Assembly (NCBI RefSeq): GCF_046498525.1
Contig: NZ_JAWOAN010000097.1
Coordinates: forward strand, 2,567 to 66,566
Source: Yoonia sp.
Lineage (GTDB): Bacteria > Pseudomonadota > Alphaproteobacteria > Rhodobacterales > Rhodobacteraceae
Direction: 5' to 3'
Length of the DNA: 64,000 bases
Below the pieces are notes generated by a model, which worked only from the letters and a program-made list of their open reading frames with translations, had not been told where the DNA came from and made no database searches. The translations under genes and the position numbers were made by a program. Positions 1-64,000 of the stretch are shown here, in pieces; within the stretch, counting starts at the first letter, position 1; each line of letters starts with the position of its first letter.

Positions 1-318
1 AAGCATGACCCAATCGGGTGATGCCCCCTCAGGGTAGCGTCCCTTGACCTCTCCTTCAATGGCGACTGAGGTTTCGCCTGTCCGGTTGTCGCGGGTCACG
101 TGGGTCTTGTGCGATACAAAATCAGACAGAAGTATGCGCACGTTGTCGAAACGTGCGCGATCCATCAACCCGGGCACGTCAAATGCAAAGAAAATATAGG
201 CAAAATAGGCCAAGATGACCGCGGGGAAAGCGAAGGATATGATTCGCTTGCGCCGGAAGAGCTGTGTGACCTCATCGCGCAAAACGTTTTGCGTCGGGGT
301 TGCATCCATGACAGTCAT
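1..318 (-). CDS. phnE: Phosphonate ABC transporter permease, second PhnE copy (N-terminal part; gene runs off the left edge)
   Basis: Hand translation of the minus strand from ATG 318-316 gives MTVMDATPTQNVLRDEVTQLFRRKRIISFAFPAVILAYFAYIFFAFDVPG..., open to position 1. ATGA start/stop overlap with the upstream phnE. Sits last in a phnC-phnD-phnE-phnE array. Confidence 0.6.
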   Translation of the reverse strand, partial: MTVMDATPTQNVLRDEVTQLFRRKRIISFAFPAVILAYFAYIFFAFDVPGLMDRARFDNVRILLSDFVSHKTHVTRDNRTGETSVAIEGEVKGRYPEGASPDWVML

Positions 319-1187
319 AGTGCTGCTCCCTTTGTCAGGCGATTGCGGTAGTGGCTTGAAATCTGGTCCACCAGAACAATGGTCAGGAACAACAGCAGGA
401 AGATCGCGATAACCTCGTCATATTTCCCCTGACCCCACTGCATCGCGAGGCGCAGGTCATGCCCGATCCCGCCTTCACCGACGAAGCCCAAAATGGCAGA
501 GGCGCGGATATTGATCTCGAACCGCAAAAGACCGTAGCTCAGCCAGTTGGGCGCGACCTGCGGCACAACGCCAATCAACATACGTTGGGTCCAGTTTGCC
601 CCAACCGAATGCAACCCCTCGATGGGTTTGAGATCGGCGTTCTCGGCCACTTCGGAAAATAGTTTTCCCAAGGCCCCAGTGGTGTGCAATGCAATGGCGA
701 TCATGGCCGGAATAGGCCCGCCGCCAAGTACGAAAATCAGGATCAACGCGATGACAATTTCGGGTATGGCGCGCATCATGTCCATCATGCGGCGAAAAAC
801 CGGGATCAAACGCGGATAACGCGCCAGACCGCGTGTTGACAACAGTGCAAGCACCACGGCGAAAACACCGCCAAACAGTGTCGACACGGCTGCGATATTC
901 ACCGTTTCGATCATCGACGGCAAAAACTCGAAAAATAAGCCCGGTAGGTTTCCGGCTTTGTCGTAGGCCTCGCTGACCACTTCAGCCGGAAAAACGAAAA
1001 CATTCCCGATCCCATCCCAGAACCCGCCAGCATTGCGGCTGTCTGCAATGTTAAAACCAGATGCAAGCAAGGCCACGAACAAGACCAGCAGAATACCGCC
1101 ATACATACGTTTGCGGCGGACCATGGCCATATAGGCGCTCTGCCGGTCTGCGATGGGCGTTGACGAAGACAGGCTCGCGTCGGTCAT
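315..1187 (-). CDS. phnE: Phosphonate ABC transporter permease PhnE
   Basis: ORF 315..1238 has multi-TM permease sequence (…EIVIALILIFVLGGGPIPAMIAIALHTTGALGKLFSEV…). Start moved to the internal ATG (MTDASL) at 1187, which has AAGGGA upstream. Lies downstream of phnD. Confidence 0.85.
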   Translation of the reverse strand: MTDASLSSSTPIADRQSAYMAMVRRKRMYGGILLVLFVALLASGFNIADSRNAGGFWDGIGNVFVFPAEVVSEAYDKAGNLPGLFFEFLPSMIETVNIAAVSTLFGGVFAVVLALLSTRGLARYPRLIPVFRRMMDMMRAIPEIVIALILIFVLGGGPIPAMIAIALHTTGALGKLFSEVAENADLKPIEGLHSVGANWTQRMLIGVVPQVAPNWLSYGLLRFEINIRASAILGFVGEGGIGHDLRLAMQWGQGKYDEVIAIFLLLFLTIVLVDQISSHYRNRLTKGAAL

Positions 1188-1261
1188 GGCTGTCCCTTTT
1201 ATTCTTGTGTGAAGGGTGGCCCAAGCGGGCCACCCCATGTGTCAAAATGATATCGGACTGA

Positions 1262-2173
1262 TCAGTTGCCCTGTTGGGCCAAACGCACCGAGATGATGGT
1301 CTCGTAGGCTTCGTGTGTGATGGGCAAGAAACCAGCAGTTTCACCGGCCGCCATATTATAGGCGCACTGGGCGTCATCGGCATGGAGCGTCGCCAAGAAA
1401 TCGACGATCTCGGTTTTCACATCTTCGGGCAGAGCGCGGCGCAGAACGATCGGACCTTCAGGGATCGTTGCGGATTTCCAGATTTCCACGAGGTCGTTCA
1501 TATCGACCAAACCGGAATCGGATGCCTTGCGCAGCGCACCAGAGTTGTAGCCATCAGCCCAGTCACCCTGACCATCAGCCCAGGTCACACCTGCGTCCAC
1601 GTCGCCATTGTTCACAGCCACGATGGTTTGCTCGTGCCCGCCGACAAAGCGAACCTCTTCAAAGTAATCGCCGCTTTCCATGGTCGCCCCAACGGCCTTG
1701 GGAATTTCGACCGAAGGGATCAGGAAGCCGGAAGTAGAGTTCGGATCGCCAAAGGCAAAGACCTTGCCTGCCATATCTTCCAGCGATGTGATGCCGCTGT
1801 CTGCGCGGGCGAAACCGATGGAATGGTAGCCGTAAGAGCCGTCAAGGTTCGTCTTCACCATGACGACGTCAACTGCTTCAGGATCTGTCAGGTAGGTCTT
1901 TGCATAGGCAGAGGCACCCAACCATGCCATGTCGATCGTGCCGCCCAGAAGACCCTGGATCACGCCGTCGTAGTCGGCCGGAGTGAAAATCTTGGTTTCC
2001 ACGCCCAGACGCTCTTCGATATAGGCGCGGACGCATTCGTTGCTTGTCATGCGATCCTGGGCGTTTTCACCACCCAGAATACCGATGCGGAACTCGGTGA
2101 TTGCGTGGCCGTCTGCAAATGCAGGTGCGGCCAATGCTGTAGTAGCCAGAGCGGCTGCGATAAACTTTTTCAT
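1262..2173 (-). CDS. phnD: Phosphonate ABC transporter periplasmic substrate-binding protein PhnD
   Basis: Signal peptide MKKFIAAALATTALAAPAFA, then PhnD-like sequence (FRIGILGGEN…GYHSIGFARADSGI…FGDPNSTSGFLIP). GGAGA lies before the ATG at 2173. Confidence 0.85.
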   Translation of the reverse strand: MKKFIAAALATTALAAPAFADGHAITEFRIGILGGENAQDRMTSNECVRAYIEERLGVETKIFTPADYDGVIQGLLGGTIDMAWLGASAYAKTYLTDPEAVDVVMVKTNLDGSYGYHSIGFARADSGITSLEDMAGKVFAFGDPNSTSGFLIPSVEIPKAVGATMESGDYFEEVRFVGGHEQTIVAVNNGDVDAGVTWADGQGDWADGYNSGALRKASDSGLVDMNDLVEIWKSATIPEGPIVLRRALPEDVKTEIVDFLATLHADDAQCAYNMAAGETAGFLPITHEAYETIISVRLAQQGN

Positions 2174-2223
2174 CGGTGTCTCCATGGATGAAGTGTGCGC
2201 GCCATTTGGCGCATTGAACTGGC

Positions 2224-3045
2224 TCAGACGTAGGCTTCGGCCTCGCGAATGGGTTGTCTGTCCAGCGTTTCGATTTCGGTGGAAGTCGCGGCTTCGGAAA
2301 AATCCGCACCCGCCCCGTAAATATCGCGCGCCACCCCGGTGGTGAGCTGCTGCGGCGTGCCGTCAAAGACGATCTTGCCGTCGCGCATTCCGATCACGCG
2401 GTCACAATAGCGCCGTGCCGTATCCAGTGTGTGCAGGTTGGCAATGACAGTGCGGCCGTCTTCTTCGTGAATACGTCGCAGGGATTGCATCACGACCTGC
2501 GCGTTCATCGGATCAAGGCTGGCAATGGGTTCGTCAGCTAGAATGATCCGAGGGTCCTGCATCAAGGCACGCGCAATGGCGACGCGCTGTTGCTGACCAC
2601 CCGACAGGGCCTCGGCCCGTTTCGGGGCTTGCTCGGCAATGCCAAGGCGGTCGAGAATTTCGATTGCTTTGTGAATATCGGACTGGGGATAGAGGTTGAA
2701 CATCGTCGCCATCGTAGAGCGGCGGTTCAGCGTGCCGTGCAGGACGTTGGATACCACATCCATACGTGGGACCAGATTGAACTGCTGAAAGATCATGGCG
2801 CAGCGGGATTGCCATCCGCGCCGTGCCGTACCGCGCAGCGACGTCACGTCTTCCCCCTCGAATGTGATTGCGCCTTCCGATGCATCACTAAGCCGGTTGA
2901 CCATTCGCAAAAGCGTCGATTTGCCTGCGCCGGAACGACCGATGATCCCGATCATCGTTGGTTTGCCCACGGATATATTCGCAGAGTCTACGGCAGTCTT
3001 GTCACCAAATCGCTTGGTCAGGTTTTCAATCGTCAGCATCATCAT
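2224..3045 (-). CDS. phnC: Phosphonate ABC transporter ATP-binding protein PhnC
   Basis: Walker [13 protein letters not shown], signature [15 protein letters not shown], Walker B ILADEP. The family N-terminus begins at [13 protein letters not shown] (ATG triplet 3037-3045), so the longer ORF to 3201 is probably an artefactual extension. Confidence 0.9.
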
Positions 3046-3210
3046 CCCCACAGCTTCGGGGGACAGATAATCGGTGAACTCAAAACTTCTGTGACGATCC
3101 GGATTCAGTTTTGCGACAAACTTGTAAGGGTTTTGCAACGGTTGCCTGCGCATCGAAGCGATGTTCACCATGACACCGCACGACCGCAAAATATCGCTCA
3201 TACGGCATAA

Positions 3211-3230
3211 TTGTCATAAATCTGTTACAT
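3211..3230 (+). promoter_or_regulatory. Pho-box-like direct repeat (candidate PhoB site)
   Basis: TTGTCATAAATCTGTTACAT has TGTCAT and TGTTAC spaced 11 bp apart, close to the enterobacterial/alphaproteobacterial Pho box CTGTCAT-N4-CTGTCAT. It lies in the divergent region between phnC and the small secreted-protein gene. Confidence 0.45.
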
Positions 3231-3258
3231 TTTCTGATGGCTGGTTTATGATTGGTGG

Positions 3259-3552
3259 ATGATGGTACGGATCTTATTTCTTACTGCGGCCATGTTCGTG
3301 GTGCCACTTGCCGCGCCAGCACAACTGGCGAATGTGGACTGCGACGACAGTGACCGTTTGACCAACATGCTCGAAGATGTGCTGGGGGCGCAACGGCGTG
3401 CGTTCGGCCTGCGCGATCCTGAAACCGTTCTGGAAATCTGGATTCATCCACGGACCAGCGAATGGACCATCGTTCAGAACTATGCCAATGGCACCTCTTG
3501 CATAGTTGCAATGGGTGATAACTGGGAAGCGCTGCCGGCTGCTCCTGCCTGA
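3259..3552 (+). CDS. Small secreted hypothetical protein (97 aa, signal peptide, two Cys)
   Basis: N-terminal MMVRILFLTAAMFVVPLAAPAQL looks like a Sec signal. No family recognised. Starts about 29 nt after the Pho-box-like site. Confidence 0.55.
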   Translation: MMVRILFLTAAMFVVPLAAPAQLANVDCDDSDRLTNMLEDVLGAQRRAFGLRDPETVLEIWIHPRTSEWTIVQNYANGTSCIVAMGDNWEALPAAPA

Positions 3553-3770
3553 CGACACCCTGTGCAAGTCGGCCTTCGGTTCATCCAGAGCTGCCGGAAA
3601 CGTAGGTCGCGCATCGCTGTCTTTGAAATCAGTCGCGGGCGGACTGTAGCCAGTCCACCCGCATTACCCTTCGGGGATGATATCCATGTTTACGGGATAT
3701 GGGTCAGCTGCAATCGCCGAGGGAGGCGCAGCAACTGGTCGGCTGTGCCATGCCTATCATCAAACGGCGC

Positions 3771-3980
3771 TTAGCAGTCTCGGCAGGTCTTGAGGCCAAT
3801 GATGCTGTAAAGCGGACAACTCCCCACAAGGGCCGTCAGCGCGAAAACGGCAGCAACGATGACGGCGAGCCAGAAGAGGATGCCGGTGCCAAGTACATTC
3901 GTGCCCACCGCCAGAAACAGCAGCACCGCTGCAATCGCCAACCGCCCGACGCGGTCGATTTTTCCCATATTCGTTGTCAT
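3771..3980 (-). CDS. DUF2892 (YgaP-like transmembrane domain) small membrane protein
   Basis: MTTNMGKIDRVGRLAIAAVLLFLAVG…GSCPLYSIIGLKTC matches the DUF2892 pattern (N.G..DR..R…CP.Y…G). GGAG lies 8 nt before the ATG at 3980. Confidence 0.7.
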   Translation of the reverse strand: MTTNMGKIDRVGRLAIAAVLLFLAVGTNVLGTGILFWLAVIVAAVFALTALVGSCPLYSIIGLKTCRDC

Positions 3981-4083
3981 GTCACACTCCATTGCGAATC
4001 AATAAAATGATACTCGCATGGCAAGGACCGGCGGTTCGGTGACTAGGTCACCAAACTTGCCCAAGCCGAAACAAGGACAGGTA

Positions 4084-4764
4084 TCAGGCCTGTATGCCAG
4101 ATGATTTGACCAGCCGTTCGAGGCCCTCTTTGCCAAGCAGGTGGACCTCACCCCGGGACTGCTCGATCCAGCCGCGCCGGTGAAATTCGGACAATGTTCT
4201 CGAGACCACTTCGCGCGCCGTTCCCAGTTCTGTGCCAAGGACAGCATGTGTGGCATGGACAACGCCCTTGGTATCCGCCAACTCCAGCAAGCGCGCAGCC
4301 AAGCGCACGTCCATGCGCTGAAAAACGATATCGTCGATGAGTGTGAACAGATCGGTGATCCGGCGCGAATAGGCCGTAAAGACAAACGCCCGAAACAACG
4401 GCGACTTGCCTACCAGATCGTCGAAAGTCTTGCGCGGGATCGCAACAGCGGTGACATCCGTCTCCGATCTCCCTTCCGCCGAGTAATTCTCGAAGGCCAG
4501 CATACAGGCTGTCGTTAATACGCAGCTTTCACCGGCGTGGACCCGGTACAAAAAGACTTCGCGACCGGTTTCGGATTTTTGCTGGACCTTCACGGACCCG
4601 TCCAGAAGTAGCCAGAGATTATCGGCCGTTCCCCCCGGTGCAAAAATCTCTGTCCCGGCGGGCACAGCGACAATCTTGCTGCCCGCTTCCAGTTCGGCCC
4701 GTATTTCGGCCGGAAGGCCGCTCAGTCCATTGAATTTATCGACCCAGGAATTGTCCATACTCAT
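4084..4764 (-). CDS. Crp/Fnr family transcriptional regulator (no N-terminal Cys cluster)
   Basis: A cNMP-binding-like beta-barrel region, then a C-terminal HTH …THAVLGTELGTAREVVSRTLSEFHRRGWI with the E--SR recognition motif typical of FNR-box binders. Start set at MSMDNSW (4764). Confidence 0.8.
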   Translation of the reverse strand: MSMDNSWVDKFNGLSGLPAEIRAELEAGSKIVAVPAGTEIFAPGGTADNLWLLLDGSVKVQQKSETGREVFLYRVHAGESCVLTTACMLAFENYSAEGRSETDVTAVAIPRKTFDDLVGKSPLFRAFVFTAYSRRITDLFTLIDDIVFQRMDVRLAARLLELADTKGVVHATHAVLGTELGTAREVVSRTLSEFHRRGWIEQSRGEVHLLGKEGLERLVKSSGIQA

Positions 4765-4867
4765 GTTCCTTTGACTTTGGCCAAGCGATGCGATGACCAT
4801 AGTATGTATATGTAAATCATGGAAATTGATTGTATCACGCATGGTTATTCAGCAATTCGATCACGGC

Positions 4868-5041
4868 ATGATGACGGTCCGCCAGCTTCGCTTTCTGACT
4901 GCCGTCTACGAAACGCAGAGTTTCTTACGTGCCGCCGACATCAGTCACCTCGCCCAATCTATGCTGTTGACCGGTTTGTAAGCGCTTGAGAAGCGTCGGG
5001 GTGTACGGCTCCGGAACGTTCGAGGCAAAGTCTGCCCATGA
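4868..5041 (+). pseudogene. LysR-family regulator remnant (HTH region only, in-frame stop, no effector domain)
   Basis: MMTVRQLRFLTAVYETQSFLRAADISHLAQSMLLTGL*ALEKRRGVRLRNVRGKVCP* follows the LysR N-terminal pattern (RQLRyF.AV.E.gSF.rAA…S.L…LE..lGv.LF.R.G). It is broken by TAA at 4979 and ends at 5041. Confidence 0.5.
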
Positions 5042-5174
5042 CTCCGCCAGGGCGCGATCAAGCCGACAGGAGATGCACTATTTAGGCGGAAGTACACGAT
5101 TTTGAAGGCCGTGCATCGCGCAGTGCAAGATAACCCATCAAGTTTTGATGCAGGAACCCCTTTCGGGTTTTCAG

Positions 5175-6149
5175 TCAGTCAGGTTGGCAGATCTCTCCGG
5201 CCAGCGCCGCACGGGTTGTGCGCATCGCAAGGGCGACGATGGTGATGACAAGCAAAGCAAGCAGGACGAACCCTGCCACGCGGTAGCCCTCAGCCCCAGT
5301 CAGCGCTGCATAGCGAAAGGTTGCGGTCGTCATTGCCGCAAGCGGAAACGAAAGCGCCCAGAAGGATATCGCGAACGGCAGACGCAGCAGGGCCGGCACC
5401 TGAACCACCACCAATGCAGTGAAGAACAAGCCAATATTGAAAAGGATATGGGCCACCGCATCGATCCGGGCACCGTTCAATTCCATCCATGCCAGAAAGG
5501 CGACAGACGGCGGCGCAATCAAGATCACCAGTGTAGGTCGCAAATTTCCGGGAAGCGGGTCGTGAAAAATCAACCGGTTGAAGACCAGCGTCAGCAGGAT
5601 GATCCAGAAAAGCAACCCGACCGAGAAAAAATACCAGCCAACCTCTGGCAAACCCAGATGCACCGCGCCCAACGGGACAATCACATTCGCCACTGCAGGA
5701 ATGAACCATGCGGGCGACAACATGCCCGGACCAAACGCACGATGGGATATCCATGTCGATACGATGACCACCGTCAGAACCGCCTGTATCACCGCCCCCA
5801 CGATCCAGAACCCGGCTGAAAAAACCGGAAATGCATCTTGTGACAGCAGGGACAGCATCAACAGCGAGATATTCGCAGCCGGAAAAAACGACAGTTTGAC
5901 CGGATGTTTCCATTCTTCCGCAACCTGCCCCGGATACCGGAGCACCTTGAGTGCGTAGAGGCCGTAAAGCATGACCAAGATGACCAAAGAGAGAATGGTG
6001 ACGAACCCGGATGTAGCTGCAAACCCTGCGGCACGCAGTGCGAGGGCCAACCCGAAAACACCCATCGAGATGCCAAAAAATGTGATAGGGAAGTGCGCGA
6101 GCCAAGGTGCCGGGGCCTCGTTGACCTGCGAAGTATTGGTGGTGCTCAT
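5175..6149 (-). CDS. TehA/SLAC1-type (TDT family) anion channel/transporter
   Basis: 324-aa protein with about 10 TM helices. The N-terminus …LAHFPITFFGISMGVFGLALALR is typical of tellurite-resistance/C4-dicarboxylate transporter family proteins. Confidence 0.75.
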   Translation of the reverse strand: MSTTNTSQVNEAPAPWLAHFPITFFGISMGVFGLALALRAAGFAATSGFVTILSLVILVMLYGLYALKVLRYPGQVAEEWKHPVKLSFFPAANISLLMLSLLSQDAFPVFSAGFWIVGAVIQAVLTVVIVSTWISHRAFGPGMLSPAWFIPAVANVIVPLGAVHLGLPEVGWYFFSVGLLFWIILLTLVFNRLIFHDPLPGNLRPTLVILIAPPSVAFLAWMELNGARIDAVAHILFNIGLFFTALVVVQVPALLRLPFAISFWALSFPLAAMTTATFRYAALTGAEGYRVAGFVLLALLVITIVALAMRTTRAALAGEICQPD

Positions 6150-6188
6150 TGCCGGTGACCTCTTGTCAGGAGCTGTTTGTGCAGTGTT

Positions 6189-6548
6189 TCACACATCTTT
6201 CGTGCGCTTTGAACCAAATAGCGATTCAAGCGTGTAGACAAGGATCGCCATGCCGATCGCACCGGTCACGGCAATGCCGAGAAAGACGATCACGTCAACC
6301 GGACCGCCAATATCTGCAAGGCGCGACTTTGTCATTACCATCACAAACCAAACGGCGAGTACTGCGCCAAGGGGCATCGAAAGCTGCGCCAGAAAAAATT
6401 TCCTCCAACTGACCGACCGGTCGCGAATGAGAACATAGAGATATCCCAGCGTGACCGCTGCTGCGGCCGCAACCATCATCCAGAACAAACCACGCCCGAA
6501 GATTTCTTCGAAAACGGCGATCAGGGTTTCAAACGTAAGTTCTTGCAT
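6189..6548 (-). CDS. Hypothetical small membrane protein (about 3 TM helices)
   Basis: 119-aa hydrophobic ORF packed between the SQR and TehA-like genes on the same strand. No family recognised. Confidence 0.55.
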   Translation of the reverse strand: MQELTFETLIAVFEEIFGRGLFWMMVAAAAAVTLGYLYVLIRDRSVSWRKFFLAQLSMPLGAVLAVWFVMVMTKSRLADIGGPVDVIVFLGIAVTGAIGMAILVYTLESLFGSKRTKDV

Positions 6549-6559
6549 CTTTGTTCTCC

Positions 6560-7861
6560 TCAGGCCCGGCCACGTAGCATGGCGTTATAGGTTGCTTTGA
6601 GCGCAATCTCTTTCATCAGCCAGCTAATCCACAGTTCTTCCAGTGGCGCGATCACGCCGGGGAAAGACGGCACCAGATTGTTATGGTAGTCGAATTCCAC
6701 CAGCATCGCGCGGCCGATGCGGGTGATCAGCGGGCAGGATGTATAGCCGTCATAGGTCGCTGTTCCCTCACGGCCCTCAATGCCTGCAACGATATGATCC
6801 TCGACCACGGGTACCTGCCATTTGACACTGGCGGCGGTCTTGCCCTTTGGCACACCGGCGACATCACCCAAGGCAAAGATTTCTGGATAGCGCAGGTGGC
6901 GCAGGGTTTGCATGTCCGCCTCGACCCAGCCTTGATCCACCCATTTGTCGGCCCAAGAGAGGCCGGACCTTGTCACGAAGGCGGGGGCACGCTGTGGCGG
7001 AATGACGTGGATATAATCGTAATTCACCTCCTCAGTACCCGTCTCAGTCGCGAAGGTGGCACGTTTTGCGCTTGCATCAATCGCCATCAATGTGCGGTTC
7101 ATCATCGTTTCAACGCCGCGGTCCTCGAACAGCATACGCACTTTTTCAGCAACGATAGGCACACCGAAAAGCGATGATTGCGGCGCGGCGTATATCATAT
7201 TCACACGGCCCGCGTTGCCTGCCCGCCGCGCGATATCGTCGATCAGGAACGTATGCTTGAGTGGCGCGCCGGCGCATTTCATCTCGGTTGCGGGGCGCGT
7301 AAAAATCCCCGTGCCGCCTTCCTCGGTAAACCGGCTGGCCGCTGTCCATGTCCGCGCGGCGTATTCCGGCCCCGCATAAAGCGCGCCGATGCCGTTTTCA
7401 CCGACCATATCAAGATTGAAGCCTTCAATGGAATCGTGATCCAGAACCAGCCCCGGTGAGACAACAAGCCAGTCGTAGCCAATCTTGGTGCCACTTTCGG
7501 TCGATACCGTCTTCGCTTCCGCATCCACAGCCGCGACGCGTTCGGGCAGCCATGTTACGCCCTCCGGCAACCATTGCGCCGTATCCGAGACCACGTAGCT
7601 GGCAGGCTTCAGACCCGTTGCCACCAACGACAAACCCGGTTGATAAAGATGGTTCCGGCGCGGATCGATCAGCGTTATCCGCGCGCCATCAAGGCGACGC
7701 ACCAGCCGGTTGGCCAGCGTCGTTCCTGCGGCCCCTGCCCCGATGATCACGATGCGCGCCGATGTCTGGACCGATTGCGCATGTGCTGCTGGGTTTTGGA
7801 AAACGAGCGCCGACGCGGCACCCCCCGCAACGGCCGCTGCAAGAAATCTTCTTCTATCCAT
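6560..7861 (-). CDS. sqr: Sulfide:quinone oxidoreductase, type II (SQRDL-like), with a twin-arginine signal
   Basis: MDRRRFLAAAVAGGAASALVF Tat-type signal, FAD fold IVIIGAGAAGTT, and a C-terminus …GYTSCPLITRIGRAMLVEFDY…SFP…MLRG resembling mitochondrial-type SQR. GGAGGG lies before the ATG at 7861. Confidence 0.75.
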   Translation of the reverse strand: MDRRRFLAAAVAGGAASALVFQNPAAHAQSVQTSARIVIIGAGAAGTTLANRLVRRLDGARITLIDPRRNHLYQPGLSLVATGLKPASYVVSDTAQWLPEGVTWLPERVAAVDAEAKTVSTESGTKIGYDWLVVSPGLVLDHDSIEGFNLDMVGENGIGALYAGPEYAARTWTAASRFTEEGGTGIFTRPATEMKCAGAPLKHTFLIDDIARRAGNAGRVNMIYAAPQSSLFGVPIVAEKVRMLFEDRGVETMMNRTLMAIDASAKRATFATETGTEEVNYDYIHVIPPQRAPAFVTRSGLSWADKWVDQGWVEADMQTLRHLRYPEIFALGDVAGVPKGKTAASVKWQVPVVEDHIVAGIEGREGTATYDGYTSCPLITRIGRAMLVEFDYHNNLVPSFPGVIAPLEELWISWLMKEIALKATYNAMLRGRA

Positions 7862-7924
7862 TTTTCCCTCCTTCGGTGAGGACGCGCCGACCTTCGGCAC
7901 ACCGCCACAGCATTACGTTATTTA

Positions 7925-7938
7925 TTGATGACCATCGG
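7925..7938. promoter_or_regulatory. FNR/CRP-type half-palindrome TTGAT-N4-ATCGG upstream of sqr
   Basis: TTGATGACCATCGG matches 8 of 10 consensus positions of TTGAT-N4-ATCAA and lies about 65 nt upstream of the sqr start. A Crp/Fnr regulator with the E--SR motif is encoded 3 kb away. Confidence 0.25.
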
Positions 7939-7945
7939 TGTCGGT

Positions 7946-8317
7946 TCATCGACTTCTTCGGCAAGCCAAGAGACTGTCCGGATAGACTGTCGACCGATGC
8001 GTGTTTAACGGCTGGGGCAACAAGGCACTTGCCGCCATGTGTGCGCAGAAGACGTTCACGCCGTGTTTCCCAGCTTTCGGTTTGGGGAACATCCTCAAAA
8101 CGGGCCTTTGCGGATGTACTTGCGCATGAAGCCCGACAGCATGATCAGCAGGTCGGCGACGCTGAAGTGGCTGGCCGAAAAAGAACGGGCCCACGAAGGT
8201 CGCTTCGAGGAAAAAGGCGATCAACCCCGCGACGGCAAGAAGCGCACCGAAAATGAAGTGATACATAGATGTCATTGCAGCTTGCAGGCGTGACAGCTCA
8301 ACAACGTCTCTTTCCAT
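7946..8317 (-). pseudogene. cydA: Cytochrome bd oxidase subunit I (cydA) remnant with internal deletions and a frameshift
   Basis: MERDVVELSRLQAAMTSMYHFIF… matches the CydA N-terminus (VELSRLQFA.TAMYHFLF). It jumps directly to GLIAFFLEATFVGPFFFG, which matches CydA around residue 100 (GLMAFFLESTFVGLFFFGW). A +1-frame piece …ADLLIMLSGFMRKYIRKGPF* tentatively resembles the CydA C-terminal tail. No cydB follows. Confidence 0.55.
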
Positions 8318-8513
8318 TTGTGCAAGTCCTTTTGCCTTTGGCCAACAAGGAGCCGCTTTAAGCGACTCGTATTATGGTTGTATCGCGGCAATCTGGACTG
8401 CGTTTTGTCAAACGGACGGTGACATCGTCACCAAGTAACGGGTTTTTTTACGCACGCCCCCGCAATCAGCGCACTGCGTTGCAGCAAAACACCATGATGT
8501 CGCGCAGTTCGAT

Positions 8514-8735
8514 TTATGACCGCAAAGTCAGTAACCTTCCTTTGATGGTGATGCCGCCATTCTCAAGCTGCGGAAACGCATCCGCACCGCCCGATCCAAA
8601 CTCCCGGACCCATCTGCGCAGTACCGTCGCATGCACGTCCAGATCCCTTGCAGCCTGTGCCACGCGCACGCCGCGCACCGCGACAGGCTGTGCCGCCTCA
8701 CGCTTAAACTCAGGGCTGAATATTCTTGTCGTCAT
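8514..8735 (-). mobile_element. IS3-family transposase orfA fragment (IS remnant)
   Basis: MTTRIFSPEFKREAAQPVAVRGVRVAQAARDLDVHATVLRRWVREFGSGGADAFP matches the IS3/IS911 OrfA HTH region, then degenerates after about 55 aa. No orfB or terminal repeats were seen. Confidence 0.65.
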
Positions 8736-8837
8736 TGCTGTTCTCCAATCTCATAAACACCTTTATCTCGGCGTCCATGAAACCGGCAGCAGCTCGGTAA
8801 CCCGCAGGTTGCTCCGGAGTTCGAGGCAATCGATTGA

Positions 8838-10142
8838 TCAGGTCTCGCGGAATGCCTTTGTGAAATAGTCGGCCAGCGGTTTGATCAGGAAATCCAGAGG
8901 ACTGCGATCTGCGGTCCGTACAAATGCCTCGACCGGCATGCCGGGAATGAGTGTCATATCCGATGGCAAACGCGCTATCTGACCCTCATCAAGCTGGACT
9001 TCGGCACGGTAATACGACAGCCCGGATGTTTCATTCTGGAAGGCATCTGCAGACACCAGCGTGACTTTGCCTTCCAGTTCAGGTGTGCGCCGCTGGTCAA
9101 AAGCGGAAAAACGCAGGGTCACATTCTGGCCCACGTAGATCTGGTCGATATCCACAATCTCTACCTGTGCCGCGATAATCAACGGACGATCTTGCGGGAT
9201 CAAAAAGAGCACCGCATCAGCGGGGCGGATCACGGATTGAGGCGCAAAAATCTGCAGGCCGTAGACGATACCGGACACCGGCGCACGGATATCGAGCCGG
9301 TCAAGCTGGCGGCGCAGTGTGCGCCGCCGTTCCGACAGTTCCAGTTCGTTGAATTGCAGGTCGCGCAGCCGCGTGATGGCCTCTTCGCGGCGGGTCGAGG
9401 ACAAACCAAGGATTTGCAGTTCAATCTCTGTCATCCGCTCGGCTGCTTGCGCGGATTGCGCCGTCAGTTCGCCCACCCTGCCCAGCAGGCTCGCCGCTTC
9501 GCGTTGCAGCGCCAGCACGCGGCTGGCCTGTGCAAGCCCGCGGTCCAACAGGCTTTGCTGATCGGCCAGTTCCTGCGCGATCAGGTCGCGTTGGGTGGAA
9601 AGCGCCTTTTGCTGTGCTGTGATCCCAACGAGCTGACTGGCGATCTGTGCGCGCTGCTGGGTCAGTTGCTCGACAGCACTGCGGTTCGTCTCAAGACGCG
9701 CTTGAAGCAAACGCTCTTGTCCCTCCATCAGGCTCTGCGCCTCTGGTGTTCCGGCCTCCAGCAAGACATCGCTGAATGTCAGTGCCGGCGCACCGTCGCG
9801 CTCTGCCTCTAGCCGGGCGCGGCGCGCGAGGATCTCGAAAAGCTGCCCTTCAACGACCGCAAGTTCCGATTGCAGCGTTGTCGCATCCAGACGCAAAAGC
9901 AGGTCACCTTCCCGCACCGTGTCCCCTTCATTAACGATGATTTCCTCCACGACACCACCGTCCGGATGCTGGACAACCTGTCTGTTCCGCTCAACTTCGA
10001 TCTGGCCCGATGCGATCACCGCGCCGGATATTTGCGCCATGACGGCCCATGAGCCAAAGCCACCGACAAGGACCAACAGGGTCAGACCGCCAATCGCCAT
10101 GTGCTTGAGGACCGGCCAGCGCGCCGTGGTATCGGTCGTCAT
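8838..10142 (-). CDS. Type I secretion membrane fusion protein (HlyD/AprE family)
   Basis: 434 aa: N-terminal TM helix, long coiled-coil region, and a C-terminus …LIPGMPVEAFVRTADRSPLDFLIKPL typical of HlyD-family T1SS adaptors. ATGA overlap with the upstream ABC gene. Confidence 0.85.
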   Translation of the reverse strand: MTTDTTARWPVLKHMAIGGLTLLVLVGGFGSWAVMAQISGAVIASGQIEVERNRQVVQHPDGGVVEEIIVNEGDTVREGDLLLRLDATTLQSELAVVEGQLFEILARRARLEAERDGAPALTFSDVLLEAGTPEAQSLMEGQERLLQARLETNRSAVEQLTQQRAQIASQLVGITAQQKALSTQRDLIAQELADQQSLLDRGLAQASRVLALQREAASLLGRVGELTAQSAQAAERMTEIELQILGLSSTRREEAITRLRDLQFNELELSERRRTLRRQLDRLDIRAPVSGIVYGLQIFAPQSVIRPADAVLFLIPQDRPLIIAAQVEIVDIDQIYVGQNVTLRFSAFDQRRTPELEGKVTLVSADAFQNETSGLSYYRAEVQLDEGQIARLPSDMTLIPGMPVEAFVRTADRSPLDFLIKPLADYFTKAFRET

Positions 10143-11878
10143 GATACCCCTCCTGCTTTGCCGGTACTGCGTTTGATATCACCATGATTTTTAACTATCT
10201 CGGCCAGAACTTCGTCCTTTGGTCCAAAAGCCCGCCGCGCGCCGTTTTCAAGGACCAGTAAGAGATCACATTCCTGAATGGCGGAAGGCCGGTGCGCCAT
10301 GATGAAGACAACCCTTCCTTTGGCCTTGAGCGCCTTGATCGCCTTGTTCAGCGCGGTCGATCCGTCATTATCAAGGTTCGAATTCGGCTCATCCAGAACA
10401 ACAATCACCGGATCACCGTAAAGCGCACGCGCAAGACCTATGCGTTGGATCTGGCCACCCGACAATCGCCCACTCGTCGCTGAAATGCGGGTGTCGTATC
10501 CATCGGGAAATTTCAGGATCATCTCGTGGGCGTCGGCAGTCTTGGCGGCGGCAATGACCTCGGCATCGTCAGGCGTCATTGACATGCGTGCGATGTTTTC
10601 CTTGATCGTCCCGTCAAAAAGCTGCACCCGTTGCGGCAGATAGCCGACATGCTGCCCCAGAACATCAGGGTCATATTGATCAAGTGCCGCCCCATCGAGC
10701 CTGATCTTGCCCCCTGCAGGTCTCCAGACCCCTGTCAGCACCCGCGCCAATGTCGATTTGCCCGCACCCGATGTGCCGATGACGCCGACCGCTTGTCCGG
10801 GTGCTACGGTAAAACTGATCATACGAAGTGCTGCCTGCTGTTCGCCGGGCGGCACGACGGTGACTTGGTCGGCGACAATTTTGGCTTGCGGTTTCGGGAG
10901 TTCAGTGCGCGGTTCATCCGGCGGGATATGACCCAAAAGCACCGAAAGGTTCCGCCATCCTTCGCGCGCGCGCTGGAACAGGGCCCATTGCCCAACCAAG
11001 AGTTCGATCGGCGCAAGTGCGCGGCCCAACAAGATTGAACCGGCGATCATGGCGCCCGGCGAGAGTTCGTTCATCAAGACAAGATATGCCCCCAGACCCA
11101 GCATCGCCGATTGCAGAAAAAGCCGGAATGACTTGGTCAATGCAGTGAACGTTCCCGACGCATCGGCCGCCTCAATCGTCGTGTCCAGCGATCTGCCACG
11201 CGCGATTTGCCAACGGTCAAAGGCGGCCCCACGCATTCCCAGTGAATGCACCATTTCACTTTCGCTACGGATATGCGCGCCCAGTTGTTCAGATGCGAAG
11301 CCCGCGGCATTTGCAGCTTCAAGCGGTTTGCGTGTCGTAAGCTGGTTGAGCAACGCCACAAGAAGCAGCACCACGGCCCCAGCGACCGCGAGGATACCCA
11401 TCAGCGGATGAAAGATGAAGATGCCCAGAAAAAAGAGCGGCACCCATGGCAGATCAAAAAGCGCCATCAGCGCAGGCGACGTGATCAGGCGCTGAACAGC
11501 CTCCAGATCGCGCAGGCCGGTTGCCGCCTCACGCGGCGCGCGGTTCAACGTGGTCGCCTTGAGCACCGCACCAAAGACCCGCCGATCCAGACTGGCCTGA
11601 AACCGCGCCCCGACGCGACCCATGATCCTGCCGCGTACAAAATCCAGAATACCCATCATGGCATAAAGGAAGGCGACCAAGACCGACAACGCAATCAGCG
11701 TCTCGAACGACCGCGAACTAAGAACACGGTCATAAATATTGAGCATGTAAAGCGGTCCGGTCAGCATCAACAGGTTCACGAAAAAACTGAAGATAGCGAC
11801 CATCCAGTACAAGGACCGACTTTCCTTGCGCGTGGCAATGAGTTCTGCACGGCCTTTCGCTACGTGTTCGTCAGACAT
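10139..11878 (-). CDS. Type I secretion ABC permease/ATPase (PrtD/AprD type, no C39 peptidase domain)
   Basis: Six-TM domain plus an NBD with [29 protein letters not shown] and VVLDEPNSNLD. ATG at 11878 is preceded by GAGGA. Confidence 0.85.
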   Translation of the reverse strand: MSDEHVAKGRAELIATRKESRSLYWMVAIFSFFVNLLMLTGPLYMLNIYDRVLSSRSFETLIALSVLVAFLYAMMGILDFVRGRIMGRVGARFQASLDRRVFGAVLKATTLNRAPREAATGLRDLEAVQRLITSPALMALFDLPWVPLFFLGIFIFHPLMGILAVAGAVVLLLVALLNQLTTRKPLEAANAAGFASEQLGAHIRSESEMVHSLGMRGAAFDRWQIARGRSLDTTIEAADASGTFTALTKSFRLFLQSAMLGLGAYLVLMNELSPGAMIAGSILLGRALAPIELLVGQWALFQRAREGWRNLSVLLGHIPPDEPRTELPKPQAKIVADQVTVVPPGEQQAALRMISFTVAPGQAVGVIGTSGAGKSTLARVLTGVWRPAGGKIRLDGAALDQYDPDVLGQHVGYLPQRVQLFDGTIKENIARMSMTPDDAEVIAAAKTADAHEMILKFPDGYDTRISATSGRLSGGQIQRIGLARALYGDPVIVVLDEPNSNLDNDGSTALNKAIKALKAKGRVVFIMAHRPSAIQECDLLLVLENGARRAFGPKDEVLAEIVKNHGDIKRSTGKAGGVS

Positions 11879-12075
11879 GCTCGTCCTCACATTGTATCAT
11901 TTTTGCACAAAATCTCTTCATGACGCGATAGCGGAAACTACCACGCAGCGTTGCCGTCGAAAGACAAGGCCGGCGCACGAACGAACCGAAAACAATAGCA
12001 TCTTCGCCTTGTCACCCTGCTATCACAAGCCTCTTTCACAAACGGGCAGCGGCACGCAAAAGCGTCTGAAAGGTC

Positions 12076-12447
12076 TCATGTGTCGTGTTCGGACTCTGGT
12101 ACGCCGAGAGTGGACCAATTATCGTCCTTTGGCGGCGCGGGCGGTGGATCACAGGCGCGGCCATGGATATTCACCTTGCCAATGAAGTTGGCCGAAATTG
12201 GTGCCGTCACGAACAGGAACACCATGATCAACAGTTCATGCGTGGACGGTTTGCCGATATCAAACGAATGAATGATCGAGGCGACAAGGAGCATCCCGAT
12301 CCCGATCGTCCCGACTTTGGTGGGTGCATGCAGCCGGGTCATAGGGTCGTTGAATTTCAAAAGGCCGATGGCACCGACCAAAACAAACCCCGATCCGATC
12401 ATCAGGGACAGGCTCACGATGTAAGTTCCGATAATTTGCGCGGTCAT
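12076..12447 (-). CDS. mrpG: Mrp/Pha monovalent cation:proton antiporter subunit G
   Basis: …GAIGLLKFNDPMTRLHAPTKVGTIG… is the MnhG/PhaG hallmark. Last gene of the operon. Confidence 0.85.
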   Translation of the reverse strand: MTAQIIGTYIVSLSLMIGSGFVLVGAIGLLKFNDPMTRLHAPTKVGTIGIGMLLVASIIHSFDIGKPSTHELLIMVFLFVTAPISANFIGKVNIHGRACDPPPAPPKDDNWSTLGVPESEHDT

Positions 12448-12731
12448 TCGATGATATCTCCCCGCAGGATAAACCGCGCCAAGGCAACGGTTGAAACAAA
12501 GCCCAGCATCGCAATCAGCAAGGCCACTTCAAAATAGATCTGCACGCCCTGATGAATGCCCAAGACAATCACAAGCCCCAGCGCATTTATCACCATCGTA
12601 TCCAGCGCCAAGACCCGATCCCCCGAAGTAGGACCCACAATCAGACGCACCATGGACATGACTTGCCCAAGCGCTAGCGCAAGAAACGTGATCACCACTG
12701 CGATATTTAAAATTTGCGTAGCAAATATCAT
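12444..12731 (-). CDS. mrpF: Mrp/Pha antiporter subunit F
   Basis: 95-aa, 3-TM protein …IVGPTSGDRVLALDTMVIN… is MnhF-like. 4-nt overlaps on both sides. Confidence 0.85.
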   Translation of the reverse strand: MIFATQILNIAVVITFLALALGQVMSMVRLIVGPTSGDRVLALDTMVINALGLVIVLGIHQGVQIYFEVALLIAMLGFVSTVALARFILRGDIIE

Positions 12732-13228
12732 GCGAAAATCTCCAGTAGCCGGGCCTCGTATCGGTTGATGATATCGTCGCGCACTGCATCGGGGTCATCT
12801 GTATGCAAGACATGAACCAACAAGCTGTGACCCTGATCCGAAAGGTCGGTCGAAACCGTGCCGGGTGTGAGCGTAATTGTACCGGCCAGCAAAGTGATTG
12901 CCTCGGGTTCGCGCAGCCTCAGCGGTACGATGATCCATGCAGGTTTCAGCTTTGCCGTCGGAACTGTCAGCACGATCCAGGCCACCTCGATATTCGCGAC
13001 GATAATATCCCAAATCACGATGATGCTGTAGATCATCATTTTCCCTACGCTGAAACTGTTTGGCGTGTCAGGCCACCAGACAGAGGTACCCCACGGGATG
13101 ATGACACCAAGGATGAATCCGAACACAACCATCCCGCCCGAGATATCGTTTTGCAGCAGCATCCAGACGATCGTCAGGATCAGCGTCAAAAGCGGGTGCG
13201 GGATCAGCCAATGGAATGCACGTGCCAT
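12728..13228 (-). CDS. mrpE: Mrp/Pha antiporter subunit E
   Basis: The MnhE-like sequence starts at MARAFHWLIPHPLL (ATG 13228), directly after the mrpD stop. The longer ORF to 13351 overlaps mrpD and is rejected. Confidence 0.8.
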   Translation of the reverse strand: MARAFHWLIPHPLLTLILTIVWMLLQNDISGGMVVFGFILGVIIPWGTSVWWPDTPNSFSVGKMMIYSIIVIWDIIVANIEVAWIVLTVPTAKLKPAWIIVPLRLREPEAITLLAGTITLTPGTVSTDLSDQGHSLLVHVLHTDDPDAVRDDIINRYEARLLEIFA

Positions 13229-13229
13229 A

Positions 13230-14771
13230 TCATTGATCTTCCGTAGGTTTGCTGAGTTTGCCCGGCGTATCGACGACGGTCGAAATATAAGGCTCGGGAT
13301 TGAACAACTGGGCTGCGATTGACGTTGTATAGCGATGCACATGCCCTGCAAAGACAGTATGCAAGACCAGGAGCATGATCAGCCCGCCGATCGCGACATA
13401 ACACATTTTTCCGGGTGGCTCCGCTTTTGCAATATCCTCCGGCGGCGTCACGCTTTGCGCTTTCCAGAACAAGACGCTACCGGCACGGGCGAACCCGACG
13501 ATGCTGATCAGGCTGGAACCCAAGACAACAGCCCAGATCCAGACCATCGTATCGGTGCCGAATGCCGCATCAAGCACCAGAAGCTTGCCCAGGAACCCCG
13601 ACAAAGGCGGCAACCCCGCCATCGCAATTGCAGCCACAAAGAACAAACTGGCCGTGATCGTCGCACCGGCAACGGGCGCTTGGGGTGTCAGCGCAAGGTC
13701 TGCGCGTCCGGAACGGACCAGATCGACGATCAGGAAAAGCGCGGCACCCGCGAATGTCGAATGCACGATGTAATAAAGCGCGGCCGCGATCCCCTCTGGT
13801 GAAAAGAGCGCGATAGACACCAAGACCATCCCCATCGATCCGATGATAGAAAATGCCACCAGCCGGTCGAACCTTTTGGCCGCCAGTACACCGACCATCC
13901 CGATCGAAAGCGAAACCAGCGCAGCGGGCAGTAGCCATGTGTTATGCAACCCCGCCGTGACTTCAAGATCAGGGGGAAAGACCAGCGTATAGACACGAAT
14001 AATCGCGTAGGCCCCGACTTTGGTCATGATTGCGAACAGCGCTGCGACCGGTGCCGGCGCCTCAGCATAGCTGGAAGGCAACCAGAAATGCAGCGGAACA
14101 AGGGCTGCTTTGATTGCGAAGACAAGCAACAACAAGACGGCGGCAACGCGAATACCGACAGTCTCTTCCGGGCTGATCAGCGCCACCCGATTTGCCAGAT
14201 CAGCCATGTTGAGCGTACCGGTTTCGGCATAGATCGAGCCCAGCGCGAAAAGGAACAGTGTCGAACCGATGAGGTTGAAAAGCACATACTGCACACCGGC
14301 GCGCAATCTGACAGTGCCACCGGCATGGATCATGAGACCGTAGGACGCGATCAGCAAAACCTCGAAAAACACGAAAAGGTTAAACAGGTCTCCGGTCAGG
14401 AACGCGCCCAGTATCCCCATCAACTGGAACTGGAACAGCGCATGGAAATGCCACCCCCTATCGTCCCAGCCCGAACTGATCGCGTATATCAGCACAAAGA
14501 GCGCCAGAACCGAGGTGAGCAGGATCATCATGGTCGATAAACTGTCCCCGACCAGAACAATACCGAACGGGGCCGCCCAATTGCCCAACTGGTAGAGCAG
14601 GATCGTTCCATCAGATGTGGCCCAAGCCAAGCCGCCGGAAATCGCGACCAGAATCAAAACACCCGCGATCGAAAACACCCGTTGGATGCCGATATGATAG
14701 CGCGCTGCCAGCACGATGAACGGGGCCAACATCGCAGGCAAGATGACTGGTGCGATAAGCCAATGAGTCAT
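13230..14771 (-). CDS. mrpD: Mrp/Pha antiporter subunit D (NuoN/NuoM-like)
   Basis: 513-aa polytopic protein with NADH-quinone oxidoreductase chain M/N-like motifs (…FFEVLLIASYGLM…PLHFWLPSSYAEAPAPVAALF…). Confidence 0.9.
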   Translation of the reverse strand: MTHWLIAPVILPAMLAPFIVLAARYHIGIQRVFSIAGVLILVAISGGLAWATSDGTILLYQLGNWAAPFGIVLVGDSLSTMMILLTSVLALFVLIYAISSGWDDRGWHFHALFQFQLMGILGAFLTGDLFNLFVFFEVLLIASYGLMIHAGGTVRLRAGVQYVLFNLIGSTLFLFALGSIYAETGTLNMADLANRVALISPEETVGIRVAAVLLLLVFAIKAALVPLHFWLPSSYAEAPAPVAALFAIMTKVGAYAIIRVYTLVFPPDLEVTAGLHNTWLLPAALVSLSIGMVGVLAAKRFDRLVAFSIIGSMGMVLVSIALFSPEGIAAALYYIVHSTFAGAALFLIVDLVRSGRADLALTPQAPVAGATITASLFFVAAIAMAGLPPLSGFLGKLLVLDAAFGTDTMVWIWAVVLGSSLISIVGFARAGSVLFWKAQSVTPPEDIAKAEPPGKMCYVAIGGLIMLLVLHTVFAGHVHRYTTSIAAQLFNPEPYISTVVDTPGKLSKPTEDQ

Positions 14772-15124
14772 GCCGATCCCTCCGGCTTGTCTTGGGATGC
14801 GTCGGGTTGATCATCCACATGGTCATCGTCAGATCCAAGGAAGGCCCCCAGAGCGATCATAACAACGACAGCCGTCATACCGAATGAAATCACAATCGCC
14901 GTGAGCACGAGCGCTTGCGGCAACGGGTCTGTATAAGTCGTGATGTTGTCACGCAACACCGGCGGCGCACCCACGACGAGACGACCAGACGTGAACAGAA
15001 AGACGTTCACCGCATAGGTCAGCAACGAGATCCCCAAAATCACCGGAAACGTACGCAACCGCAGCAAAAGATAAATACCTGCGGCGGTCATGGTGCCGAT
15101 AGCCGAAGCAATGAGAAATTCCAT
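14768..15124 (-). CDS. mrpC: Mrp/Pha antiporter subunit C (NuoK-like)
   Basis: MEFLIASAIGTMTAAGIYLLLRLRTFPVILG… is MnhC-like. The ATG at 15124 abuts the mrpA/B stop at 15126. Confidence 0.85.
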   Translation of the reverse strand: MEFLIASAIGTMTAAGIYLLLRLRTFPVILGISLLTYAVNVFLFTSGRLVVGAPPVLRDNITTYTDPLPQALVLTAIVISFGMTAVVVMIALGAFLGSDDDHVDDQPDASQDKPEGSA

Positions 15125-15125
15125 G

Positions 15126-17996
15126 CTACACGCCCTCCTGCACGGTTCGCTGAGGCGGTGCATCTCTGGATGGGTCAACATCCATCGGATAGTCGCTTGG
15201 GGTGCTCCCACTGCGGCGGGCCAGACGCGAGAAACTCTCGAGTGACAACATCACAGCGCCCACGACGGAGAGGAACACGCCCACATCAAAAAGCGCCGCC
15301 GTCGCAAGCTCGAACTTCTCGAAAGGAGGAATACGCACATACATGAAATCGGAGGTCAGGAACGGCTTGTCGACAAACCAAGAGCCGATCCCCGTCAAAC
15401 CAGCGACAAGCACCCCTGCACCGATCACACCGTGATAGGGATATCTCAACCGCGCGGCAGTCCATGCAAAACCACTGGCCATATACTGCATCACGACCCC
15501 GATTGACACAATCAGACCCGCGATAAATCCGCCACCGGGTTCGTTGTGACCACTCAGGAAAATATAGAAACCAACCATCATGACCACAGGCATCATTCCG
15601 CGGGTCAGCACAACCATCATCATCGGATGGACGCCACCCGCCTGCGGCTGATCGGGCCTGCGCTTCAAAAGCCGCGCCCCGACAGGCCCGTTTAGCAAAG
15701 ATACCGTCAAGGCATAGATCAACAGGGCGGCGATGCTCAGCACGATAATCTCGCCAAAGGTATCAAAACCACGGAAGTCGACCAGAATGACGTTCACCAC
15801 ATTGGTACCGCCGCCGCCCTTGTAGGAATTCTCGAGATGAAACTCTGAAATCGCCGTGCCGACCGGATCACGCAGCATATAATAATAGGCCAGCGCAAAG
15901 CTTGCCAATCCGCCGGCAACCGCCACAGCGATATCGCGCATCCGCCGCAAGACGGTGCTTTCGACAGGGGTCCGGTTGGGCAGAAAGTTCAGGGCCAAAA
16001 GCAACAGGATGATCGTGACCACCTCGACCGTGAACTGGGTCATCGCAAGGTCAGGTGCGCTCAGAAAGACAAACCCGATTGATACCATAAGGCCCACGAT
16101 CCCGATCAGGATCAATGACAGGAAACGGTTGCGATGCAGGAAGACCATGCCGATGGTTGCCGCAACCAACATGCCCCAGCCAGAAATCAGAACGGGGTCC
16201 GCAGCCTGCATCTGATGCATCGGTACGCCGACTGTTCCGGTGACCCATGCGTAGTATCCGGCCACGACGATCACGACGGTGCCGATGGCGGCGTAGCGTG
16301 AGAACGCGCCGTTATGAAGCGGCAATATCAATACTTGGGACAGCTTAACAGCGACGGCAACCACGGCCTCGAAGGCCGTCTTGGCTTCCGGCCGCGGCAA
16401 GGCATCCCACACACGCAGGGCGGGCTTGAAGACCGCCAGCATGACCAGACCGCCGGTTACGGCGATGATAGACATATAAAGTGCTGGCACCAATCCGTGC
16501 CAAAGCTTGAGATGCGCCGACGGCAGGTCTGCCGCCTCGCCAAGCACAGCGGCAGTGACCAGTCTAACGAAAGGCTCTGCAACGAAAGGGGCCACACCAA
16601 TCAATACCACCGGTATGATTAAAAGCGCAGGCGGCAGCCACATCCCGACAGGCGGATCATGCGGTTTGGCAGGATAATCATCACGCACAGGGCCGAAAAA
16701 CACATGACTGATCAGGCGGAAACAATAGGCCGCAGAAAACAGCGAACCAACCGTCGCCAGCACAGGAACCAGCAAGGGGCTGTTGAAAAGAACTGTGTGG
16801 TTGGCCTCTTCCAGCATCATTTCCTTGGACAGAAAGCCATTGAGCAGTGGAATGCCGGCCATGGACAGGGCCGCAAGCACCACGATCACAAAAGTCACCG
16901 GCATCAAGGTGCGCAAACCTCCCAAACGCCTGATGTCACGGGTGTGGGCCTCATGGTCGATGATGCCCGCAGACATGAACAATGCCGCCTTGAACGTGGC
17001 GTGATTGAGGATGTGAAAGACCGCCGCCATGGCACCAAACGCCGTTCCGGTGCCCAGCAGCATGGTGATCAGACCCAGATGACTGACCGTGGAAAAGGCA
17101 AGCAGGGCCTTGAGATCATGTTTGAAAAGCGCAATCACCGCCCCCAAAACCATGGTCACCAATCCGGCCGTCGTGACGATCACGAACCATTCGGTCGTAC
17201 CAGACAAAACAGGCCACATTCGTGCCATCAGGAAGATACCGGCCTTTACCATCGTGGCAGAGTGCAGATAGGCCGAAACCGGCGTCGGAGCCGCCATCGC
17301 GTGCGGCAGCCAGAAATGGAACGGAAACTGGGCCGATTTGGTAAAACACCCCAGCAAAATCAGAATCAGCGCGGGCACATAAAGCGGATCGGCCTGAATA
17401 AGGTCACGGTTCTGCAAAATGACGCTGAGGTCATAGCTTCCCACGATTTGCCCCAGGATCAGCATCCCACCGATCATCGCAAGCCCGCCCATACCCGTCA
17501 CAGTCAGCGCCATCCGCGCTCCCTGTCGGCCTTCGGGAAGGTGCTTCCAGTAACCGATCAACAGGAATGACGAGAGCGAAGTCAGCTCCCAGAAGATCAG
17601 CAAAAGCAGGATGTTATCGCTCAGAACGATACCCACCATCGCGCCCTGAAAGAGCAGCAGATAGGTAAAGAACTCGCCCATATTGTCGGCGCGACTCAGA
17701 TACTGCCGCGCATATGCGATGATCAAAAGGCCGATTCCGAGGATCAACAAGGCAAAGAAAAATCCCAGTCCATCAAGCATGAGCGTAAAGTTCAGCCCAA
17801 GTGCGGGCATCCAGTCGATGCGCGCGGTCACGATGTCACCGGCAATGATAGCTGGCAGGTTCGTCAGCAAGCCGACAAAAGCGGTTAATGTCACGGTAAA
17901 CGTAACGCCTGCACAGGCGGACCTGCCAGCAGAATTCATCAAGCCGGGAAGCAAAGCACCAAAGAATGGCAATGCGACGATAAAAAAGAGGGACAC
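15126..17996 (-). CDS. mrpA: Mrp/Pha antiporter fused subunit A/B (PhaAB type)
   Basis: About 956-aa polytopic protein with a NuoL-like N-terminal part and a MnhB-like C-terminal part, as in group-2 six-gene Mrp operons. Start chosen at GTG 17996 (…GGGAGTTACC GTG TCC CTC TTT → SLFFIVALPFFG). Confidence 0.85.
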   Translation of the reverse strand: MSLFFIVALPFFGALLPGLMNSAGRSACAGVTFTVTLTAFVGLLTNLPAIIAGDIVTARIDWMPALGLNFTLMLDGLGFFFALLILGIGLLIIAYARQYLSRADNMGEFFTYLLLFQGAMVGIVLSDNILLLLIFWELTSLSSFLLIGYWKHLPEGRQGARMALTVTGMGGLAMIGGMLILGQIVGSYDLSVILQNRDLIQADPLYVPALILILLGCFTKSAQFPFHFWLPHAMAAPTPVSAYLHSATMVKAGIFLMARMWPVLSGTTEWFVIVTTAGLVTMVLGAVIALFKHDLKALLAFSTVSHLGLITMLLGTGTAFGAMAAVFHILNHATFKAALFMSAGIIDHEAHTRDIRRLGGLRTLMPVTFVIVVLAALSMAGIPLLNGFLSKEMMLEEANHTVLFNSPLLVPVLATVGSLFSAAYCFRLISHVFFGPVRDDYPAKPHDPPVGMWLPPALLIIPVVLIGVAPFVAEPFVRLVTAAVLGEAADLPSAHLKLWHGLVPALYMSIIAVTGGLVMLAVFKPALRVWDALPRPEAKTAFEAVVAVAVKLSQVLILPLHNGAFSRYAAIGTVVIVVAGYYAWVTGTVGVPMHQMQAADPVLISGWGMLVAATIGMVFLHRNRFLSLILIGIVGLMVSIGFVFLSAPDLAMTQFTVEVVTIILLLLALNFLPNRTPVESTVLRRMRDIAVAVAGGLASFALAYYYMLRDPVGTAISEFHLENSYKGGGGTNVVNVILVDFRGFDTFGEIIVLSIAALLIYALTVSLLNGPVGARLLKRRPDQPQAGGVHPMMMVVLTRGMMPVVMMVGFYIFLSGHNEPGGGFIAGLIVSIGVVMQYMASGFAWTAARLRYPYHGVIGAGVLVAGLTGIGSWFVDKPFLTSDFMYVRIPPFEKFELATAALFDVGVFLSVVGAVMLSLESFSRLARRSGSTPSDYPMDVDPSRDAPPQRTVQEGV

Positions 17997-18385
17997 GGTA
18001 ACTCCCGAAATTTTAGATGATGAATGTGTGACCAAAGCGGACGGGCTTGAAAAGGGAGAAATGCAATAATTTTGTCTCTTTCGGGCCTTCATGTCTCAGC
18101 AAACGGATCAGTCTCGGGCGTTAGGGCTTATTGCGCCAGATTTGGTTCGGCACGATACCTGTACTTGACCAAGTGCGTCTCGAATATCCGCAAGTTATTG
18201 ATTTCAAGTATGTCGTCCAAGGATCTGGGAGATCGGATGTATGATGAAACTTTTCCGCCCTGAAGCTTGCAGGTCTTGAGCCTCAGACCCGCAGTAGTTG
18301 CCTTTTTACCCGACCCGGTCTTGATAAAACGACAGCGCGACCTTGCACATTCCAAAATGCCGCGGGCAGTGTAAGCAAACCTGTC

Positions 18386-18414
18386 TTGCAAGCTGGATAT
18401 TTAGAACATAACAT
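18386..18414 (+). promoter_or_regulatory. Candidate sigma-70-type promoter giving a leaderless mRNA
   Basis: TTGCAA (18386-18391), 17 nt, TAACAT (18409-18414). The A of the ATG at 18421 is 7 nt downstream and no Shine-Dalgarno is present. Overlaps the SOS box. Confidence 0.35.
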
Positions 18415-18418
18415 GAAC
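18404..18418 (+). promoter_or_regulatory. Alphaproteobacterial LexA (SOS) box GAAC-N7-GAAC
   Basis: GAACATAACATGAAC is an exact match to the direct-repeat GTTC-N7-GTTC / GAAC-N7-GAAC motif described for Rhodobacter, Rhizobium and Caulobacter LexA. It ends 3 nt before the radical SAM start codon. Confidence 0.7.
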
Positions 18419-18420
18419 AT

Positions 18421-19656
18421 ATGTCTCGCCTCACTCTCACTCAAAAGCTCGCTATTCTCTCTGACGCGGCCCGCTATGATGCCTCGTGCGCGTCCAGTGG
18501 GACCACACGGCGTGATAGCCGCGATGGCAAGGGGTTAGGGTCGACCGGAGGGTCCGGAATTTGCCATGCCTATGCCCCTGACGGGCGCTGCATCAGCCTG
18601 CTGAAAATCCTGATGACGAATTTCTGCATCTATGACTGCGCCTATTGCGTCAACCGGGTGTCGTCGAATGTGCAGCGCGCACGGTTTTCGCCCGATGAGG
18701 TCGTGCAACTGACGATCGAGTTTTACCGCCGAAACTACATTGAGGGACTGTTTTTGTCTTCCGGCATCATCCAGTCGCCGGACAAAACCATGGAAGACAT
18801 GTTGCAAATCGCCAAGCGTCTGCGCGAGGTCGAGAATTTTCGCGGATATATCCACCTGAAAACCATCCCCGACGCAGCCCCTGAATTGATCGAGGAGGCA
18901 GGGCTTTATGCCGACCGTCTGTCGATCAATGTGGAATTGCCGACAGACAACAGCGTTAAGGCCTATGCCCCCGAAAAGAACCCCGCGACCATCCGCAAGG
19001 CCATGGGCGATGTAAAAGCCCGCAAGGATGTAGCGGACGAACGCAGCTATACAGGCAAGCGCGGCAAGCGTTTTGTTCCGGCGGGACAGTCCACACAGAT
19101 GATCATTGGCGCCGACAGGTCGAGCGATGCGACGATCCTTAGCCATTCCAGCCGGCTTTATGGGGATTACAAGCTCAAGCGGGTCTATTATTCAGCCTTT
19201 TCGCCGATCCCTGATGCCACCGCGACACTGCCCCTCATCAAGCCGCCATTGGCACGCGAACACAGGCTTTATCAGGCGGATTGGTTGTTGCGCTTTTATG
19301 GTTTTGGTGTGGACGAAATCACCGCCGCACGCCCCGACGGAAACCTTGATCTGGATGTCGATCCAAAGCTGGCGTGGGCTCTGCAAAACCGTGCAGATTT
19401 TCCGGTGGACGTGAACCGCGCCAGCAAGAACATGTTGTTACGCGTCCCGGGGTTCGGCACCCGCACGGTCGGGCGCATCCTGTCCACGCGCAGGCACCGC
19501 AGGCTGCGGTACGATGATCTGTTGCGGATGGGGGCGTCGCTGAAGAAAGCAAAGGCCTTTATCACCGCGCAGGATTGGTCACCGGGTGGCCTGACGGACA
19601 GCGCAGACCTGCGCGCGCGCTTCGCCCCGCCCCCTGAACAGTTGAGCCTTTTTTGA
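18421..19656 (+). CDS. Putative DNA modification/repair radical SAM protein (TIGR03916-like)
   Basis: N-terminus …AARYDASCASSG…, radical SAM cluster CIYDCAYC, and a C-terminal helix-hairpin-helix-like LLRVPGFGTRTVGRIL. Paired with a DUF4130 gene. Confidence 0.8.
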   Translation: MSRLTLTQKLAILSDAARYDASCASSGTTRRDSRDGKGLGSTGGSGICHAYAPDGRCISLLKILMTNFCIYDCAYCVNRVSSNVQRARFSPDEVVQLTIEFYRRNYIEGLFLSSGIIQSPDKTMEDMLQIAKRLREVENFRGYIHLKTIPDAAPELIEEAGLYADRLSINVELPTDNSVKAYAPEKNPATIRKAMGDVKARKDVADERSYTGKRGKRFVPAGQSTQMIIGADRSSDATILSHSSRLYGDYKLKRVYYSAFSPIPDATATLPLIKPPLAREHRLYQADWLLRFYGFGVDEITAARPDGNLDLDVDPKLAWALQNRADFPVDVNRASKNMLLRVPGFGTRTVGRILSTRRHRRLRYDDLLRMGASLKKAKAFITAQDWSPGGLTDSADLRARFAPPPEQLSLF

Positions 19657-20483
19657 TGTATACCGTTCCCCTGCCCCGCATCGGCACTGATATCGCGTGG
19701 CGCGACGCCGCCAAGCGCCTGATCAGCGCAGGCGTTTCCCCTGACGATATCCTTTGGGATTTCGATAACGAGATGGGCGAACTCTTTGCCACAGCCACAC
19801 CCTTGCCGCCCGTGACACGCCGGATCAAAGCGCCCCAAAGCTTTGTCGAAATGGCGCATTGGGTCGTTTGGCACAAAGACCCGCAACGCTTTGCAAGGCT
19901 TTACAGCCTGCTCTGGCGTCTGCGCCACCAACCCGGCCTGATGCAGGACCGCGCCGATCCCGAACTGGCTAAATTGCGCCAGATGGAAAAGGGCGTGCAT
20001 CGGTGCAAGCACAAGATGAAAGCCTTTGTCCGTTTTCGTGATCTGCGGCAGGGTGGCGACAGACGCAGCTTTGCCGCATGGTTTGAACCAACGCATCACA
20101 CGGTTGAACCCACCGCCCCCTTCTTTGCACGCCGCTTTGCCGATATGGACTGGATGATCGCGACCCCCGATGTGACCGCGCAGTTTGTTGATGGCAACCT
20201 GACGTTCCACCCCGGCCAGCCCAAACCGGACCTGCCCGAGGACGCGGCAGAGGCGCTTTGGGGCACTTATTTCTGCAATATCTTCAACCCTGCGCGGCTG
20301 AAGGTCAGTGCGATGACATCCGAGATGCCCAAGAAATACTGGAAGAACCTGCCTGAGGCGCAGCATATTCACGGGCTGATCGCGGGGGCCGAAGCCAAAA
20401 TACAGCAGATGAGGGATAATGCACCCACCATGCCGCCAGAACGCATGAAGGCTATCCAGAAGCAACTGCGCGGGAAGCGCTGA
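19656..20483 (+). CDS. DUF4130 / TIGR03915-like probable DNA metabolism protein (short form, no UDG-like domain)
   Basis: TGATG overlap with the radical SAM gene. …KMKAFVRFR…AWFEPTHHTVEPTAPFFARRFADMDWMIATPD…LWGTYFCNIFNPARL… is the pattern I associate with DUF4130. Confidence 0.7.
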   Translation: MYTVPLPRIGTDIAWRDAAKRLISAGVSPDDILWDFDNEMGELFATATPLPPVTRRIKAPQSFVEMAHWVVWHKDPQRFARLYSLLWRLRHQPGLMQDRADPELAKLRQMEKGVHRCKHKMKAFVRFRDLRQGGDRRSFAAWFEPTHHTVEPTAPFFARRFADMDWMIATPDVTAQFVDGNLTFHPGQPKPDLPEDAAEALWGTYFCNIFNPARLKVSAMTSEMPKKYWKNLPEAQHIHGLIAGAEAKIQQMRDNAPTMPPERMKAIQKQLRGKR

Positions 20484-20513
20484 CAAGTCGGCTTTCTTGC
20501 GCGCCTTGCGCCC

Positions 20514-21611
20514 TTAGGTGTTGAACAAAAAGTGCATCACATCGCCGTCTTTGACGATGTAACCCTTGCCTTCCGCCCGCATCTTGCCTGCTTCCTTGGC
20601 TGGCTGTTCGCCGCCAAGCGTGATGAAATCATCATAAGCGATGGTCTCAGCACGAATGAAGCCGCGCTCAAAATCGCCATGGATCACACCGGCAGCCTGC
20701 GGCGCTGATGTGCCTTCCTTGATGGTCCATGCACGCGCCTCTTTTGGGCCTACGGTGAAATAGGTCTGCAGGTGGAGCAATTCGTAGCCTGCACGGATCA
20801 ACCGGTCGAGGCCTGCTTCTTCCAGACCCATTTCTTCAAGAAACATTTCAGCCTCATCCGGTTCCAACTGGCTGATTTCTTCTTCGATCCGAGCAGAGAT
20901 CACGACGTGGGAGTTGCCTTGCGCCGCGGCCATTTCGGCCACCCGCGCAGATTGGCTGTTGCCTGAACCGGCACTGTCTTCTTCGACATTGCAGACATAG
21001 AGAACCGGCTTGGTGGTCAGCAGTTGCAGCAGCCTCCATGCTTTTGCGTCGTCCGCATCCACATCGACAGTGCGCGCTGGCTTACCTTCTTCCAATGCCA
21101 CCTGCGCCTTTTCAAGAAGGCGCACCTGCTGCACAGCCTCCTTGTCGCCGCCACGAACCTTGCGCGTCAGGTTTTGCAGGCGTTTCTCTATGCTCTCAAG
21201 ATCGGCGAGCATAAGTTCGGTTTCGATCACTTCTGCGTCTTCCACCGGATCAACACGGCCCTCGACATGGGTGATGTCATCATCTTCAAAGCAGCGCAGG
21301 ACATGGGCGATAGCATCACATTCACGGATATTGGCCAGAAACTGGTTGCCCAGCCCTTCGCCCTTGCTGGCACCCTTCACCAGCCCTGCGATATCGACGA
21401 ATGTCATCCGCGTCGGAATAATCTGCTTGGAGCCCGCAATCGCCGCAAGTTTTTCAAGACGCGCATCAGGGACAGCCACATCGCCGACATTGGGTTCAAT
21501 CGTACAGAACGGGAAATTCGCCGCCTGTGCCGCTGCCGTCTTGGTCAATGCGTTAAACAAGGTGGATTTGCCGACATTCGGCAAACCCACAATACCCATC
21601 TTGAAACCCAT
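20514..21611 (-). CDS. ychF: Redox-regulated ribosome-binding ATPase YchF
   Basis: [23 protein letters not shown]…, with a C-terminus …[24 protein letters not shown] lies before the ATG at 21611. Confidence 0.95.
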
Positions 21612-21750
21612 CACGGCTCTCCTTTGTTCCTTTTCGCGCTTCTAGGGGGCGATGGCCAACTGCGCAAGCAGCTTGGGCAAACGCACTCTGCCATTGATTT
21701 TCCCTGTGCCTTCAAGCAAACCGAACTAAGTGTGCAGACCGGGGACAGAA

Positions 21751-22542
21751 ATGAGCAGAATCGACGCAAAATTCGCGCAGTTGCGCGAGCAGGGCAAAAA
21801 AGCATTTGTGGCCTATGTCATGGCAGGCGATCCCGACTATGAAACCGGGCTTGAGATTGTCAAAGGCCTGCCCGCTGCCGGTGTCGATGTCATTGAACTG
21901 GGCGTCCCCTTCACAGACCCTATGGCCGACGGCGCGACCATTCAATTGGCGGGTCAGCGCGCCCTTGAATCCGGACAAACCCTGGAAAAAACGCTGCAAT
22001 ACGCACGGGAATTACGCAAGACGGACGATACCACACCGATTGTCTTGATGGGGTACTATAACCCGATCTATTCGCGCGGTGTCGACAGGTTCCTCAATGA
22101 CGCCACGGCCGCTGGCGTTGACGGGTTGATCATTGTCGACCTGCCACCTGAAGAAGACGACGAGCTTTGTATTCCGGCCCAGAAGATGGGCATCAACTTT
22201 ATCCGGCTGGCGACCCCGACAACAGATGCCAAGCGCCTGCCGACGGTTCTGCAGAACACCTCCGGCTTTGTCTATTATGTTTCCATGACAGGTATCACAG
22301 GCACCGCTGACGCGCAGGCCGGCGATGTGGGCCCCGAAGTCGCGCGGATCAAATCCAAGACTGACCTGCCTGTCATCGTTGGTTTTGGCATCAAGACACC
22401 CGATGCGGCCGAGGCGATTGCGCGCGTGGCTGATGGTGCCGTGGTCGGCTCTGCAATCGTCGAAAAGATCGGTGCAGGCGAAAGCGTGGATGATGTTCTG
22501 GCCTTTGTGAAGACTTTGGCAGACGGAACACACCAAGGCTAA
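21751..22542 (+). CDS. trpA: Tryptophan synthase alpha chain
   Basis: [29 protein letters not shown]…[22 protein letters not shown]…[10 protein letters not shown]…. Confidence 0.95.
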
Positions 22543-22636
22543 TCGGTGCTTCTTACGTTTTGATCCACATCAACGCAGGTACTTGCGTAAGCCCTTTAAA
22601 TCGGTAACAAATAATGACCAATTCAAGGATTTCGTT

Positions 22637-23800
22637 ATGCCCGTCATCACAACGATCGCTGACCTCAAGCGGCTTCATAAACGTCGGACGCCCAAGATGT
22701 TTTATGACTACGCTGAAAGCGGCAGTTGGACCGAACAGACGTTCCGCGAGAACACGTCTGATTTTGACCAGATCCGTCTGCGACAGCGTATCGCAGTCGA
22801 TATGACGAACCGCACCACCGCAAGCCAGATGATCGGGCAGGACGTGTCGATGCCTGTCGCACTTGCCCCTGTCGGCATGACCGGCATGCAATGCGCCGAT
22901 GGCGAAATCAAAGCAGCGCGTGCTGCCGAAAAGTTCGGCGTGCCGTTTACCCTGTCTACCATGTCGATCTGCTCAATCGAAGACGTGGCCGAGAACACAA
23001 CAAAACCGTTCTGGTTTCAGGTCTATACGCTGAAAGATGATGACTTCATGCAGCGCCTGTTTGACCGCGCGCGTGATGCGGGCTGTTCGGCGATGGTGAT
23101 CACGCTTGATCTGCAGATCATGGGGCAGCGTCACAAGGATCTCAAGAACGGCCTGTCGGCACCACCCAAACTGACAGTCTCCAGCATGGCGGATTTGGCG
23201 ACGAAATGGCCTTGGGGCATTGAAATGCTGCAAACCAAGCGGCGTTTTTTCGGCAATATCGTGGGCCATGCCAAGGGCGTGTCCGATCCTTCGTCCCTGT
23301 CTTCGTGGATCGCCGAGGCCTTTGACCATGCGCTGGACTGGGATCGTGTCGCGCAACTGATGCAAATGTGGGGCGGCAAGGTGATCCTGAAAGGTATCCT
23401 GGACGCCGATGATGCCAAAAAAGCCGCAGAACTGGGCACCGATGCGATTATTGTGTCCAACCACGGCGGGCGACAACTGGATGGCGCATTATCGTCGATC
23501 CGCGCATTGCCAGCGATCATGGATGCTGTCGGCGACAAGGTGGAAGTCCACCTTGATAGCGGCATCCGGTCCGGTCAGGACGTGCTCAAGGCTCTCGCGA
23601 TGGGGGCAAAGGGCACATACATCGGGCGCGCCTTTGTAAATGGTCTGGGTGCGATGGGCGAAAAAGGCGTGACCACTGCGCTGGAGGTGATCCACAAGGA
23701 ACTGGATACGACAATGGCGCTTTGCGGGCGGCGGGACGTCAAGACCTTGGACCGGGATATTCTGCTGGTTCCCGAAGATTTCGAAGGGCGCTGGAGCTGA
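22637..23800 (+). CDS. lldD: FMN-dependent alpha-hydroxy acid dehydrogenase (L-lactate dehydrogenase-like)
   Basis: …DLKRLHKRRTPKMFYDYAESGSWTEQT…, …IIVSNHGGRQLDGA…, …DSGIRSGQDVLKALAMGA…. AAGGA lies before the ATG at 22637. Confidence 0.85.
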   Translation: MPVITTIADLKRLHKRRTPKMFYDYAESGSWTEQTFRENTSDFDQIRLRQRIAVDMTNRTTASQMIGQDVSMPVALAPVGMTGMQCADGEIKAARAAEKFGVPFTLSTMSICSIEDVAENTTKPFWFQVYTLKDDDFMQRLFDRARDAGCSAMVITLDLQIMGQRHKDLKNGLSAPPKLTVSSMADLATKWPWGIEMLQTKRRFFGNIVGHAKGVSDPSSLSSWIAEAFDHALDWDRVAQLMQMWGGKVILKGILDADDAKKAAELGTDAIIVSNHGGRQLDGALSSIRALPAIMDAVGDKVEVHLDSGIRSGQDVLKALAMGAKGTYIGRAFVNGLGAMGEKGVTTALEVIHKELDTTMALCGRRDVKTLDRDILLVPEDFEGRWS

Positions 23801-23976
23801 TCAATCATTCTCCGGCTCACAAACCAAACTTTTTTCTAAAAATTACTTCTTTTTGTTAGCGCCGCATACATCTGCCCAACTGTTGCCTTTTTCTTAATCT
23901 TTAGGACGCCTCACCGCTGGTGCGTGGCTTGGGGGCATCCCGCGCGCGCCTATAGTAACAATGTAACGAGGAGCAT

Positions 23977-24288
23977 ATGATGCCTATCAAAACCACCGCT
24001 ATCGCCGCCGTACTGGCGCTCACCGCCACTACAGCTTTCGCTGGCGGGCTTTCCCCTGCCATCACCGAGACACCCTTGGTCGAAGACGAAATCGTTGCTG
24101 CTACACCATCCATCGACCCTGCATATATCGTGGTCGGTGTTGTGGCCGCACTGCTGATCGCAGCCTCGGTTGGTAACGACAACAGCGACACACTCACGCC
24201 AATTGCGCTAAATGAGGAACCTGAGTCAACGTCAGACAATAGAGTAGTTCGTATCAGCGGGCGAGTAAGCCAAGTGATCACAGAATAA
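23977..24288 (+). CDS. Small signal-peptide + single-TM protein, paralog 1
   Basis: MMPIKTTAIAAVLALTATTAFA|GGLSP…PAYIVVGVVAALLIAASVGND…. Shares 48/70 identical N-terminal residues with the next ORF by hand alignment. Confidence 0.6.
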   Translation: MMPIKTTAIAAVLALTATTAFAGGLSPAITETPLVEDEIVAATPSIDPAYIVVGVVAALLIAASVGNDNSDTLTPIALNEEPESTSDNRVVRISGRVSQVITE

Positions 24289-24461
24289 TCGCCTTCGCTT
24301 GAATCAGGCTGATGAGCCAAAGCAATGAACGTGAAGTGATCGACCTTTCGGAACCTGCTGCCTTGACGGTGACGTGTATTTCAGATTGAAATACCTTCCA
24401 CAGTGGGAAGTCCGAAAGGTTTCAACCCAGTTAAAACAGTAAATGAGTAAGGACCCTGAAT

Positions 24462-24746
24462 ATGTCCATGAAAACAACAATTTATGCAGCAGCAATTGCA
24501 CTGTCTGCCAATACAGCCTTTGCGGGCGGCCTTTCTCCCGTAATCGTGGAAGCCCCCGCCATGGAGCAAGAACTGGTCGCCGCCAATCCGTCGATCAACC
24601 CCGCATACATCGTAGTCGGTATCGTGGCCGCGCTGTTGATTGTATCGACCGTAGGGAATGATAGCTCTGATGAGCCTGACTCAACCGGTTCGACAGACGA
24701 CTGTGCCATTTCTCAGGACAACTACGCTGTTTCTCTTTGTCCCTGA
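24462..24746 (+). CDS. Small signal-peptide + single-TM protein, paralog 2
   Basis: MSMKTTIYAAAIALSANTAFA|GGLSP…PAYIVVGIVAALLIVSTVGND…. Tandem duplicate of 23977-24288 with a divergent C-terminal tail. Confidence 0.6.
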   Translation: MSMKTTIYAAAIALSANTAFAGGLSPVIVEAPAMEQELVAANPSINPAYIVVGIVAALLIVSTVGNDSSDEPDSTGSTDDCAISQDNYAVSLCP

Positions 24747-24871
24747 TGAAGGATCTTATTACATGGCTTCGCCAATCACGCCTAAGCGCTATATCAAGGG
24801 GCGGCATCGGAATGGATGTCGCCCCCAGCGTTACTGAACCAGACTGCGCCTTGCCCCCCAAGCGCAGCCTG

Positions 24872-26011
24872 TCAGCCCCGCGACTGCTTTTTAGCAGCCA
24901 ACGCCAAAGGCACCGTGCCCAGCAGCAAGAGCGCAACCGCCAAGAACGCAAAGCGTAGTCCAAAGGCCTCTGACAGCAGGCCCATCACCATCGGCGCAAA
25001 GAAGAATCCCGAAAATCCGATCACGGCCGTGCGGCTGATTGCTTCGGTCCGTAAATGCGGCGCCACCAGCTTGCCGACCAGCGCCAGTCCGATGGGGCCG
25101 ATGACAGATACACCTAGTCCCAAGATCCCGAAACCAACGTAAGCCACGAGTGGCGTCGGGGCCAGTGCGGCAATCACCGCCCCAAGTGCCGAAATGACAC
25201 TAGCCCCTATCACAAAAGGGATTTCCCGCAATCGCTCGGCTACAACCTGCCCAGAAAACCTGCCAATAGCCATCGTGATACCCAGCATCGCAGGACCCAG
25301 CGCCCCTTCAGCCGCACTGCCGCCCAGTGTGCGTTCGACATGCAAAGCTGACCATGCTTCGACCGTGGCCTCGGACATGAAAGCCACGAGGACAATCGCG
25401 CCGCAGATCACAATAGGCCAAAGCGGATAGCCCCCAGAATAACCTTCTTCGGCTTCGACATAGGTGACGTCCATCTTCATGAGAGGCAGCATCAGCAAAG
25501 CGATCACGCCAAAGCCTGCAAACACTGGGCCCGGTGGCAATCCGGCTTCACGCGTGATGCCAACAAGCAATGCGCCACAGGCATATGCCACCGAAAACAT
25601 CGCATGATTGGCGTTCATCAAGGGGCGGTTGTGTTTTGCTTCGAGTTCACTAACCCGCGCGTTCATGACCACATCGAGCAGACCGGACGCCAGTCCGACA
25701 AAACCCATCGCCAGCGCAAAGACAATCGGAACCGTAATCAACCCCGGCAGCAACCATGCGGCCGCAAGCAGAATCGCACTCACTTGCATTGCCCGCGCGC
25801 CCAAGATCCGGTCTGCACGTGGTGCCAACCACATCGCAGACACCAGACCTGTCGCAGACCCCAAAAGCAAAGTGCCGAAAAGCGCATCAGACGCCCCTAA
25901 TTGTGCTTTGATCACCGGAACATAGGCTGCAAAACAGCCCCAAAACATACCGACCACAACAAAAGCAGTGGCCGGGCGTCGGGACAGGGAAAGGGCGTTC
26001 AGAATGGACAT
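24872..26011 (-). CDS. MFS transporter
   Basis: About 12 TM helices. Start set at MSILNALSLSRRP (26011). Substrate not recognisable. Confidence 0.75.
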   Translation of the reverse strand: MSILNALSLSRRPATAFVVVGMFWGCFAAYVPVIKAQLGASDALFGTLLLGSATGLVSAMWLAPRADRILGARAMQVSAILLAAAWLLPGLITVPIVFALAMGFVGLASGLLDVVMNARVSELEAKHNRPLMNANHAMFSVAYACGALLVGITREAGLPPGPVFAGFGVIALLMLPLMKMDVTYVEAEEGYSGGYPLWPIVICGAIVLVAFMSEATVEAWSALHVERTLGGSAAEGALGPAMLGITMAIGRFSGQVVAERLREIPFVIGASVISALGAVIAALAPTPLVAYVGFGILGLGVSVIGPIGLALVGKLVAPHLRTEAISRTAVIGFSGFFFAPMVMGLLSEAFGLRFAFLAVALLLLGTVPLALAAKKQSRG

Positions 26012-26169
26012 GAGCGCATCCCTGCCTTGCGCCGGAAACCAATGCAAGTTTCAAAGTTGTCTTACCGTGTAAAAACGACTTTCCAAATCCGTCAATCCCC
26101 CCTATACGGCTGTCTTCATCGGGCTCGGACACCCTTGGAGGCGGGCCCCTACATTATTGGAGAATTCCT

Positions 26170-26823
26170 ATGGCTGCTAAGGTCCAAGATCTTAACGCCA
26201 CGGTACGCGCGGGGACAGGCAAGGGGGCCGCCCGCCAAGCTCGCCGTCAAGGCGACGTACCTGGCATTGTTTATGGTGGCGGTATTGACCCGCAATCCAT
26301 CAGCATCCCTTTCAACTACCTTCTGACAAAACTGCGCAAGGGTGGCTTTATGTCCACGCTGCACAACCTCAAGATCGAGGGGCAAGACGATGTGCGCGTC
26401 ATCTGCCGCGGTATCCAGCGCGACGTGGTCAAGGACCTGCCGACACATATCGACCTGATGCGCCTCAAGCGTACCAGCCGTGTGAAAATCTTTATCCCTG
26501 TTGAGTTTCTCAACATGGATACATGCCCCGGCGTGAAAAAAGGCGGCGTTCTGACCGTTGTGCGCAACGAAGTCGAGCTTGACGTTCTGGCCGGCGACAT
26601 CCCCGAGCACATCGAGATTGATCTGGCCGAAGTTCAAATCGGCGATACCATTTCGATCAGCGATGTCACGCTGCCCGAAGGCGCGACACCTGCGATTACC
26701 GACCGTGATTTTGTCATCGCCAACGTGCAGGCACCTCGTGCCCTGCTGGCCGAGGATGACGACACTGAAGAAGTCGCCGCAGACGAAGTTCCAACGACTG
26801 ACGACGAGGCTGCAGAAGACTAA
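26170..26823 (+). CDS. rplY: 50S ribosomal protein L25 / general stress protein Ctc
   Basis: …[31 protein letters not shown]…, with an acidic C-terminal tail. Followed by pth. Confidence 0.9.
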
Positions 26824-26850
26824 AGCGCCACGTTACGTCGTTTCGATCAA

Positions 26851-26885
26851 GAAGGGCATTCCGTTCGGGATGCCCTTTTCTTTTG
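26851..26885 (+). terminator. Rho-independent terminator after rplY
   Basis: GAAGGGCATTCCGTTCGGGATGCCCTTTTCTTTTG is a GC-rich hairpin followed by a T-tract. Confidence 0.6.
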
Positions 26886-26975
26886 TCAAACAATTCAGGT
26901 GAGCGCAGGCGCCACCCACCTGCCCCGAACAAACGCGCTCTGGCGCTGCAATACGGCATAAGGTAAGTTGTGGTT

Positions 26976-27650
26976 ATGAAATTACTTGTCGGCCTTGGAA
27001 ATCCTGGCGCGAAATACGCGCATAACCGCCATAACATCGGCTTCATGGCGGCAGACCGGATCGCGGCGGACCATGGGTTCAGCAGTTGGCGGTCAAAGTT
27101 CCAAGGGCAAACCTGCGAGGGCCGCCTCGGGTCGAAACGGGTGACGCTTCTCAAACCTGAAACCTTCATGAATCTTTCCGGCCAGTCCGTAGGAGAGGCG
27201 ATGCGCTATCTCAAGCTCTCTCCGGAAGACGTAATCGTGTTCCATGACGAGATTGATCTGGCACCCGGCAAAGTCCGGCTCAAGACAGGCGGCGGTCATG
27301 CGGGGCACAATGGCTTGCGGTCGATACACGGACATATCGGACCAGATTATGAACGGGTCCGCATGGGTGTCGGGCATCCGGGCCATAAAGATGCTGTCCC
27401 GGGATATGTCTTGCGCGATTTTCCCAAAGCAGATGCGGAATGGCTCGATGATGAATTGCGCGGCATCAGTGACGGCATCGCCGATCTGGTCGCGGGCGAT
27501 GGTGCCAAGTTCCTCAACGCGATCGCCTTGCGTGTGGCTCCGCCGCGCTCGTCCAAATCAGCAAAAAAGCCAAAGGTGCCCGACCCTGCACCCGAACCGG
27601 CCCCCGACACACGCTCGGCAATGCAAAAGCTGGTCGATAGATTTCGTTGA
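26976..27650 (+). CDS. pth: Peptidyl-tRNA hydrolase
   Basis: MKLLVGLGNPGAKYAHNRHNIGFMA…GGGHAGHNGLRSI…. Confidence 0.95.
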   Translation: MKLLVGLGNPGAKYAHNRHNIGFMAADRIAADHGFSSWRSKFQGQTCEGRLGSKRVTLLKPETFMNLSGQSVGEAMRYLKLSPEDVIVFHDEIDLAPGKVRLKTGGGHAGHNGLRSIHGHIGPDYERVRMGVGHPGHKDAVPGYVLRDFPKADAEWLDDELRGISDGIADLVAGDGAKFLNAIALRVAPPRSSKSAKKPKVPDPAPEPAPDTRSAMQKLVDRFR

Positions 27651-27790
27651 ACAGCACACTTAACGCGGCTTGGACCCGGTGATCTGAACGAAAGCTCTGA
27701 CAATGCCGTTTGCCGCAGTCACGGTGCCAACCGAAATAGGGCGTTGAAATTTGAACCCGGAAAAACTTCAACCGTGGCAAATCGATATCG

Positions 27791-27807
27791 TTGACCTAAT
27801 TAGTCAA
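27791..27807. promoter_or_regulatory. Inverted repeat TTGAC-N7-GTCAA (candidate operator)
   Basis: TTGACCTAATTAGTCAA lies 26 nt upstream of the DUF2237 start. The CGATATCG palindrome is immediately upstream (27783-27790). Confidence 0.25.
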
Positions 27808-27832
27808 TCAAAGACAGAAAGGCATAGGCACC

Positions 27833-28216
27833 ATGGAAAAAGACCCTTCCTTCAACGTTCTCGGAAGCGCCTTGGCACCCTGCTCCATTGATCCCATGAC
27901 CGGATTTTTCCGAAATGGGGCATGTGATACCTGCGCGGCTGATCAAGGGAGCCACACGGTATGCGCGGTCATGACGGATGAATTCCTCGCCTTTTCAAAA
28001 TACGTCGGTAATGACCTCAGCACACCGCGGCCTGAATATGGTTTTCCCGGGCTGAAGGCCGGCGACGGCTGGTGCCTTTGCGCCAGCCGGTTTTTGCAGG
28101 CTCACGAAGAAGGGTGCGCGCCGCAGGTCAACCTGCATGCCACCCACGTGCGGGCACTCGAGATTGTTTCGATCGACATCCTGCGCACCCATGCGGCGCA
28201 TGACCCCGAAAACTGA
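27833..28216 (+). CDS. DUF2237 family protein
   Basis: …NVLGSALAPCSIDPMTGFFRNGACDT…GSHTVCAVMTDEFLAFS…GDGWCLCASRF… follows the conserved Cys pattern of DUF2237. Confidence 0.75.
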   Translation: MEKDPSFNVLGSALAPCSIDPMTGFFRNGACDTCAADQGSHTVCAVMTDEFLAFSKYVGNDLSTPRPEYGFPGLKAGDGWCLCASRFLQAHEEGCAPQVNLHATHVRALEIVSIDILRTHAAHDPEN

Positions 28217-28696
28217 TCAGGCCTTCGCCATCAGATCGTCAATAAACAGGCTAAGCAGCTGGGTCCGGCCGGAAACCCCCGCTTTGCGGTAAATTGCGTT
28301 GGTTTGTGCTTTGATCGTGCCCTCGCTGACATTGCGCAGGGTCGCAATTTCTTGTGTGGACATGCCTTTTATCGCAAATAGCGCCACGTCGCGCTCGGCA
28401 GGGGTCAGCACCCACGCGGCAAAGCGTTCTTCCAACACATCCATGAATGCACCCGAGGCCACCCTAAGCTGATCTTCGACCGCAACATTGCGCGCCATCG
28501 TGCGGCGCAATACGATCCACCCCAACACCACACCAAGCAAAAGGCCCAGTGCCGCGCCCAATTCAACCAATTCGTAAAGTTGCCAACTCAGCGGACCGAC
28601 GCCGAGCACCGACGCCAGGATGCGGGAGACAAAAAAGATGGCGCAGAGAAGCTGCACCACCACAATCACGACAACCGTCCATTGACCTTTCTCCAA
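28217..28696 (-). CDS. Membrane-anchored LuxR/GerE-type HTH protein (2 TM helices, no receiver or ligand domain)
   Basis: Two hydrophobic helices (WTVVVIVVVQLLCAIFFVSRIL; LVELGAALGLLLGVVLGWIVL), then …LTPAERDVALFAIKGMSTQEIATLRNVSEGTIKAQTNAIYRKAGVSGRTQL. TTG start at 28696 with GAAGGAAAA upstream. Confidence 0.75.
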   Translation of the reverse strand: MEKGQWTVVVIVVVQLLCAIFFVSRILASVLGVGPLSWQLYELVELGAALGLLLGVVLGWIVLRRTMARNVAVEDQLRVASGAFMDVLEERFAAWVLTPAERDVALFAIKGMSTQEIATLRNVSEGTIKAQTNAIYRKAGVSGRTQLLSLFIDDLMAKA

Positions 28697-28722
28697 ATTG
28701 GTTTTCCTTCGGTCAGCTCGGA

Positions 28723-29166
28723 TCAGTCATCGTCGTCATCATCATCATCATCGTCGTCATCATCATCATCATCGTCGTCATCATCATCATCGTCGTCATC
28801 GTCGTCGTCGTCGTCATCTTCATCATCACGGTCCACCCCCGAGTCGCTGTCACGGTCATCTGAACTCGTACTGCTGCGCGGATTGAACAGCGTCGGAGCG
28901 TCATCATCAGTGTCCTCGTCGGCATCCAAAGTCCGCCAGTAGTCGCGCAAGATTTCTCCGGTCTGTGGATTGAACACCAACTCGCGCCGCAGATCATCGC
29001 GCACCGCGACGACACGAATACGCCCCAGCCACGTACGCTGCAACGTAATCTCGGTAAATCCCTGCCCACGTAATTGCGACACGATCTGATCCTGCACGGA
29101 CTGGGCCGCCGCAAAATGCGGCGTCCCAGCGAGTGCAAGACAAATGATGACCCTTTTCAACATCAT
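28723..29166 (-). CDS. Secreted PepSY-like protein with a C-terminal run of 31 consecutive Asp
   Basis: Signal MMLKRVIICLALAGTPHFAAA|Q, PepSY-like core …GFTEITLQRTWLGRIRVVAVRDDLRRELVFNPQTGEILRDYW, an acidic linker, then D x31 up to the stop. Confidence 0.7.
   Translation of the reverse strand: MMLKRVIICLALAGTPHFAAAQSVQDQIVSQLRGQGFTEITLQRTWLGRIRVVAVRDDLRRELVFNPQTGEILRDYWRTLDADEDTDDDAPTLFNPRSSTSSDDRDSDSGVDRDDEDDDDDDDDDDDDDDDDDDDDDDDDDDDDDDD
28726..28818 (-). repeat. (GAY)31 trinucleotide tract with 21-nt higher-order units
   Basis: The plus strand reads gtcatc gtcgtcatcatcatcatcatc gtcgtcatcatcatcatcatc gtcgtcatcatcatcatc gtcgtcatc gtcgtcgtcgtcgtcatc. Confidence 0.95.
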
Positions 29167-29192
29167 CTGATCAACATGCACATTTTGAATGA

Positions 29193-29654
29193 CTATTCGT
29201 CATCATCATCATCGTCTTCGTCGTCATCATCGTCTTCGTCATCATCATCGTCTTCGTCATCGTCATCTTCGTTATCTTCGTCATCATCATCATCATCATC
29301 TTCGTCATCGTCATCTTCGTCATCGTCATCGTCATCGTCATCTTCGTCATCGTCATCGTCAAAGAAGTCTTCATCATCATCCTTGATCCTGACGCCGGAC
29401 ACAAACTCATCATCGTCATCAATCGTTTCAACTTCTTGCTCGAGAATATTACCGGCTAGATCATAGATGGCCTCGAGCTTACGGCCATTGCGGATCGCCT
29501 CGACCTTGATTTGTGTCGGACCGTTTGTAACCTCGATGCTTTCGTAGTTTTGCGCCTGCAGCGCCGCGATCACCTTTTCAGCGACTGACTGCGCATGAAC
29601 AGCACCCGCGCTGAGTGCCACCAACGTCGTCGTGGAAAGTAAGAGCTTTTTCAT
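29193..29654 (-). CDS. Secreted PepSY-like protein with a 55-residue Asp/Glu tail
   Basis: Signal MKKLLLSTTTLVALSAGAVHA|Q, core …NYESIEVTNGPTQIKVEAIRNGRKLEAIYDLAGNILEQEVE, and a tail in which 54 of 55 residues are D/E. AAGGATGA lies before the ATG at 29654. Confidence 0.7.
   Translation of the reverse strand: MKKLLLSTTTLVALSAGAVHAQSVAEKVIAALQAQNYESIEVTNGPTQIKVEAIRNGRKLEAIYDLAGNILEQEVETIDDDDEFVSGVRIKDDDEDFFDDDDDEDDDDDDDDEDDDDEDDDDDDDEDNEDDDDEDDDDDEDDDDDEDDDDDDE
29196..29360 (-). repeat. GAY/GAA codon repeat tract with 18-nt higher-order units
   Basis: The plus strand contains repeated gtcttcgtcatcatcatc / atcttcgtcatcgtcatc units across 165 nt. Confidence 0.9.
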
Positions 29655-29779
29655 GTCTGATTCATCCTTATGTGTGACGGTCGCACCATACGATCCGTTC
29701 AACACGAGAACAGCGCAACGCACACCGCTTTGATACGCATCGTCGGTTTATATCAGCGTTTGTAAACCCGATAACGAAA

Positions 29780-29801
29780 GGCCTAAACCAAAGTTTAGGC
29801 C
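29780..29801 (-). terminator. Hairpin terminator 8 nt after the trpB stop
   Basis: GGCCTAAAC-CAAA-GTTTAGGCC is a perfect 9-bp stem, followed on the minus strand by TTTCGTTAT. Confidence 0.55.
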
Positions 29802-29809
29802 GCCGGGCA

Positions 29810-31036
29810 TCAAATCTTCATATCAAAGCCAAGGTGTTTCGCGACAGTAAAGATGTCCTTGTCGCCGCGCCCGCACATGTTCATGACCAGCAAGTGGTCC
29901 TCTGGAAGGTCCGGTGCAATCTTCATGACATGGGCCAATGCATGCGAAGGTTCCAGTGCAGGGATAATACCTTCTTGCGCGCAGCACAATTGGAACGCTT
30001 CCAGCGCCTCGGCGTCAGTAATCGACACGTATTGAGCACGCCCGATGTCATGAAGCCATGCATGTTCCGGCCCAATGCCCGGATAATCCAGACCCGCAGA
30101 AATACTGAAGCCTTCAAGTATCTGGCCATCGTCATCCTGCAAAAGGTAGGTGCGGTTGCCATGCAATACGCCGGGGCGGCCACCAGTTAAGGACGCACAG
30201 TGCTCCATCTTGGCGTTCACGCCTTTGCCGCCAGCCTCGACACCGATGATATTGACGTCCTTGTCATCAAGAAACGGATAGAACAGACCCATCGCATTCG
30301 AGCCACCACCGATCGCTGCGATCAGCGTGTCAGGCAAGCGACCTTCTGCGGCCTGCATCTGTTCTTTCGTTTCCTTGCCGATAATGGCCTGAAAATCACG
30401 GACCATTGCAGGATAGGGATGCGGGCCTGCCACCGTACCGATGCAGTAGAAGGTGTCACGCACATTGGTTACCCAGTCGCGCAGCGCATCGTTCATGGCA
30501 TCCTTCAAGGTGCCGCGACCAGAGGTCACCGCCACTACCTCGGCACCAAGAAGGCGCATACGGAACACGTTGGGGGCTTGGCGTTCGACATCATGTGCGC
30601 CCATATAAACCACGCACTTCAGACCAAACTTTGCACAGACTGTCGCCGTGGCCACACCGTGCTGGCCGGCGCCGGTTTCGGCGATAATCCGGGTCTTGCC
30701 CATGCGACGGGCAAGAATGATCTGGCCCAGCACATTGTTGATCTTATGCGCACCTGTGTGGTTCAGTTCATCCCGCTTCATGTAGATCTTCGCACCGCCC
30801 AAATGTTCGGTCAGGCGCTCGGCATGATAAAGCGGGCTGGGACGGCCCACATAATGTGTCCACAGATCATGCATCTCGGCCCAGAACGACTCGTCCGTCT
30901 TGGCGTGTTCATACTGCTCTTCCAGCTCAAGGATCAGCGGCATGAGTGTTTCGGACACAAAGCGTCCGCCGAAGTCACCAAAACGGCCCTTTTCATCGGG
31001 ACCGGTCATGAAGCTGTTAAAGAGATCGTTGGCCAT
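29810..31036 (-). CDS. trpB: Tryptophan synthase beta chain
   Basis: …[17 protein letters not shown]…HTGAHKINN…[11 protein letters not shown]… are classical TrpB motifs. Confidence 0.97.
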
Positions 31037-31161
31037 GGGACACCTGCTGTTTTCGCACCTGTCAGATCTAGCGATTCCTGTGTGAATGGTAAAGCAGCCA
31101 TCCGGTCGCAGACGCGCATGAAATCCCGGCTAACGCCGCGACCGCTTTTGTCGGCTCCGCG

Positions 31162-31809
31162 TCAATCCGCGCGCGCAGCGGCGCAAAACGCGGCAATCCG
31201 TGCCGCGTCCTTTACACCAGGGGCAGATTCGACACCTGATGACACATCAACCTGCCCCGCATCGGTCAGTGCAATCGCCTCGCCGACTGTCTGGGGCGTC
31301 AACCCACCGGCGAGCATCCACGGCACAGGCCAGCGACGACCGGCGATCAACCTCCAATCGAAGGACAGACCGTTCCCTCCGGGCAGGTTGGCGTCCTTGG
31401 GCGGTTTGGCATCCACAAGAATCTGGTCAGCCACCTGCGCGTATGTATCGAGCGCCGCAAGATCGCTTTCGTCGGCAACACCAACGGCCTTCATCACCGG
31501 CAGCCCGTATCGCGTACGAATTTCGCTTACCCGCTCGGGCGTTTCATGTCCGTGCAATTGCAGGATATCCAACGGAACTTTGGCCGTGATCTGATCAAGC
31601 AGCGCATTATCTGCATCAATGACCAAAGCGACCTTCGCCACCCCCGGCGGCACGGCCTGCGCAATGACCGTCGCTTCATCAATGCTGACGTTGCGTGGAG
31701 ATTTGGGAAAAAAAACCAGACCCACATAACTGGCCGCGGCATCAACAGCCGCCTTCAGCGATGCCACATCGCGTAGTCCGCAGATTTTGACACTCGTGTT
31801 AGCTGGCAT
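31162..31809 (-). CDS. trpF: N-(5'-phosphoribosyl)anthranilate isomerase
   Basis: …[33 protein letters not shown]…[10 protein letters not shown]…GGLTPQTV…. Confidence 0.9.
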
Positions 31810-32165
31810 CAGCGCGACTTTTCAAGAAGCGCCAGAACGTCATCGTCACTTTTGGCACCGGCGGCCGCGCCGCGCAGTTGCTCAACCTCGCGGCGCAAGC
31901 CTGCCACTTCGCGTGCTTTGCCTCGCGCCTCGGCGCGCATCCGATGCTCACGCACCCATTCCCAAAGAAAGCCGATCATCAGTCCGGCACCGACGCCGAT
32001 AAAGATAACCACAAAAAGCGGGAGCTGAATATCAGGGGACAGGCCCAACAGTTCGCCCAGCGCCTCGGGCATGGCGCGCACAGTCACAATATCACGATTG
32101 GCAAGGCCAATCAGGATCAGGCAAAGACCGACAATGGCCCAGAATGTGTAGCGAATTGTTTTCAT
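31809..32165 (-). CDS. LapA-like (DUF1049) inner membrane protein
   Basis: Two TM helices plus a charged coiled C-terminus. Sits in the conserved position between ihfB and trpF in alphaproteobacteria. Confidence 0.65.
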
Positions 32166-32238
32166 GACATCAGCATAGCGCAGTTCATTGGTCCGGTGAA
32201 CAGCTTTTCATCGCAAAGAAGATGATAATGAAACCGGC

Positions 32239-32520
32239 CTAGTTTCCGTTCAGACGATCGCGCAAGAGCTTGCCTGTCTTGAAAAACGGCACGTGCTTTT
32301 CGTCCACTTCGACCGCTTCACCGGTGCGCGGATTACGACCAATCCGTTGATCACGCTTCTTGACCGAAAAGGCCCCAAAGCCACGCAGCTCAACACGATC
32401 ACCACGCGCCATCGCTTCGATAATCTCTTCAAATATCGTATTCACGATCTTTTCGACGTCACGTTGATAAAGGTGGGGGTTTTCGTCGGCAAGTTTCTGA
32501 ATCAGTTCGGAACGGATCAT
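32239..32520 (-). CDS. ihfB: Integration host factor beta subunit
   Basis: [33 protein letters not shown]…[24 protein letters not shown]…. GGGAGG lies before the ATG at 32520. Confidence 0.95.
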
Positions 32521-32826
32521 ATTTTTGGCCTCCCAACCAGTGAGCAAACACACAACAGCAGGTTTGTGCCCGCTTTTCAAAAGACTATAGGCAGTTTAGC
32601 CTTGCGAAGAAATAGAGAGATGCGGCAGTTTCGGGCCTAATTCGCGCCACTCAATGATCAAAATGCAATGTTTAGCAGCACAAGGGGGCCAATGTACGTG
32701 CCCAACCTCAGTTGAACACATCACCGCGCAAAACGATTCGCAACGACTGAACCTACGCCCGCGTTCCATCCGCGCGGGCGATCCGGACGAAAGCAACGGA
32801 CTTCAATCGAGCACTGCAATGCACCC

Positions 32827-32867
32827 GAAAAAAAGAAAACCCCCGCCGCAGTCACCTGCGGCGGGGG
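32827..32867 (-). terminator. Rho-independent terminator after rpsA
   Basis: The minus strand reads CCCCCGCCGCAG-GTGA-CTGCGGCGGGGG (perfect 12-bp stem) followed by TTTTCTTTTTTT. Confidence 0.85.
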
Positions 32868-32895
32868 CCTTCATGTTCACTTCGTCAGGTCAGAC

Positions 32896-34569
32896 TTATT
32901 CGTCACCCTTCAGAGCCGCACCAAGGATATCACCCAAGGATGCACCAGACGCAGAGGAGCCATACTGCTCGACCGCTTCCTTCTCTTCTGCGATCTCACG
33001 CGCCTTGATCGACAGACCCAGCTTGCGGGTCTTGCTGTCGATGTTGGTTACGCGCACGTCTACCTTGTCGCCGACCTGGAAACGCTCTGGGCGCTGCTCT
33101 GCACGGTCACGGGACAGGTCGGACCGACGGATGAAGGATTTCGCACCCTCGTAGTCGACTTCGATGCCGCCATCTTCGATCTTGGTCACTTCGACAGTGA
33201 TGACAGAACCACGCTTCACGCCGCCAATGGCTTCCGCGAACGGATCACCGTCAAGGGCCTTGATCGAAAGCGAGATACGCTCTTTCTCGACGTCGACTTC
33301 AGCAACCTTCGCACGGACCATATCGCCCTTGCGGAAATCACCGATGACATCTTCGCCACGGCCTTCCCATGTCAGGTCGGACAGGTGAACCATACCGTCA
33401 ATGTCGCCTTCGAGGCCAACAAACAGACCGAATTCGGTGATGTTCTTGACTTCGCCTTCGACCTCGGTGCCCTCAGGATGGGTCTCGGAAAAGACTTCCC
33501 ATGGGTTGCGCTGTGTCTGCTTGAGGCCCAGGGAAACCCGGCGCTTGGCGCTGTCGATTTCCAGAACCATAACTTCGACTTCCTGAGAGGTCGACACGAT
33601 CTTGCCGGGGTGAACGTTCTTCTTGGTCCATGACATTTCAGAGACGTGCACCAGACCTTCGACACCGGCTTCCAGCTCAACGAATGCGCCGTAATCGGTG
33701 ATGTTGGTCACACGGCCCTGATGTACGGAACCGAGGCCGAACTTGGCTTCAACCGCATCCCAAGGATCGTCCTGAAGCTGCTTCATGCCAAGGCTGATAC
33801 GGTGGGTTTCCTTGTTGATCTTGATGACCTGCACCTTGATCGTCTCACCGATAGAAAGGATTTCCGAAGGATGGTTCACACGGCGCCATGCCATGTCGGT
33901 GACGTGCAACAGCCCGTCGACACCGCCCAGATCAACGAACGCACCGTATTCGGTGATGTTCTTGACGACGCCATCAACTTCCTGACCTTCGGTCAGATTG
34001 CCGATCACTTCGGCACGCTGTTCAGCACGTGATTCTTCTAGGATTGCACGGCGCGATACAACGATGTTGCCACGACGACGGTCCATTTTCAGGATCTGGA
34101 ATGGCTGCTTGAGACCCATCAACGGGCCTGCATCGCGCACGGGGCGGACATCGACCTGAGAGCCGGGCAAAAACGCAACAGCGCCGCCAAGGTCTACGGT
34201 AAAGCCACCTTTGACGCGGCCAAAGATTGCGCCATCGACACGCTCTTCGTCAGCATAGGCTTTTTCCAGACGATCCCAGGCTTCTTCGCGGCGCGCCATT
34301 TCACGGCTGATAACAGCTTCACCACGGGCATTTTCGACCTGACGCAGGAACACTTCAACAGTGTCACCAACGGCCAGTTCAGCCTCTTCACCGGGATTTG
34401 CGAATTCTTTGATATCAACGCGGCCTTCCATCTTGTAGCCGACGTCGATGATGGCTTGGCCCGCTTCGATCGCGATAACCTTGCCTTTGACAACTGACCC
34501 TTCAGCGGGTGTGTCCATTTCGAAGCTTTCATTCAGGAGCGCTTCAAACTCTTCCATAGTATTAGCCAT
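32896..34569 (-). CDS. rpsA: 30S ribosomal protein S1
   Basis: Six S1 repeats. N-terminus MANTMEEFEALLNESF at ATG 34569. The longer ORF to 34659 is rejected. Confidence 0.95.
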   Translation of the reverse strand: MANTMEEFEALLNESFEMDTPAEGSVVKGKVIAIEAGQAIIDVGYKMEGRVDIKEFANPGEEAELAVGDTVEVFLRQVENARGEAVISREMARREEAWDRLEKAYADEERVDGAIFGRVKGGFTVDLGGAVAFLPGSQVDVRPVRDAGPLMGLKQPFQILKMDRRRGNIVVSRRAILEESRAEQRAEVIGNLTEGQEVDGVVKNITEYGAFVDLGGVDGLLHVTDMAWRRVNHPSEILSIGETIKVQVIKINKETHRISLGMKQLQDDPWDAVEAKFGLGSVHQGRVTNITDYGAFVELEAGVEGLVHVSEMSWTKKNVHPGKIVSTSQEVEVMVLEIDSAKRRVSLGLKQTQRNPWEVFSETHPEGTEVEGEVKNITEFGLFVGLEGDIDGMVHLSDLTWEGRGEDVIGDFRKGDMVRAKVAEVDVEKERISLSIKALDGDPFAEAIGGVKRGSVITVEVTKIEDGGIEVDYEGAKSFIRRSDLSRDRAEQRPERFQVGDKVDVRVTNIDSKTRKLGLSIKAREIAEEKEAVEQYGSSASGASLGDILGAALKGDE

Positions 34570-34875
34570 GTGGCGTCGTTTTCCTAACGTTTTGGTTTTA
34601 TACGGGCCGTGCGGTTGTCTCCGCCGGTCTTTGGGTTTCAGTGGTCTGGCATCTTTCACGGATCATAAAACAACAGGGCCGGTTCATCACCGACCCCGCT
34701 CAAGTCTCACATCCGCGCCTGTCTCGACGCTTAGACAGTGCGGCATATATTGGGGTATTGCCAATAATGCAAGGGGTTTTGGCTCGCCAAGCGTGCCATC
34801 CTCTCGTTGATTTCGGCATCAAGTGGATTGTGGCCGATCTTGACGCTCGCCGCTGAAAAGCCACAGATGACCGAC

Positions 34876-35484
34876 CTAGCGGCGCGCGGTCCCAACAATT
34901 TTCACTGCCGCGGCAATTGCCTGCTCTGCGGACAACTCCGAGGTATCAAGCATCACCGCATCGTCAGCAGGCACCAGCGGGGCTGTCGCCCGACCGCTGT
35001 CGCGGGCGTCACGCGCTTTGACATCCGCCAACACAGAGTCAAAGGTGACAGCCGTGCCCTTGCCCAACAGTTCCTGAAACCGACGTTCGGCCCGACATTC
35101 CGGACTGGCCGTCACAAACAGTTTCACATCGGCGTCAGGACAGATGACCGTGCCAATATCGCGGCCATCCAGAACTGCTCCGCCACTGCGTTTGGCAAAA
35201 CCGCGTTGAAAAGCGGTCAACGCCGCGCGGACTTCGGGTATCACGGCGACCTCACTGGCGGCTTGCGCCACTTGCGGTGTGCGCAGATCATCACTCTCAA
35301 GGTCCACAGGATCCAGTGCTTGCGCCGCCGCAACCGGCGCGGCACCAGCCAGAACCCTCGCCCCGACCGCACGATAGAGCAGCCCCGTATCCAGATGTGC
35401 AAACCCGAAATGCGCTGCAACCGCCTTGGAGATCGTGCCCTTGCCCGCTGCGGCAGGCCCATCGATGGCGACGGTAAAACTCAT
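34876..35484 (-). CDS. cmk: Cytidylate kinase
   Basis: [41 protein letters not shown]…. Overlaps the aroA stop. Confidence 0.95.
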
Positions 35485-36833
35485 GGGTTGGTACGGACCA
35501 ATAGCGCGCCCAGCCCACCCATCAGTTCCTCGAAAATCGGGAATGATGTGGCAATCGGGCTGCCGTCATCGACGCTCACAGGATTTTGCGTGGCCATCCC
35601 CATGACCATGAACGCCATGGCGATGCGGTGGTCCAACTCACTCTCCACTGTCGCACCACCGGGCACATTGCCGTGGCCCAAACCGGTGACCTTCCACCAA
35701 TCGGGTCCCTCGTCGACGGTAACACCCGCAGCACGCAGACCTTTGGCCATCGCGTCAATACGGTCGCTTTCCTTGACGCGCAGTTCCTTGACGCCCTGCA
35801 TATCGGTGACACCCTCGGCGAAAGCTGCCACAACGGACAGCACCGGATATTCATCAATCATGCTCGCTGCGCGCTCTGGCGGTACGACAACTCCGCGCAG
35901 GTCAGGCGAGAATTTCGCGCGCAGGTCGGCAACAGGTTCGCCGCCTTCTTCGCGCATGTTCTCGAAAACCAGATCCGCGCCCATTCCCTGCAAAGTGGTA
36001 AACAGCCCTGCACGGGTTGGATTCAAGCCGATATTGGGCACCAAAACGTCTGAGCCCGGTGTAATGATCGCCGCACAAACAGGAAACGCCGCCGAAGACG
36101 GATCGCGCGGTACGATGATCGTCTGCGGGCTCAGTTCCGGCTGGCCATCCAACGTAATGACACGACCCTCGGCAGTCTCCTCGACCGTCAATGTCGCGCC
36201 AAAGCCCTGCAACATCCGCTCGGTATGATCGCGGGTAGCCTCTTTCTCGATCACGACCGTTTGGCCGGGCGCATTGAGTCCGGCCAAAAGCACCGCCGAC
36301 TTTACCTGCGCCGACGGCACCGGCACCACATAACGAACAGGCACAGGATCGACGGCCCCCACCAAGGTCATCGGCAAGCGCCCGCCTGCGCGGCCGACAG
36401 TCTGCGTGCCAAAAAGCGCCAGCGGGTCTGTCACACGCCCCATCGGGCGCCCGTTCAACGAGGCATCACCGGTAAAAGTAACCGTAATGGGCGATGTTGC
36501 CATGGCCCCCATAATCAGGCGCACCCCGGTTCCCGAATTGCCGCAGTCAATGACCTGCTCCGGCTCGGCAAAGCCTCCGACACCGACACCGGTCACAGTC
36601 CATTCGCCACCACCGTGATTGGTCACGGTCGCACCAAACGCCGCCATCGCCTTGCCAGTGTCGAGGACATCCTCGCCCTCGAGCAAACCTGTAATATGTG
36701 TCTCACCGACACACATCGCGCCAAGGATCAACGCCCGGTGAGAGATAGACTTGTCGCCGGGCACATGTGCCTCACCCTTCAAGGGGCCACAGGGATGCGA
36801 AGTCATGGGAATTGGCGTTCCGTGGCCGGACAT
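35481..36833 (-). CDS. aroA: 3-phosphoshikimate 1-carboxyvinyltransferase (EPSP synthase)
   Basis: …[15 protein letters not shown]…[11 protein letters not shown]…, 450 aa. Confidence 0.95.
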
Positions 36834-36941
36834 GGGCGATCTTCCTTCATTTGTCGGGCAGGTGATAGCGCAGGCCTTATCCAGCGTCCATCGCTCCCAT
36901 CTTCATCTTGGCCAAAAAACTCCCCCCGGAGGGTCCTGCTC

Positions 36942-37655
36942 TCACAGCCTGCGGAACGTCAGATAATGGGGGGTCCGGCCCTCTCGCAGGGCCTTTTGCT
37001 CATAGCGTGTGGAAACCCAGTCACGCCACGGATCACGCCAATCTGCGGGGCCTTGCGCCAGCCATTCAAACCCATGCGCAGGGACCTGTTCCAAAGTCTG
37101 GCGGACGTAGTCCTTGATATCGGTGGCGACCCGCAACTCTGCTCCCGGCTTCATGACACGATGCAGCGGTGCCAGATGCTCTGGCGTGACAAAGCGGCGG
37201 CGGTGATGCCGCTTCTTGGGCCATGGGTCAGGGTAGTTGAGAAAGACCTTTGAAAGCGTCGCATCCGGCAGAACATCGAAAAGATCGCGGACATCGCCCG
37301 GATGGACGCGCAGATGATCGACGTCGGCCTTGCGGATTTTGCCCAGGAGCATGGCGACGCCGTTGATGAACGGCTCACATCCGATGAGACCCACATCGCG
37401 GTAGGTCTGTGCCATATGGATCAGATGCTCGCCACCGCCAAAACCGATTTCCAACCACACCGGTTTGTCCCCGAACACATCCGCCAGATCAAGCGGCTCA
37501 CGATCCGGATTCTCTTCCCAACTGATCGGACCGGGTGACAAAGGTGCCAGATCATTTTCAAGGTAGTCGTGCTGGGAGGCACGGATCGTCTTGCCTTTGA
37601 AGCGGCCATAGAAGTTGCGCCACGGGGCGCCAGAGGGATGGTTGGTCTTGCTCAT
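36942..37655 (-). CDS. trmB: tRNA (guanine46-N7)-methyltransferase
   Basis: …WLEIGFGGGEHLIHMA…FLNYPDPWPKKRHHRRRF…. Confidence 0.9.
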   Translation of the reverse strand: MSKTNHPSGAPWRNFYGRFKGKTIRASQHDYLENDLAPLSPGPISWEENPDREPLDLADVFGDKPVWLEIGFGGGEHLIHMAQTYRDVGLIGCEPFINGVAMLLGKIRKADVDHLRVHPGDVRDLFDVLPDATLSKVFLNYPDPWPKKRHHRRRFVTPEHLAPLHRVMKPGAELRVATDIKDYVRQTLEQVPAHGFEWLAQGPADWRDPWRDWVSTRYEQKALREGRTPHYLTFRRL

Positions 37656-37743
37656 GGGCGGGCCTTAACAAGCACAGCGCGCTTGCGCAATCGAATGGGT
37701 GGGCCGAGACCCATTCTATGCCTGCCAAATCCGACTTAGGCAG

Positions 37744-38925
37744 TCAGACCGCGCGCTTGAGCGCATCGGCCAGATCGGTCCGTTCCCAGCTGAACCCGCC
37801 ATCGGCTTCGGGGGGACGGCCAAAGTGCCCGTAAGCCGCCGTGCGCTGATAAATCGGCTTGTTCAGACCAAGATGCTCGCGAATGCCGCGCGGGGTCAGA
37901 TCCATCGCTTGCGCAATCGCGCGCTCTATCACCACGGGGTCCACTTCGCCCGTGCCATGGGTATCGGCATAGATCGACAACGGCTTGGCGACGCCAATCG
38001 CATAACTTAGCTGGATCGTGCATCGGTCCGCCATTCCGGCAGCCACCACGTTCTTGGCCAGATAACGCGCCGCATAAGCAGCAGAGCGGTCAACCTTGGT
38101 CGGGTCCTTGCCTGAAAACGCACCTCCACCGTGCGGAGCAGCCCCCCCGTAGGTATCCACGATGATCTTGCGCCCGGTCAGACCGGCATCGCCATCCGGA
38201 CCACCGATCACGAACTTGCCCGTCGGGTTCACCCACCATTCCGTCTTGGGGGTGATCATGCCCTCGGGAAGCACCTCAAGAATATACGGTTCCACGATTG
38301 CGCGAATGTCGGCGCTGGTCTGCGCCTCATCGCTGTGCTGGGTCGACAGGACGATCGACATGACCTCGACCGGGATACCATGCTCGTAACGCAAAGATAT
38401 CTGGCTTTTGGCATCGGGGCGCAAAGTCGGCTCTTCGCCCGATTTACGAACTTCGGCAAGTCGTCGCAGAATGGCATGGGCGTATTGGATCGGCGCCGGC
38501 ATCAGCTCTTTGGTTTCCGTCGTCGCATAACCGAACATGATCCCCTGATCACCTGCACCCTCTTCCTTGTCGAAAGCCGCATCAACGCCTTGGGCAATGT
38601 GTGCCGACTGTTGGTGCAAAAGGTTCGTGATCTCGCAGGTGGCGTGATGGAACTTATCCTGCTCGTAGCCGATATCCTTGATACAGGCGCGCGCGATATC
38701 CTCGACGCGCCCGATATAGTCCGCGAGCTTGGATTTATCCGATAATCCGACTTCGCCACCGATCACGACACGATTGGTTGTCGCAAAGGTTTCGCACGCG
38801 ACACGCGCTTCGCGTTCTTCTGTCAGGAAGGCGTCGAGTATCGAATCCGAAATCCGGTCACAGACCTTATCGGGGTGTCCTTCGGAGACTGACTCCGAAG
38901 TGAAAATATAGTTGTCGCGCGTCAT
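37744..38925 (-). CDS. metK: S-adenosylmethionine synthetase
   Basis: …[20 protein letters not shown]…[12 protein letters not shown]…[19 protein letters not shown]…. Confidence 0.97.
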
Positions 38926-38931
38926 GGGGAA

Positions 38932-38978
38932 GTGCTCCGGTAAAACTCATTGCCACGTCAGGAAGCCGTTGTGGCAGC
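38932..38978 (-). promoter_or_regulatory. SAM/SAH riboswitch in the metK leader
   Basis: The minus strand reads GCUGCCACAACGGCUUCCUGACGUGGCAAUGAGUUUUACCGGAGCAC. It has a UGCCAC/GUGGCA stem, a loop AACGGCUUCCUGAC, and a 3' GGAGC (the SD) able to pair with loop GCUUCC. This closely resembles the published Rhodobacterales metK SAM/SAH motif as I recall it. Confidence 0.75.
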
Positions 38979-39013
38979 ATTAAAAACCCGCATAGGCTGT
39001 GCCTGCACGAAGG

Positions 39014-40513
39014 TCAATCGCTATCGCGCCTCGTCTGTACATACGCCCCGAAGATGAACAAAAGCAGCACGACAAAGACCGGCATATCGCCCAATCTGCT
39101 ATAGGGCGTGGCGGCAAGTGCCTCGGGCAGCGGCACGTCGATTGCACCGTCCACACCGAGTGGCAACGACGCCATGATCCGTCCTTTGGCATCAATCATC
39201 GCACTGATCCCGGTATTGGCGACACGCACCATCGGCAAGCCCTGTTCGATTGCGCGCAGACGCGCCTGTGCAAGGTGCTGACGCGGACCGGCCGCCTGAC
39301 CAAACCACGCATCATTGGTAATCAAAAGCAGCATGCGCGGACGTGTGTCGCCATATGTGATCTCTTCGGCGAAAATACCTTCATAGCAAATCAGCGGGAC
39401 GGCCAGCCCGATCCCCGGAACATCCACCGGTCCCGGTGTTTCGCCAGGTGTAAATCCGATGCCAAGGTTGCGGGCCAACCCCGTCGCCCCCATCCGCCCC
39501 AGTAGGCGCGCACCGGGTATGTATTCTCCGAAAGGGACAAGATGACGCTTGTCGTAGATGCTTTGCACCTGACCATCCGACCCCATCACGACAAGGCTGT
39601 TATAGGCCCGCCCCTGTGCGTCTCTGCGCTGGATGCCGAACACCAAAGGCGCTGTGCGCGCGGCATCCGATAGCAGGCTGAGGTCATCGTCGATATGATT
39701 AAGCAGATAGGCGATGGCGGTTTCCGGCCAAACGACAAGATCAGGCACATCGCCTTCGCCGCTCAAGCGCAACAGGCGGTCGAGGAACATTTCCGAATAG
39801 GCCGGGTCCCATTTTTGATGCTGCGGCGCATTGGGCTGGACAAGGCGCACAATCGGCAAGTCAGCGTTGTGTTGCGGCGCTGCACCGGGGCGCAGGACAA
39901 AGGACAAAGCGACGACCAAGCCCAATACAACAAGACCAAGGATGCGATTGCGCCCGGTAAGCATGGCCACAGCCAACCCACAAAGCACTGCCAAAAGGCT
40001 CAGCAGATGCGGGCCACCGAATGCGGCGGCCTGCGCCAGACCGGTCGTCACCCAGATATGGCCAAGCAACGCCCACGGAAATCCGGTGAGGATCAGCGAA
40101 CGCAGGACCTCTGCGGCGATCAACATCAAACCCAGTATGACGATACGGCTCGGCGACAGACGCGCGGCAAGCCAGGCAGCCACACCCCAAAACAGCGCAG
40201 CCCCTGCTGCCATCAGCACAAGGGCAAATGGCGCCATCCAGCCATGGCGGGCCATATCCACCAGAAAAGGCTCGACAATCCATCGCAAACTGAACGCGAA
40301 ATAGCCAAAGCCGAACGCCCAGACATGCAGGGCGGCTTGCAGGGGATTGCGCCAGACCGGATAGACGATAAACAAGGCACCCAGCGCCAGAACCGTTGCG
40401 GGCCATAGATCAAACGGAGCGTGGCCGAAACCGGCCACGGCGCCGAGTACCGCAAGGACGCACAACCGCACCCAAACCTGCTGGCCAGCAAACCGCGTGA
40501 GAATGTCAGCCAT
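39014..40513 (-). CDS. lnt: Apolipoprotein N-acyltransferase
   Basis: N-terminal polytopic domain plus a C-terminal nitrilase-like domain (…VVWPETA…ICYEGIF…). Last gene of the miaB-phoH-ybeY-corC-lnt array. Confidence 0.9.
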   Translation of the reverse strand: MADILTRFAGQQVWVRLCVLAVLGAVAGFGHAPFDLWPATVLALGALFIVYPVWRNPLQAALHVWAFGFGYFAFSLRWIVEPFLVDMARHGWMAPFALVLMAAGAALFWGVAAWLAARLSPSRIVILGLMLIAAEVLRSLILTGFPWALLGHIWVTTGLAQAAAFGGPHLLSLLAVLCGLAVAMLTGRNRILGLVVLGLVVALSFVLRPGAAPQHNADLPIVRLVQPNAPQHQKWDPAYSEMFLDRLLRLSGEGDVPDLVVWPETAIAYLLNHIDDDLSLLSDAARTAPLVFGIQRRDAQGRAYNSLVVMGSDGQVQSIYDKRHLVPFGEYIPGARLLGRMGATGLARNLGIGFTPGETPGPVDVPGIGLAVPLICYEGIFAEEITYGDTRPRMLLLITNDAWFGQAAGPRQHLAQARLRAIEQGLPMVRVANTGISAMIDAKGRIMASLPLGVDGAIDVPLPEALAATPYSRLGDMPVFVVLLLFIFGAYVQTRRDSD

Positions 40514-41396
40514 TGCGCGCAGTAGCGGAAAGCCGGACGCGCAAGCGTTTCACGCGGCGCGGATCAGCATCGACAACCTCGAATTCCGGGCCATCGGGAT
40601 GGATGATCACCTCTCCGCGCGCAGGCAGGTGACCTGCCAGCATCGTGACCAAACCGCCCAACGTATCGATTTCCTCTTCGTCGATCTCTTCGGGGTTGGT
40701 CAGGGTCATGCCGATCTCGGCCTCGAAATCGTCCAGATCGGTGCGGGCCTGCGCCAGATAGCAACCCGGCTTTTCCATGACCCAGCTTTTGGCCTCTTCG
40801 ATATCGTGTTCGTCCTCGATCTCGCCGACGACCTGTTCGATAACGTCCTCGATGGTGACAAGACCATCTGTCCCGCCATATTCGTCGATGACCAGAGCCA
40901 TGTGGATGCGCTCGGCTTGCATCTTTTGCAACAGCACTCCCAGCGGCATCGAAGGCGGCACATAAATCAGGGGGCGGACCATTGCGCGCAGATCCATGGT
41001 TTCATTCTTGCCATTAAAGCCGTGACGAAGCGCAAAATCCTTGAGGTTGGCAATGCCAATCGGTGTGTCCAGCGTCCCATCGTAAACCGGCACACGGGTC
41101 AGGCCGCTATCGCGGAACACCTCGACCAACTCGTCCTTGCTGATCGCGACAGGGACCGCCACGATATCGGGTTTGGGAATTGACACATCCTCGACGCGCA
41201 TGCGACGCAGGTTCAGCATTCCGGGAACGGAACCGGCCGATTTGACCGCAGGACGTTCCCTATCATCTTGAGACTGAGGGACAGCAGGTGGGCGAAATGC
41301 ATTGCGCAGGCGCATCAAGAGCCCCGGTGTCGTCATCGTGTGATCCGGCTGCGCGCTTTGCGCTGCGCTAGATGGACCGTCTCCTGTGTCGCCCAT
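40506..41396 (-). CDS. corC: CBS-pair + CorC/HlyC domain protein (magnesium/cobalt efflux-associated, TlyC-like)
   Basis: …[15 protein letters not shown]…[34 protein letters not shown]…. Confidence 0.85.
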
Positions 41397-41429
41397 TTTG
41401 TCCTTACCTATGTGGGTCTGTAGACCCGG

Positions 41430-41918
41430 TTAATCCCTATATGGGTCAGGAATACCCAGTTTGCCAAGTATCTCTGTTTCCAAGCCTTCCATCAGGGTGG
41501 CGTCACGGCCACGCTCGTGATCGAAACCCAACAAATGAAGCGTACCATGGACCAGTAAATGAATGGTGTGATCGCGCATTGATTTGCCTGCCTCGGCAGC
41601 TTCGCGTGCACAGGTGTCATAGGCGATCGCAATGTCGCCCAGTTCCTGATCCTTGCCTACCTTGGGTGGCAACGGCATTTCGCCATCTGTGACGGCACCA
41701 CGTTCATCCGAAGGCCAACTCAGCACATTTGTAGGCCGGGGTTTTCCTCGAAAATCCTCGTTCAGAACGGCGATGCGCGCGTCGCTGCATGCCAACAGGC
41801 TGATTTCGAATGCTGCAGGTTCAACCCCGAGCCTCTCCAAAACAGCGTCGGTCGCAACCTGCGCCAGGGCGTCGATGTCGCCCCAGCGCTTATCTTCAAC
41901 CATGCAATCCACGGTCAC
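41430..41918 (-). CDS. ybeY: rRNA maturation endoribonuclease YbeY
   Basis: …HLLVHGTLHLLGFDHE… is the zinc motif. Confidence 0.9.
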   Translation of the reverse strand: MTVDCMVEDKRWGDIDALAQVATDAVLERLGVEPAAFEISLLACSDARIAVLNEDFRGKPRPTNVLSWPSDERGAVTDGEMPLPPKVGKDQELGDIAIAYDTCAREAAEAGKSMRDHTIHLLVHGTLHLLGFDHERGRDATLMEGLETEILGKLGIPDPYRD

Positions 41919-42928
41919 TTCGGGTCATCCGCCTCATAAGCCTCGATGATCGCGGCGACCAACGGATGACGCACCACATCTTTCGAGGTGAAATAGTTGA
42001 AACTGATCTTGTCGATATTCTTGAGCAACCGCTCCGCATCCCAAAGGCCCGAGTTGACGCCGCGCGGCAAATCAATCTGGGTCCGGTCGCCGGTAATCAC
42101 CATGCGGCTGCCTTCGCCCAAGCGGGTCAGAAACATCTTCATCTGCATGGTGGTCGCATTCTGCGCCTCATCCAGCACGACAAAGGCGTTCGACAGCGTG
42201 CGCCCCCGCATGAAAGCCAAAGGTGCGATCTCGATCACCTTTTCCTCGATCATCTTGGCCGATTGCTTGCCCGGCAGAAAATCATTCAGCGCATCATAAA
42301 GCGGCTGCATGTAGGGATCTACCTTTTCCTTCATGTCACCGGGAAGATAGCCTAACTTCTCGCCCGCTTCGACGGCTGGACGAGACAGGATGATCTTGTC
42401 GACATGACCGGAAATCAGCATGTTTACGCCAACGGCGACCGCGAGATATGTCTTGCCCGTCCCGGCAGGACCAATGCCAAAGGCAAGCTCGTTCTGAAAC
42501 AGCGCTTTCACATAGGCCTTCTGCGCATCCGTGCGCGGCTCGATCAGCTTCTTGCGGGTCTTGATTTCGACCCGTTCGGTTTCGCCCTTGAACAGCTCGA
42601 TCTGGTCGCCGTCGCGGGCCGGATCAAACATCGGCTCCGCGCCCATGCGCAATGCGCGGTCCAGATCACCCGGATCGAGTGTGCGCCCTGCTTCCAGACG
42701 ACTGTAAAGGGATTGCAGAACTTGGGTCGCCTCATGACGGGACTCATCCTCGCCAATCACAGCCAACTGATTGCCCCGACGCAGGATTTGCACGCCAAGC
42801 TTGTCTTCGATGGTTGTCAGGTTGCGATCATATTCGCCGCACAGGTCGATCAGCAAAAAGTTGTCAGGAAATTCCAACAGGGCTTCAGTCGCGGCTTCAG
42901 CGGGTGGGGTCAGGGCACCGGTGGCCAA
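41915..42928 (-). CDS. ybeZ: PhoH-like ATPase (YbeZ)
   Basis: …GIGPAGTGKTYLAVA…VVLDEAQN…ITGDRTQIDLP…. Confidence 0.9.
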   Translation of the reverse strand: MATGALTPPAEAATEALLEFPDNFLLIDLCGEYDRNLTTIEDKLGVQILRRGNQLAVIGEDESRHEATQVLQSLYSRLEAGRTLDPGDLDRALRMGAEPMFDPARDGDQIELFKGETERVEIKTRKKLIEPRTDAQKAYVKALFQNELAFGIGPAGTGKTYLAVAVGVNMLISGHVDKIILSRPAVEAGEKLGYLPGDMKEKVDPYMQPLYDALNDFLPGKQSAKMIEEKVIEIAPLAFMRGRTLSNAFVVLDEAQNATTMQMKMFLTRLGEGSRMVITGDRTQIDLPRGVNSGLWDAERLLKNIDKISFNYFTSKDVVRHPLVAAIIEAYEADDPK

Positions 42929-43102
42929 ACAGCTCTCCTTTGTGTCTATAGATCAGTATGGTGGCAACTCGCATGGCAAGGTGCAAGGTGTCAGACAAGA
43001 ATGTCACGCGTTTGATACCAAAAACCTGCGCAGACTTTCGCCAAAGTCTGAAATCAAGTCTTCAACAAAGATGTTTTGCCAGTTCCGGATGCAGGAATTG
43101 AA

Positions 43103-44413
43103 TCAATCCAGCAACTCGCCCTTAAGCGAATTCGGGCTGTCCTGCACCACTTTGACACGGCGGACCTGCCCGATCACCTCTGCCGGAGCATCGGCATAGA
43201 CCGCGTGCAGATATTCAGACTTGCCGATCATCTGGCCTGCTTCGCGGCCAGCTTTTTCAAACAGGACCTTCACCTCGCGCCCCACCATACCGGCCTGTGT
43301 CGCCTGCTGCTGTTCACGCAAGAGCGCCTGCAACCGTTGCAAACGCGCGTTCATCACGTCCTCGGGGAGTTGCGGCTTTTCAGCGGCGGGCGTGCCGGGG
43401 CGTGTCGAATACTTGAAAGAATATGCCTGCCCGTAGTGAACATCACGCACCAGTTGCATCGTGTCTTCGAAATCAGCTTCGGTCTCGCCGGGGAAGCCCA
43501 CGATGAAATCGCCCGAAAGCAGCAGATCGGGGCGCGCCGCGCGAATACGTTCGATCAGCCGCAGATAGCTTTCACCCGTGTGCTTGCGGTTCATCGCCTT
43601 GAGAATCCGGTCCGATCCCGATTGGACCGGCAAATGCAAGTAAGGCATCAGCTTGTCACAGGTCCCATGCGCGTCGATCAGCGCATCGTCCATGTCGTTG
43701 GGGTGGGATGTGGTGAAACGGATACGTTCCAACCCGTCGACCTTGTCCAAGGCCCAGATCAGGCCAGCCAGACCACCCTCGTGGCCGTGATAGGCATTCA
43801 CGTTCTGGCCCAGAAGCGTGATTTCCTTCACGCCGCTTTCCACCAGTTCCTGCGCCTCGCGGATAATCCGATCGGCAGGGCGCGATACTTCGGCACCCCG
43901 GGTATAGGGCACCACGCAGAAGGCGCAGAACTTGTCGCAACCTTCCTGCACCGTCAGGAACGCAGTCGGACCGCGTTTTGCCTTGGACCGTTTCTTCAGC
44001 GTGTCGAACTTATCATCATCAGGAAAATCGGTATCAATCGCTTTGGCACCCGACTGAACAACAGCGTCCATCGCAGGCAGACGGTGATAGCTTTGCGGGC
44101 CAACCACCAGATCAACCATCGGCTGACGGCGGATGATTTCCTCACCTTCGGCCTGGGCCACGCAGCCTGCAACGCCGATTTTCAAATCAGGGTTTGCAGC
44201 CTTCAGCCCCTTGAACCGCCCTAACTCGGAATAAACCTTTTCGGCGGCCTTTTCGCGGATATGGCAAGTATTGAGCAGAATCATATCCGCATCGTCCGGC
44301 GTCAGTGTTTCCACATATCCTTTACTGCCAAGCGCCTCGGCCATGCGTTCGCTGTCGTAGACGTTCATCTGACAGCCATAGGTCTTGATATACAGCTTCT
44401 TTGGCGCGGACAT
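43103..44413 (-). CDS. miaB: tRNA-2-methylthio-N6-dimethylallyladenosine synthase
   Basis: …[16 protein letters not shown]…, radical [14 protein letters not shown], and a TRAM C-terminus. Confidence 0.95.
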
Positions 44414-44511
44414 TGGACAAGCTCATATGTTGGGATTACCTGTGCCTTCTAACGGCTTGGTGGAATGCTTGCAATGCGGCCCGTTATCACCGATTTTGCG
44501 CGAATCTTCCA

Positions 44512-45390
44512 GCAATGCGAGCCCTCATGCACTATTCATCTCTTGCGGCTGTGGCCAGCGACGCCAAACGGTCCTTGTCAAGGGGGCCGGTTGCGCTGAT
44601 CCTTATCGAGGATGATGTCGAGGTCGCAAGTACAATTGCTTATCATTCAAAAGCGGGGTTCGCCCATCTTGTTGCCTTCTGCGCGCCAGAGCAAACGCTG
44701 CCCGCCGAACTGCCCGAGAATTTGCACCGCGCGGATTTTAATGTCAGCGCCGAGGATGCCCTGCAAACAATCACGAACACGATGATCAAAGCCCTGCCAG
44801 ACCACTGGCTCTACTACTGCTACAATGCCGAATATCTTTTTTATCCGTTCTGCGAAGACCGCAGCGTGGGGGAAATGCTCGGCTTCATGCGCGAAGAGCG
44901 GCGGGACACGGTGATGTCCTATGTCGTTGATCTTTATGTCAAGAATCTGAAAGATTACCCCAACGGGGTTGATCGCGACGATGCCTATTTTGACAAATCG
45001 GGCTATTATGCGCTCGCCCGCGAGGATGCGGAAGGAGTAGTGCTTGAACGGCAAGTCGATATCTTCGGCGGCTTGCGGTGGCGGTTCGAAGAGCACATCG
45101 CAAAGGCGCGGCAACGGACCGACCGAGTCGCATTCTTCCGCGCGCAAGCGGGGCTGAAAATGCTGCCCGACAGGTCTTTTAATGTCGCCGAATACAATAC
45201 CTATGCCTGCCCGTGGCACAACAACCTGACCGCCTCTGTCTGTTCTTTCCGCACGGCCAAGGCACTCCGGCGCAATCCGGGCAGTCGCGCGGTGATAGAT
45301 ACATTCCACTGGCCACAGTCCGAACCCTTTAACTGGCAGTCACAGCAACTTCTGGATTTGGGGCTGATGGAGTCGGGACAGTGGTTTTGA
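44512..45390 (+). CDS. Conserved hypothetical protein (no family recognised)
   Basis: Good coding look (…WLYYCYNAEYLFYPFCEDRSVGEMLGFMREERRD…GGLRWRFEEHIAKARQRTDRVAFFR…). The ORF opens at 44401 overlapping the miaB start, so I chose MRALMHYSS at 44512. Its 3' end overlaps the RAYT-like gene convergently by 62 nt. Confidence 0.55.
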   Translation, partial: AMRALMHYSSLAAVASDAKRSLSRGPVALILIEDDVEVASTIAYHSKAGFAHLVAFCAPEQTLPAELPENLHRADFNVSAEDALQTITNTMIKALPDHWLYYCYNAEYLFYPFCEDRSVGEMLGFMREERRDTVMSYVVDLYVKNLKDYPNGVDRDDAYFDKSGYYALAREDAEGVVLERQVDIFGGLRWRFEEHIAKARQRTDRVAFFRAQAGLKMLPDRSFNVAEYNTYACPWHNNLTASVCSFRTAKALRRNPGSRAVIDTFHWPQSEPFNWQSQQLLDLGLMESGQWF

Positions 45391-45862
45391 ACGCCTGCCC
45401 CATTTGACGATGTAACGAGCAGTAAGGCCAGTCACTCGGCCTCTTGACCAGACCTGCATGCAAAGGCGCCGAGCGGATAAGGTGCATATGCAGGGCTAGA
45501 TCATCGGCATCGCGGATCAGATGTTCCCAGAACCGGCGCTGCCATATCCCTTTTTCGCCACGTCTGCGGTGACTTTCGGGGATATGCGCCGGTGCAGGGA
45601 CGTGGCGCGAAAACCCTGACTTGATCATCCGCCACCGTTTCGAAAAGTCATCATCCCCGTCGGGCAAGGTCCAGATCATATGCAACTTGTCGGGGAGAAC
45701 AACAGCAGCATCAATCACAAACGGCCAGCGTTTGCGACAAACCCGCGTGGCGTCGCGCAGCAGGTCAATATGCGTGATCAGCAGGTCAGACCGGTGGTCC
45801 TGCAAACGAACAGTAAAGAAATAGGTGCCACCGGGCACGCGAAGGCGACGATAGTTGGACAT
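45329..45862 (-). CDS. REP-associated tyrosine transposase (RAYT, IS200/IS605 Y1 family)-like protein, apparently degenerate
   Basis: MSNYRRLRVPGGTYFFTVRL…VVLPDKLHMIWTLPDGDDDFSKRWRMIK…IWQRRFWEHLIRD…SDWPYCS aligns by eye with E. coli YafM-type RAYTs. It has KLH where the HUH motif (HMH) is expected and no Tyr in the …HMHLIRSAPLHAGLV segment. Confidence 0.7.
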   Translation of the reverse strand: MSNYRRLRVPGGTYFFTVRLQDHRSDLLITHIDLLRDATRVCRKRWPFVIDAAVVLPDKLHMIWTLPDGDDDFSKRWRMIKSGFSRHVPAPAHIPESHRRRGEKGIWQRRFWEHLIRDADDLALHMHLIRSAPLHAGLVKRPSDWPYCSLHRQMGQAFKTTVPTPSAPNPEVAVTAS

Positions 45863-45932
45863 TACGGCAGCGTCGCGCTGCAAGGTTAATTAATTATGAA
45901 ACTCTACGGTTATTTCTGATCCACCAGACCCG

Positions 45933-46349
45933 TCAGGTCCGTCGCAGCCGGATCACCACATCCACAGATGCAATTTCCGCCCCTTCGGGCGCGTCCGGTA
46001 AATGACGGATTTCCAACTGCTCTGCGGGGGCATCGGTCAGCTTGGCCGTGTCTTCCCAATAAAAATGCGGATGATCGGTCATATTGGTGTCAAAATAGCT
46101 TTTCGATCCATCGACCGTAATCTCACGCATCAGCCCCGCATCGCAGAAAGCACGCAGCGTGTTATAGACCGTTGCCAGCGACACTTTCTCGTCCGCGTTC
46201 GATGCGGCGTCAAACAGGCTCTCGGCCGTCACATGCCGATCCTGCCCATCGCCCACCAGCAATGACGCCAGCGTCATCCGTTGCCGCGTCGGACGCAGCC
46301 CGGCTCCGGCCAACCACTTGGTAGTGCGCTCTGTCGCTGTATCTGACAT
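45933..46349 (-). CDS. irr: Fur-family iron response regulator Irr
   Basis: …LRPTRQRMTLASLL…VSLATVYNTLRAFCDAGLMREI…DHPHFYWED…. Sits in the alphaproteobacterial position divergent from fabA. AGAGGGA lies before the ATG at 46349. Confidence 0.8.
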   Translation of the reverse strand: MSDTATERTTKWLAGAGLRPTRQRMTLASLLVGDGQDRHVTAESLFDAASNADEKVSLATVYNTLRAFCDAGLMREITVDGSKSYFDTNMTDHPHFYWEDTAKLTDAPAEQLEIRHLPDAPEGAEIASVDVVIRLRRT

Positions 46350-46499
46350 GATCCCTCTTTTTGACAATTGTTCTCATCTATATGGTAAGAATATCCCCCG
46401 GATCAAATAAAAACACTCAGAAAACTGGCGCACTTGCCCTCATAAACCGCAGAGTGATAGAGGTCAGAGGAAGCAGTTAAGAAGAATGAGACCGGTCAG

Positions 46500-47009
46500 A
46501 TGGCGGATTATCCAACCTATTTCGACAAAGAAGCCCTGCTGAAATGTTCGCGCGGCGAGCTTTTCGGCGAAGGAAATGCACAGCTCCCTGCCCCGCCCAT
46601 GTTGATGATGGACAGGATCACCGACATCTCTGGCGATGGCGGCGAACACGGCAAGGGCCATGTGGTGGCAGAGTTCGATATCACGCCTGACCTGTGGTTC
46701 TTTGAATGTCACTTCCCCGGTAACCCGATCATGCCCGGCTGCCTTGGGCTTGACGGTTTGTGGCAGTTGACCGGTTTCAACCTTGGCTGGCGCGGCTGGC
46801 AGGGGCGCGGCTATGCACTGGGCGTCGGCGAGGTAAAGCTTACCGGTATGGTCCGTCCGGACCGCAAGATGCTGACTTACAAGGTAGATTTCACCAAAGC
46901 CATTCAGACCCGCCGCCTGACAATGGGTGTCGCCAACGGCATCGTTGAGGCTGATGGCGAGGTCATTTATGAAGTCAAAGATATGAAGGTCGCCCTGTCC
47001 GAGAGCTAG
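46500..47009 (+). CDS. fabA: 3-hydroxydecanoyl-ACP dehydratase/isomerase
   Basis: …LLKCSRGELFGEGNAQLPAPPMLMMDRITDIS…FFECHFPGNPIMPGCLGLDGLWQL…. Confidence 0.95.
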   Translation: MADYPTYFDKEALLKCSRGELFGEGNAQLPAPPMLMMDRITDISGDGGEHGKGHVVAEFDITPDLWFFECHFPGNPIMPGCLGLDGLWQLTGFNLGWRGWQGRGYALGVGEVKLTGMVRPDRKMLTYKVDFTKAIQTRRLTMGVANGIVEADGEVIYEVKDMKVALSES

Positions 47010-47049
47010 AGCTCTGGATCTGGCGTCCCAGCTTAAAGGAGAGGTGCCT

Positions 47050-48279
47050 ATGCGCCGTGTTGTTGTCACAGGTCTCGGGATCGTATCACCGATCGGGAAC
47101 AATGCCGAAGAGGTGCTTGCAGCATTGAGAGCCGGTAAGTCCGGGATCGAAGCCTCACCCGAAATGGCCGAGCACGGGTTTCGGAGCCAGATCGCGGGCA
47201 CGCTCAAGATCGACATCAAGGACCATGTCGACAAGCGCACATTGCGCTTCATGGGGCCGGGTGCGGCATACGCGCACATCGCAATGGGCCAGGCAATCGC
47301 AGACGCGGGATTGACCGAAGATCTGATCGTCAACCCGATGACCGGCCTGATCGCAGGCTCCGGCGGGCCATCGACCTCAGCTATTCTGACGGCCCATGAA
47401 GTCGTCAAAAGTACCGGTTCCACCAAACGGATCGGGCCTTTCGCCGTGCCAAAGGCGATGTCCTCGACCGTCAGTGCAAACCTCGCGACGGCCTACAAGA
47501 TCAAAGGCATGAATTTCTCGATTACGTCCGCTTGCTCAACCTCATTGCACTGCATCGGCATGGCGGCACAGCAAGTCGCCTTGGGCACGCAGGACATGAT
47601 GTTCGCAGGCGGCGGCGAGGAACTCGACTGGACGCTGTCGTGCCTCTTTGACGCGATGGGCGCGATGTCGTCGAAATATAACGACACGCCGGAACGCGCG
47701 AGCCGCGCCTTTGACGCCGGCCGCGACGGTTTCGTCATTGCAGGCGGTGGTGCCATGGTCGTGCTGGAAACGCTGGAAAGCGCGCAGGCGCGTGGTGCCA
47801 AGATTTATGCCGAAGTCACCGGTTTTGCTGCCACCTCCGACGGTGCAGACATGGTTGCCCCTTCCGGCGAAGGCGGCGAACGGGCGATGCGGGGTGCGCT
47901 CAAGACGCTGTCTGCCGATCGCAAAGTCAGCTACATCAACGCGCATGGCACATCGACCCCTGTGGGTGACGTCGGCGAAGTCGAGGCGGTACGCCGCGTC
48001 TTCGGTCAGGGCAGCACCCCGCCAATCAGCTCGACCAAGTCGATGACGGGGCATAGCCAAGGTGCCACTGGCGCACAGGAAGCGGTCTATTGTCTGCTGA
48101 TGCTGGAAAATGACTTTATTGCGCCTTCGATCAACGTGGAAAACCTCGATCCCGCTTTGGACCCTGTAGAAATCGCCACCTCGCTGGTCGAAGACGCAGG
48201 GCTGGATACCGTCATGACCAATTCATTTGGTTTTGGCGGCACCAACGGCTCCATGCTTCTTTCCAAAGTCAAGGATTAG
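47050..48279 (+). CDS. fabB: Beta-ketoacyl-ACP synthase I
   Basis: MRRVVVTGLGIVSPIGN…SACSTS…HGTSTPVGD…SFGFGGTNGS…. GGAGAGG lies before the ATG at 47050. Confidence 0.9.
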   Translation: MRRVVVTGLGIVSPIGNNAEEVLAALRAGKSGIEASPEMAEHGFRSQIAGTLKIDIKDHVDKRTLRFMGPGAAYAHIAMGQAIADAGLTEDLIVNPMTGLIAGSGGPSTSAILTAHEVVKSTGSTKRIGPFAVPKAMSSTVSANLATAYKIKGMNFSITSACSTSLHCIGMAAQQVALGTQDMMFAGGGEELDWTLSCLFDAMGAMSSKYNDTPERASRAFDAGRDGFVIAGGGAMVVLETLESAQARGAKIYAEVTGFAATSDGADMVAPSGEGGERAMRGALKTLSADRKVSYINAHGTSTPVGDVGEVEAVRRVFGQGSTPPISSTKSMTGHSQGATGAQEAVYCLLMLENDFIAPSINVENLDPALDPVEIATSLVEDAGLDTVMTNSFGFGGTNGSMLLSKVKD

Positions 48280-48283
48280 GTAA

Positions 48284-49075
48284 ATGACCATTTCAATGCA
48301 GGGCAAGCGCGGGCTGATCATGGGCGTGGCCAATGAACGGTCCATCGCATGGGGCATCGCCAAAGCGATGGCCGAGGCAGGCGCGGAACTGGCGTTCACC
48401 TATCAGGGCGAGGCGTTCGGCAAGCGGCTGGAGCCTTTGGCGCAATCGGTCGGGTCCGACATTATGGTCGATGTGGATGTGACGGATGACGCAAGCATGG
48501 ACCTGGCCTTCCAGACCCTCACGGACCGCTGGGGCAAGCTTGATTTCGTCGTGCACGCCATCGCGTTCTCGGACAAGAACGAACTGACAGGGCGCTTCAT
48601 CAACACCAGCCGCGAGAACTTCACGAACTCGCTGATGATCTCTTGTTATTCCTTCATTGACGTGGCCAGTCGCGCATCCCGGATGATGCCCGATGGCGGA
48701 ACCTTGTTGACGCTGACCTATCAGGGGTCGAACCGCGTGACGCCTTTCTACAACGTCATGGGTGTGGCGAAGGCCGCGCTCGAATCAGCGACGCGTTACC
48801 TTGCCAATGACCTCGGCCCGCAGGGTATACGCGTCAACGCAATCAGCCCCGGCCCGATGAAAACACTGGCAGGCGCGGCGATTGGCGGCGCCCGCAAGAC
48901 TTACAAGCACACCGATATGAACGCGCCCTTGCGGTCGAATGCAACGCTGGAGGCCGTGGGCGGCACGGCTGTCTACCTCGCCTCGGATGCCGGTGCCTGC
49001 ACAACAGGTGAGATCATCCGCGTTGACGGTGGCTTTCACGTTTTGGGCATGCCGCAGCCCGATCATCTGGTCTGA
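48284..49075 (+). CDS. fabI: Enoyl-ACP reductase (NADH)
   Basis: …GKRGLIMGVANERSIAWGIAKA…YNVMGVAKAALE…ISPGPMKTLA…. Confidence 0.9.
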   Translation: MTISMQGKRGLIMGVANERSIAWGIAKAMAEAGAELAFTYQGEAFGKRLEPLAQSVGSDIMVDVDVTDDASMDLAFQTLTDRWGKLDFVVHAIAFSDKNELTGRFINTSRENFTNSLMISCYSFIDVASRASRMMPDGGTLLTLTYQGSNRVTPFYNVMGVAKAALESATRYLANDLGPQGIRVNAISPGPMKTLAGAAIGGARKTYKHTDMNAPLRSNATLEAVGGTAVYLASDAGACTTGEIIRVDGGFHVLGMPQPDHLV

Positions 49076-49091
49076 ACACCGCAAAAAGAAA

Positions 49092-49116
49092 CGGCCCCGT
49101 CAAAGGGACAGGGCCG
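49092..49116. terminator. Bidirectional hairpin between fabI and the FKBP gene
   Basis: CGGCCCCGTC-AAAGG-GACAGGGCCG has one mismatch. The minus-strand side is followed by TTTCTTTTT. Confidence 0.5.
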
Positions 49117-49144
49117 CCTTCTTATGTCTTGCGTTACGTCGCAC

Positions 49145-49579
49145 TCAGGCCTCGTCGATTCCGACAACCTCGATCGCAAAGTTCAAATCTTGCCCAGCCA
49201 ACGGGTGGTTTGCATCCAGCGTCACTTCGGTTTCGGTCACTTCGGCAACCGTCACAGGCACGACCTGCCCTTGTGGTGTCTGCATCTGCAACTGTGTGCC
49301 AACGTCCAGTGGGATGTCTGCGGGGATTCCTTCGCGCGGCACAGCCTGCACCGCTTCGGGGTTGGTGTCACCGTAGGCTTGGGCACAGGGTACTTCCACG
49401 ACTTTCTTCTCACCGACAGCCATGCCGGGAATCGCGTTATCAAGGCCGTTGATGATCTGACCGGCCCCGACGACAAACTCCAGTGGATCGCGCCCTTCGG
49501 AGCTGTCGAATGTCTCACCGGTGTTCAAAGTTCCGACGTAGTTGATGCGTACGGTATCGCCTGCTTTTGCTTGGTTCAT
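49145..49579 (-). CDS. FKBP-type peptidyl-prolyl cis-trans isomerase (SlyD-like, short)
   Basis: MNQAKAGDTVRINYVGTLNTGETFDSSEGRDPLEFVVGAGQIINGLDNAIPGM…DANHPLAGQDLNFAIEVV. Only the last 144 codons of ORF 49145..50209 are credible. Confidence 0.85.
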   Translation of the reverse strand: MNQAKAGDTVRINYVGTLNTGETFDSSEGRDPLEFVVGAGQIINGLDNAIPGMAVGEKKVVEVPCAQAYGDTNPEAVQAVPREGIPADIPLDVGTQLQMQTPQGQVVPVTVAEVTETEVTLDANHPLAGQDLNFAIEVVGIDEA

Positions 49580-49711
49580 GGGTTTGCCTCTTTCATCCTT
49601 AACAAAAATTCGGTGCCACGGTACGCGTTGGAACACCGCAATGCAAACACATCGCCTCTTTTCGGCAGAACCCTGCCATGACACGATGCAGACGCAACCT
49701 TGGAGAAGAAA

Positions 49712-50389
49712 ATGCCGATCACGACAGTTGTGTTTGATGCCTACGGAACACTGTTCGATGTGAACGCGGCCGCCATGCAAACGGCCAAGGACCCCGCACA
49801 TGCGGATGTGGCCGATATCTGGCCAGCGCTGGCCCGTGATTGGCGGCTCAAGCAATTGCAATATACGTGGCTGCGCACGGTTGCAGGCCGGCACTGCGAT
49901 TTCTGGCAAGTCACCCAAGACGGGCTGGATTGGGCGATGGAGGCACATGGGCTGACGTCCCTGACCACCCGCGCGCGTCTGCTGGAACTTTATCGGGAAC
50001 TGGCAGCCTACCCCGAAGTGGCTGCCATGCTGGCGACACTCAAGCAACAGGACAAGGCGACCGCGATTCTGTCGAACGGATCGCATGATATGTTGCAAGG
50101 CGCGGTCACTTCGGCACAGATCGGCGATGTTCTGGATGCCGTGCTGAGTGTCGAGGATGTCGGCGTCTTTAAACCACACGCCCGTGTCTATGACTTGATC
50201 GGTATCCATTTCGGCTGTGCCAAGGATAATGTTCTTTTCGTCTCATCGAACGGCTGGGACGCGGCGGGGGCAGCGGGCTATGGTTTTCAGACTGCTTGGG
50301 TCAACCGCGCTGGCGAACCGATGGATCGTCTTTATGCATCGCCGCAGCATGTGCTGTCCGACCTAAGCACCATACCGGAGCTTGCCTGA
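49712..50389 (+). CDS. Haloacid dehalogenase type II (L-2-haloacid dehalogenase-like HAD hydrolase)
   Basis: …VVFDAYGTLFDV…WRLKQLQYTWLR…ILSNGS…KPHARVY…FVSSNGWDAAGA…. GGAG lies before the ATG at 49712. Confidence 0.8.
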   Translation: MPITTVVFDAYGTLFDVNAAAMQTAKDPAHADVADIWPALARDWRLKQLQYTWLRTVAGRHCDFWQVTQDGLDWAMEAHGLTSLTTRARLLELYRELAAYPEVAAMLATLKQQDKATAILSNGSHDMLQGAVTSAQIGDVLDAVLSVEDVGVFKPHARVYDLIGIHFGCAKDNVLFVSSNGWDAAGAAGYGFQTAWVNRAGEPMDRLYASPQHVLSDLSTIPELA

Positions 50390-51207
50390 TGCCAAACTAC
50401 ACCTCGCATGACGGGCTGACCCTGCATTACACCGATGAAGGCGAGGGCCTGCCGGTGATCGCGCTTGCCGGACTCACCCGCAATGGCGCCGACTTCGATC
50501 ATGTCGCTCCGCATTTACCGGTGCGCCTGATCCGGCCCGATTATCGCGGACGCGGACAGTCGGATTGGGCCGATCCCGCGACCTATACGATCCCGCAAGA
50601 GGCGCAGGATGTGCTGGCACTGATGGATCATCTGGGGCTTGAGAAAGCGGCGATTCTTGGCACATCGCGTGGCGGTTTGATTGCGATGGTGCTCGCGGCG
50701 ACAGCCAGAGACCGACTGCTTGGCGTGGCCCTGAACGATATCGGACCCGTCATCGCGGAAAAGGGTCTGGACGTCATCAAAGACTACATCGGACGCAACC
50801 CTCCACAAAAAACCCTTGCCAAGGCAGCAGAGGCGCGCGCCAGACTGTGGACCCATTTCAACGACGTTCCGATGGACCGCTGGCTGGCCGAGGTGAAGGC
50901 ACACTATAAGCAAACCGGAAACGGGCTGGTCATCCGCTATGATCCCGCACTGCGCGACGCCGTGCTTGCCGCCGGTGCGCAACCCGCGCCGGATCTGTGG
51001 CCTTTGTTCGATGCCTTGTCAGACCTGCCGCTTGCCCTGATCCGCGGCGCAAATTCTGACCTGCTGACCCTCGAGACAGCAGACGAAATGTCCCGCCGCC
51101 GCCCTGACATGATTCGTGCAGATATTCCCGGTCGCGGACATGTTCCTTTCCTCGACGAACCCCAAGCGCTGGATGCGCTGCACCTTTGGCTGGAGAAACT
51201 GCAATGA
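50389..51207 (+). CDS. Alpha/beta hydrolase
   Basis: MPNYTSHDGLTLHYTDEGEGLPVIALAGLTRNG…LGTSRGG…GHVPFLDEP. TGATG coupling to the upstream gene. Confidence 0.75.
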   Translation: MPNYTSHDGLTLHYTDEGEGLPVIALAGLTRNGADFDHVAPHLPVRLIRPDYRGRGQSDWADPATYTIPQEAQDVLALMDHLGLEKAAILGTSRGGLIAMVLAATARDRLLGVALNDIGPVIAEKGLDVIKDYIGRNPPQKTLAKAAEARARLWTHFNDVPMDRWLAEVKAHYKQTGNGLVIRYDPALRDAVLAAGAQPAPDLWPLFDALSDLPLALIRGANSDLLTLETADEMSRRRPDMIRADIPGRGHVPFLDEPQALDALHLWLEKLQ

Positions 51208-52175
51208 ACATCGAAATGATCCGCGCCGCGGCCGGTCGCATCAAGGGCCATGCAAGGCGCACGCCGATCCTGACCTCGCCTTTCCTTGACGACATCGCTG
51301 GGCGGCGGGTTTTCGTAAAGGCCGAATGTCTGCAACACACGGGATCGTTTAAATTCCGCGGTGGTTGGTCCGCAGTGTCTGCCCTTTCCGACAAAGCCAT
51401 CAAGACCGGCGTCATCGCATTCTCAAGCGGCAATCACGCGCAAGGCGTTGCCTTGGCGGCCCGTGAACATGGCGCACCGGCGGTGATCGTGATGCCCCGT
51501 GATGCCCCGACGATCAAGATCGACAACACCCGCGCGTTGGGGGCCGAAGTCATCCTTTATGATCGCGAAACGGAAGACCGTGACGAAATCGGCGCGCGCC
51601 TTTCAAAGGAACGTGGCCTGACCCTGATCAAGCCTTTTGATGAACCGCAGGTGATCGCAGGCCAAGGCACGACCGGACTGGAGATTGCCGAAGACATGAA
51701 CGCCCTCGGCGTGACCCAGGCAGATGTGGTGGTTTGCTGTGGCGGTGGCGGGTTGACCTCTGGCATCGCGCTTGCTCTGGCCGCCGATGCGCCGGGGCTT
51801 CGGGTGCGCCCGGCAGAGCCGGAAGCTTTTGACGATGTCACCCAGTCTTTGGCAAGTGGCAAGATCGAAAGAAACACACGATTGGGCGGTTCGCTTTGTG
51901 ATGCGATCATCACTCCGCAACCCGGCGATCTGACCTTTCCGATCATGCTGGAACACTGCGGACCGGGGATTGTGGTGACCGAAGAAGAATGCCTGCGCGC
52001 GGTTGGGCTAGCCTTCGAGCGATTGAAGATCGTGGTGGAACCGGGCGGGGCCGCCGCCCTTGCCGCCGCACTCTTCCATTCCGACGCATTCACAGGTGAC
52101 GCGGTGATTGCCGTGGCCACCGGCGGAAACGTCGATCCGGATGTGTTTGTGCGTGCATTGGAAACCCTCAAGTGA
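51204..52175 (+). CDS. PLP-dependent threonine/serine dehydratase family protein (serine racemase-like)
   Basis: …RRTPILTSPFLDD…VKAECLQHTGSFKFRGG…SSGNHAQGVA…. ATGA coupling to the upstream gene. Confidence 0.8.
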   Translation: MNIEMIRAAAGRIKGHARRTPILTSPFLDDIAGRRVFVKAECLQHTGSFKFRGGWSAVSALSDKAIKTGVIAFSSGNHAQGVALAAREHGAPAVIVMPRDAPTIKIDNTRALGAEVILYDRETEDRDEIGARLSKERGLTLIKPFDEPQVIAGQGTTGLEIAEDMNALGVTQADVVVCCGGGGLTSGIALALAADAPGLRVRPAEPEAFDDVTQSLASGKIERNTRLGGSLCDAIITPQPGDLTFPIMLEHCGPGIVVTEEECLRAVGLAFERLKIVVEPGGAAALAAALFHSDAFTGDAVIAVATGGNVDPDVFVRALETLK

Positions 52176-52240
52176 TCCGGCACAAGGATGACGCCGAGCC
52201 CCCTCTCCGGTCCGAGGGCAAGGCACTGGAATAGTCGCAA

Positions 52241-53053
52241 ATGCAAGAAAAGATAATCACACGACCGGATGGAACCGGCATATACGCCCGCATCACCGGG
52301 CCCCGGAACGGTCCGGTGGTCGTGCTTTCGCACGCATTGGGAACGACGCTGCACCTATGGGATCCAGTGTTGCCATTGTTGCCCGCAGAGTTGCGCGTCT
52401 TGCGCTATGACATGCGTGGGCACGGTCGTTCCGGCGTACCCGATGCACCTTATACGATGGGTCAGTTGGTCAGTGATGCAGAGGCTGTCTGCGATAGCTT
52501 CGACATCAAAGACGCGATGTTTGTCGGCCTTTCGGTCGGCGGAATGGTGGCGCAGGGGTTGGCCGTGAAGCGCCCCGATTTGATCAGGGCGCTGGTGCTG
52601 TCGAATACCGCTGCAAAAATCGGCCATCCCGAGCTCTGGAAAGACAGAATTGATCGGGTCAACGCCCAAGGCATGTCGGGCGTTGCCGATCAGGTTATGC
52701 AGCGATGGTTCGGACGGAATTTTTATGGATCATCCGGCATGGTGCGCTGGCTGGACATGCTGATGCAGACGCCGCCGCAAGGTTACAACGGTGTATGTGC
52801 AGCCATTTCAGGCACTGATTTCTACACACCCACAAGCGGGTTGCGCATACCCACACTTGGCATTGCCGGAACACAGGATGGGGCAACACCCCCTGATCTG
52901 GTGCGCGAAACGGTCGACATTATACCCGGAGCACAATTTGCACTGATCCGGCGCGCCGGTCACTTGCCTTGTGTGGAAACGCCAGAGACATTCGCCCGGC
53001 ACCTTTGTGACTTCATATCCGCAACAGGCCACCTTGCGACCGATGCTGCCTGA
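52241..53053 (+). CDS. Alpha/beta hydrolase, 3-oxoadipate enol-lactonase-like
   Basis: …VVVLSHALGTTLHLWDPVLP…YDMRGHGRS…FVGLSVGGMVAQ…AGHLPCVE…. Confidence 0.7.
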   Translation: MQEKIITRPDGTGIYARITGPRNGPVVVLSHALGTTLHLWDPVLPLLPAELRVLRYDMRGHGRSGVPDAPYTMGQLVSDAEAVCDSFDIKDAMFVGLSVGGMVAQGLAVKRPDLIRALVLSNTAAKIGHPELWKDRIDRVNAQGMSGVADQVMQRWFGRNFYGSSGMVRWLDMLMQTPPQGYNGVCAAISGTDFYTPTSGLRIPTLGIAGTQDGATPPDLVRETVDIIPGAQFALIRRAGHLPCVETPETFARHLCDFISATGHLATDAA

Positions 53054-53094
53054 TCGCGCTTGCAAAGTGAACCGCACAGCTTAATCCTGCACCG

Positions 53095-54312
53095 ATGAAC
53101 AAGCGCCTTGCCGTCACATTTATCCTGATCTCGGTCATGCTTGATAGTATGGGGATCGGGCTGATCATGCCCGTGATGCCCGATTTGATCCAAGAGGTCG
53201 AAGGGCAAGGCATTGGCGCTGCCGCTGTCTGGGGCGGCATCATGGCGACGACATTTGCCGCGATGCAGTTCTTGTTCGGGCCAACACTGGGCAGCCTCTC
53301 TGACCGGTACGGGCGCAGACCGATTCTGATCATTTCGCTGGTGATCATGGCGTTCAATTATGTGCTGATGGCACTGGCCATGACGATATGGCTGCTGATC
53401 ATCGCGCGGGTCATCGGTGGGATCACCGCCGCGACACAAGCGACCTCGGCCGCCTATATGGCTGATATTTCAAAGCCGGAGGAAAAAGCGGCCAACTTTG
53501 GCCTGGTCGGAGCAGCCTTCGGTATGGGTTTCGTGCTAGGCCCCCTTATCGGAGGGGTACTGGCGGAATATGGCACCCGTGCGCCGTTCTGGGCCGCCGC
53601 CATGCTTGCTGCGGCAAATGCCGTTTTCGGGTATTTCGTCCTCCCCGAAACCGTCACTGACCGGATTCGCCGCCCCTTCGAATGGCGCCGTGCGAACCCG
53701 CTTGGGGCGTTCAAGAACATCGGGGCTCTCCCCGGTCTCAAGCGGTTGCTGCTCATCGCCTTCGTCTACACCATCGCGTTCTTCGTCTATCCCGGCGTCT
53801 GGGCCTATTTCGGGGCGGAACGCTTCGACTGGGGCCCGGGGATGATCGGCTTGTCGCTCGGGCTTTTCGGGATCGGGATCGCCATTGTGCAAGGTGTGCT
53901 GATCCGGCCCATCCTAAAGCGGATCGGGGAACGCAAGGCGGTGATCCTTGGGCTGTCTGTCGATGTGCTGGCCTTCATGGCGCTGGGTTTTGTGACCAAT
54001 GGTTGGATCGCGCTGGCGCTGACGCCACTGACGGCACTGGGGTCAATCGCGGGGCCTGCCTTGCAGGGGATCATGTCGCGCACTGCGTCCGATGACCAAC
54101 AAGGCGAATTGCAGGGTACAGTGACCTCAATCAATGCTGTCGCTACAATCGTGGCCCCTTTGATGGTCACGCAGACCTTCTGGTTCTTTACCGCAAGCAA
54201 TGCCCCGTTCTATCTGCCAGGCGCCCCTTTTCTGCTGTCTGCGGTCCTGACCATCGGCTGCATCATCGTCTTTATGCAGACGCCAAGGCCAAAGCGCGTC
54301 CGCGTCACCTGA
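53095..54312 (+). CDS. MFS transporter (TetA/DHA1-like)
   Basis: …LDSMGIGLIMPVMPDL…GPTLGSLSDRYGRRPILI… are the class motifs of TetA-like MFS pumps. Confidence 0.8.
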   Translation: MNKRLAVTFILISVMLDSMGIGLIMPVMPDLIQEVEGQGIGAAAVWGGIMATTFAAMQFLFGPTLGSLSDRYGRRPILIISLVIMAFNYVLMALAMTIWLLIIARVIGGITAATQATSAAYMADISKPEEKAANFGLVGAAFGMGFVLGPLIGGVLAEYGTRAPFWAAAMLAAANAVFGYFVLPETVTDRIRRPFEWRRANPLGAFKNIGALPGLKRLLLIAFVYTIAFFVYPGVWAYFGAERFDWGPGMIGLSLGLFGIGIAIVQGVLIRPILKRIGERKAVILGLSVDVLAFMALGFVTNGWIALALTPLTALGSIAGPALQGIMSRTASDDQQGELQGTVTSINAVATIVAPLMVTQTFWFFTASNAPFYLPGAPFLLSAVLTIGCIIVFMQTPRPKRVRVT

Positions 54313-54387
54313 AGGACGTTTTCAGACTTGCAAGCGCGGACGACTAAAAGCAGGGTCGCATCCAAGACATGAACCAAGGACAACACC

Positions 54388-55467
54388 ATGCCAGAAATAA
54401 AAGCCGCCGTTTGCCGTGAATTCGGCGCGCCACTGACCATCGAAACCGTCACGCTCGCAGCGCCCGATACAGGCGAGGTCGAGGTCACGCTGAAAGCCTG
54501 CGCGATCTGCCACTCCGATATTTCCTACATCGACGGTGCATGGGGCGGCACCCTGCCTGCGGTCTATGGGCACGAGGCTGCGGGACACGTCACTGCGGTC
54601 GGCACTGGCGTGCGCGGCGTTGCGGTCGGCGATCCGGTGGTGGTGACCCTGATCCGTGCCTGCGGCACGTGCCCCTCCTGTGCGTGCGGCAAGCCGGTCG
54701 CGTGCGAAGGCGACATGGCCAGCGGACCGATCACCGGCGCTGCGGGCGAACCTTTGCTTCAGGCTATGAACACCGGCGGTTTTGCAGAGCGGGTCGTTGT
54801 GGATCAAAGCCAGATCGTGAAGCTCTCCGGCGGGATCACAATGGAGGCTGCATCGCTGCTGGCTTGCGGCGTGATCACCGGCGTCGGTGCGGTCGTCAAC
54901 GCTGCGCATTTGCGCGCCGGGCAGGATGTGGTCGTGATCGGTGCAGGCGGCGTCGGCCTCAACGCGATCCAGGGTGCGCGGATCGCCGGTGCACGCCGGA
55001 TCATCGCAGTGGATATGTCCGAAGAGAAACTCGCAATCGCAAAGGAATTCGGCGCGACCGACGGTGTACTTGCAACGCAGGAAAAACCATGGCGGCAGGC
55101 CAAGGCCGCGATGGGACGCGGTGCCGATGCCGTCTTTGTCACGGTCGGCGCGATCCCCGCCTATGACACGGCACCACAATATCTGGCAAACGGCGGCAAG
55201 GTGATTATGGTCGGTATGCCCCATTCGGGTGCGATGTCGACCTACGAGCCGGTGATGCTGGCTGCAACAGGGCAAGGTATGGTGGGCTCCAAGATGGGTG
55301 ACGTGGTGATCGCACGTGATATCCCGTGGATGGTCGATCTGTATGAACAAGGGCGGTTGAAGCTTGATGAGCTGATTTCGGGCCGCTGGTCACTTGACCA
55401 GATCAATGAAGCGATTGCGGATACCAAGACCGGCAGCGCAAAACGCAACGTGATTGTCTTCGATTAG
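54388..55467 (+). CDS. Zinc-dependent alcohol dehydrogenase family protein
   Basis: …CAICHSDI…GHEAAGHV…, structural-zinc Cys cluster C..C..C…C, and NAD fold VIGAGGVGL. Confidence 0.85.
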   Translation: MPEIKAAVCREFGAPLTIETVTLAAPDTGEVEVTLKACAICHSDISYIDGAWGGTLPAVYGHEAAGHVTAVGTGVRGVAVGDPVVVTLIRACGTCPSCACGKPVACEGDMASGPITGAAGEPLLQAMNTGGFAERVVVDQSQIVKLSGGITMEAASLLACGVITGVGAVVNAAHLRAGQDVVVIGAGGVGLNAIQGARIAGARRIIAVDMSEEKLAIAKEFGATDGVLATQEKPWRQAKAAMGRGADAVFVTVGAIPAYDTAPQYLANGGKVIMVGMPHSGAMSTYEPVMLAATGQGMVGSKMGDVVIARDIPWMVDLYEQGRLKLDELISGRWSLDQINEAIADTKTGSAKRNVIVFD

Positions 55468-55497
55468 GCTAATCGCCTTTGCACGAAAGGATGCCCC

Positions 55498-56739
55498 ATG
55501 AAACTCGCTGATCTCGATATTATCGTCACGGCACCACCTGCCCCCGGCTGGGGCGGGCGCTATTGGATCATTCCGAAAGTAACGACGGACACAGGCATCG
55601 TAGGCTATGGCGAATGCTATGCCTCTTCCATCGGGCCGGACGCCATGAAAGCCGTGATCAAGGACGTTTTTGCGCGGCACATGGCGGGCGAAAATCCGGA
55701 AAACATCGAACTGATGTTCCGCCGCGTCTATTCATCAGGCTTCACCCAACGCCCCGATCTGACGGTCATCGGCGCATGGTCGGGGTTGGAAATGGCCTGT
55801 TGGGATATCCTAGGCAAGGACCGCGACCGCCCCGTCCATGCCCTGATCGGCGGGCGCATGAATGACCGCATCCGCGCCTATACCTACCTTTATCCGCGCC
55901 CGTCACACCCGCTGCCAGAGTTCTGGGCCAGCCCTGATATGGCCGCAGAAGTCGCACTCGATATGGTTGAAAAGGGATATACGGCTGTCAAATTCGATCC
56001 CGCAGGCCCCTACACGATCCGCGGCGGGCATATGCCATCGCTGCATGACATCACCCTGTCGGTGGCTTTTTGCAAGGCGATCCGTGACACCATTGGTGAC
56101 AGTGCGGACCTCTTGTTCGGCACACACGGACAATTCAGCACCGGCGGCGCGATCCGGCTGGGCAAAGCCTTGGAACCCTACAGCCCGCTTTGGTACGAAG
56201 AACCGATCCCGCCAGATAACGTGGCCGAGATGGCAAAGGTCGCAAGTGCGGTCGGCATACCCATTGCAACCGGCGAACGGCTGACGACAAAGGCCGAGTT
56301 TGCACCGATCCTGCGCGCAGGGGCAGCGACGATCCTGCAACCCGCCTTGGGGCGCTCCGGCGGTATCTGGGAAACCAAGAAGATCGCGGCGATGGCAGAA
56401 GTCTATAACGCGCAACTGGCCCCGCATCTTTATGCGGGTCCGGTGGAATGGGCCGCCAATATCCAACTGGCAGCGTCGATCCCGAATATCCTGATGGCTG
56501 AAACCATCGAGTCATCGTTCCACAACGACCTTATCAAGGGAACGATCACGGTCGAAGACGGGTATATTCCCGTCCCGACCGCAGCGGGCCTTGGCATCGA
56601 CTTTGACGAAGACCTCGCGCGTGCGCACCCCTACACCGACGACGGGTTGCATCTGCAAATGCAGGAAGCGCCGATTGGATACCATGGTGTGAACAGTTTT
56701 GCAGGGGGCGCGCCGGTCAAGCGGGAAACGGCCGACTGA
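55498..56739 (+). CDS. Enolase-superfamily enzyme (mandelate racemase/muconate lactonizing, sugar-acid dehydratase-like)
   Basis: …YGECYAS…WDILGK…VKFDP…WYEEP…ATGERL… are the metal-ligand regions. Confidence 0.8.
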   Translation: MKLADLDIIVTAPPAPGWGGRYWIIPKVTTDTGIVGYGECYASSIGPDAMKAVIKDVFARHMAGENPENIELMFRRVYSSGFTQRPDLTVIGAWSGLEMACWDILGKDRDRPVHALIGGRMNDRIRAYTYLYPRPSHPLPEFWASPDMAAEVALDMVEKGYTAVKFDPAGPYTIRGGHMPSLHDITLSVAFCKAIRDTIGDSADLLFGTHGQFSTGGAIRLGKALEPYSPLWYEEPIPPDNVAEMAKVASAVGIPIATGERLTTKAEFAPILRAGAATILQPALGRSGGIWETKKIAAMAEVYNAQLAPHLYAGPVEWAANIQLAASIPNILMAETIESSFHNDLIKGTITVEDGYIPVPTAAGLGIDFDEDLARAHPYTDDGLHLQMQEAPIGYHGVNSFAGGAPVKRETAD

Positions 56740-56802
56740 GAGAGCCCGGCGGGTGCGGCAAATTTTCTTTTCAAAACCGCTCCTTTTGGCCAAAGTCACC
56801 CT

Positions 56803-57444
56803 ATGAAATTCCTGCGTCAATTTGCAGCCCGGATCGTGGGGCAATCCATCCGCATCTTCGCGCGCGCGATCACCGCCGTGCGCGCCGACTGGAAAGGGAT
56901 CGAACCGGTTCCGCGCCAACGCGTCTATTTCGCCAATCACACCAGCAACGCCGATATGCCGATGATCTGGTCAGTACTGCCGCCCGCGATGCGCCGCACC
57001 GTCCGTCCGGTGGCCGCCGCCGATTACTGGCTGAAGACCAGACTTCGCGCCTTCGTCGGGCCAGAGGTATTCAATTGCGTGCTGGTCGACCGCAGGCCCG
57101 AGGTCAAAGACAAACCGATGGACAAGATCATCGCCGCCCTTGACGAAGGATCGTCACTGATCATTTTTCCCGAAGGCAACCGCAACATGACCGACGACCC
57201 CCTGCTACCGTTCAAGGCGGGGCTCTATAACATGGGTGTCGCACGGCCCGAGGTCGATCTGGTGCCCACATGGGTCGCCAACCTGACCGAGATCATGCCC
57301 AAGAGTGAAATCATCCCCCTGCCCCTGATCTGCACGGTAACATTCGGCGAACCGATCCATGTGCGCGAGGGCGAAAGCAAGAACGAGTTCCTCAAGCGTG
57401 CCTCTGACGCGCTGCTGGCCCAACGCCCTCAGGAGCGGACATGA
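56803..57444 (+). CDS. Lysophospholipid (1-acyl-glycerol-3-phosphate) acyltransferase family protein
   Basis: The HX4D box appears as NHTSNAD, together with the FPEGNR motif. Confidence 0.75.
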   Translation: MKFLRQFAARIVGQSIRIFARAITAVRADWKGIEPVPRQRVYFANHTSNADMPMIWSVLPPAMRRTVRPVAAADYWLKTRLRAFVGPEVFNCVLVDRRPEVKDKPMDKIIAALDEGSSLIIFPEGNRNMTDDPLLPFKAGLYNMGVARPEVDLVPTWVANLTEIMPKSEIIPLPLICTVTFGEPIHVREGESKNEFLKRASDALLAQRPQERT

Positions 57445-58382
57445 GCAGCACAACGACTGATATCCTGCTGCTGGCCCTTGGCTGTTTCGGAATCCTGATC
57501 GCATTCACAGTCCTGGGCGAAGTCCTGCGGGCGCGCCAACCCGTGCACGAACCCAACCCTTTGCTCGATACCTACATGACCCGCGTGCAAAGCTGGTGGG
57601 GCATGGTCGCCTTTGTCGGGGCGGCACTTTTGTTGGGCAAGCCGGGTATCATGATCCTTTTCGCCTTCGCCTCTTTTGCCGCCCTGCGCGAAATCCTGAC
57701 ACTCACAGCCAAGGCGCAGGCAGATCACCTGTCTCTGGCGCTGGCATTCTTCGCTGTATTGCCGCTGCAATATATCTTTGTGAGCCTTGGCTGGACCGGA
57801 TTGTTTACCGTGTTCATTCCCGTCTATGCCTTTCTTTTCCTGCCCATGGTCTCGGCCCTGCGCGGGAACCCGCAACGGTTTCTTGTCCGCGTGGCCGAAA
57901 CCCAATGGGCGCTGATGATTGCCGTTTTCTGCGTCAGCCATGTGCCTGCGCTCATGTCCTTGGACATCGACGGTTATGGTGATCGCTCACTCTTGTTGAT
58001 CGCGTTTTTGGTGATCGTGGTGCAACTCGGCGATCTGCTTGATTTCTTTTTCGGGCGACGTATCGGGAAACACAAGATCGCTCCCGGCCTTTCGCCGAAG
58101 ACATGGGAAGGCATGATCTGCGGTATTCTCAGCGCGATGGTCATTGGTGCGCTGCTGGCATGGATCACACCCTTCGGTGTGGTTGGAGCCGCACTTATGG
58201 CAGGTGTCGCATCGCTTGTCGGCATGTTCGGCAATCTTGTCATGGCGGCCATCAAACGTGACCGGGGCGTGAAAGACTGGTCACACCTGATCCCCGGACA
58301 GGGTGGTTTTGTCGATCAACTTGACAGCGTGATCTTTGCAGCGCCGATCTTTTATCAACTCACCAAGGTTTTCTATACCTAG
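57441..58382 (+). CDS. CdsA-family phosphatidate cytidylyltransferase paralog (YnbB-like)
   Basis: Polytopic protein with a C-terminal signature …SAIKRDRGVKDWSHLIPGQGGFVDQLDS…. 4-nt overlap with the acyltransferase gene. Confidence 0.75.
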   Translation: MSSTTTDILLLALGCFGILIAFTVLGEVLRARQPVHEPNPLLDTYMTRVQSWWGMVAFVGAALLLGKPGIMILFAFASFAALREILTLTAKAQADHLSLALAFFAVLPLQYIFVSLGWTGLFTVFIPVYAFLFLPMVSALRGNPQRFLVRVAETQWALMIAVFCVSHVPALMSLDIDGYGDRSLLLIAFLVIVVQLGDLLDFFFGRRIGKHKIAPGLSPKTWEGMICGILSAMVIGALLAWITPFGVVGAALMAGVASLVGMFGNLVMAAIKRDRGVKDWSHLIPGQGGFVDQLDSVIFAAPIFYQLTKVFYT

Positions 58383-59128
58383 GTCCGCCCCACAAATTGC
58401 GGCAACTTCGACAGGTTCTTGGCCACCAGCGTACCGAAACCGCCCACGCCATGCCGCATGATCGCACGGTAGTCCTCGCGGCTCTTGCGGATCATATGGG
58501 CAAAGGACCTGTTGCTTACACCACCCATCTTCATCTGCACCATGACGTGTGGGATGTATCCCAATCGAACCTTGCCAGCCGTCAGGAACCGCAGCATGGC
58601 ATCATAGTCGCCCGAGATTTGATAGCTTGTGTCATAAAGCCCTGCACGCTCGAAAACCGCGCGGCGCAGATAAAGCGTCGGATGCGGCGGCATCCAGCCC
58701 CGCTTGAGGTGTGCCGCAGAATAGGGCCCCGCGATCCAGTGCCGGATCACCTGTGTGGCATCATCGCGCGAAACATAGTCCAAGTCTCCATAGACGCCGT
58801 CGATACCGGGGTCGTCCAACGCAGCGGCAACATGCGCCAGCACGTCCGGCGCTGCCAGTTGGTCATCGGCATGCAACAGCCCGATGATATCGCCCGAGGC
58901 GCGGGCAATCCCACGGTTGATCGCATCGTAAATACCGCTGTCCGGCAGTGATCGCAGCGCCATGTTCTGATGCCCCTGTGCCTGCAATATCGCAAGCGTC
59001 GCGTCGGTTGATCCGCCATCCTGCACGACATGTTCCACATCGGGATGATCCTGTGCCTTCAAACTTTGCAGCATCGCAGGCAGGGTCGCCTGCCCATTGA
59101 TCACGGCGGTCACAACAGAGATTTTCAT
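58379..59128 (-). CDS. Glycosyltransferase family 2
   Basis: MKISVVTAVINGQATLPAMLQSL…VVQDGGSTD…LHADD…. Confidence 0.8.
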   Translation of the reverse strand: MKISVVTAVINGQATLPAMLQSLKAQDHPDVEHVVQDGGSTDATLAILQAQGHQNMALRSLPDSGIYDAINRGIARASGDIIGLLHADDQLAAPDVLAHVAAALDDPGIDGVYGDLDYVSRDDATQVIRHWIAGPYSAAHLKRGWMPPHPTLYLRRAVFERAGLYDTSYQISGDYDAMLRFLTAGKVRLGYIPHVMVQMKMGGVSNRSFAHMIRKSREDYRAIMRHGVGGFGTLVAKNLSKLPQFVGRT

Positions 59129-60042
59129 GCAGGGATATCCTTTTGATTAACTTCAGGGACCGTCACGTCAATGTCCAAAACATCCCTGATTGCCGCTATC
59201 GGAGAGGCTCCGGTGGCACTCATATGGCGGCGTAACTCAGCCAGTTTCGCGTCCACCAGATAGCGGTACCAAAACCCCTGCAGCACATGGAAAGCGCGCG
59301 CTTGCGGGCCATCCAGAAAACCAAGGCGGAAAACATAGCGGTAGACAAAATAGCCGCCTGCGCGCAGGCCCGCAGGCAAATGCGCATAAAGATGCAGCTT
59401 CAGCCACCGCTTCATGGCTGCGGCTCCGGCGCCCGGCAGATCGCCCGCATCTGGCAAAAAGCCATGCTCCCGGTTCAACACGTCAACGACCTCGCGACTG
59501 GCGTAGGCATTGTGTTTGGCCACCCACCAATCAAGCGGGTTCAGATTGTCGTCGATGATCTGCCCGCGCAGGTGAGTGGTCAGTCCGTCCACCACGATAT
59601 GTTCGTCCATCCATCGCGCCTCGCACCGCGCCTTGCCATTGCGAAACAAGCGCATCGTCGGGACAGGAAACACGCCGCCATGACGGACCAAATACCCCAT
59701 GAATTTGATCCCCCGCCCCACATAGCAGCCGTCAACATCCGGCAAGCCTGCTGAAATCTCGGCGGCTAGCACCGGCGTGACGACCTCATCGGCATCCAGC
59801 CGCAGCACCCAGCCAGGCGCATCCCTGATCTGGTCCAGCGCCCAGTTGAATTGTACCGCGTGGTTGGTCCACGCATGAAACAGCACCTCTGCCCCGTGTT
59901 CCTGCGCAATCTGTACCGTTGCGTCGGTCGAGCCGCTGTCGACCACGACAATGCGGTCGGCCAACGCGCGCACGGAAGCGATCGCCCTTGCGATGTGGCG
60001 CGCCTCATCTTTGGTCAGGATGATAACGGTCAGCGGTGTCAA
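59125..60042 (-). CDS. Glycosyltransferase family 2
   Basis: …LTVIILTKDEARHIARAI…VVVDSGSTD…RLDADE…. Confidence 0.8.
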   Translation of the reverse strand: MTPLTVIILTKDEARHIARAIASVRALADRIVVVDSGSTDATVQIAQEHGAEVLFHAWTNHAVQFNWALDQIRDAPGWVLRLDADEVVTPVLAAEISAGLPDVDGCYVGRGIKFMGYLVRHGGVFPVPTMRLFRNGKARCEARWMDEHIVVDGLTTHLRGQIIDDNLNPLDWWVAKHNAYASREVVDVLNREHGFLPDAGDLPGAGAAAMKRWLKLHLYAHLPAGLRAGGYFVYRYVFRLGFLDGPQARAFHVLQGFWYRYLVDAKLAELRRHMSATGASPIAAIRDVLDIDVTVPEVNQKDIPA

Positions 60043-61175
60043 ACCATCACCTCCTGAAAGCCCTGCCCCGCCAGATCGCGGTACAGCCCTTCAAAGGCCG
60101 CCACCATCGCCGCCGTGGAAAAATCACGGCGGACCCAAGCGCGTCCACGCTCGCCCATTTGCAGAAGATCATGCTCTGCAAGTGCCGCAATCTCTGCGGC
60201 AAGGTCACTGCGCGACAGATCGATGCAACGTCCACAGCCATGCCGTTCTAGCTCTTGCCAAGGCGTTCTCTGTGTCGTCAGAACCGGTACGCGATGGGCC
60301 AGCGCCTCGGCGACAACGATGCCGAAATTCTCGGAATGGGATGGCAGGACAAACAGATCGGCCCCTGCAAAGGCGGCAGCTTTCGCCTTGCCTTCGACAT
60401 GTCCATGCATGCGGATACGGCCATTTGAAAAGTTGGCACGTAGCTGCAACATCCGCGCGTAGGCCGCATCGCCGGTGCCGTAAATATCCAGAGTGAAACG
60501 GGACGGCAGACGGGCCATCGTATCGAAAAGGGCCTCCAACCCCTTCTTTGGATGAAGACGGCTGAGAAACATCAAACGGCAGCCGGACCCGTCCCTTTGA
60601 CGCTGCGGCAGGTCCACGGGAATATCGACCGCGTTTGGAATGACCGCACGCGCAATGCCCTGCAAACGTCGCACGCTTTGCCGGGCTTCCTGTGCAGCGG
60701 TCACGTGCAGCACGGTGTCTCTGGGACGAAAAATATTGGCCAGATGTTCAAACCCGTGCTTGATACGCAGGTGCGGGGCTTCGGCCCAATCCTCGGTGGC
60801 TTGGAGTGCCCCACGCGGGGACCAGACCAGAGGCTTGCCCAGCACACGCGCCAAGGCAAAAGCAGGCAATGTCGGCATATTGTAGGTGCCTGTAACATGT
60901 ACCAAATCAGCCCAATGGATCGCGCGTGGCAAACGCGCCAAAAGGTCCGGTGCAATGCAATGCCCTGCCATACGGCGCGCGTAATGAACGGGATAGGGCA
61001 GCGTGGCAGGCGTGACACGATCCGAAATCGCAGGACCCGCCGCATCCGATGTCAGGACCTGCAATTCCACATCGGGCACAGCCGCGATGCCATCACAAAT
61101 CGCCTTGGTCGACCAGATCGGTCCGCCCCAATAGGTGGCCGGATAGAATGTCGGAACGATGTGCAGCACCTTCAT
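60039..61175 (-). CDS. Glycosyltransferase family 4 (GT-B, GT1 domain)
   Basis: MKVLHIVPTFYPATYWGGP…, with a C-terminal …LPSHSENFGIVVAEALA… EX7E region. The ATG at 61175 overlaps the upstream stop. Confidence 0.8.
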   Translation of the reverse strand: MKVLHIVPTFYPATYWGGPIWSTKAICDGIAAVPDVELQVLTSDAAGPAISDRVTPATLPYPVHYARRMAGHCIAPDLLARLPRAIHWADLVHVTGTYNMPTLPAFALARVLGKPLVWSPRGALQATEDWAEAPHLRIKHGFEHLANIFRPRDTVLHVTAAQEARQSVRRLQGIARAVIPNAVDIPVDLPQRQRDGSGCRLMFLSRLHPKKGLEALFDTMARLPSRFTLDIYGTGDAAYARMLQLRANFSNGRIRMHGHVEGKAKAAAFAGADLFVLPSHSENFGIVVAEALAHRVPVLTTQRTPWQELERHGCGRCIDLSRSDLAAEIAALAEHDLLQMGERGRAWVRRDFSTAAMVAAFEGLYRDLAGQGFQEVMV

Positions 61176-61741
61176 GCCGCCACCTCGACCAATTTGCGAT
61201 AGCCTACGATTTTGGCAGGATTGCCCACCACAATCGCCCCAGCCGGTACATCGCGTGTCACAATCGCACCTGCACCAATCACGGCACCGGACCCGATGAC
61301 ACGACACGACGCCAGAACGACAGCCCGCATGCCAATCCAGACATCGCGTTCAATCGTCTTGGGCAACTGCATCGCGGCTGCGTGCGGGTCCAACCCATGA
61401 TCATGTGTATAAATAACCGCCTGTTCCGACACCAAGACATCGTCGCCCAAGGTCAAGCCACCGGTCATGTCCAACAGAACGTCACGATTGATTTGCACCC
61501 GATCCCCGATCTGCAAAGCCGCGTCGTCACCCTCGGCCGCCACACCCACACCGCGCCAGAAAATGCAGTCCGCCCCGATACTGACCCGATCAGGACAATC
61601 AAAGCGGATGCCGGTCTGGAACCGCGACCGCAGCCCGACCTTCGCAAGGCTGGCCCGATGCAACCGTGTTGCAAGCCGGTGCGCCAACCGTCGCCGGACC
61701 GCTGCCCAGATCCGCAAAGTCCAAAAACAAAGCCTAAACAT
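61172..61741 (-). CDS. Left-handed beta-helix (hexapeptide) O-acetyltransferase
   Basis: Hexapeptide repeats …IGMRAVVLASCRVIGSGAVIGAGAIVTRDVPAGAIVVGNPAKIV. Confidence 0.8.
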   Translation of the reverse strand: MFRLCFWTLRIWAAVRRRLAHRLATRLHRASLAKVGLRSRFQTGIRFDCPDRVSIGADCIFWRGVGVAAEGDDAALQIGDRVQINRDVLLDMTGGLTLGDDVLVSEQAVIYTHDHGLDPHAAAMQLPKTIERDVWIGMRAVVLASCRVIGSGAVIGAGAIVTRDVPAGAIVVGNPAKIVGYRKLVEVAA

Positions 61742-63077
61742 AAAGTGACCCTTTCGCGTTGAATGGTGTGGACACAGCCAGCCGATAGCGCGGCAAAAAG
61801 AGGGTGATCATCGCAAGGATCAGCACCCCTTGCGCCGCAGCCCCCACGATGAACCCGCTGAATGATGAATGGAGCGACGCCTGCACAAACGGATAAAGCA
61901 GCAACGGATAAAGGGCGAAGCCGGCAAATCGCAATGTTGCACGCGCCGAGAGAAGCGCCACTTCCAAGCGGCGGTAGACCCAGCCAAGCACAAAGCCCAC
62001 AAGAACGCCCGCCCAGCCAAAATTCATGAAGGCCTCGCCGGGGCCGGTGACGTTGAACGCCCCGCCGGTGGCCACCTGCATCACGTCACGCTTGAGGAAA
62101 ACGCCCAGATCAATCGCGGGCTTGTCGACCCAGATTGCACGCGGCACCCAGCCAAAGGCCCACCAACCATAGCTTTCGCCCAGCAGGTAGGAGTCGGGCT
62201 TTACCTGATCAGTCACCATGATCGCCGCGTTGATATCGAGGAAATACGTAGAGCCGACGATCTGATGCAAAAGTGAGGCATCGGTACCGCGTAGCGTGGT
62301 CATATAGGCGCTCAGAAACAGGACGCCGACCGCTCCGGCGGTCATCTGGATCACCGTGCGCAATCCAACGTGAAACCCAAGCAGCAGATAGGTTGCACTT
62401 GCAAAGACCAGCAACTCGACCAATTCGAACCTGTCGCCGGACACCAAAGCAATGGCCACAAGCAGACCCGCCAGCATCGCAGCCTGCGCCATAAGCCAAC
62501 GCGACTGCCGCACAAGCCCCTGTGCCAACAGCAAGACGAACGCGCATTTGGGAACGACGAACAAGGTCTTGAGGCCTGCCAGCGTCGCACCCACCCCGTT
62601 AGCGCCCACGTTGATCTGCTTGTCCTGATTGAACACGGTCAAAAGATCAGCCGAGAAAACGGATAGGCCCCGCGCCTGCAACAACAGCGCAAATGTGAAT
62701 CCCGCCACTGCAAAAGCCGCAGCAAACAGCCAGCCTTGGCGGACCAGCCCGTTAGCCACGATCCGCGCCTCGCGGACGGCAGGTGCTGGATCAATCGGAC
62801 GCACTGCACAGCGATAGCCCAGACACATCAGCAAAATAAAACCGGCCAGATAGATCGCCCCCGTCTGCTTCGCAGCGGATGTGTCGATATAGCGGCTGTA
62901 GAAGGCGTACTCTGGCATTATGCCGTAAACCGCGACCTTCAGCAGAAAACCGAACGTGCAGAAATAGCCCAGCAAATGCATCGGAGACAAAAAGCGCACC
63001 ATCCCGTGCCGCACACCCAGCCAAAACGGGATCACACAGCAGATGAGGGCCAACAGCAAGGTCAGGAGGTTCTCCAT
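61734..63077 (-). CDS. Oligosaccharide repeat-unit polymerase (Wzy-like) membrane protein
   Basis: 447-aa polytopic protein with a large periplasmic loop in a GT/Wzx context. No close family recognisable by eye. Confidence 0.55.
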   Translation of the reverse strand: MENLLTLLLALICCVIPFWLGVRHGMVRFLSPMHLLGYFCTFGFLLKVAVYGIMPEYAFYSRYIDTSAAKQTGAIYLAGFILLMCLGYRCAVRPIDPAPAVREARIVANGLVRQGWLFAAAFAVAGFTFALLLQARGLSVFSADLLTVFNQDKQINVGANGVGATLAGLKTLFVVPKCAFVLLLAQGLVRQSRWLMAQAAMLAGLLVAIALVSGDRFELVELLVFASATYLLLGFHVGLRTVIQMTAGAVGVLFLSAYMTTLRGTDASLLHQIVGSTYFLDINAAIMVTDQVKPDSYLLGESYGWWAFGWVPRAIWVDKPAIDLGVFLKRDVMQVATGGAFNVTGPGEAFMNFGWAGVLVGFVLGWVYRRLEVALLSARATLRFAGFALYPLLLYPFVQASLHSSFSGFIVGAAAQGVLILAMITLFLPRYRLAVSTPFNAKGSLYV

Positions 63078-64000
63078 TGCCCCCCCTTCGCGCGCAGCAA
63101 GACACGCGCCGATGTATCAATGTCCAGTCGGCGTTTCGCAGCCCACCAAAGGGCGATGCCACCCAGCGTCAGCGCACCGGCATACCCCAGCGCATTGGAC
63201 GTTGCGCTCAATTCCGTGCCCCACCACTGAGACCAAAGCAGGTAGAGGAGGACCATCAGCAGGCGCGCAGCCAGCGCAAGCCCCGGTAATCCGCAAAGCG
63301 TCACCACGGTAAAGCTTGACGCCAAGGCCACCTGTCCCAAGGCTCCCAGCAGCAGAATTGAAAAAACAAGGGCAGAACCACCTCCGGCCTGTTGCGGCAG
63401 GACGTAAGGCAAGAGCGGCACCAGCAGAACGCCAAATCCGAAAAGCGCAAGCCCAGGCAACATTGCAATCTGGCTGCCATACGCACTGGCGCGTGCCAGC
63501 GCGATCCTGTCACCCGCACCATGCGCTGCCGAAATATCAGGTGAGCTGACCCATGTCGCCACAGTGACCGGCAAAGCAACCAGATTGGCGATGCGGCGCA
63601 ATACGGCATAAACACCCAACTGCTCGGCGGACATCACGGCCCCGCCGACGATCAGGTCCATCTGCGCGACTGCCATGCCCAGTACCGACGCCGCCCAAAG
63701 CGACATGCTGAAATACGGACGCCCACCAGTCGAGAGCAACAACTGGCAACGACGCCGGTAAATCCAGATAAAGCCCGCGACAGACAGCGCACACATCGTT
63801 CCGGCAGACCCAAGCAGAATCACTTCAGCCTGCGCGCCCTGCCCCGCAACCCCGGCCACGCCCAAGGCAACCTGTGGCCCCGCATCGCGCAGCGCCATCG
63901 ACGCCTGTACACTTCCCAGCGCCCGCATCACCGTGGCCAGACATACTAGGACATTGGTGACAAACCCCGCAATCAGGATGGCGGCCCACGGCATATCCGG
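63062..64000 (-). CDS. Polysaccharide flippase (Wzx/MOP-type), C-terminal part; gene runs off the right edge
   Basis: Polytopic ORF open to the window end, overlapping the wzy-like start. Confidence 0.55.
   Translation of the reverse strand, partial: PDMPWAAILIAGFVTNVLVCLATVMRALGSVQASMALRDAGPQVALGVAGVAGQGAQAEVILLGSAGTMCALSVAGFIWIYRRRCQLLLSTGGRPYFSMSLWAASVLGMAVAQMDLIVGGAVMSAEQLGVYAVLRRIANLVALPVTVATWVSSPDISAAHGAGDRIALARASAYGSQIAMLPGLALFGFGVLLVPLLPYVLPQQAGGGSALVFSILLLGALGQVALASSFTVVTLCGLPGLALAARLLMVLLYLLWSQWWGTELSATSNALGYAGALTLGGIALWWAAKRRLDIDTSARVLLRAKGGQWRTS

Follow-up and report, generated by a model that had tools for sequence, protein, structure and literature searches.

A conserved Rhodobacterales operon that pairs secreted PepSY_2-like proteins carrying poly-aspartate tails with a membrane-tethered LuxR-type regulator

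Few marine heterotrophs are as abundant or as well studied as the Rhodobacterales, the roseobacter group and its relatives, whose core genome holds, next to trpB, an operon that has so far gone unstudied. It raises the question of what a membrane-bound transcription factor with no sensory domain does directly downstream of small exported proteins that end in long runs of acidic residues. We analyzed the operon in a window of 64,000 nucleotides from a Yoonia sp. contig (NCBI RefSeq NZ_JAWOAN010000097.1), in which its three genes, here called A, B and C, lie on one strand (Table 1), and we compared this window with orthologous loci from genomes and metagenomes. A sequence-only reading of the same DNA had described a three-gene module of polyanionic secreted proteins and a membrane-anchored regulator; parts of that description stand and others do not.

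Table 1. Positions of the operon genes and their features in the window.
Feature	Position	Strand	Description
Gene A	29654-29193	-	Secreted PepSY_2-like protein with D/E tail, 153 aa (ORF and translation)
Gene B	29166-28723	-	Secreted PepSY_2-like protein with poly-Asp tail, 147 aa (ORF and translation)
Gene C	28696-28217	-	Membrane-tethered GerE/LuxR-type one-component regulator, 159 aa, TTG start
Acidic tail of A	29196..29426	-	aa 77-153; 54/55 last residues D/E
Acidic tail of B	28726..28929	-	aa 80-147, disordered, 31 Asp at end
GerE-type helix-turn-helix of C	28250..28411	-	aa 96-149, Pfam match
Periplasmic-face motif of C	28562..28594	-	aa 35-45, P-L-S-W-Q-L-Y-E-L-V-E (P35, W38, E42, E45)
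IR1	29780..29801		GGCC-TAAAC-TTTG-GTTTA-GGCC, 9 nt after trpB stop; candidate operator and/or trpB terminator hairpin
IR2	29745..29768		GGTTTA-N12-TAAACC, ~92 nt upstream of A start; candidate operator

Proteins A and B are built to one plan. Each begins with a signal peptide (aa 1-21), in which a heuristic check finds positive charge, a hydrophobic core and an AxA-Q site, and continues with a folded domain of about 57 aa. In A this domain (aa 22-76) is followed by a fifth strand (aa 87-92) and then the acidic tail; in B (aa 22-79) it is followed by a linker and a terminal run of exactly 31 consecutive Asp, with TGA directly after. By the same heuristic, 40 of 45 A-type orthologues keep the signal-peptide features, as do 65-75 of the 78 B-type ones. 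The possibility that A and B are lipoproteins was rejected, as there is no conserved lipobox. The genes, signal peptides, domains and tails had been described correctly to the residue, including the counts of 31 Asp running to the stop codon of one protein and 54 D/E among the last 55 residues of the other, which the translations confirm. In the Rhodobacterales the two proteins are annotated as "hypothetical" or are missing.

The assignment of the folded domain to PepSY/PepSY_2 holds at the level of the family, through the orthologues, while the window proteins themselves remain below threshold. Pfam PF13670 (PepSY_2) scores 14.1 bits in the B of the window (cut-off 24.3, E 0.047), its A matches neither this model nor PepSY (PF03413), and whole-protein Pfam and NCBIfam scans of both return low-complexity noise only (CobT, CDC45, RNase E). 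Among the orthologues PepSY_2 is the top family, matched by 28 of 34 A-type proteins (best E 8.5e-8) and 20 of 49 B-type proteins (best E 1.9e-4); three database relatives carry a precomputed PF13670 match, and NCBI names one A orthologue "PepSY domain-containing protein". A and B are homologous to one another (hhalign probability 98.4%, E 6.5e-15), a relationship seen only by iterated HMMs and profile-profile comparison; BLASTP of their N-terminal halves gives no alignment. AlphaFold2 predicts for A a helix (residues 16-34) and strands at 39-44, 48-55, 58-65, 70-77 and 87-92 with pLDDT of about 90, and for B a helix (24-34) and four strands with pLDDT >90, followed by a tail with pLDDT 50-64. 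This predicted topology, a helix with a four- to five-stranded sheet, is consistent with the PepSY fold, a helix on a four-stranded antiparallel sheet. Foldseek searches against the PDB gave no significant match (best E 0.03-0.1), the PepSY or BLIP-like entries 5boi, 4exr, 4fr9, 4k61 and 4hbr appearing only among the weak matches, and the A-type domain profile found no meaningful match among PDB sequences. We take A and B to be Sec-exported proteins of probable PepSY fold whose long, Asp-rich tails are disordered, B being present always and A often.

The tails give the mature proteins a net charge of about -66 (A) and -41 (B), and acidity is a trait conserved across both types. A-type tails (46 orthologues) have a median length of 85.5 aa and a median of 65% D/E, with D making up about 87% of the acidic residues; B-type tails (79 orthologues) have a median of 72 aa with 44% D/E, 21% Gly and 10% Ser. 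In 16 of the 79 B tails D/E falls below 30% and the tail is Gly/Ser-rich, so that extreme negative charge is not strictly required. Such tracts might be artefacts of assembly, annotation or slippage, or the three ORFs might be chance neighbours: short-read contigs do break inside the GAT/GAC repeat, as in near-identical strains, where all five contigs end within it, and A and B are rarely called, with 9 and 51 database matches against 5662 for C. The data already contradict this explanation, which we find scarcely credible. The codons are interleaved GAT and GAC with a longest identical-codon run of 5-6, not a pure microsatellite; the frame runs from domain through tail to stop in 160 independent loci; and many genera keep both the order of the genes and their spacing. 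The architecture was counted over 80 genome loci, among them the complete chromosomes L002 and L036, and 80 metagenome loci found by a scan with a narrower B alignment, and it is the same in both sets. Gene callers rarely report A and B, and their absence from some records arises because assemblies break inside the repeat. An Rfam scan found no family at gathering score (best E 0.008), and its sub-threshold archaeal C/D-box matches are artefacts that sit on GATGA repeats.

B and C form an obligate, tightly spaced gene pair. The B stop and C start are 26 nt apart in the window, and the median gap across orthologous loci is 27.5 nt. When loci are found from C, B lies directly upstream in about 77 of 79 Rhodobacterales genome loci; when metagenome loci are found from B, C follows in 65 of the 65 with enough sequence, 209-622 nt from the domain end. 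A neighbourhood comparison of the PepSY-polyD genes with the TM-LuxR gene thus bears out the conserved, co-oriented module of the sequence-only reading in strand, spacing and pairing from both directions. The three-gene version of that claim needs trimming: the B-C pair is near-exceptionless, but A is not obligate, as it precedes B in about 52 of the 80 genome loci (about two thirds) and is absent from about a third, the closest Yoonia relatives (L001, L002 and L005) among them. The order trpF-trpB-[A]-B-C, followed by the convergent genes DUF2237-pth-L25, is syntenic across many Rhodobacterales genera. The locus is therefore core and vertically inherited, not in the accessory position once assigned to it, and the module of a PepSY-polyAsp protein with a membrane LuxR-type protein is real and old.

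Protein C is a two-pass inner-membrane protein whose cytoplasmic end consists of a linker helix and a GerE/LuxR-type helix-turn-helix (HTH). Its N-terminal 95 residues comprise two transmembrane helices (TM1, about aa 5-30; TM2, about aa 43-63), separated by a short outer loop, and the conserved linker; hydropathy shows two hydrophobic segments, with RRTMAR after TM2. Pfam GerE (PF00196) matches at 35.9 bits (cut-off 23.5, E 5.7e-9), and Pfam gives no match beyond HTH families, with no receiver and no autoinducer-binding domain, in agreement with the earlier description of two TM helices, a C-terminal GerE HTH and no sensory domain. The HTH is near-invariant across 81 orthologues, and its nearest solved relatives are the DNA-binding domains of NarL-type response regulators, e.g. 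VraR. Relatives of C are encoded in at least 559 genome loci, and its TM module is common to 195 clusters (50% identity), mostly 150-200 aa long.

Several familiar identities for C were rejected. A quorum-sensing LuxR receptor would have an N-terminal autoinducer-binding domain, which C lacks. A NarL/FixJ response regulator does not fit a protein with no receiver, and no kinase or response-regulator gene occurs among the conserved neighbours of the operon; NCBIfam response-regulator models match the HTH only, with scores far below their cut-offs. The best curated match, NF047608 ("LIC13292 family transcriptional regulator"), reaches 59 bits against a cut-off of 200 and covers model positions 89-162 only, that is, linker and HTH.

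Regulated proteolysis is a common means of controlling transcription factors tethered to the membrane, and the exported proteins might have a part in it: the PepSY domains might inhibit or chaperone a periplasmic or membrane peptidase, proteolysis might release C from the membrane or destroy it there, and the acidic tails might serve as degrons or as protease-recruiting or protease-repelling elements. The HTH of C follows TM2 and is already cytoplasmic, so that release is not required for DNA binding; C bears no sequence sign of a cleavage site; and a comparison of Rhodobacterales neighbourhoods found no peptidase gene conserved beside the operon. Although the PepSY family owes its name to a role in regulating proteases that was proposed for it (Yeats et al. 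2004, as cited in PMC12714742), we consider protease control very improbable.

Two conserved inverted repeats lie between trpB and the operon. IR1 was found by a terminator-like scan and resembles a trpB terminator; the distance from its start to that of IR2 is constant at 30 nt. Both are unique in the window, the TAAAC-N4-GTTTA core of IR1 having an expected count of 0.00. Of 60 genome loci, 53 carry this core in the interval from trpB to the first PepSY gene, and over 720 kb of loci it occurs 74 times, 68 of them upstream of the operon; occurring almost only here, IR1 was rejected as a dispersed REP-like repeat. The composite of IR1, 16 nt and IR2 is present in half of the genome loci (40 of 80) and in 32 of the 80 metagenome loci, always in operon orientation, and across the 160 loci never on the other strand and never twice. 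Both repeats differ from what we take to be the consensus boxes of CtrA, FnrL and LexA. A sigma-70 promoter scan found no site between trpB and A. Judged from sequence, the near-invariant HTH of C would match the conserved half-site of this candidate operator.

What C could perceive on the other side of the membrane is confined to a predicted loop of about 8-10 residues with the motif P-x2-W-x3-E-x2-E, its sole extracytoplasmic part. P35, W38 and E42 are conserved in at least 98% and E45 in at least 90% of the 81 orthologues, and most of the distant family members (35-45% identity) keep the motif. ExxE occurs in 77 of the 81, among them RExxE (44), HExxE (12) and YExxE (12), so that 56 carry [RH]ExxE; the C of the window has YExxE. 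The opposite partner is conserved as well: in the B domain the columns T, L, R, R-E and R-D are invariant and the tails variable, and so marked a difference in conservation between the folded domain and the tail speaks for a specific protein contact and not for bulk charge. A single locus, L064, has room for a PepSY gene but none there, and its C is the single one in which W38, E42 and E45 are all replaced (V, Q and Q); this is one case. There is no pattern linking B-tail acidity or the presence of A with the loop-motif variant of C, and ExxE, a short motif at the membrane interface, could have a purely structural role.

These observations bear on another arrangement, in which C alone senses a membrane or envelope cue through the TM hairpin and A and B are products under its control that do not feed back by contact; as polyanionic periplasmic proteins they could then be a buffer or store of divalent or trivalent cations, a decoy for cationic antimicrobials or polyamines, or a binder of mineral or metal surfaces. 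The co-operonic arrangement with a candidate autoregulatory operator agrees with this, as do net charges of -41 and -66 on long tails, which would suit a high-capacity, low-affinity binder, and PepSY proteins that bind metals are known (PMC9988556). A, moreover, is sometimes lost and sometimes carries 2-3 PepSY domains in the loci compared, as expected of an effector and not of a precise signalling partner. The B-C pairing, however, is stricter than is typical of a regulator and its target (exceptions 0/65 and about 2/79), the one C whose motif has decayed is the one whose locus lacks B, and both the better conservation of the B domain over its tail and the 16 of 79 B tails that are not acidic speak against a role in bulk binding. 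We regard this arrangement as possible, if somewhat unlikely.

The account that we tentatively prefer, with slightly less than even confidence, is that A-B-C is a conserved envelope-signalling operon of the Rhodobacterales in which B serves as co-sensor for C. The cue is probably one at the cell envelope and may be metal ions. The PepSY domain of B would dock from the periplasm on the outer face of C (the loop and the start of TM2) and so set the dimerisation or DNA-binding state of C, much as DbfQ acts on the state of the kinase DbfS. The polyanionic tails would make A and B responsive to multivalent cations or polycations, candidate ligands being Fe, Ca/Mg, other metals, cationic peptides and polyamines; alternatively, they might enrich these ions around the sensor or buffer them there. 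In C, the glutamates of [R/H/Y]ExxE may bind metal directly, as those of BqsS and PmrB do, or may be where the conserved arginines of B make contact. A dimer of C would bind the TAAAC/GTTTA palindromes, leading to autoregulation of the operon, and C probably controls further, unseen targets. A may be a paralogous, dispensable second modulator or buffer. Against this account weigh the small outer surface of C beside the sensor domain of DbfS, the YExxE of the window in place of RExxE or HExxE and the structural role that ExxE could have, the B tails that are not acidic and the missing link between tail acidity and motif variant, the likeness of IR1 to a trpB terminator, the single instance of L064 and the Foldseek result.

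A bolder version of this proposal would make the operon an undescribed class of one-component envelope sensor, in which a sensorless C reads the periplasm through the poly-Asp antenna of B, with [R/H]ExxE as contact and the palindrome as operator, and in which C is an order-wide core regulator of the Rhodobacterales; we think it unlikely. The tail would here be a polyelectrolyte antenna whose ligands are iron, calcium, rare earths or polycations; the glutamates of [R/H]ExxE would be a hand-over or contact site, and the TAAAC/GTTTA palindromes the C operator.

If the co-sensor proposal is correct, the tuning of membrane sensors by PepSY accessory proteins, a principle recognised only recently, extends from two-component systems to a minimal one-component regulator, and the operon offers a natural example of a long poly-Asp tract at work in the bacterial periplasm. 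With three small genes, a motif and a candidate operator, it would also be a tractable handle on metal or envelope-stress sensing. As modules that bind metals or minerals, the poly-Asp PepSY proteins might also deserve attention in their own right.

How the operon relates to known systems depends on which of its parts is compared. ToxR, CadC and TcpP are inner-membrane transcription factors that couple an extracytoplasmic cue to DNA binding, and some regulators of the ToxR/CadC type need a partner protein in the periplasm or membrane (ToxS, TcpH, LysP). They are built from an N-terminal OmpR-type winged helix, a single TM helix and a periplasmic domain of some size, whereas C has an N-terminal TM hairpin, a C-terminal GerE HTH and, with its loop of about 10 residues, essentially no periplasmic domain; C was therefore rejected as a member of that type. 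For the tails, the closest counterparts lie in other compartments. Calsequestrin is an acidic ion-binding protein of the sarcoplasmic reticulum. The HMGB1 tail and the Hfq CTD are disordered acidic tails on small folded domains (PMC7261955, PMC5606850). Like the tails of A and B, these autoinhibitory or ion-binding tails are long disordered D/E tracts that may fold onto basic surfaces or bind Ca2+ with high capacity; HMGB1 and calsequestrin, however, are eukaryotic proteins of the nucleus or sarcoplasmic reticulum and Hfq is a cytoplasmic bacterial one, whereas A and B are predicted to be Sec-exported. The literature that we searched held no description of a Sec-exported bacterial PepSY protein with a long acidic tail, nor of a module of a PepSY-polyAsp protein with a membrane LuxR-type regulator.

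Extracytoplasmic or periplasmic PepSY proteins that bind multivalent metal ions are represented by LanP (lanpepsy), which binds lanthanides (PMC9988556), and UipA, which binds uranyl and iron (as cited in PMC12714742). As far as these accounts go, the metal is bound through the PepSY domains, two or three per protein, and the proteins are described without a poly-Asp tail and without an obligate membrane LuxR-type partner.

The closest likeness is to PepSY proteins encoded beside two-component systems. The statement that no characterised system has such a design was too strong, as DbfQ-DbfRS and BqsP/BqsQ-BqsRS form an established class (PMC12714742, PMC4358008), and a published neighbourhood survey finds such modules to be widespread, PepSY-TCS neighbourhoods being >60-fold enriched over chance (PMC12714742). 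In Vibrio cholerae the gene for DbfQ, a small PepSY protein that is exported, precedes dbfRS, and DbfQ changes the output of DbfS by binding to its sensor domain (PMC12714742). Like B, it is a small, Sec-secreted protein that has a PepSY domain as its one folded part and is encoded on the same strand directly upstream of a membrane transducer (PMC12714742), which it modulates from the periplasm; by analogy, B may do the same. The partner of DbfQ is a kinase with a periplasmic sensor domain, acting with a response regulator, whereas here it is C alone, a protein of 159 aa with two TM helices, a GerE HTH and an outer loop of about 10 residues, which would offer a very small docking surface. DbfQ, moreover, is about 12 kDa when mature, a single domain with no poly-Asp tail described (PMC12714742), whereas A and B are tailed.

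To our knowledge, no polyacidic tails occur on BqsP or BqsQ either. In Pseudomonas aeruginosa these two PepSY genes lie upstream of bqsRS (CarRS), and only the proximal product is predicted to bind the kinase (PMC12714742); likewise, A and B are paralogues upstream of C, and the regulator-proximal, promoter-distal one is the likely direct partner. BqsS carries on its periplasmic side an RExxE on which Fe(II) sensing depends, and for Fe(III) PmrB relies on HExxE (PMC4358008); one or other of these two motifs stands at the outer face of C in most orthologues. The bqsRS operon is autoregulated, which we count as a likeness to an operon with a candidate operator. As differences, the signal is known there (Fe2+, Ca2+), the RExxE of BqsS sits in a folded periplasmic domain whereas the motif of C is at the start of a TM helix, and BqsS is a kinase with an OmpR-type response regulator, BqsR, whereas C is one-component. 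Because its partner is not a histidine kinase and response regulator, the A-B-C operon resembles DbfQRS and BqsPQRS in its likely mode of action and is not a member of their class; what is new here is the membrane-tethered GerE-type one-component partner in place of a kinase and response regulator, together with the poly-Asp tails.

The three minus-strand genes that the sequence-only reading had grouped into one module, two (A and B) for signal-peptide proteins with extreme acidic tails and a third (C), 3' of B, for a membrane-tethered GerE/LuxR-type HTH protein, are borne out by the ORFs and their translations (see table). The C-terminal run of B is exactly 31 Asp, followed by TGA, and D/E make up 54 of the 55 terminal residues of A; the computed net charges of the mature proteins are about -41 (B) and about -66 (A). 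The tail codons are interleaved GAT and GAC, plus GAA, with no more than 5-6 identical codons in a row, so the tails are not pure microsatellite. The C start, a TTG, lies 26 nt past the B stop.

Coordinates of the module genes, the upstream palindromes and the putative oxygenase inserts (window positions unless a locus is named)
Feature	Position	Strand	Description
Gene A	29654-29193	minus	153 aa (ORF translation)
Gene B	29166-28723	minus	147 aa (ORF translation)
Gene C	28696-28217	minus	159 aa, TTG start (ORF translation)
IR1	29780-29801		core TAAAC-N4-GTTTA, usually flanked by complementary G/C
IR2	29745-29768		GGTTTA-N12-TAAACC; starts exactly 30 nt after the IR1 start
Oxygenase insert, L009	3817-4437		putative 2-oxoglutarate/Fe(II) oxygenase
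Oxygenase insert, L058	3679-4371		putative 2-oxoglutarate/Fe(II) oxygenase
Oxygenase insert, L035	~3790-4401		putative 2-oxoglutarate/Fe(II) oxygenase
Oxygenase insert, L049	~3751-4353		putative 2-oxoglutarate/Fe(II) oxygenase

Other candidates in the same DNA were rejected. The poly-Ser, poly-His/Arg, poly-Val/Ile and Met/Thr ORFs on both strands of 28549-29466 are not genes but the mechanical result of (GAY)n in other frames or on the other strand, and the archaeal C/D-box snoRNA matches at 28720-28788 and 29282-29330 (minus), sub-threshold in a permissive Rfam scan, are artefacts of GATGA repeats in poly-Asp coding DNA that resemble C/D boxes. An artefact reading of the module itself is excluded.

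Relatives of C number in the thousands (5662 database matches, the closest in Yoonia, Loktanella and Cognatiyoonia), against 51 matches for B and nine for A, all named "hypothetical" or "PepSY domain-containing". All five Logan contigs whose C is 99% identical to that of the window stop within the GAT/GAC repeat encoding the poly-Asp tail of B, 87-90 nt upstream of C; breaks of short-read assemblies in this repeat are therefore probably one reason for the scarcity of A and B relatives. Across orthologues, A tails have a median length of 85.5 aa and a median D/E content of 65%, Asp being about 87% of the acidic residues, and B tails a median of 72 aa and 44% D/E, with 21% Gly and 10% Ser overall; 16 of the 79 B tails are Gly/Ser-rich, with D/E below 30%. 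The tails are a conserved trait without a fixed sequence: they remain long and disordered and are in most cases strongly anionic.

The folded domains had been described by eye as PepSY- or PepSY_2-like, a claim that holds for the family but falls below Pfam thresholds for the window sequences themselves: B scores 14.1 bits against PepSY_2 (cut-off 24.3), A matches none of the Pfam PepSY families, and BLASTP gave no alignment of A against B. At the family level, HMMs seeded from A and from B reach one common ORF set, and a profile-profile comparison of 49 B-type with 34 A-type domains gave 98.4% probability (E 6.5e-15). PepSY_2 is by far the commonest Pfam match among these members (28/34 A-type, best E 8.5e-8; 20/49 B-type, best E 1.9e-4); PF13670 is annotated on a few database relatives, one of which bears the NCBI name "PepSY domain-containing protein". 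AlphaFold2 models a single helix ahead of four strands (B) or five strands (A) with pLDDT above 90, and a tail that is disordered. Foldseek against the PDB returned no significant match, with PepSY or BLIP-like entries among the weak matches only. On these profile similarities, we call the domains divergent PepSY_2-like. The B domain is far more constrained than its tail, and its invariant L, G, T, L, R, R-E and R-D columns point to a specific arginine-rich contact surface. In one rival explanation, the PepSY domains would control a protease that acts on C.

Two features of these proteins are observed in subsets of the family. The B linker carries, 12-20 residues past the domain and ahead of the acidic run, a semi-conserved short hydrophobic patch (for example LFNP, LFDP, LVDP or IIDD; PTLFNP at aa 92-97 in the window), which matched a strict pattern in 28/79 B-type proteins and may be a fifth strand like that predicted for A, or a short linear motif. 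In some other lineages, the A-type proteins have two or three PepSY-like domains in tandem ahead of the acidic tail (L059:3592-4386, L074:3534-4538 and L012:4012-4446).

The only substantial Pfam match of protein C is GerE (35.9 bits; cut-off 23.5), and hydropathy gives two membrane segments (about 5-30 and 43-63) followed by RRTMAR, in agreement with its description as a membrane LuxR-type protein lacking a receiver or autoinducer domain. Such a layout is consistent with an N-in/C-in hairpin whose HTH is cytoplasmic. Among 81 orthologues, the HTH and the preceding linker helix are nearly invariant, and in the membrane part Q15, F22, P35, W38 and E42 are conserved in at least 98% and E45 in at least 90%. 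P35-x2-W38-x3-E42-x2-E45 falls within the short outer loop and the start of TM2; ExxE is present in 77/81 and is preceded by Arg (44), His (12) or Tyr (12; YELVE in the window). When C residues 1-95 were searched against 1.84 billion representative proteins, only 195 clusters emerged, nearly all of 150-200 aa; distant members at 35-45% identity retain both TM helices and GerE, and mostly W..[RH]E..E. C belongs to a compact family of a single architecture. BqsS needs RExxE for Fe(II) sensing, and the Fe(III) motif of PmrB is HExxE (PMC4358008).

Scanning one genome per species with the C alignment gave at least 559 loci, of which 80 were kept, from Yoonia, Loktanella, Octadecabacter, Tateyamaria, Roseovarius, Ruegeria, Celeribacter, Marivita, Silicimonas, Rhodobacter, Tabrizicola, Rubellimicrobium and many MAGs. 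The synteny expected in relatives was found: a B-type gene lies directly 5' of C in about 77 of 79 informative loci, with a median gap from B stop to C start of 27.5 nt (≤100 nt in 74/76). The reverse test, run from B-type domains of an independent metagenome collection, found C 209-622 nt past the end of the B domain in all 65 loci (65/65) that had sufficient sequence, a count limited by a search pattern that picks close B relatives. The module had been assigned an accessory position, which proved wrong: the flanks are kept across loci, with trpF-trpB on the upstream side and the convergent DUF2237, pth and L25 genes on the downstream side, indicating a vertically inherited core locus. In the window, Pfam confirms these neighbours: the plus strand encodes L25/Ctc, Pth and DUF2237, and the minus strand TrpB (a PALP enzyme) and TrpF (PRAI). 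The convergent C and DUF2237 genes abut with zero intergenic bases (28216-28217), also in near-identical contigs, and a terminator-like hairpin lies within the DUF2237 gene at 28066-28089 (+).

Gene A is a dispensable member, found 5' of B in about 52 of 80 genome loci (median gap from A stop to B start about 92 nt). The closest Yoonia/Loktanella genomes (L001, L002 and L005; C 85-87% identical to that of the window) have the order trpB-IR1-B-C, so A was recently lost or gained within the genus; IR2 is degenerate in all three. At four genome loci, A and B are separated by a co-directional TIGR02466/2OG-FeII_Oxy_5 gene (206-230 aa), which neither the window nor the remaining loci contain; an Fe(II)-dependent enzyme in this place might conceivably indicate an iron link or Asp modification. 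Extra B-like PepSY paralogues occur near the module at L054:2534-3085, L060:2611-3135, L067:2055-2831 and L009:6044-6556 (-), with tails that are not acidic (3-8 D/E per 79-114 residues).

The interval from the trpB stop to the first PepSY gene holds the palindromes IR1 and IR2, the latter followed by a CAATGG-like block; each occurs once in the 64-kb window. IR1 is found in this interval in 53/60 genome loci, and 68 of its 74 occurrences in 720 kb of loci are upstream of the operon. The IR1+IR2 composite is present in 40/80 genome and 32/80 metagenome loci, always in operon orientation and never on the opposite strand. This distribution ties both palindromes to the operon. A second IR1 precedes the extra B-like paralogue in L054, L060 and L067 (in L067, trpB-IR1-B'-IR1-A-B-C). 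IR1 also scored as a terminator-like hairpin after trpB; the sequence of terminators, however, is not normally conserved between genera. The conserved half-site, fixed phasing and near-invariant HTH of C make IR1/IR2 a natural candidate operator for a GerE-type dimer, through which C would autoregulate. In the other rival explanation, A and B would be merely the cargo that is regulated, serving as cation buffers or decoys.

One locus bears on whether B and C act together. In L064 (Thalassovita taeanensis, 4270-5474), the sole genome locus with room for but no PepSY gene 5' of C, the place is taken by an unrelated ORF of 119 aa that has a signal peptide, and IR1 is still found 610 nt upstream of C. 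W38, E42 and E45 are all replaced (V, Q, Q) in this C and in no other, as expected if B and the outer face of C cooperate, albeit in a single case. The best-supported reading is that A-B-C would be an envelope-signalling operon of the recently defined PepSY-protein kind. B would dock onto the outer face of C, the anionic tails would confer sensitivity to multivalent cations or polycations, or buffer such ions, and the ExxE glutamates of C could form a metal site or a contact point for B.

Our literature search found no description of this operon, nor of a Sec-exported PepSY protein with a poly-Asp tail. C lacks the autoinducer domain of quorum-sensing LuxR proteins and the receiver of NarL-type response regulators, differs from ToxR/CadC-type regulators in size, topology and DNA-binding domain, and scores 59 bits against the 200-bit cut-off of the NCBIfam LIC13292 family; it belongs to none of these groups. 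What makes the module interesting is that it is found order-wide in the core genome, is compact and can be tested directly. Its closest parallels are in PepSY-TCS neighbourhoods, which occur more than 60-fold above chance (PMC12714742). DbfQ of V. cholerae, a secreted PepSY protein whose gene lies upstream of dbfRS, binds the DbfS sensor domain and switches DbfS to phosphatase mode, in a pathway that responds to outer-membrane damage; of the two PepSY genes in front of bqsRS in P. aeruginosa, the proximal one alone is predicted to encode a kinase binder (PMC12714742). Likewise, B is the proximal, obligate and better conserved member here, and A the distal and optional one. The likeness to DbfQRS and BqsPQRS lies in the probable mode of action; unlike them, the A-B-C module has no kinase, response regulator or periplasmic sensor domain, and it is not a member of their class.
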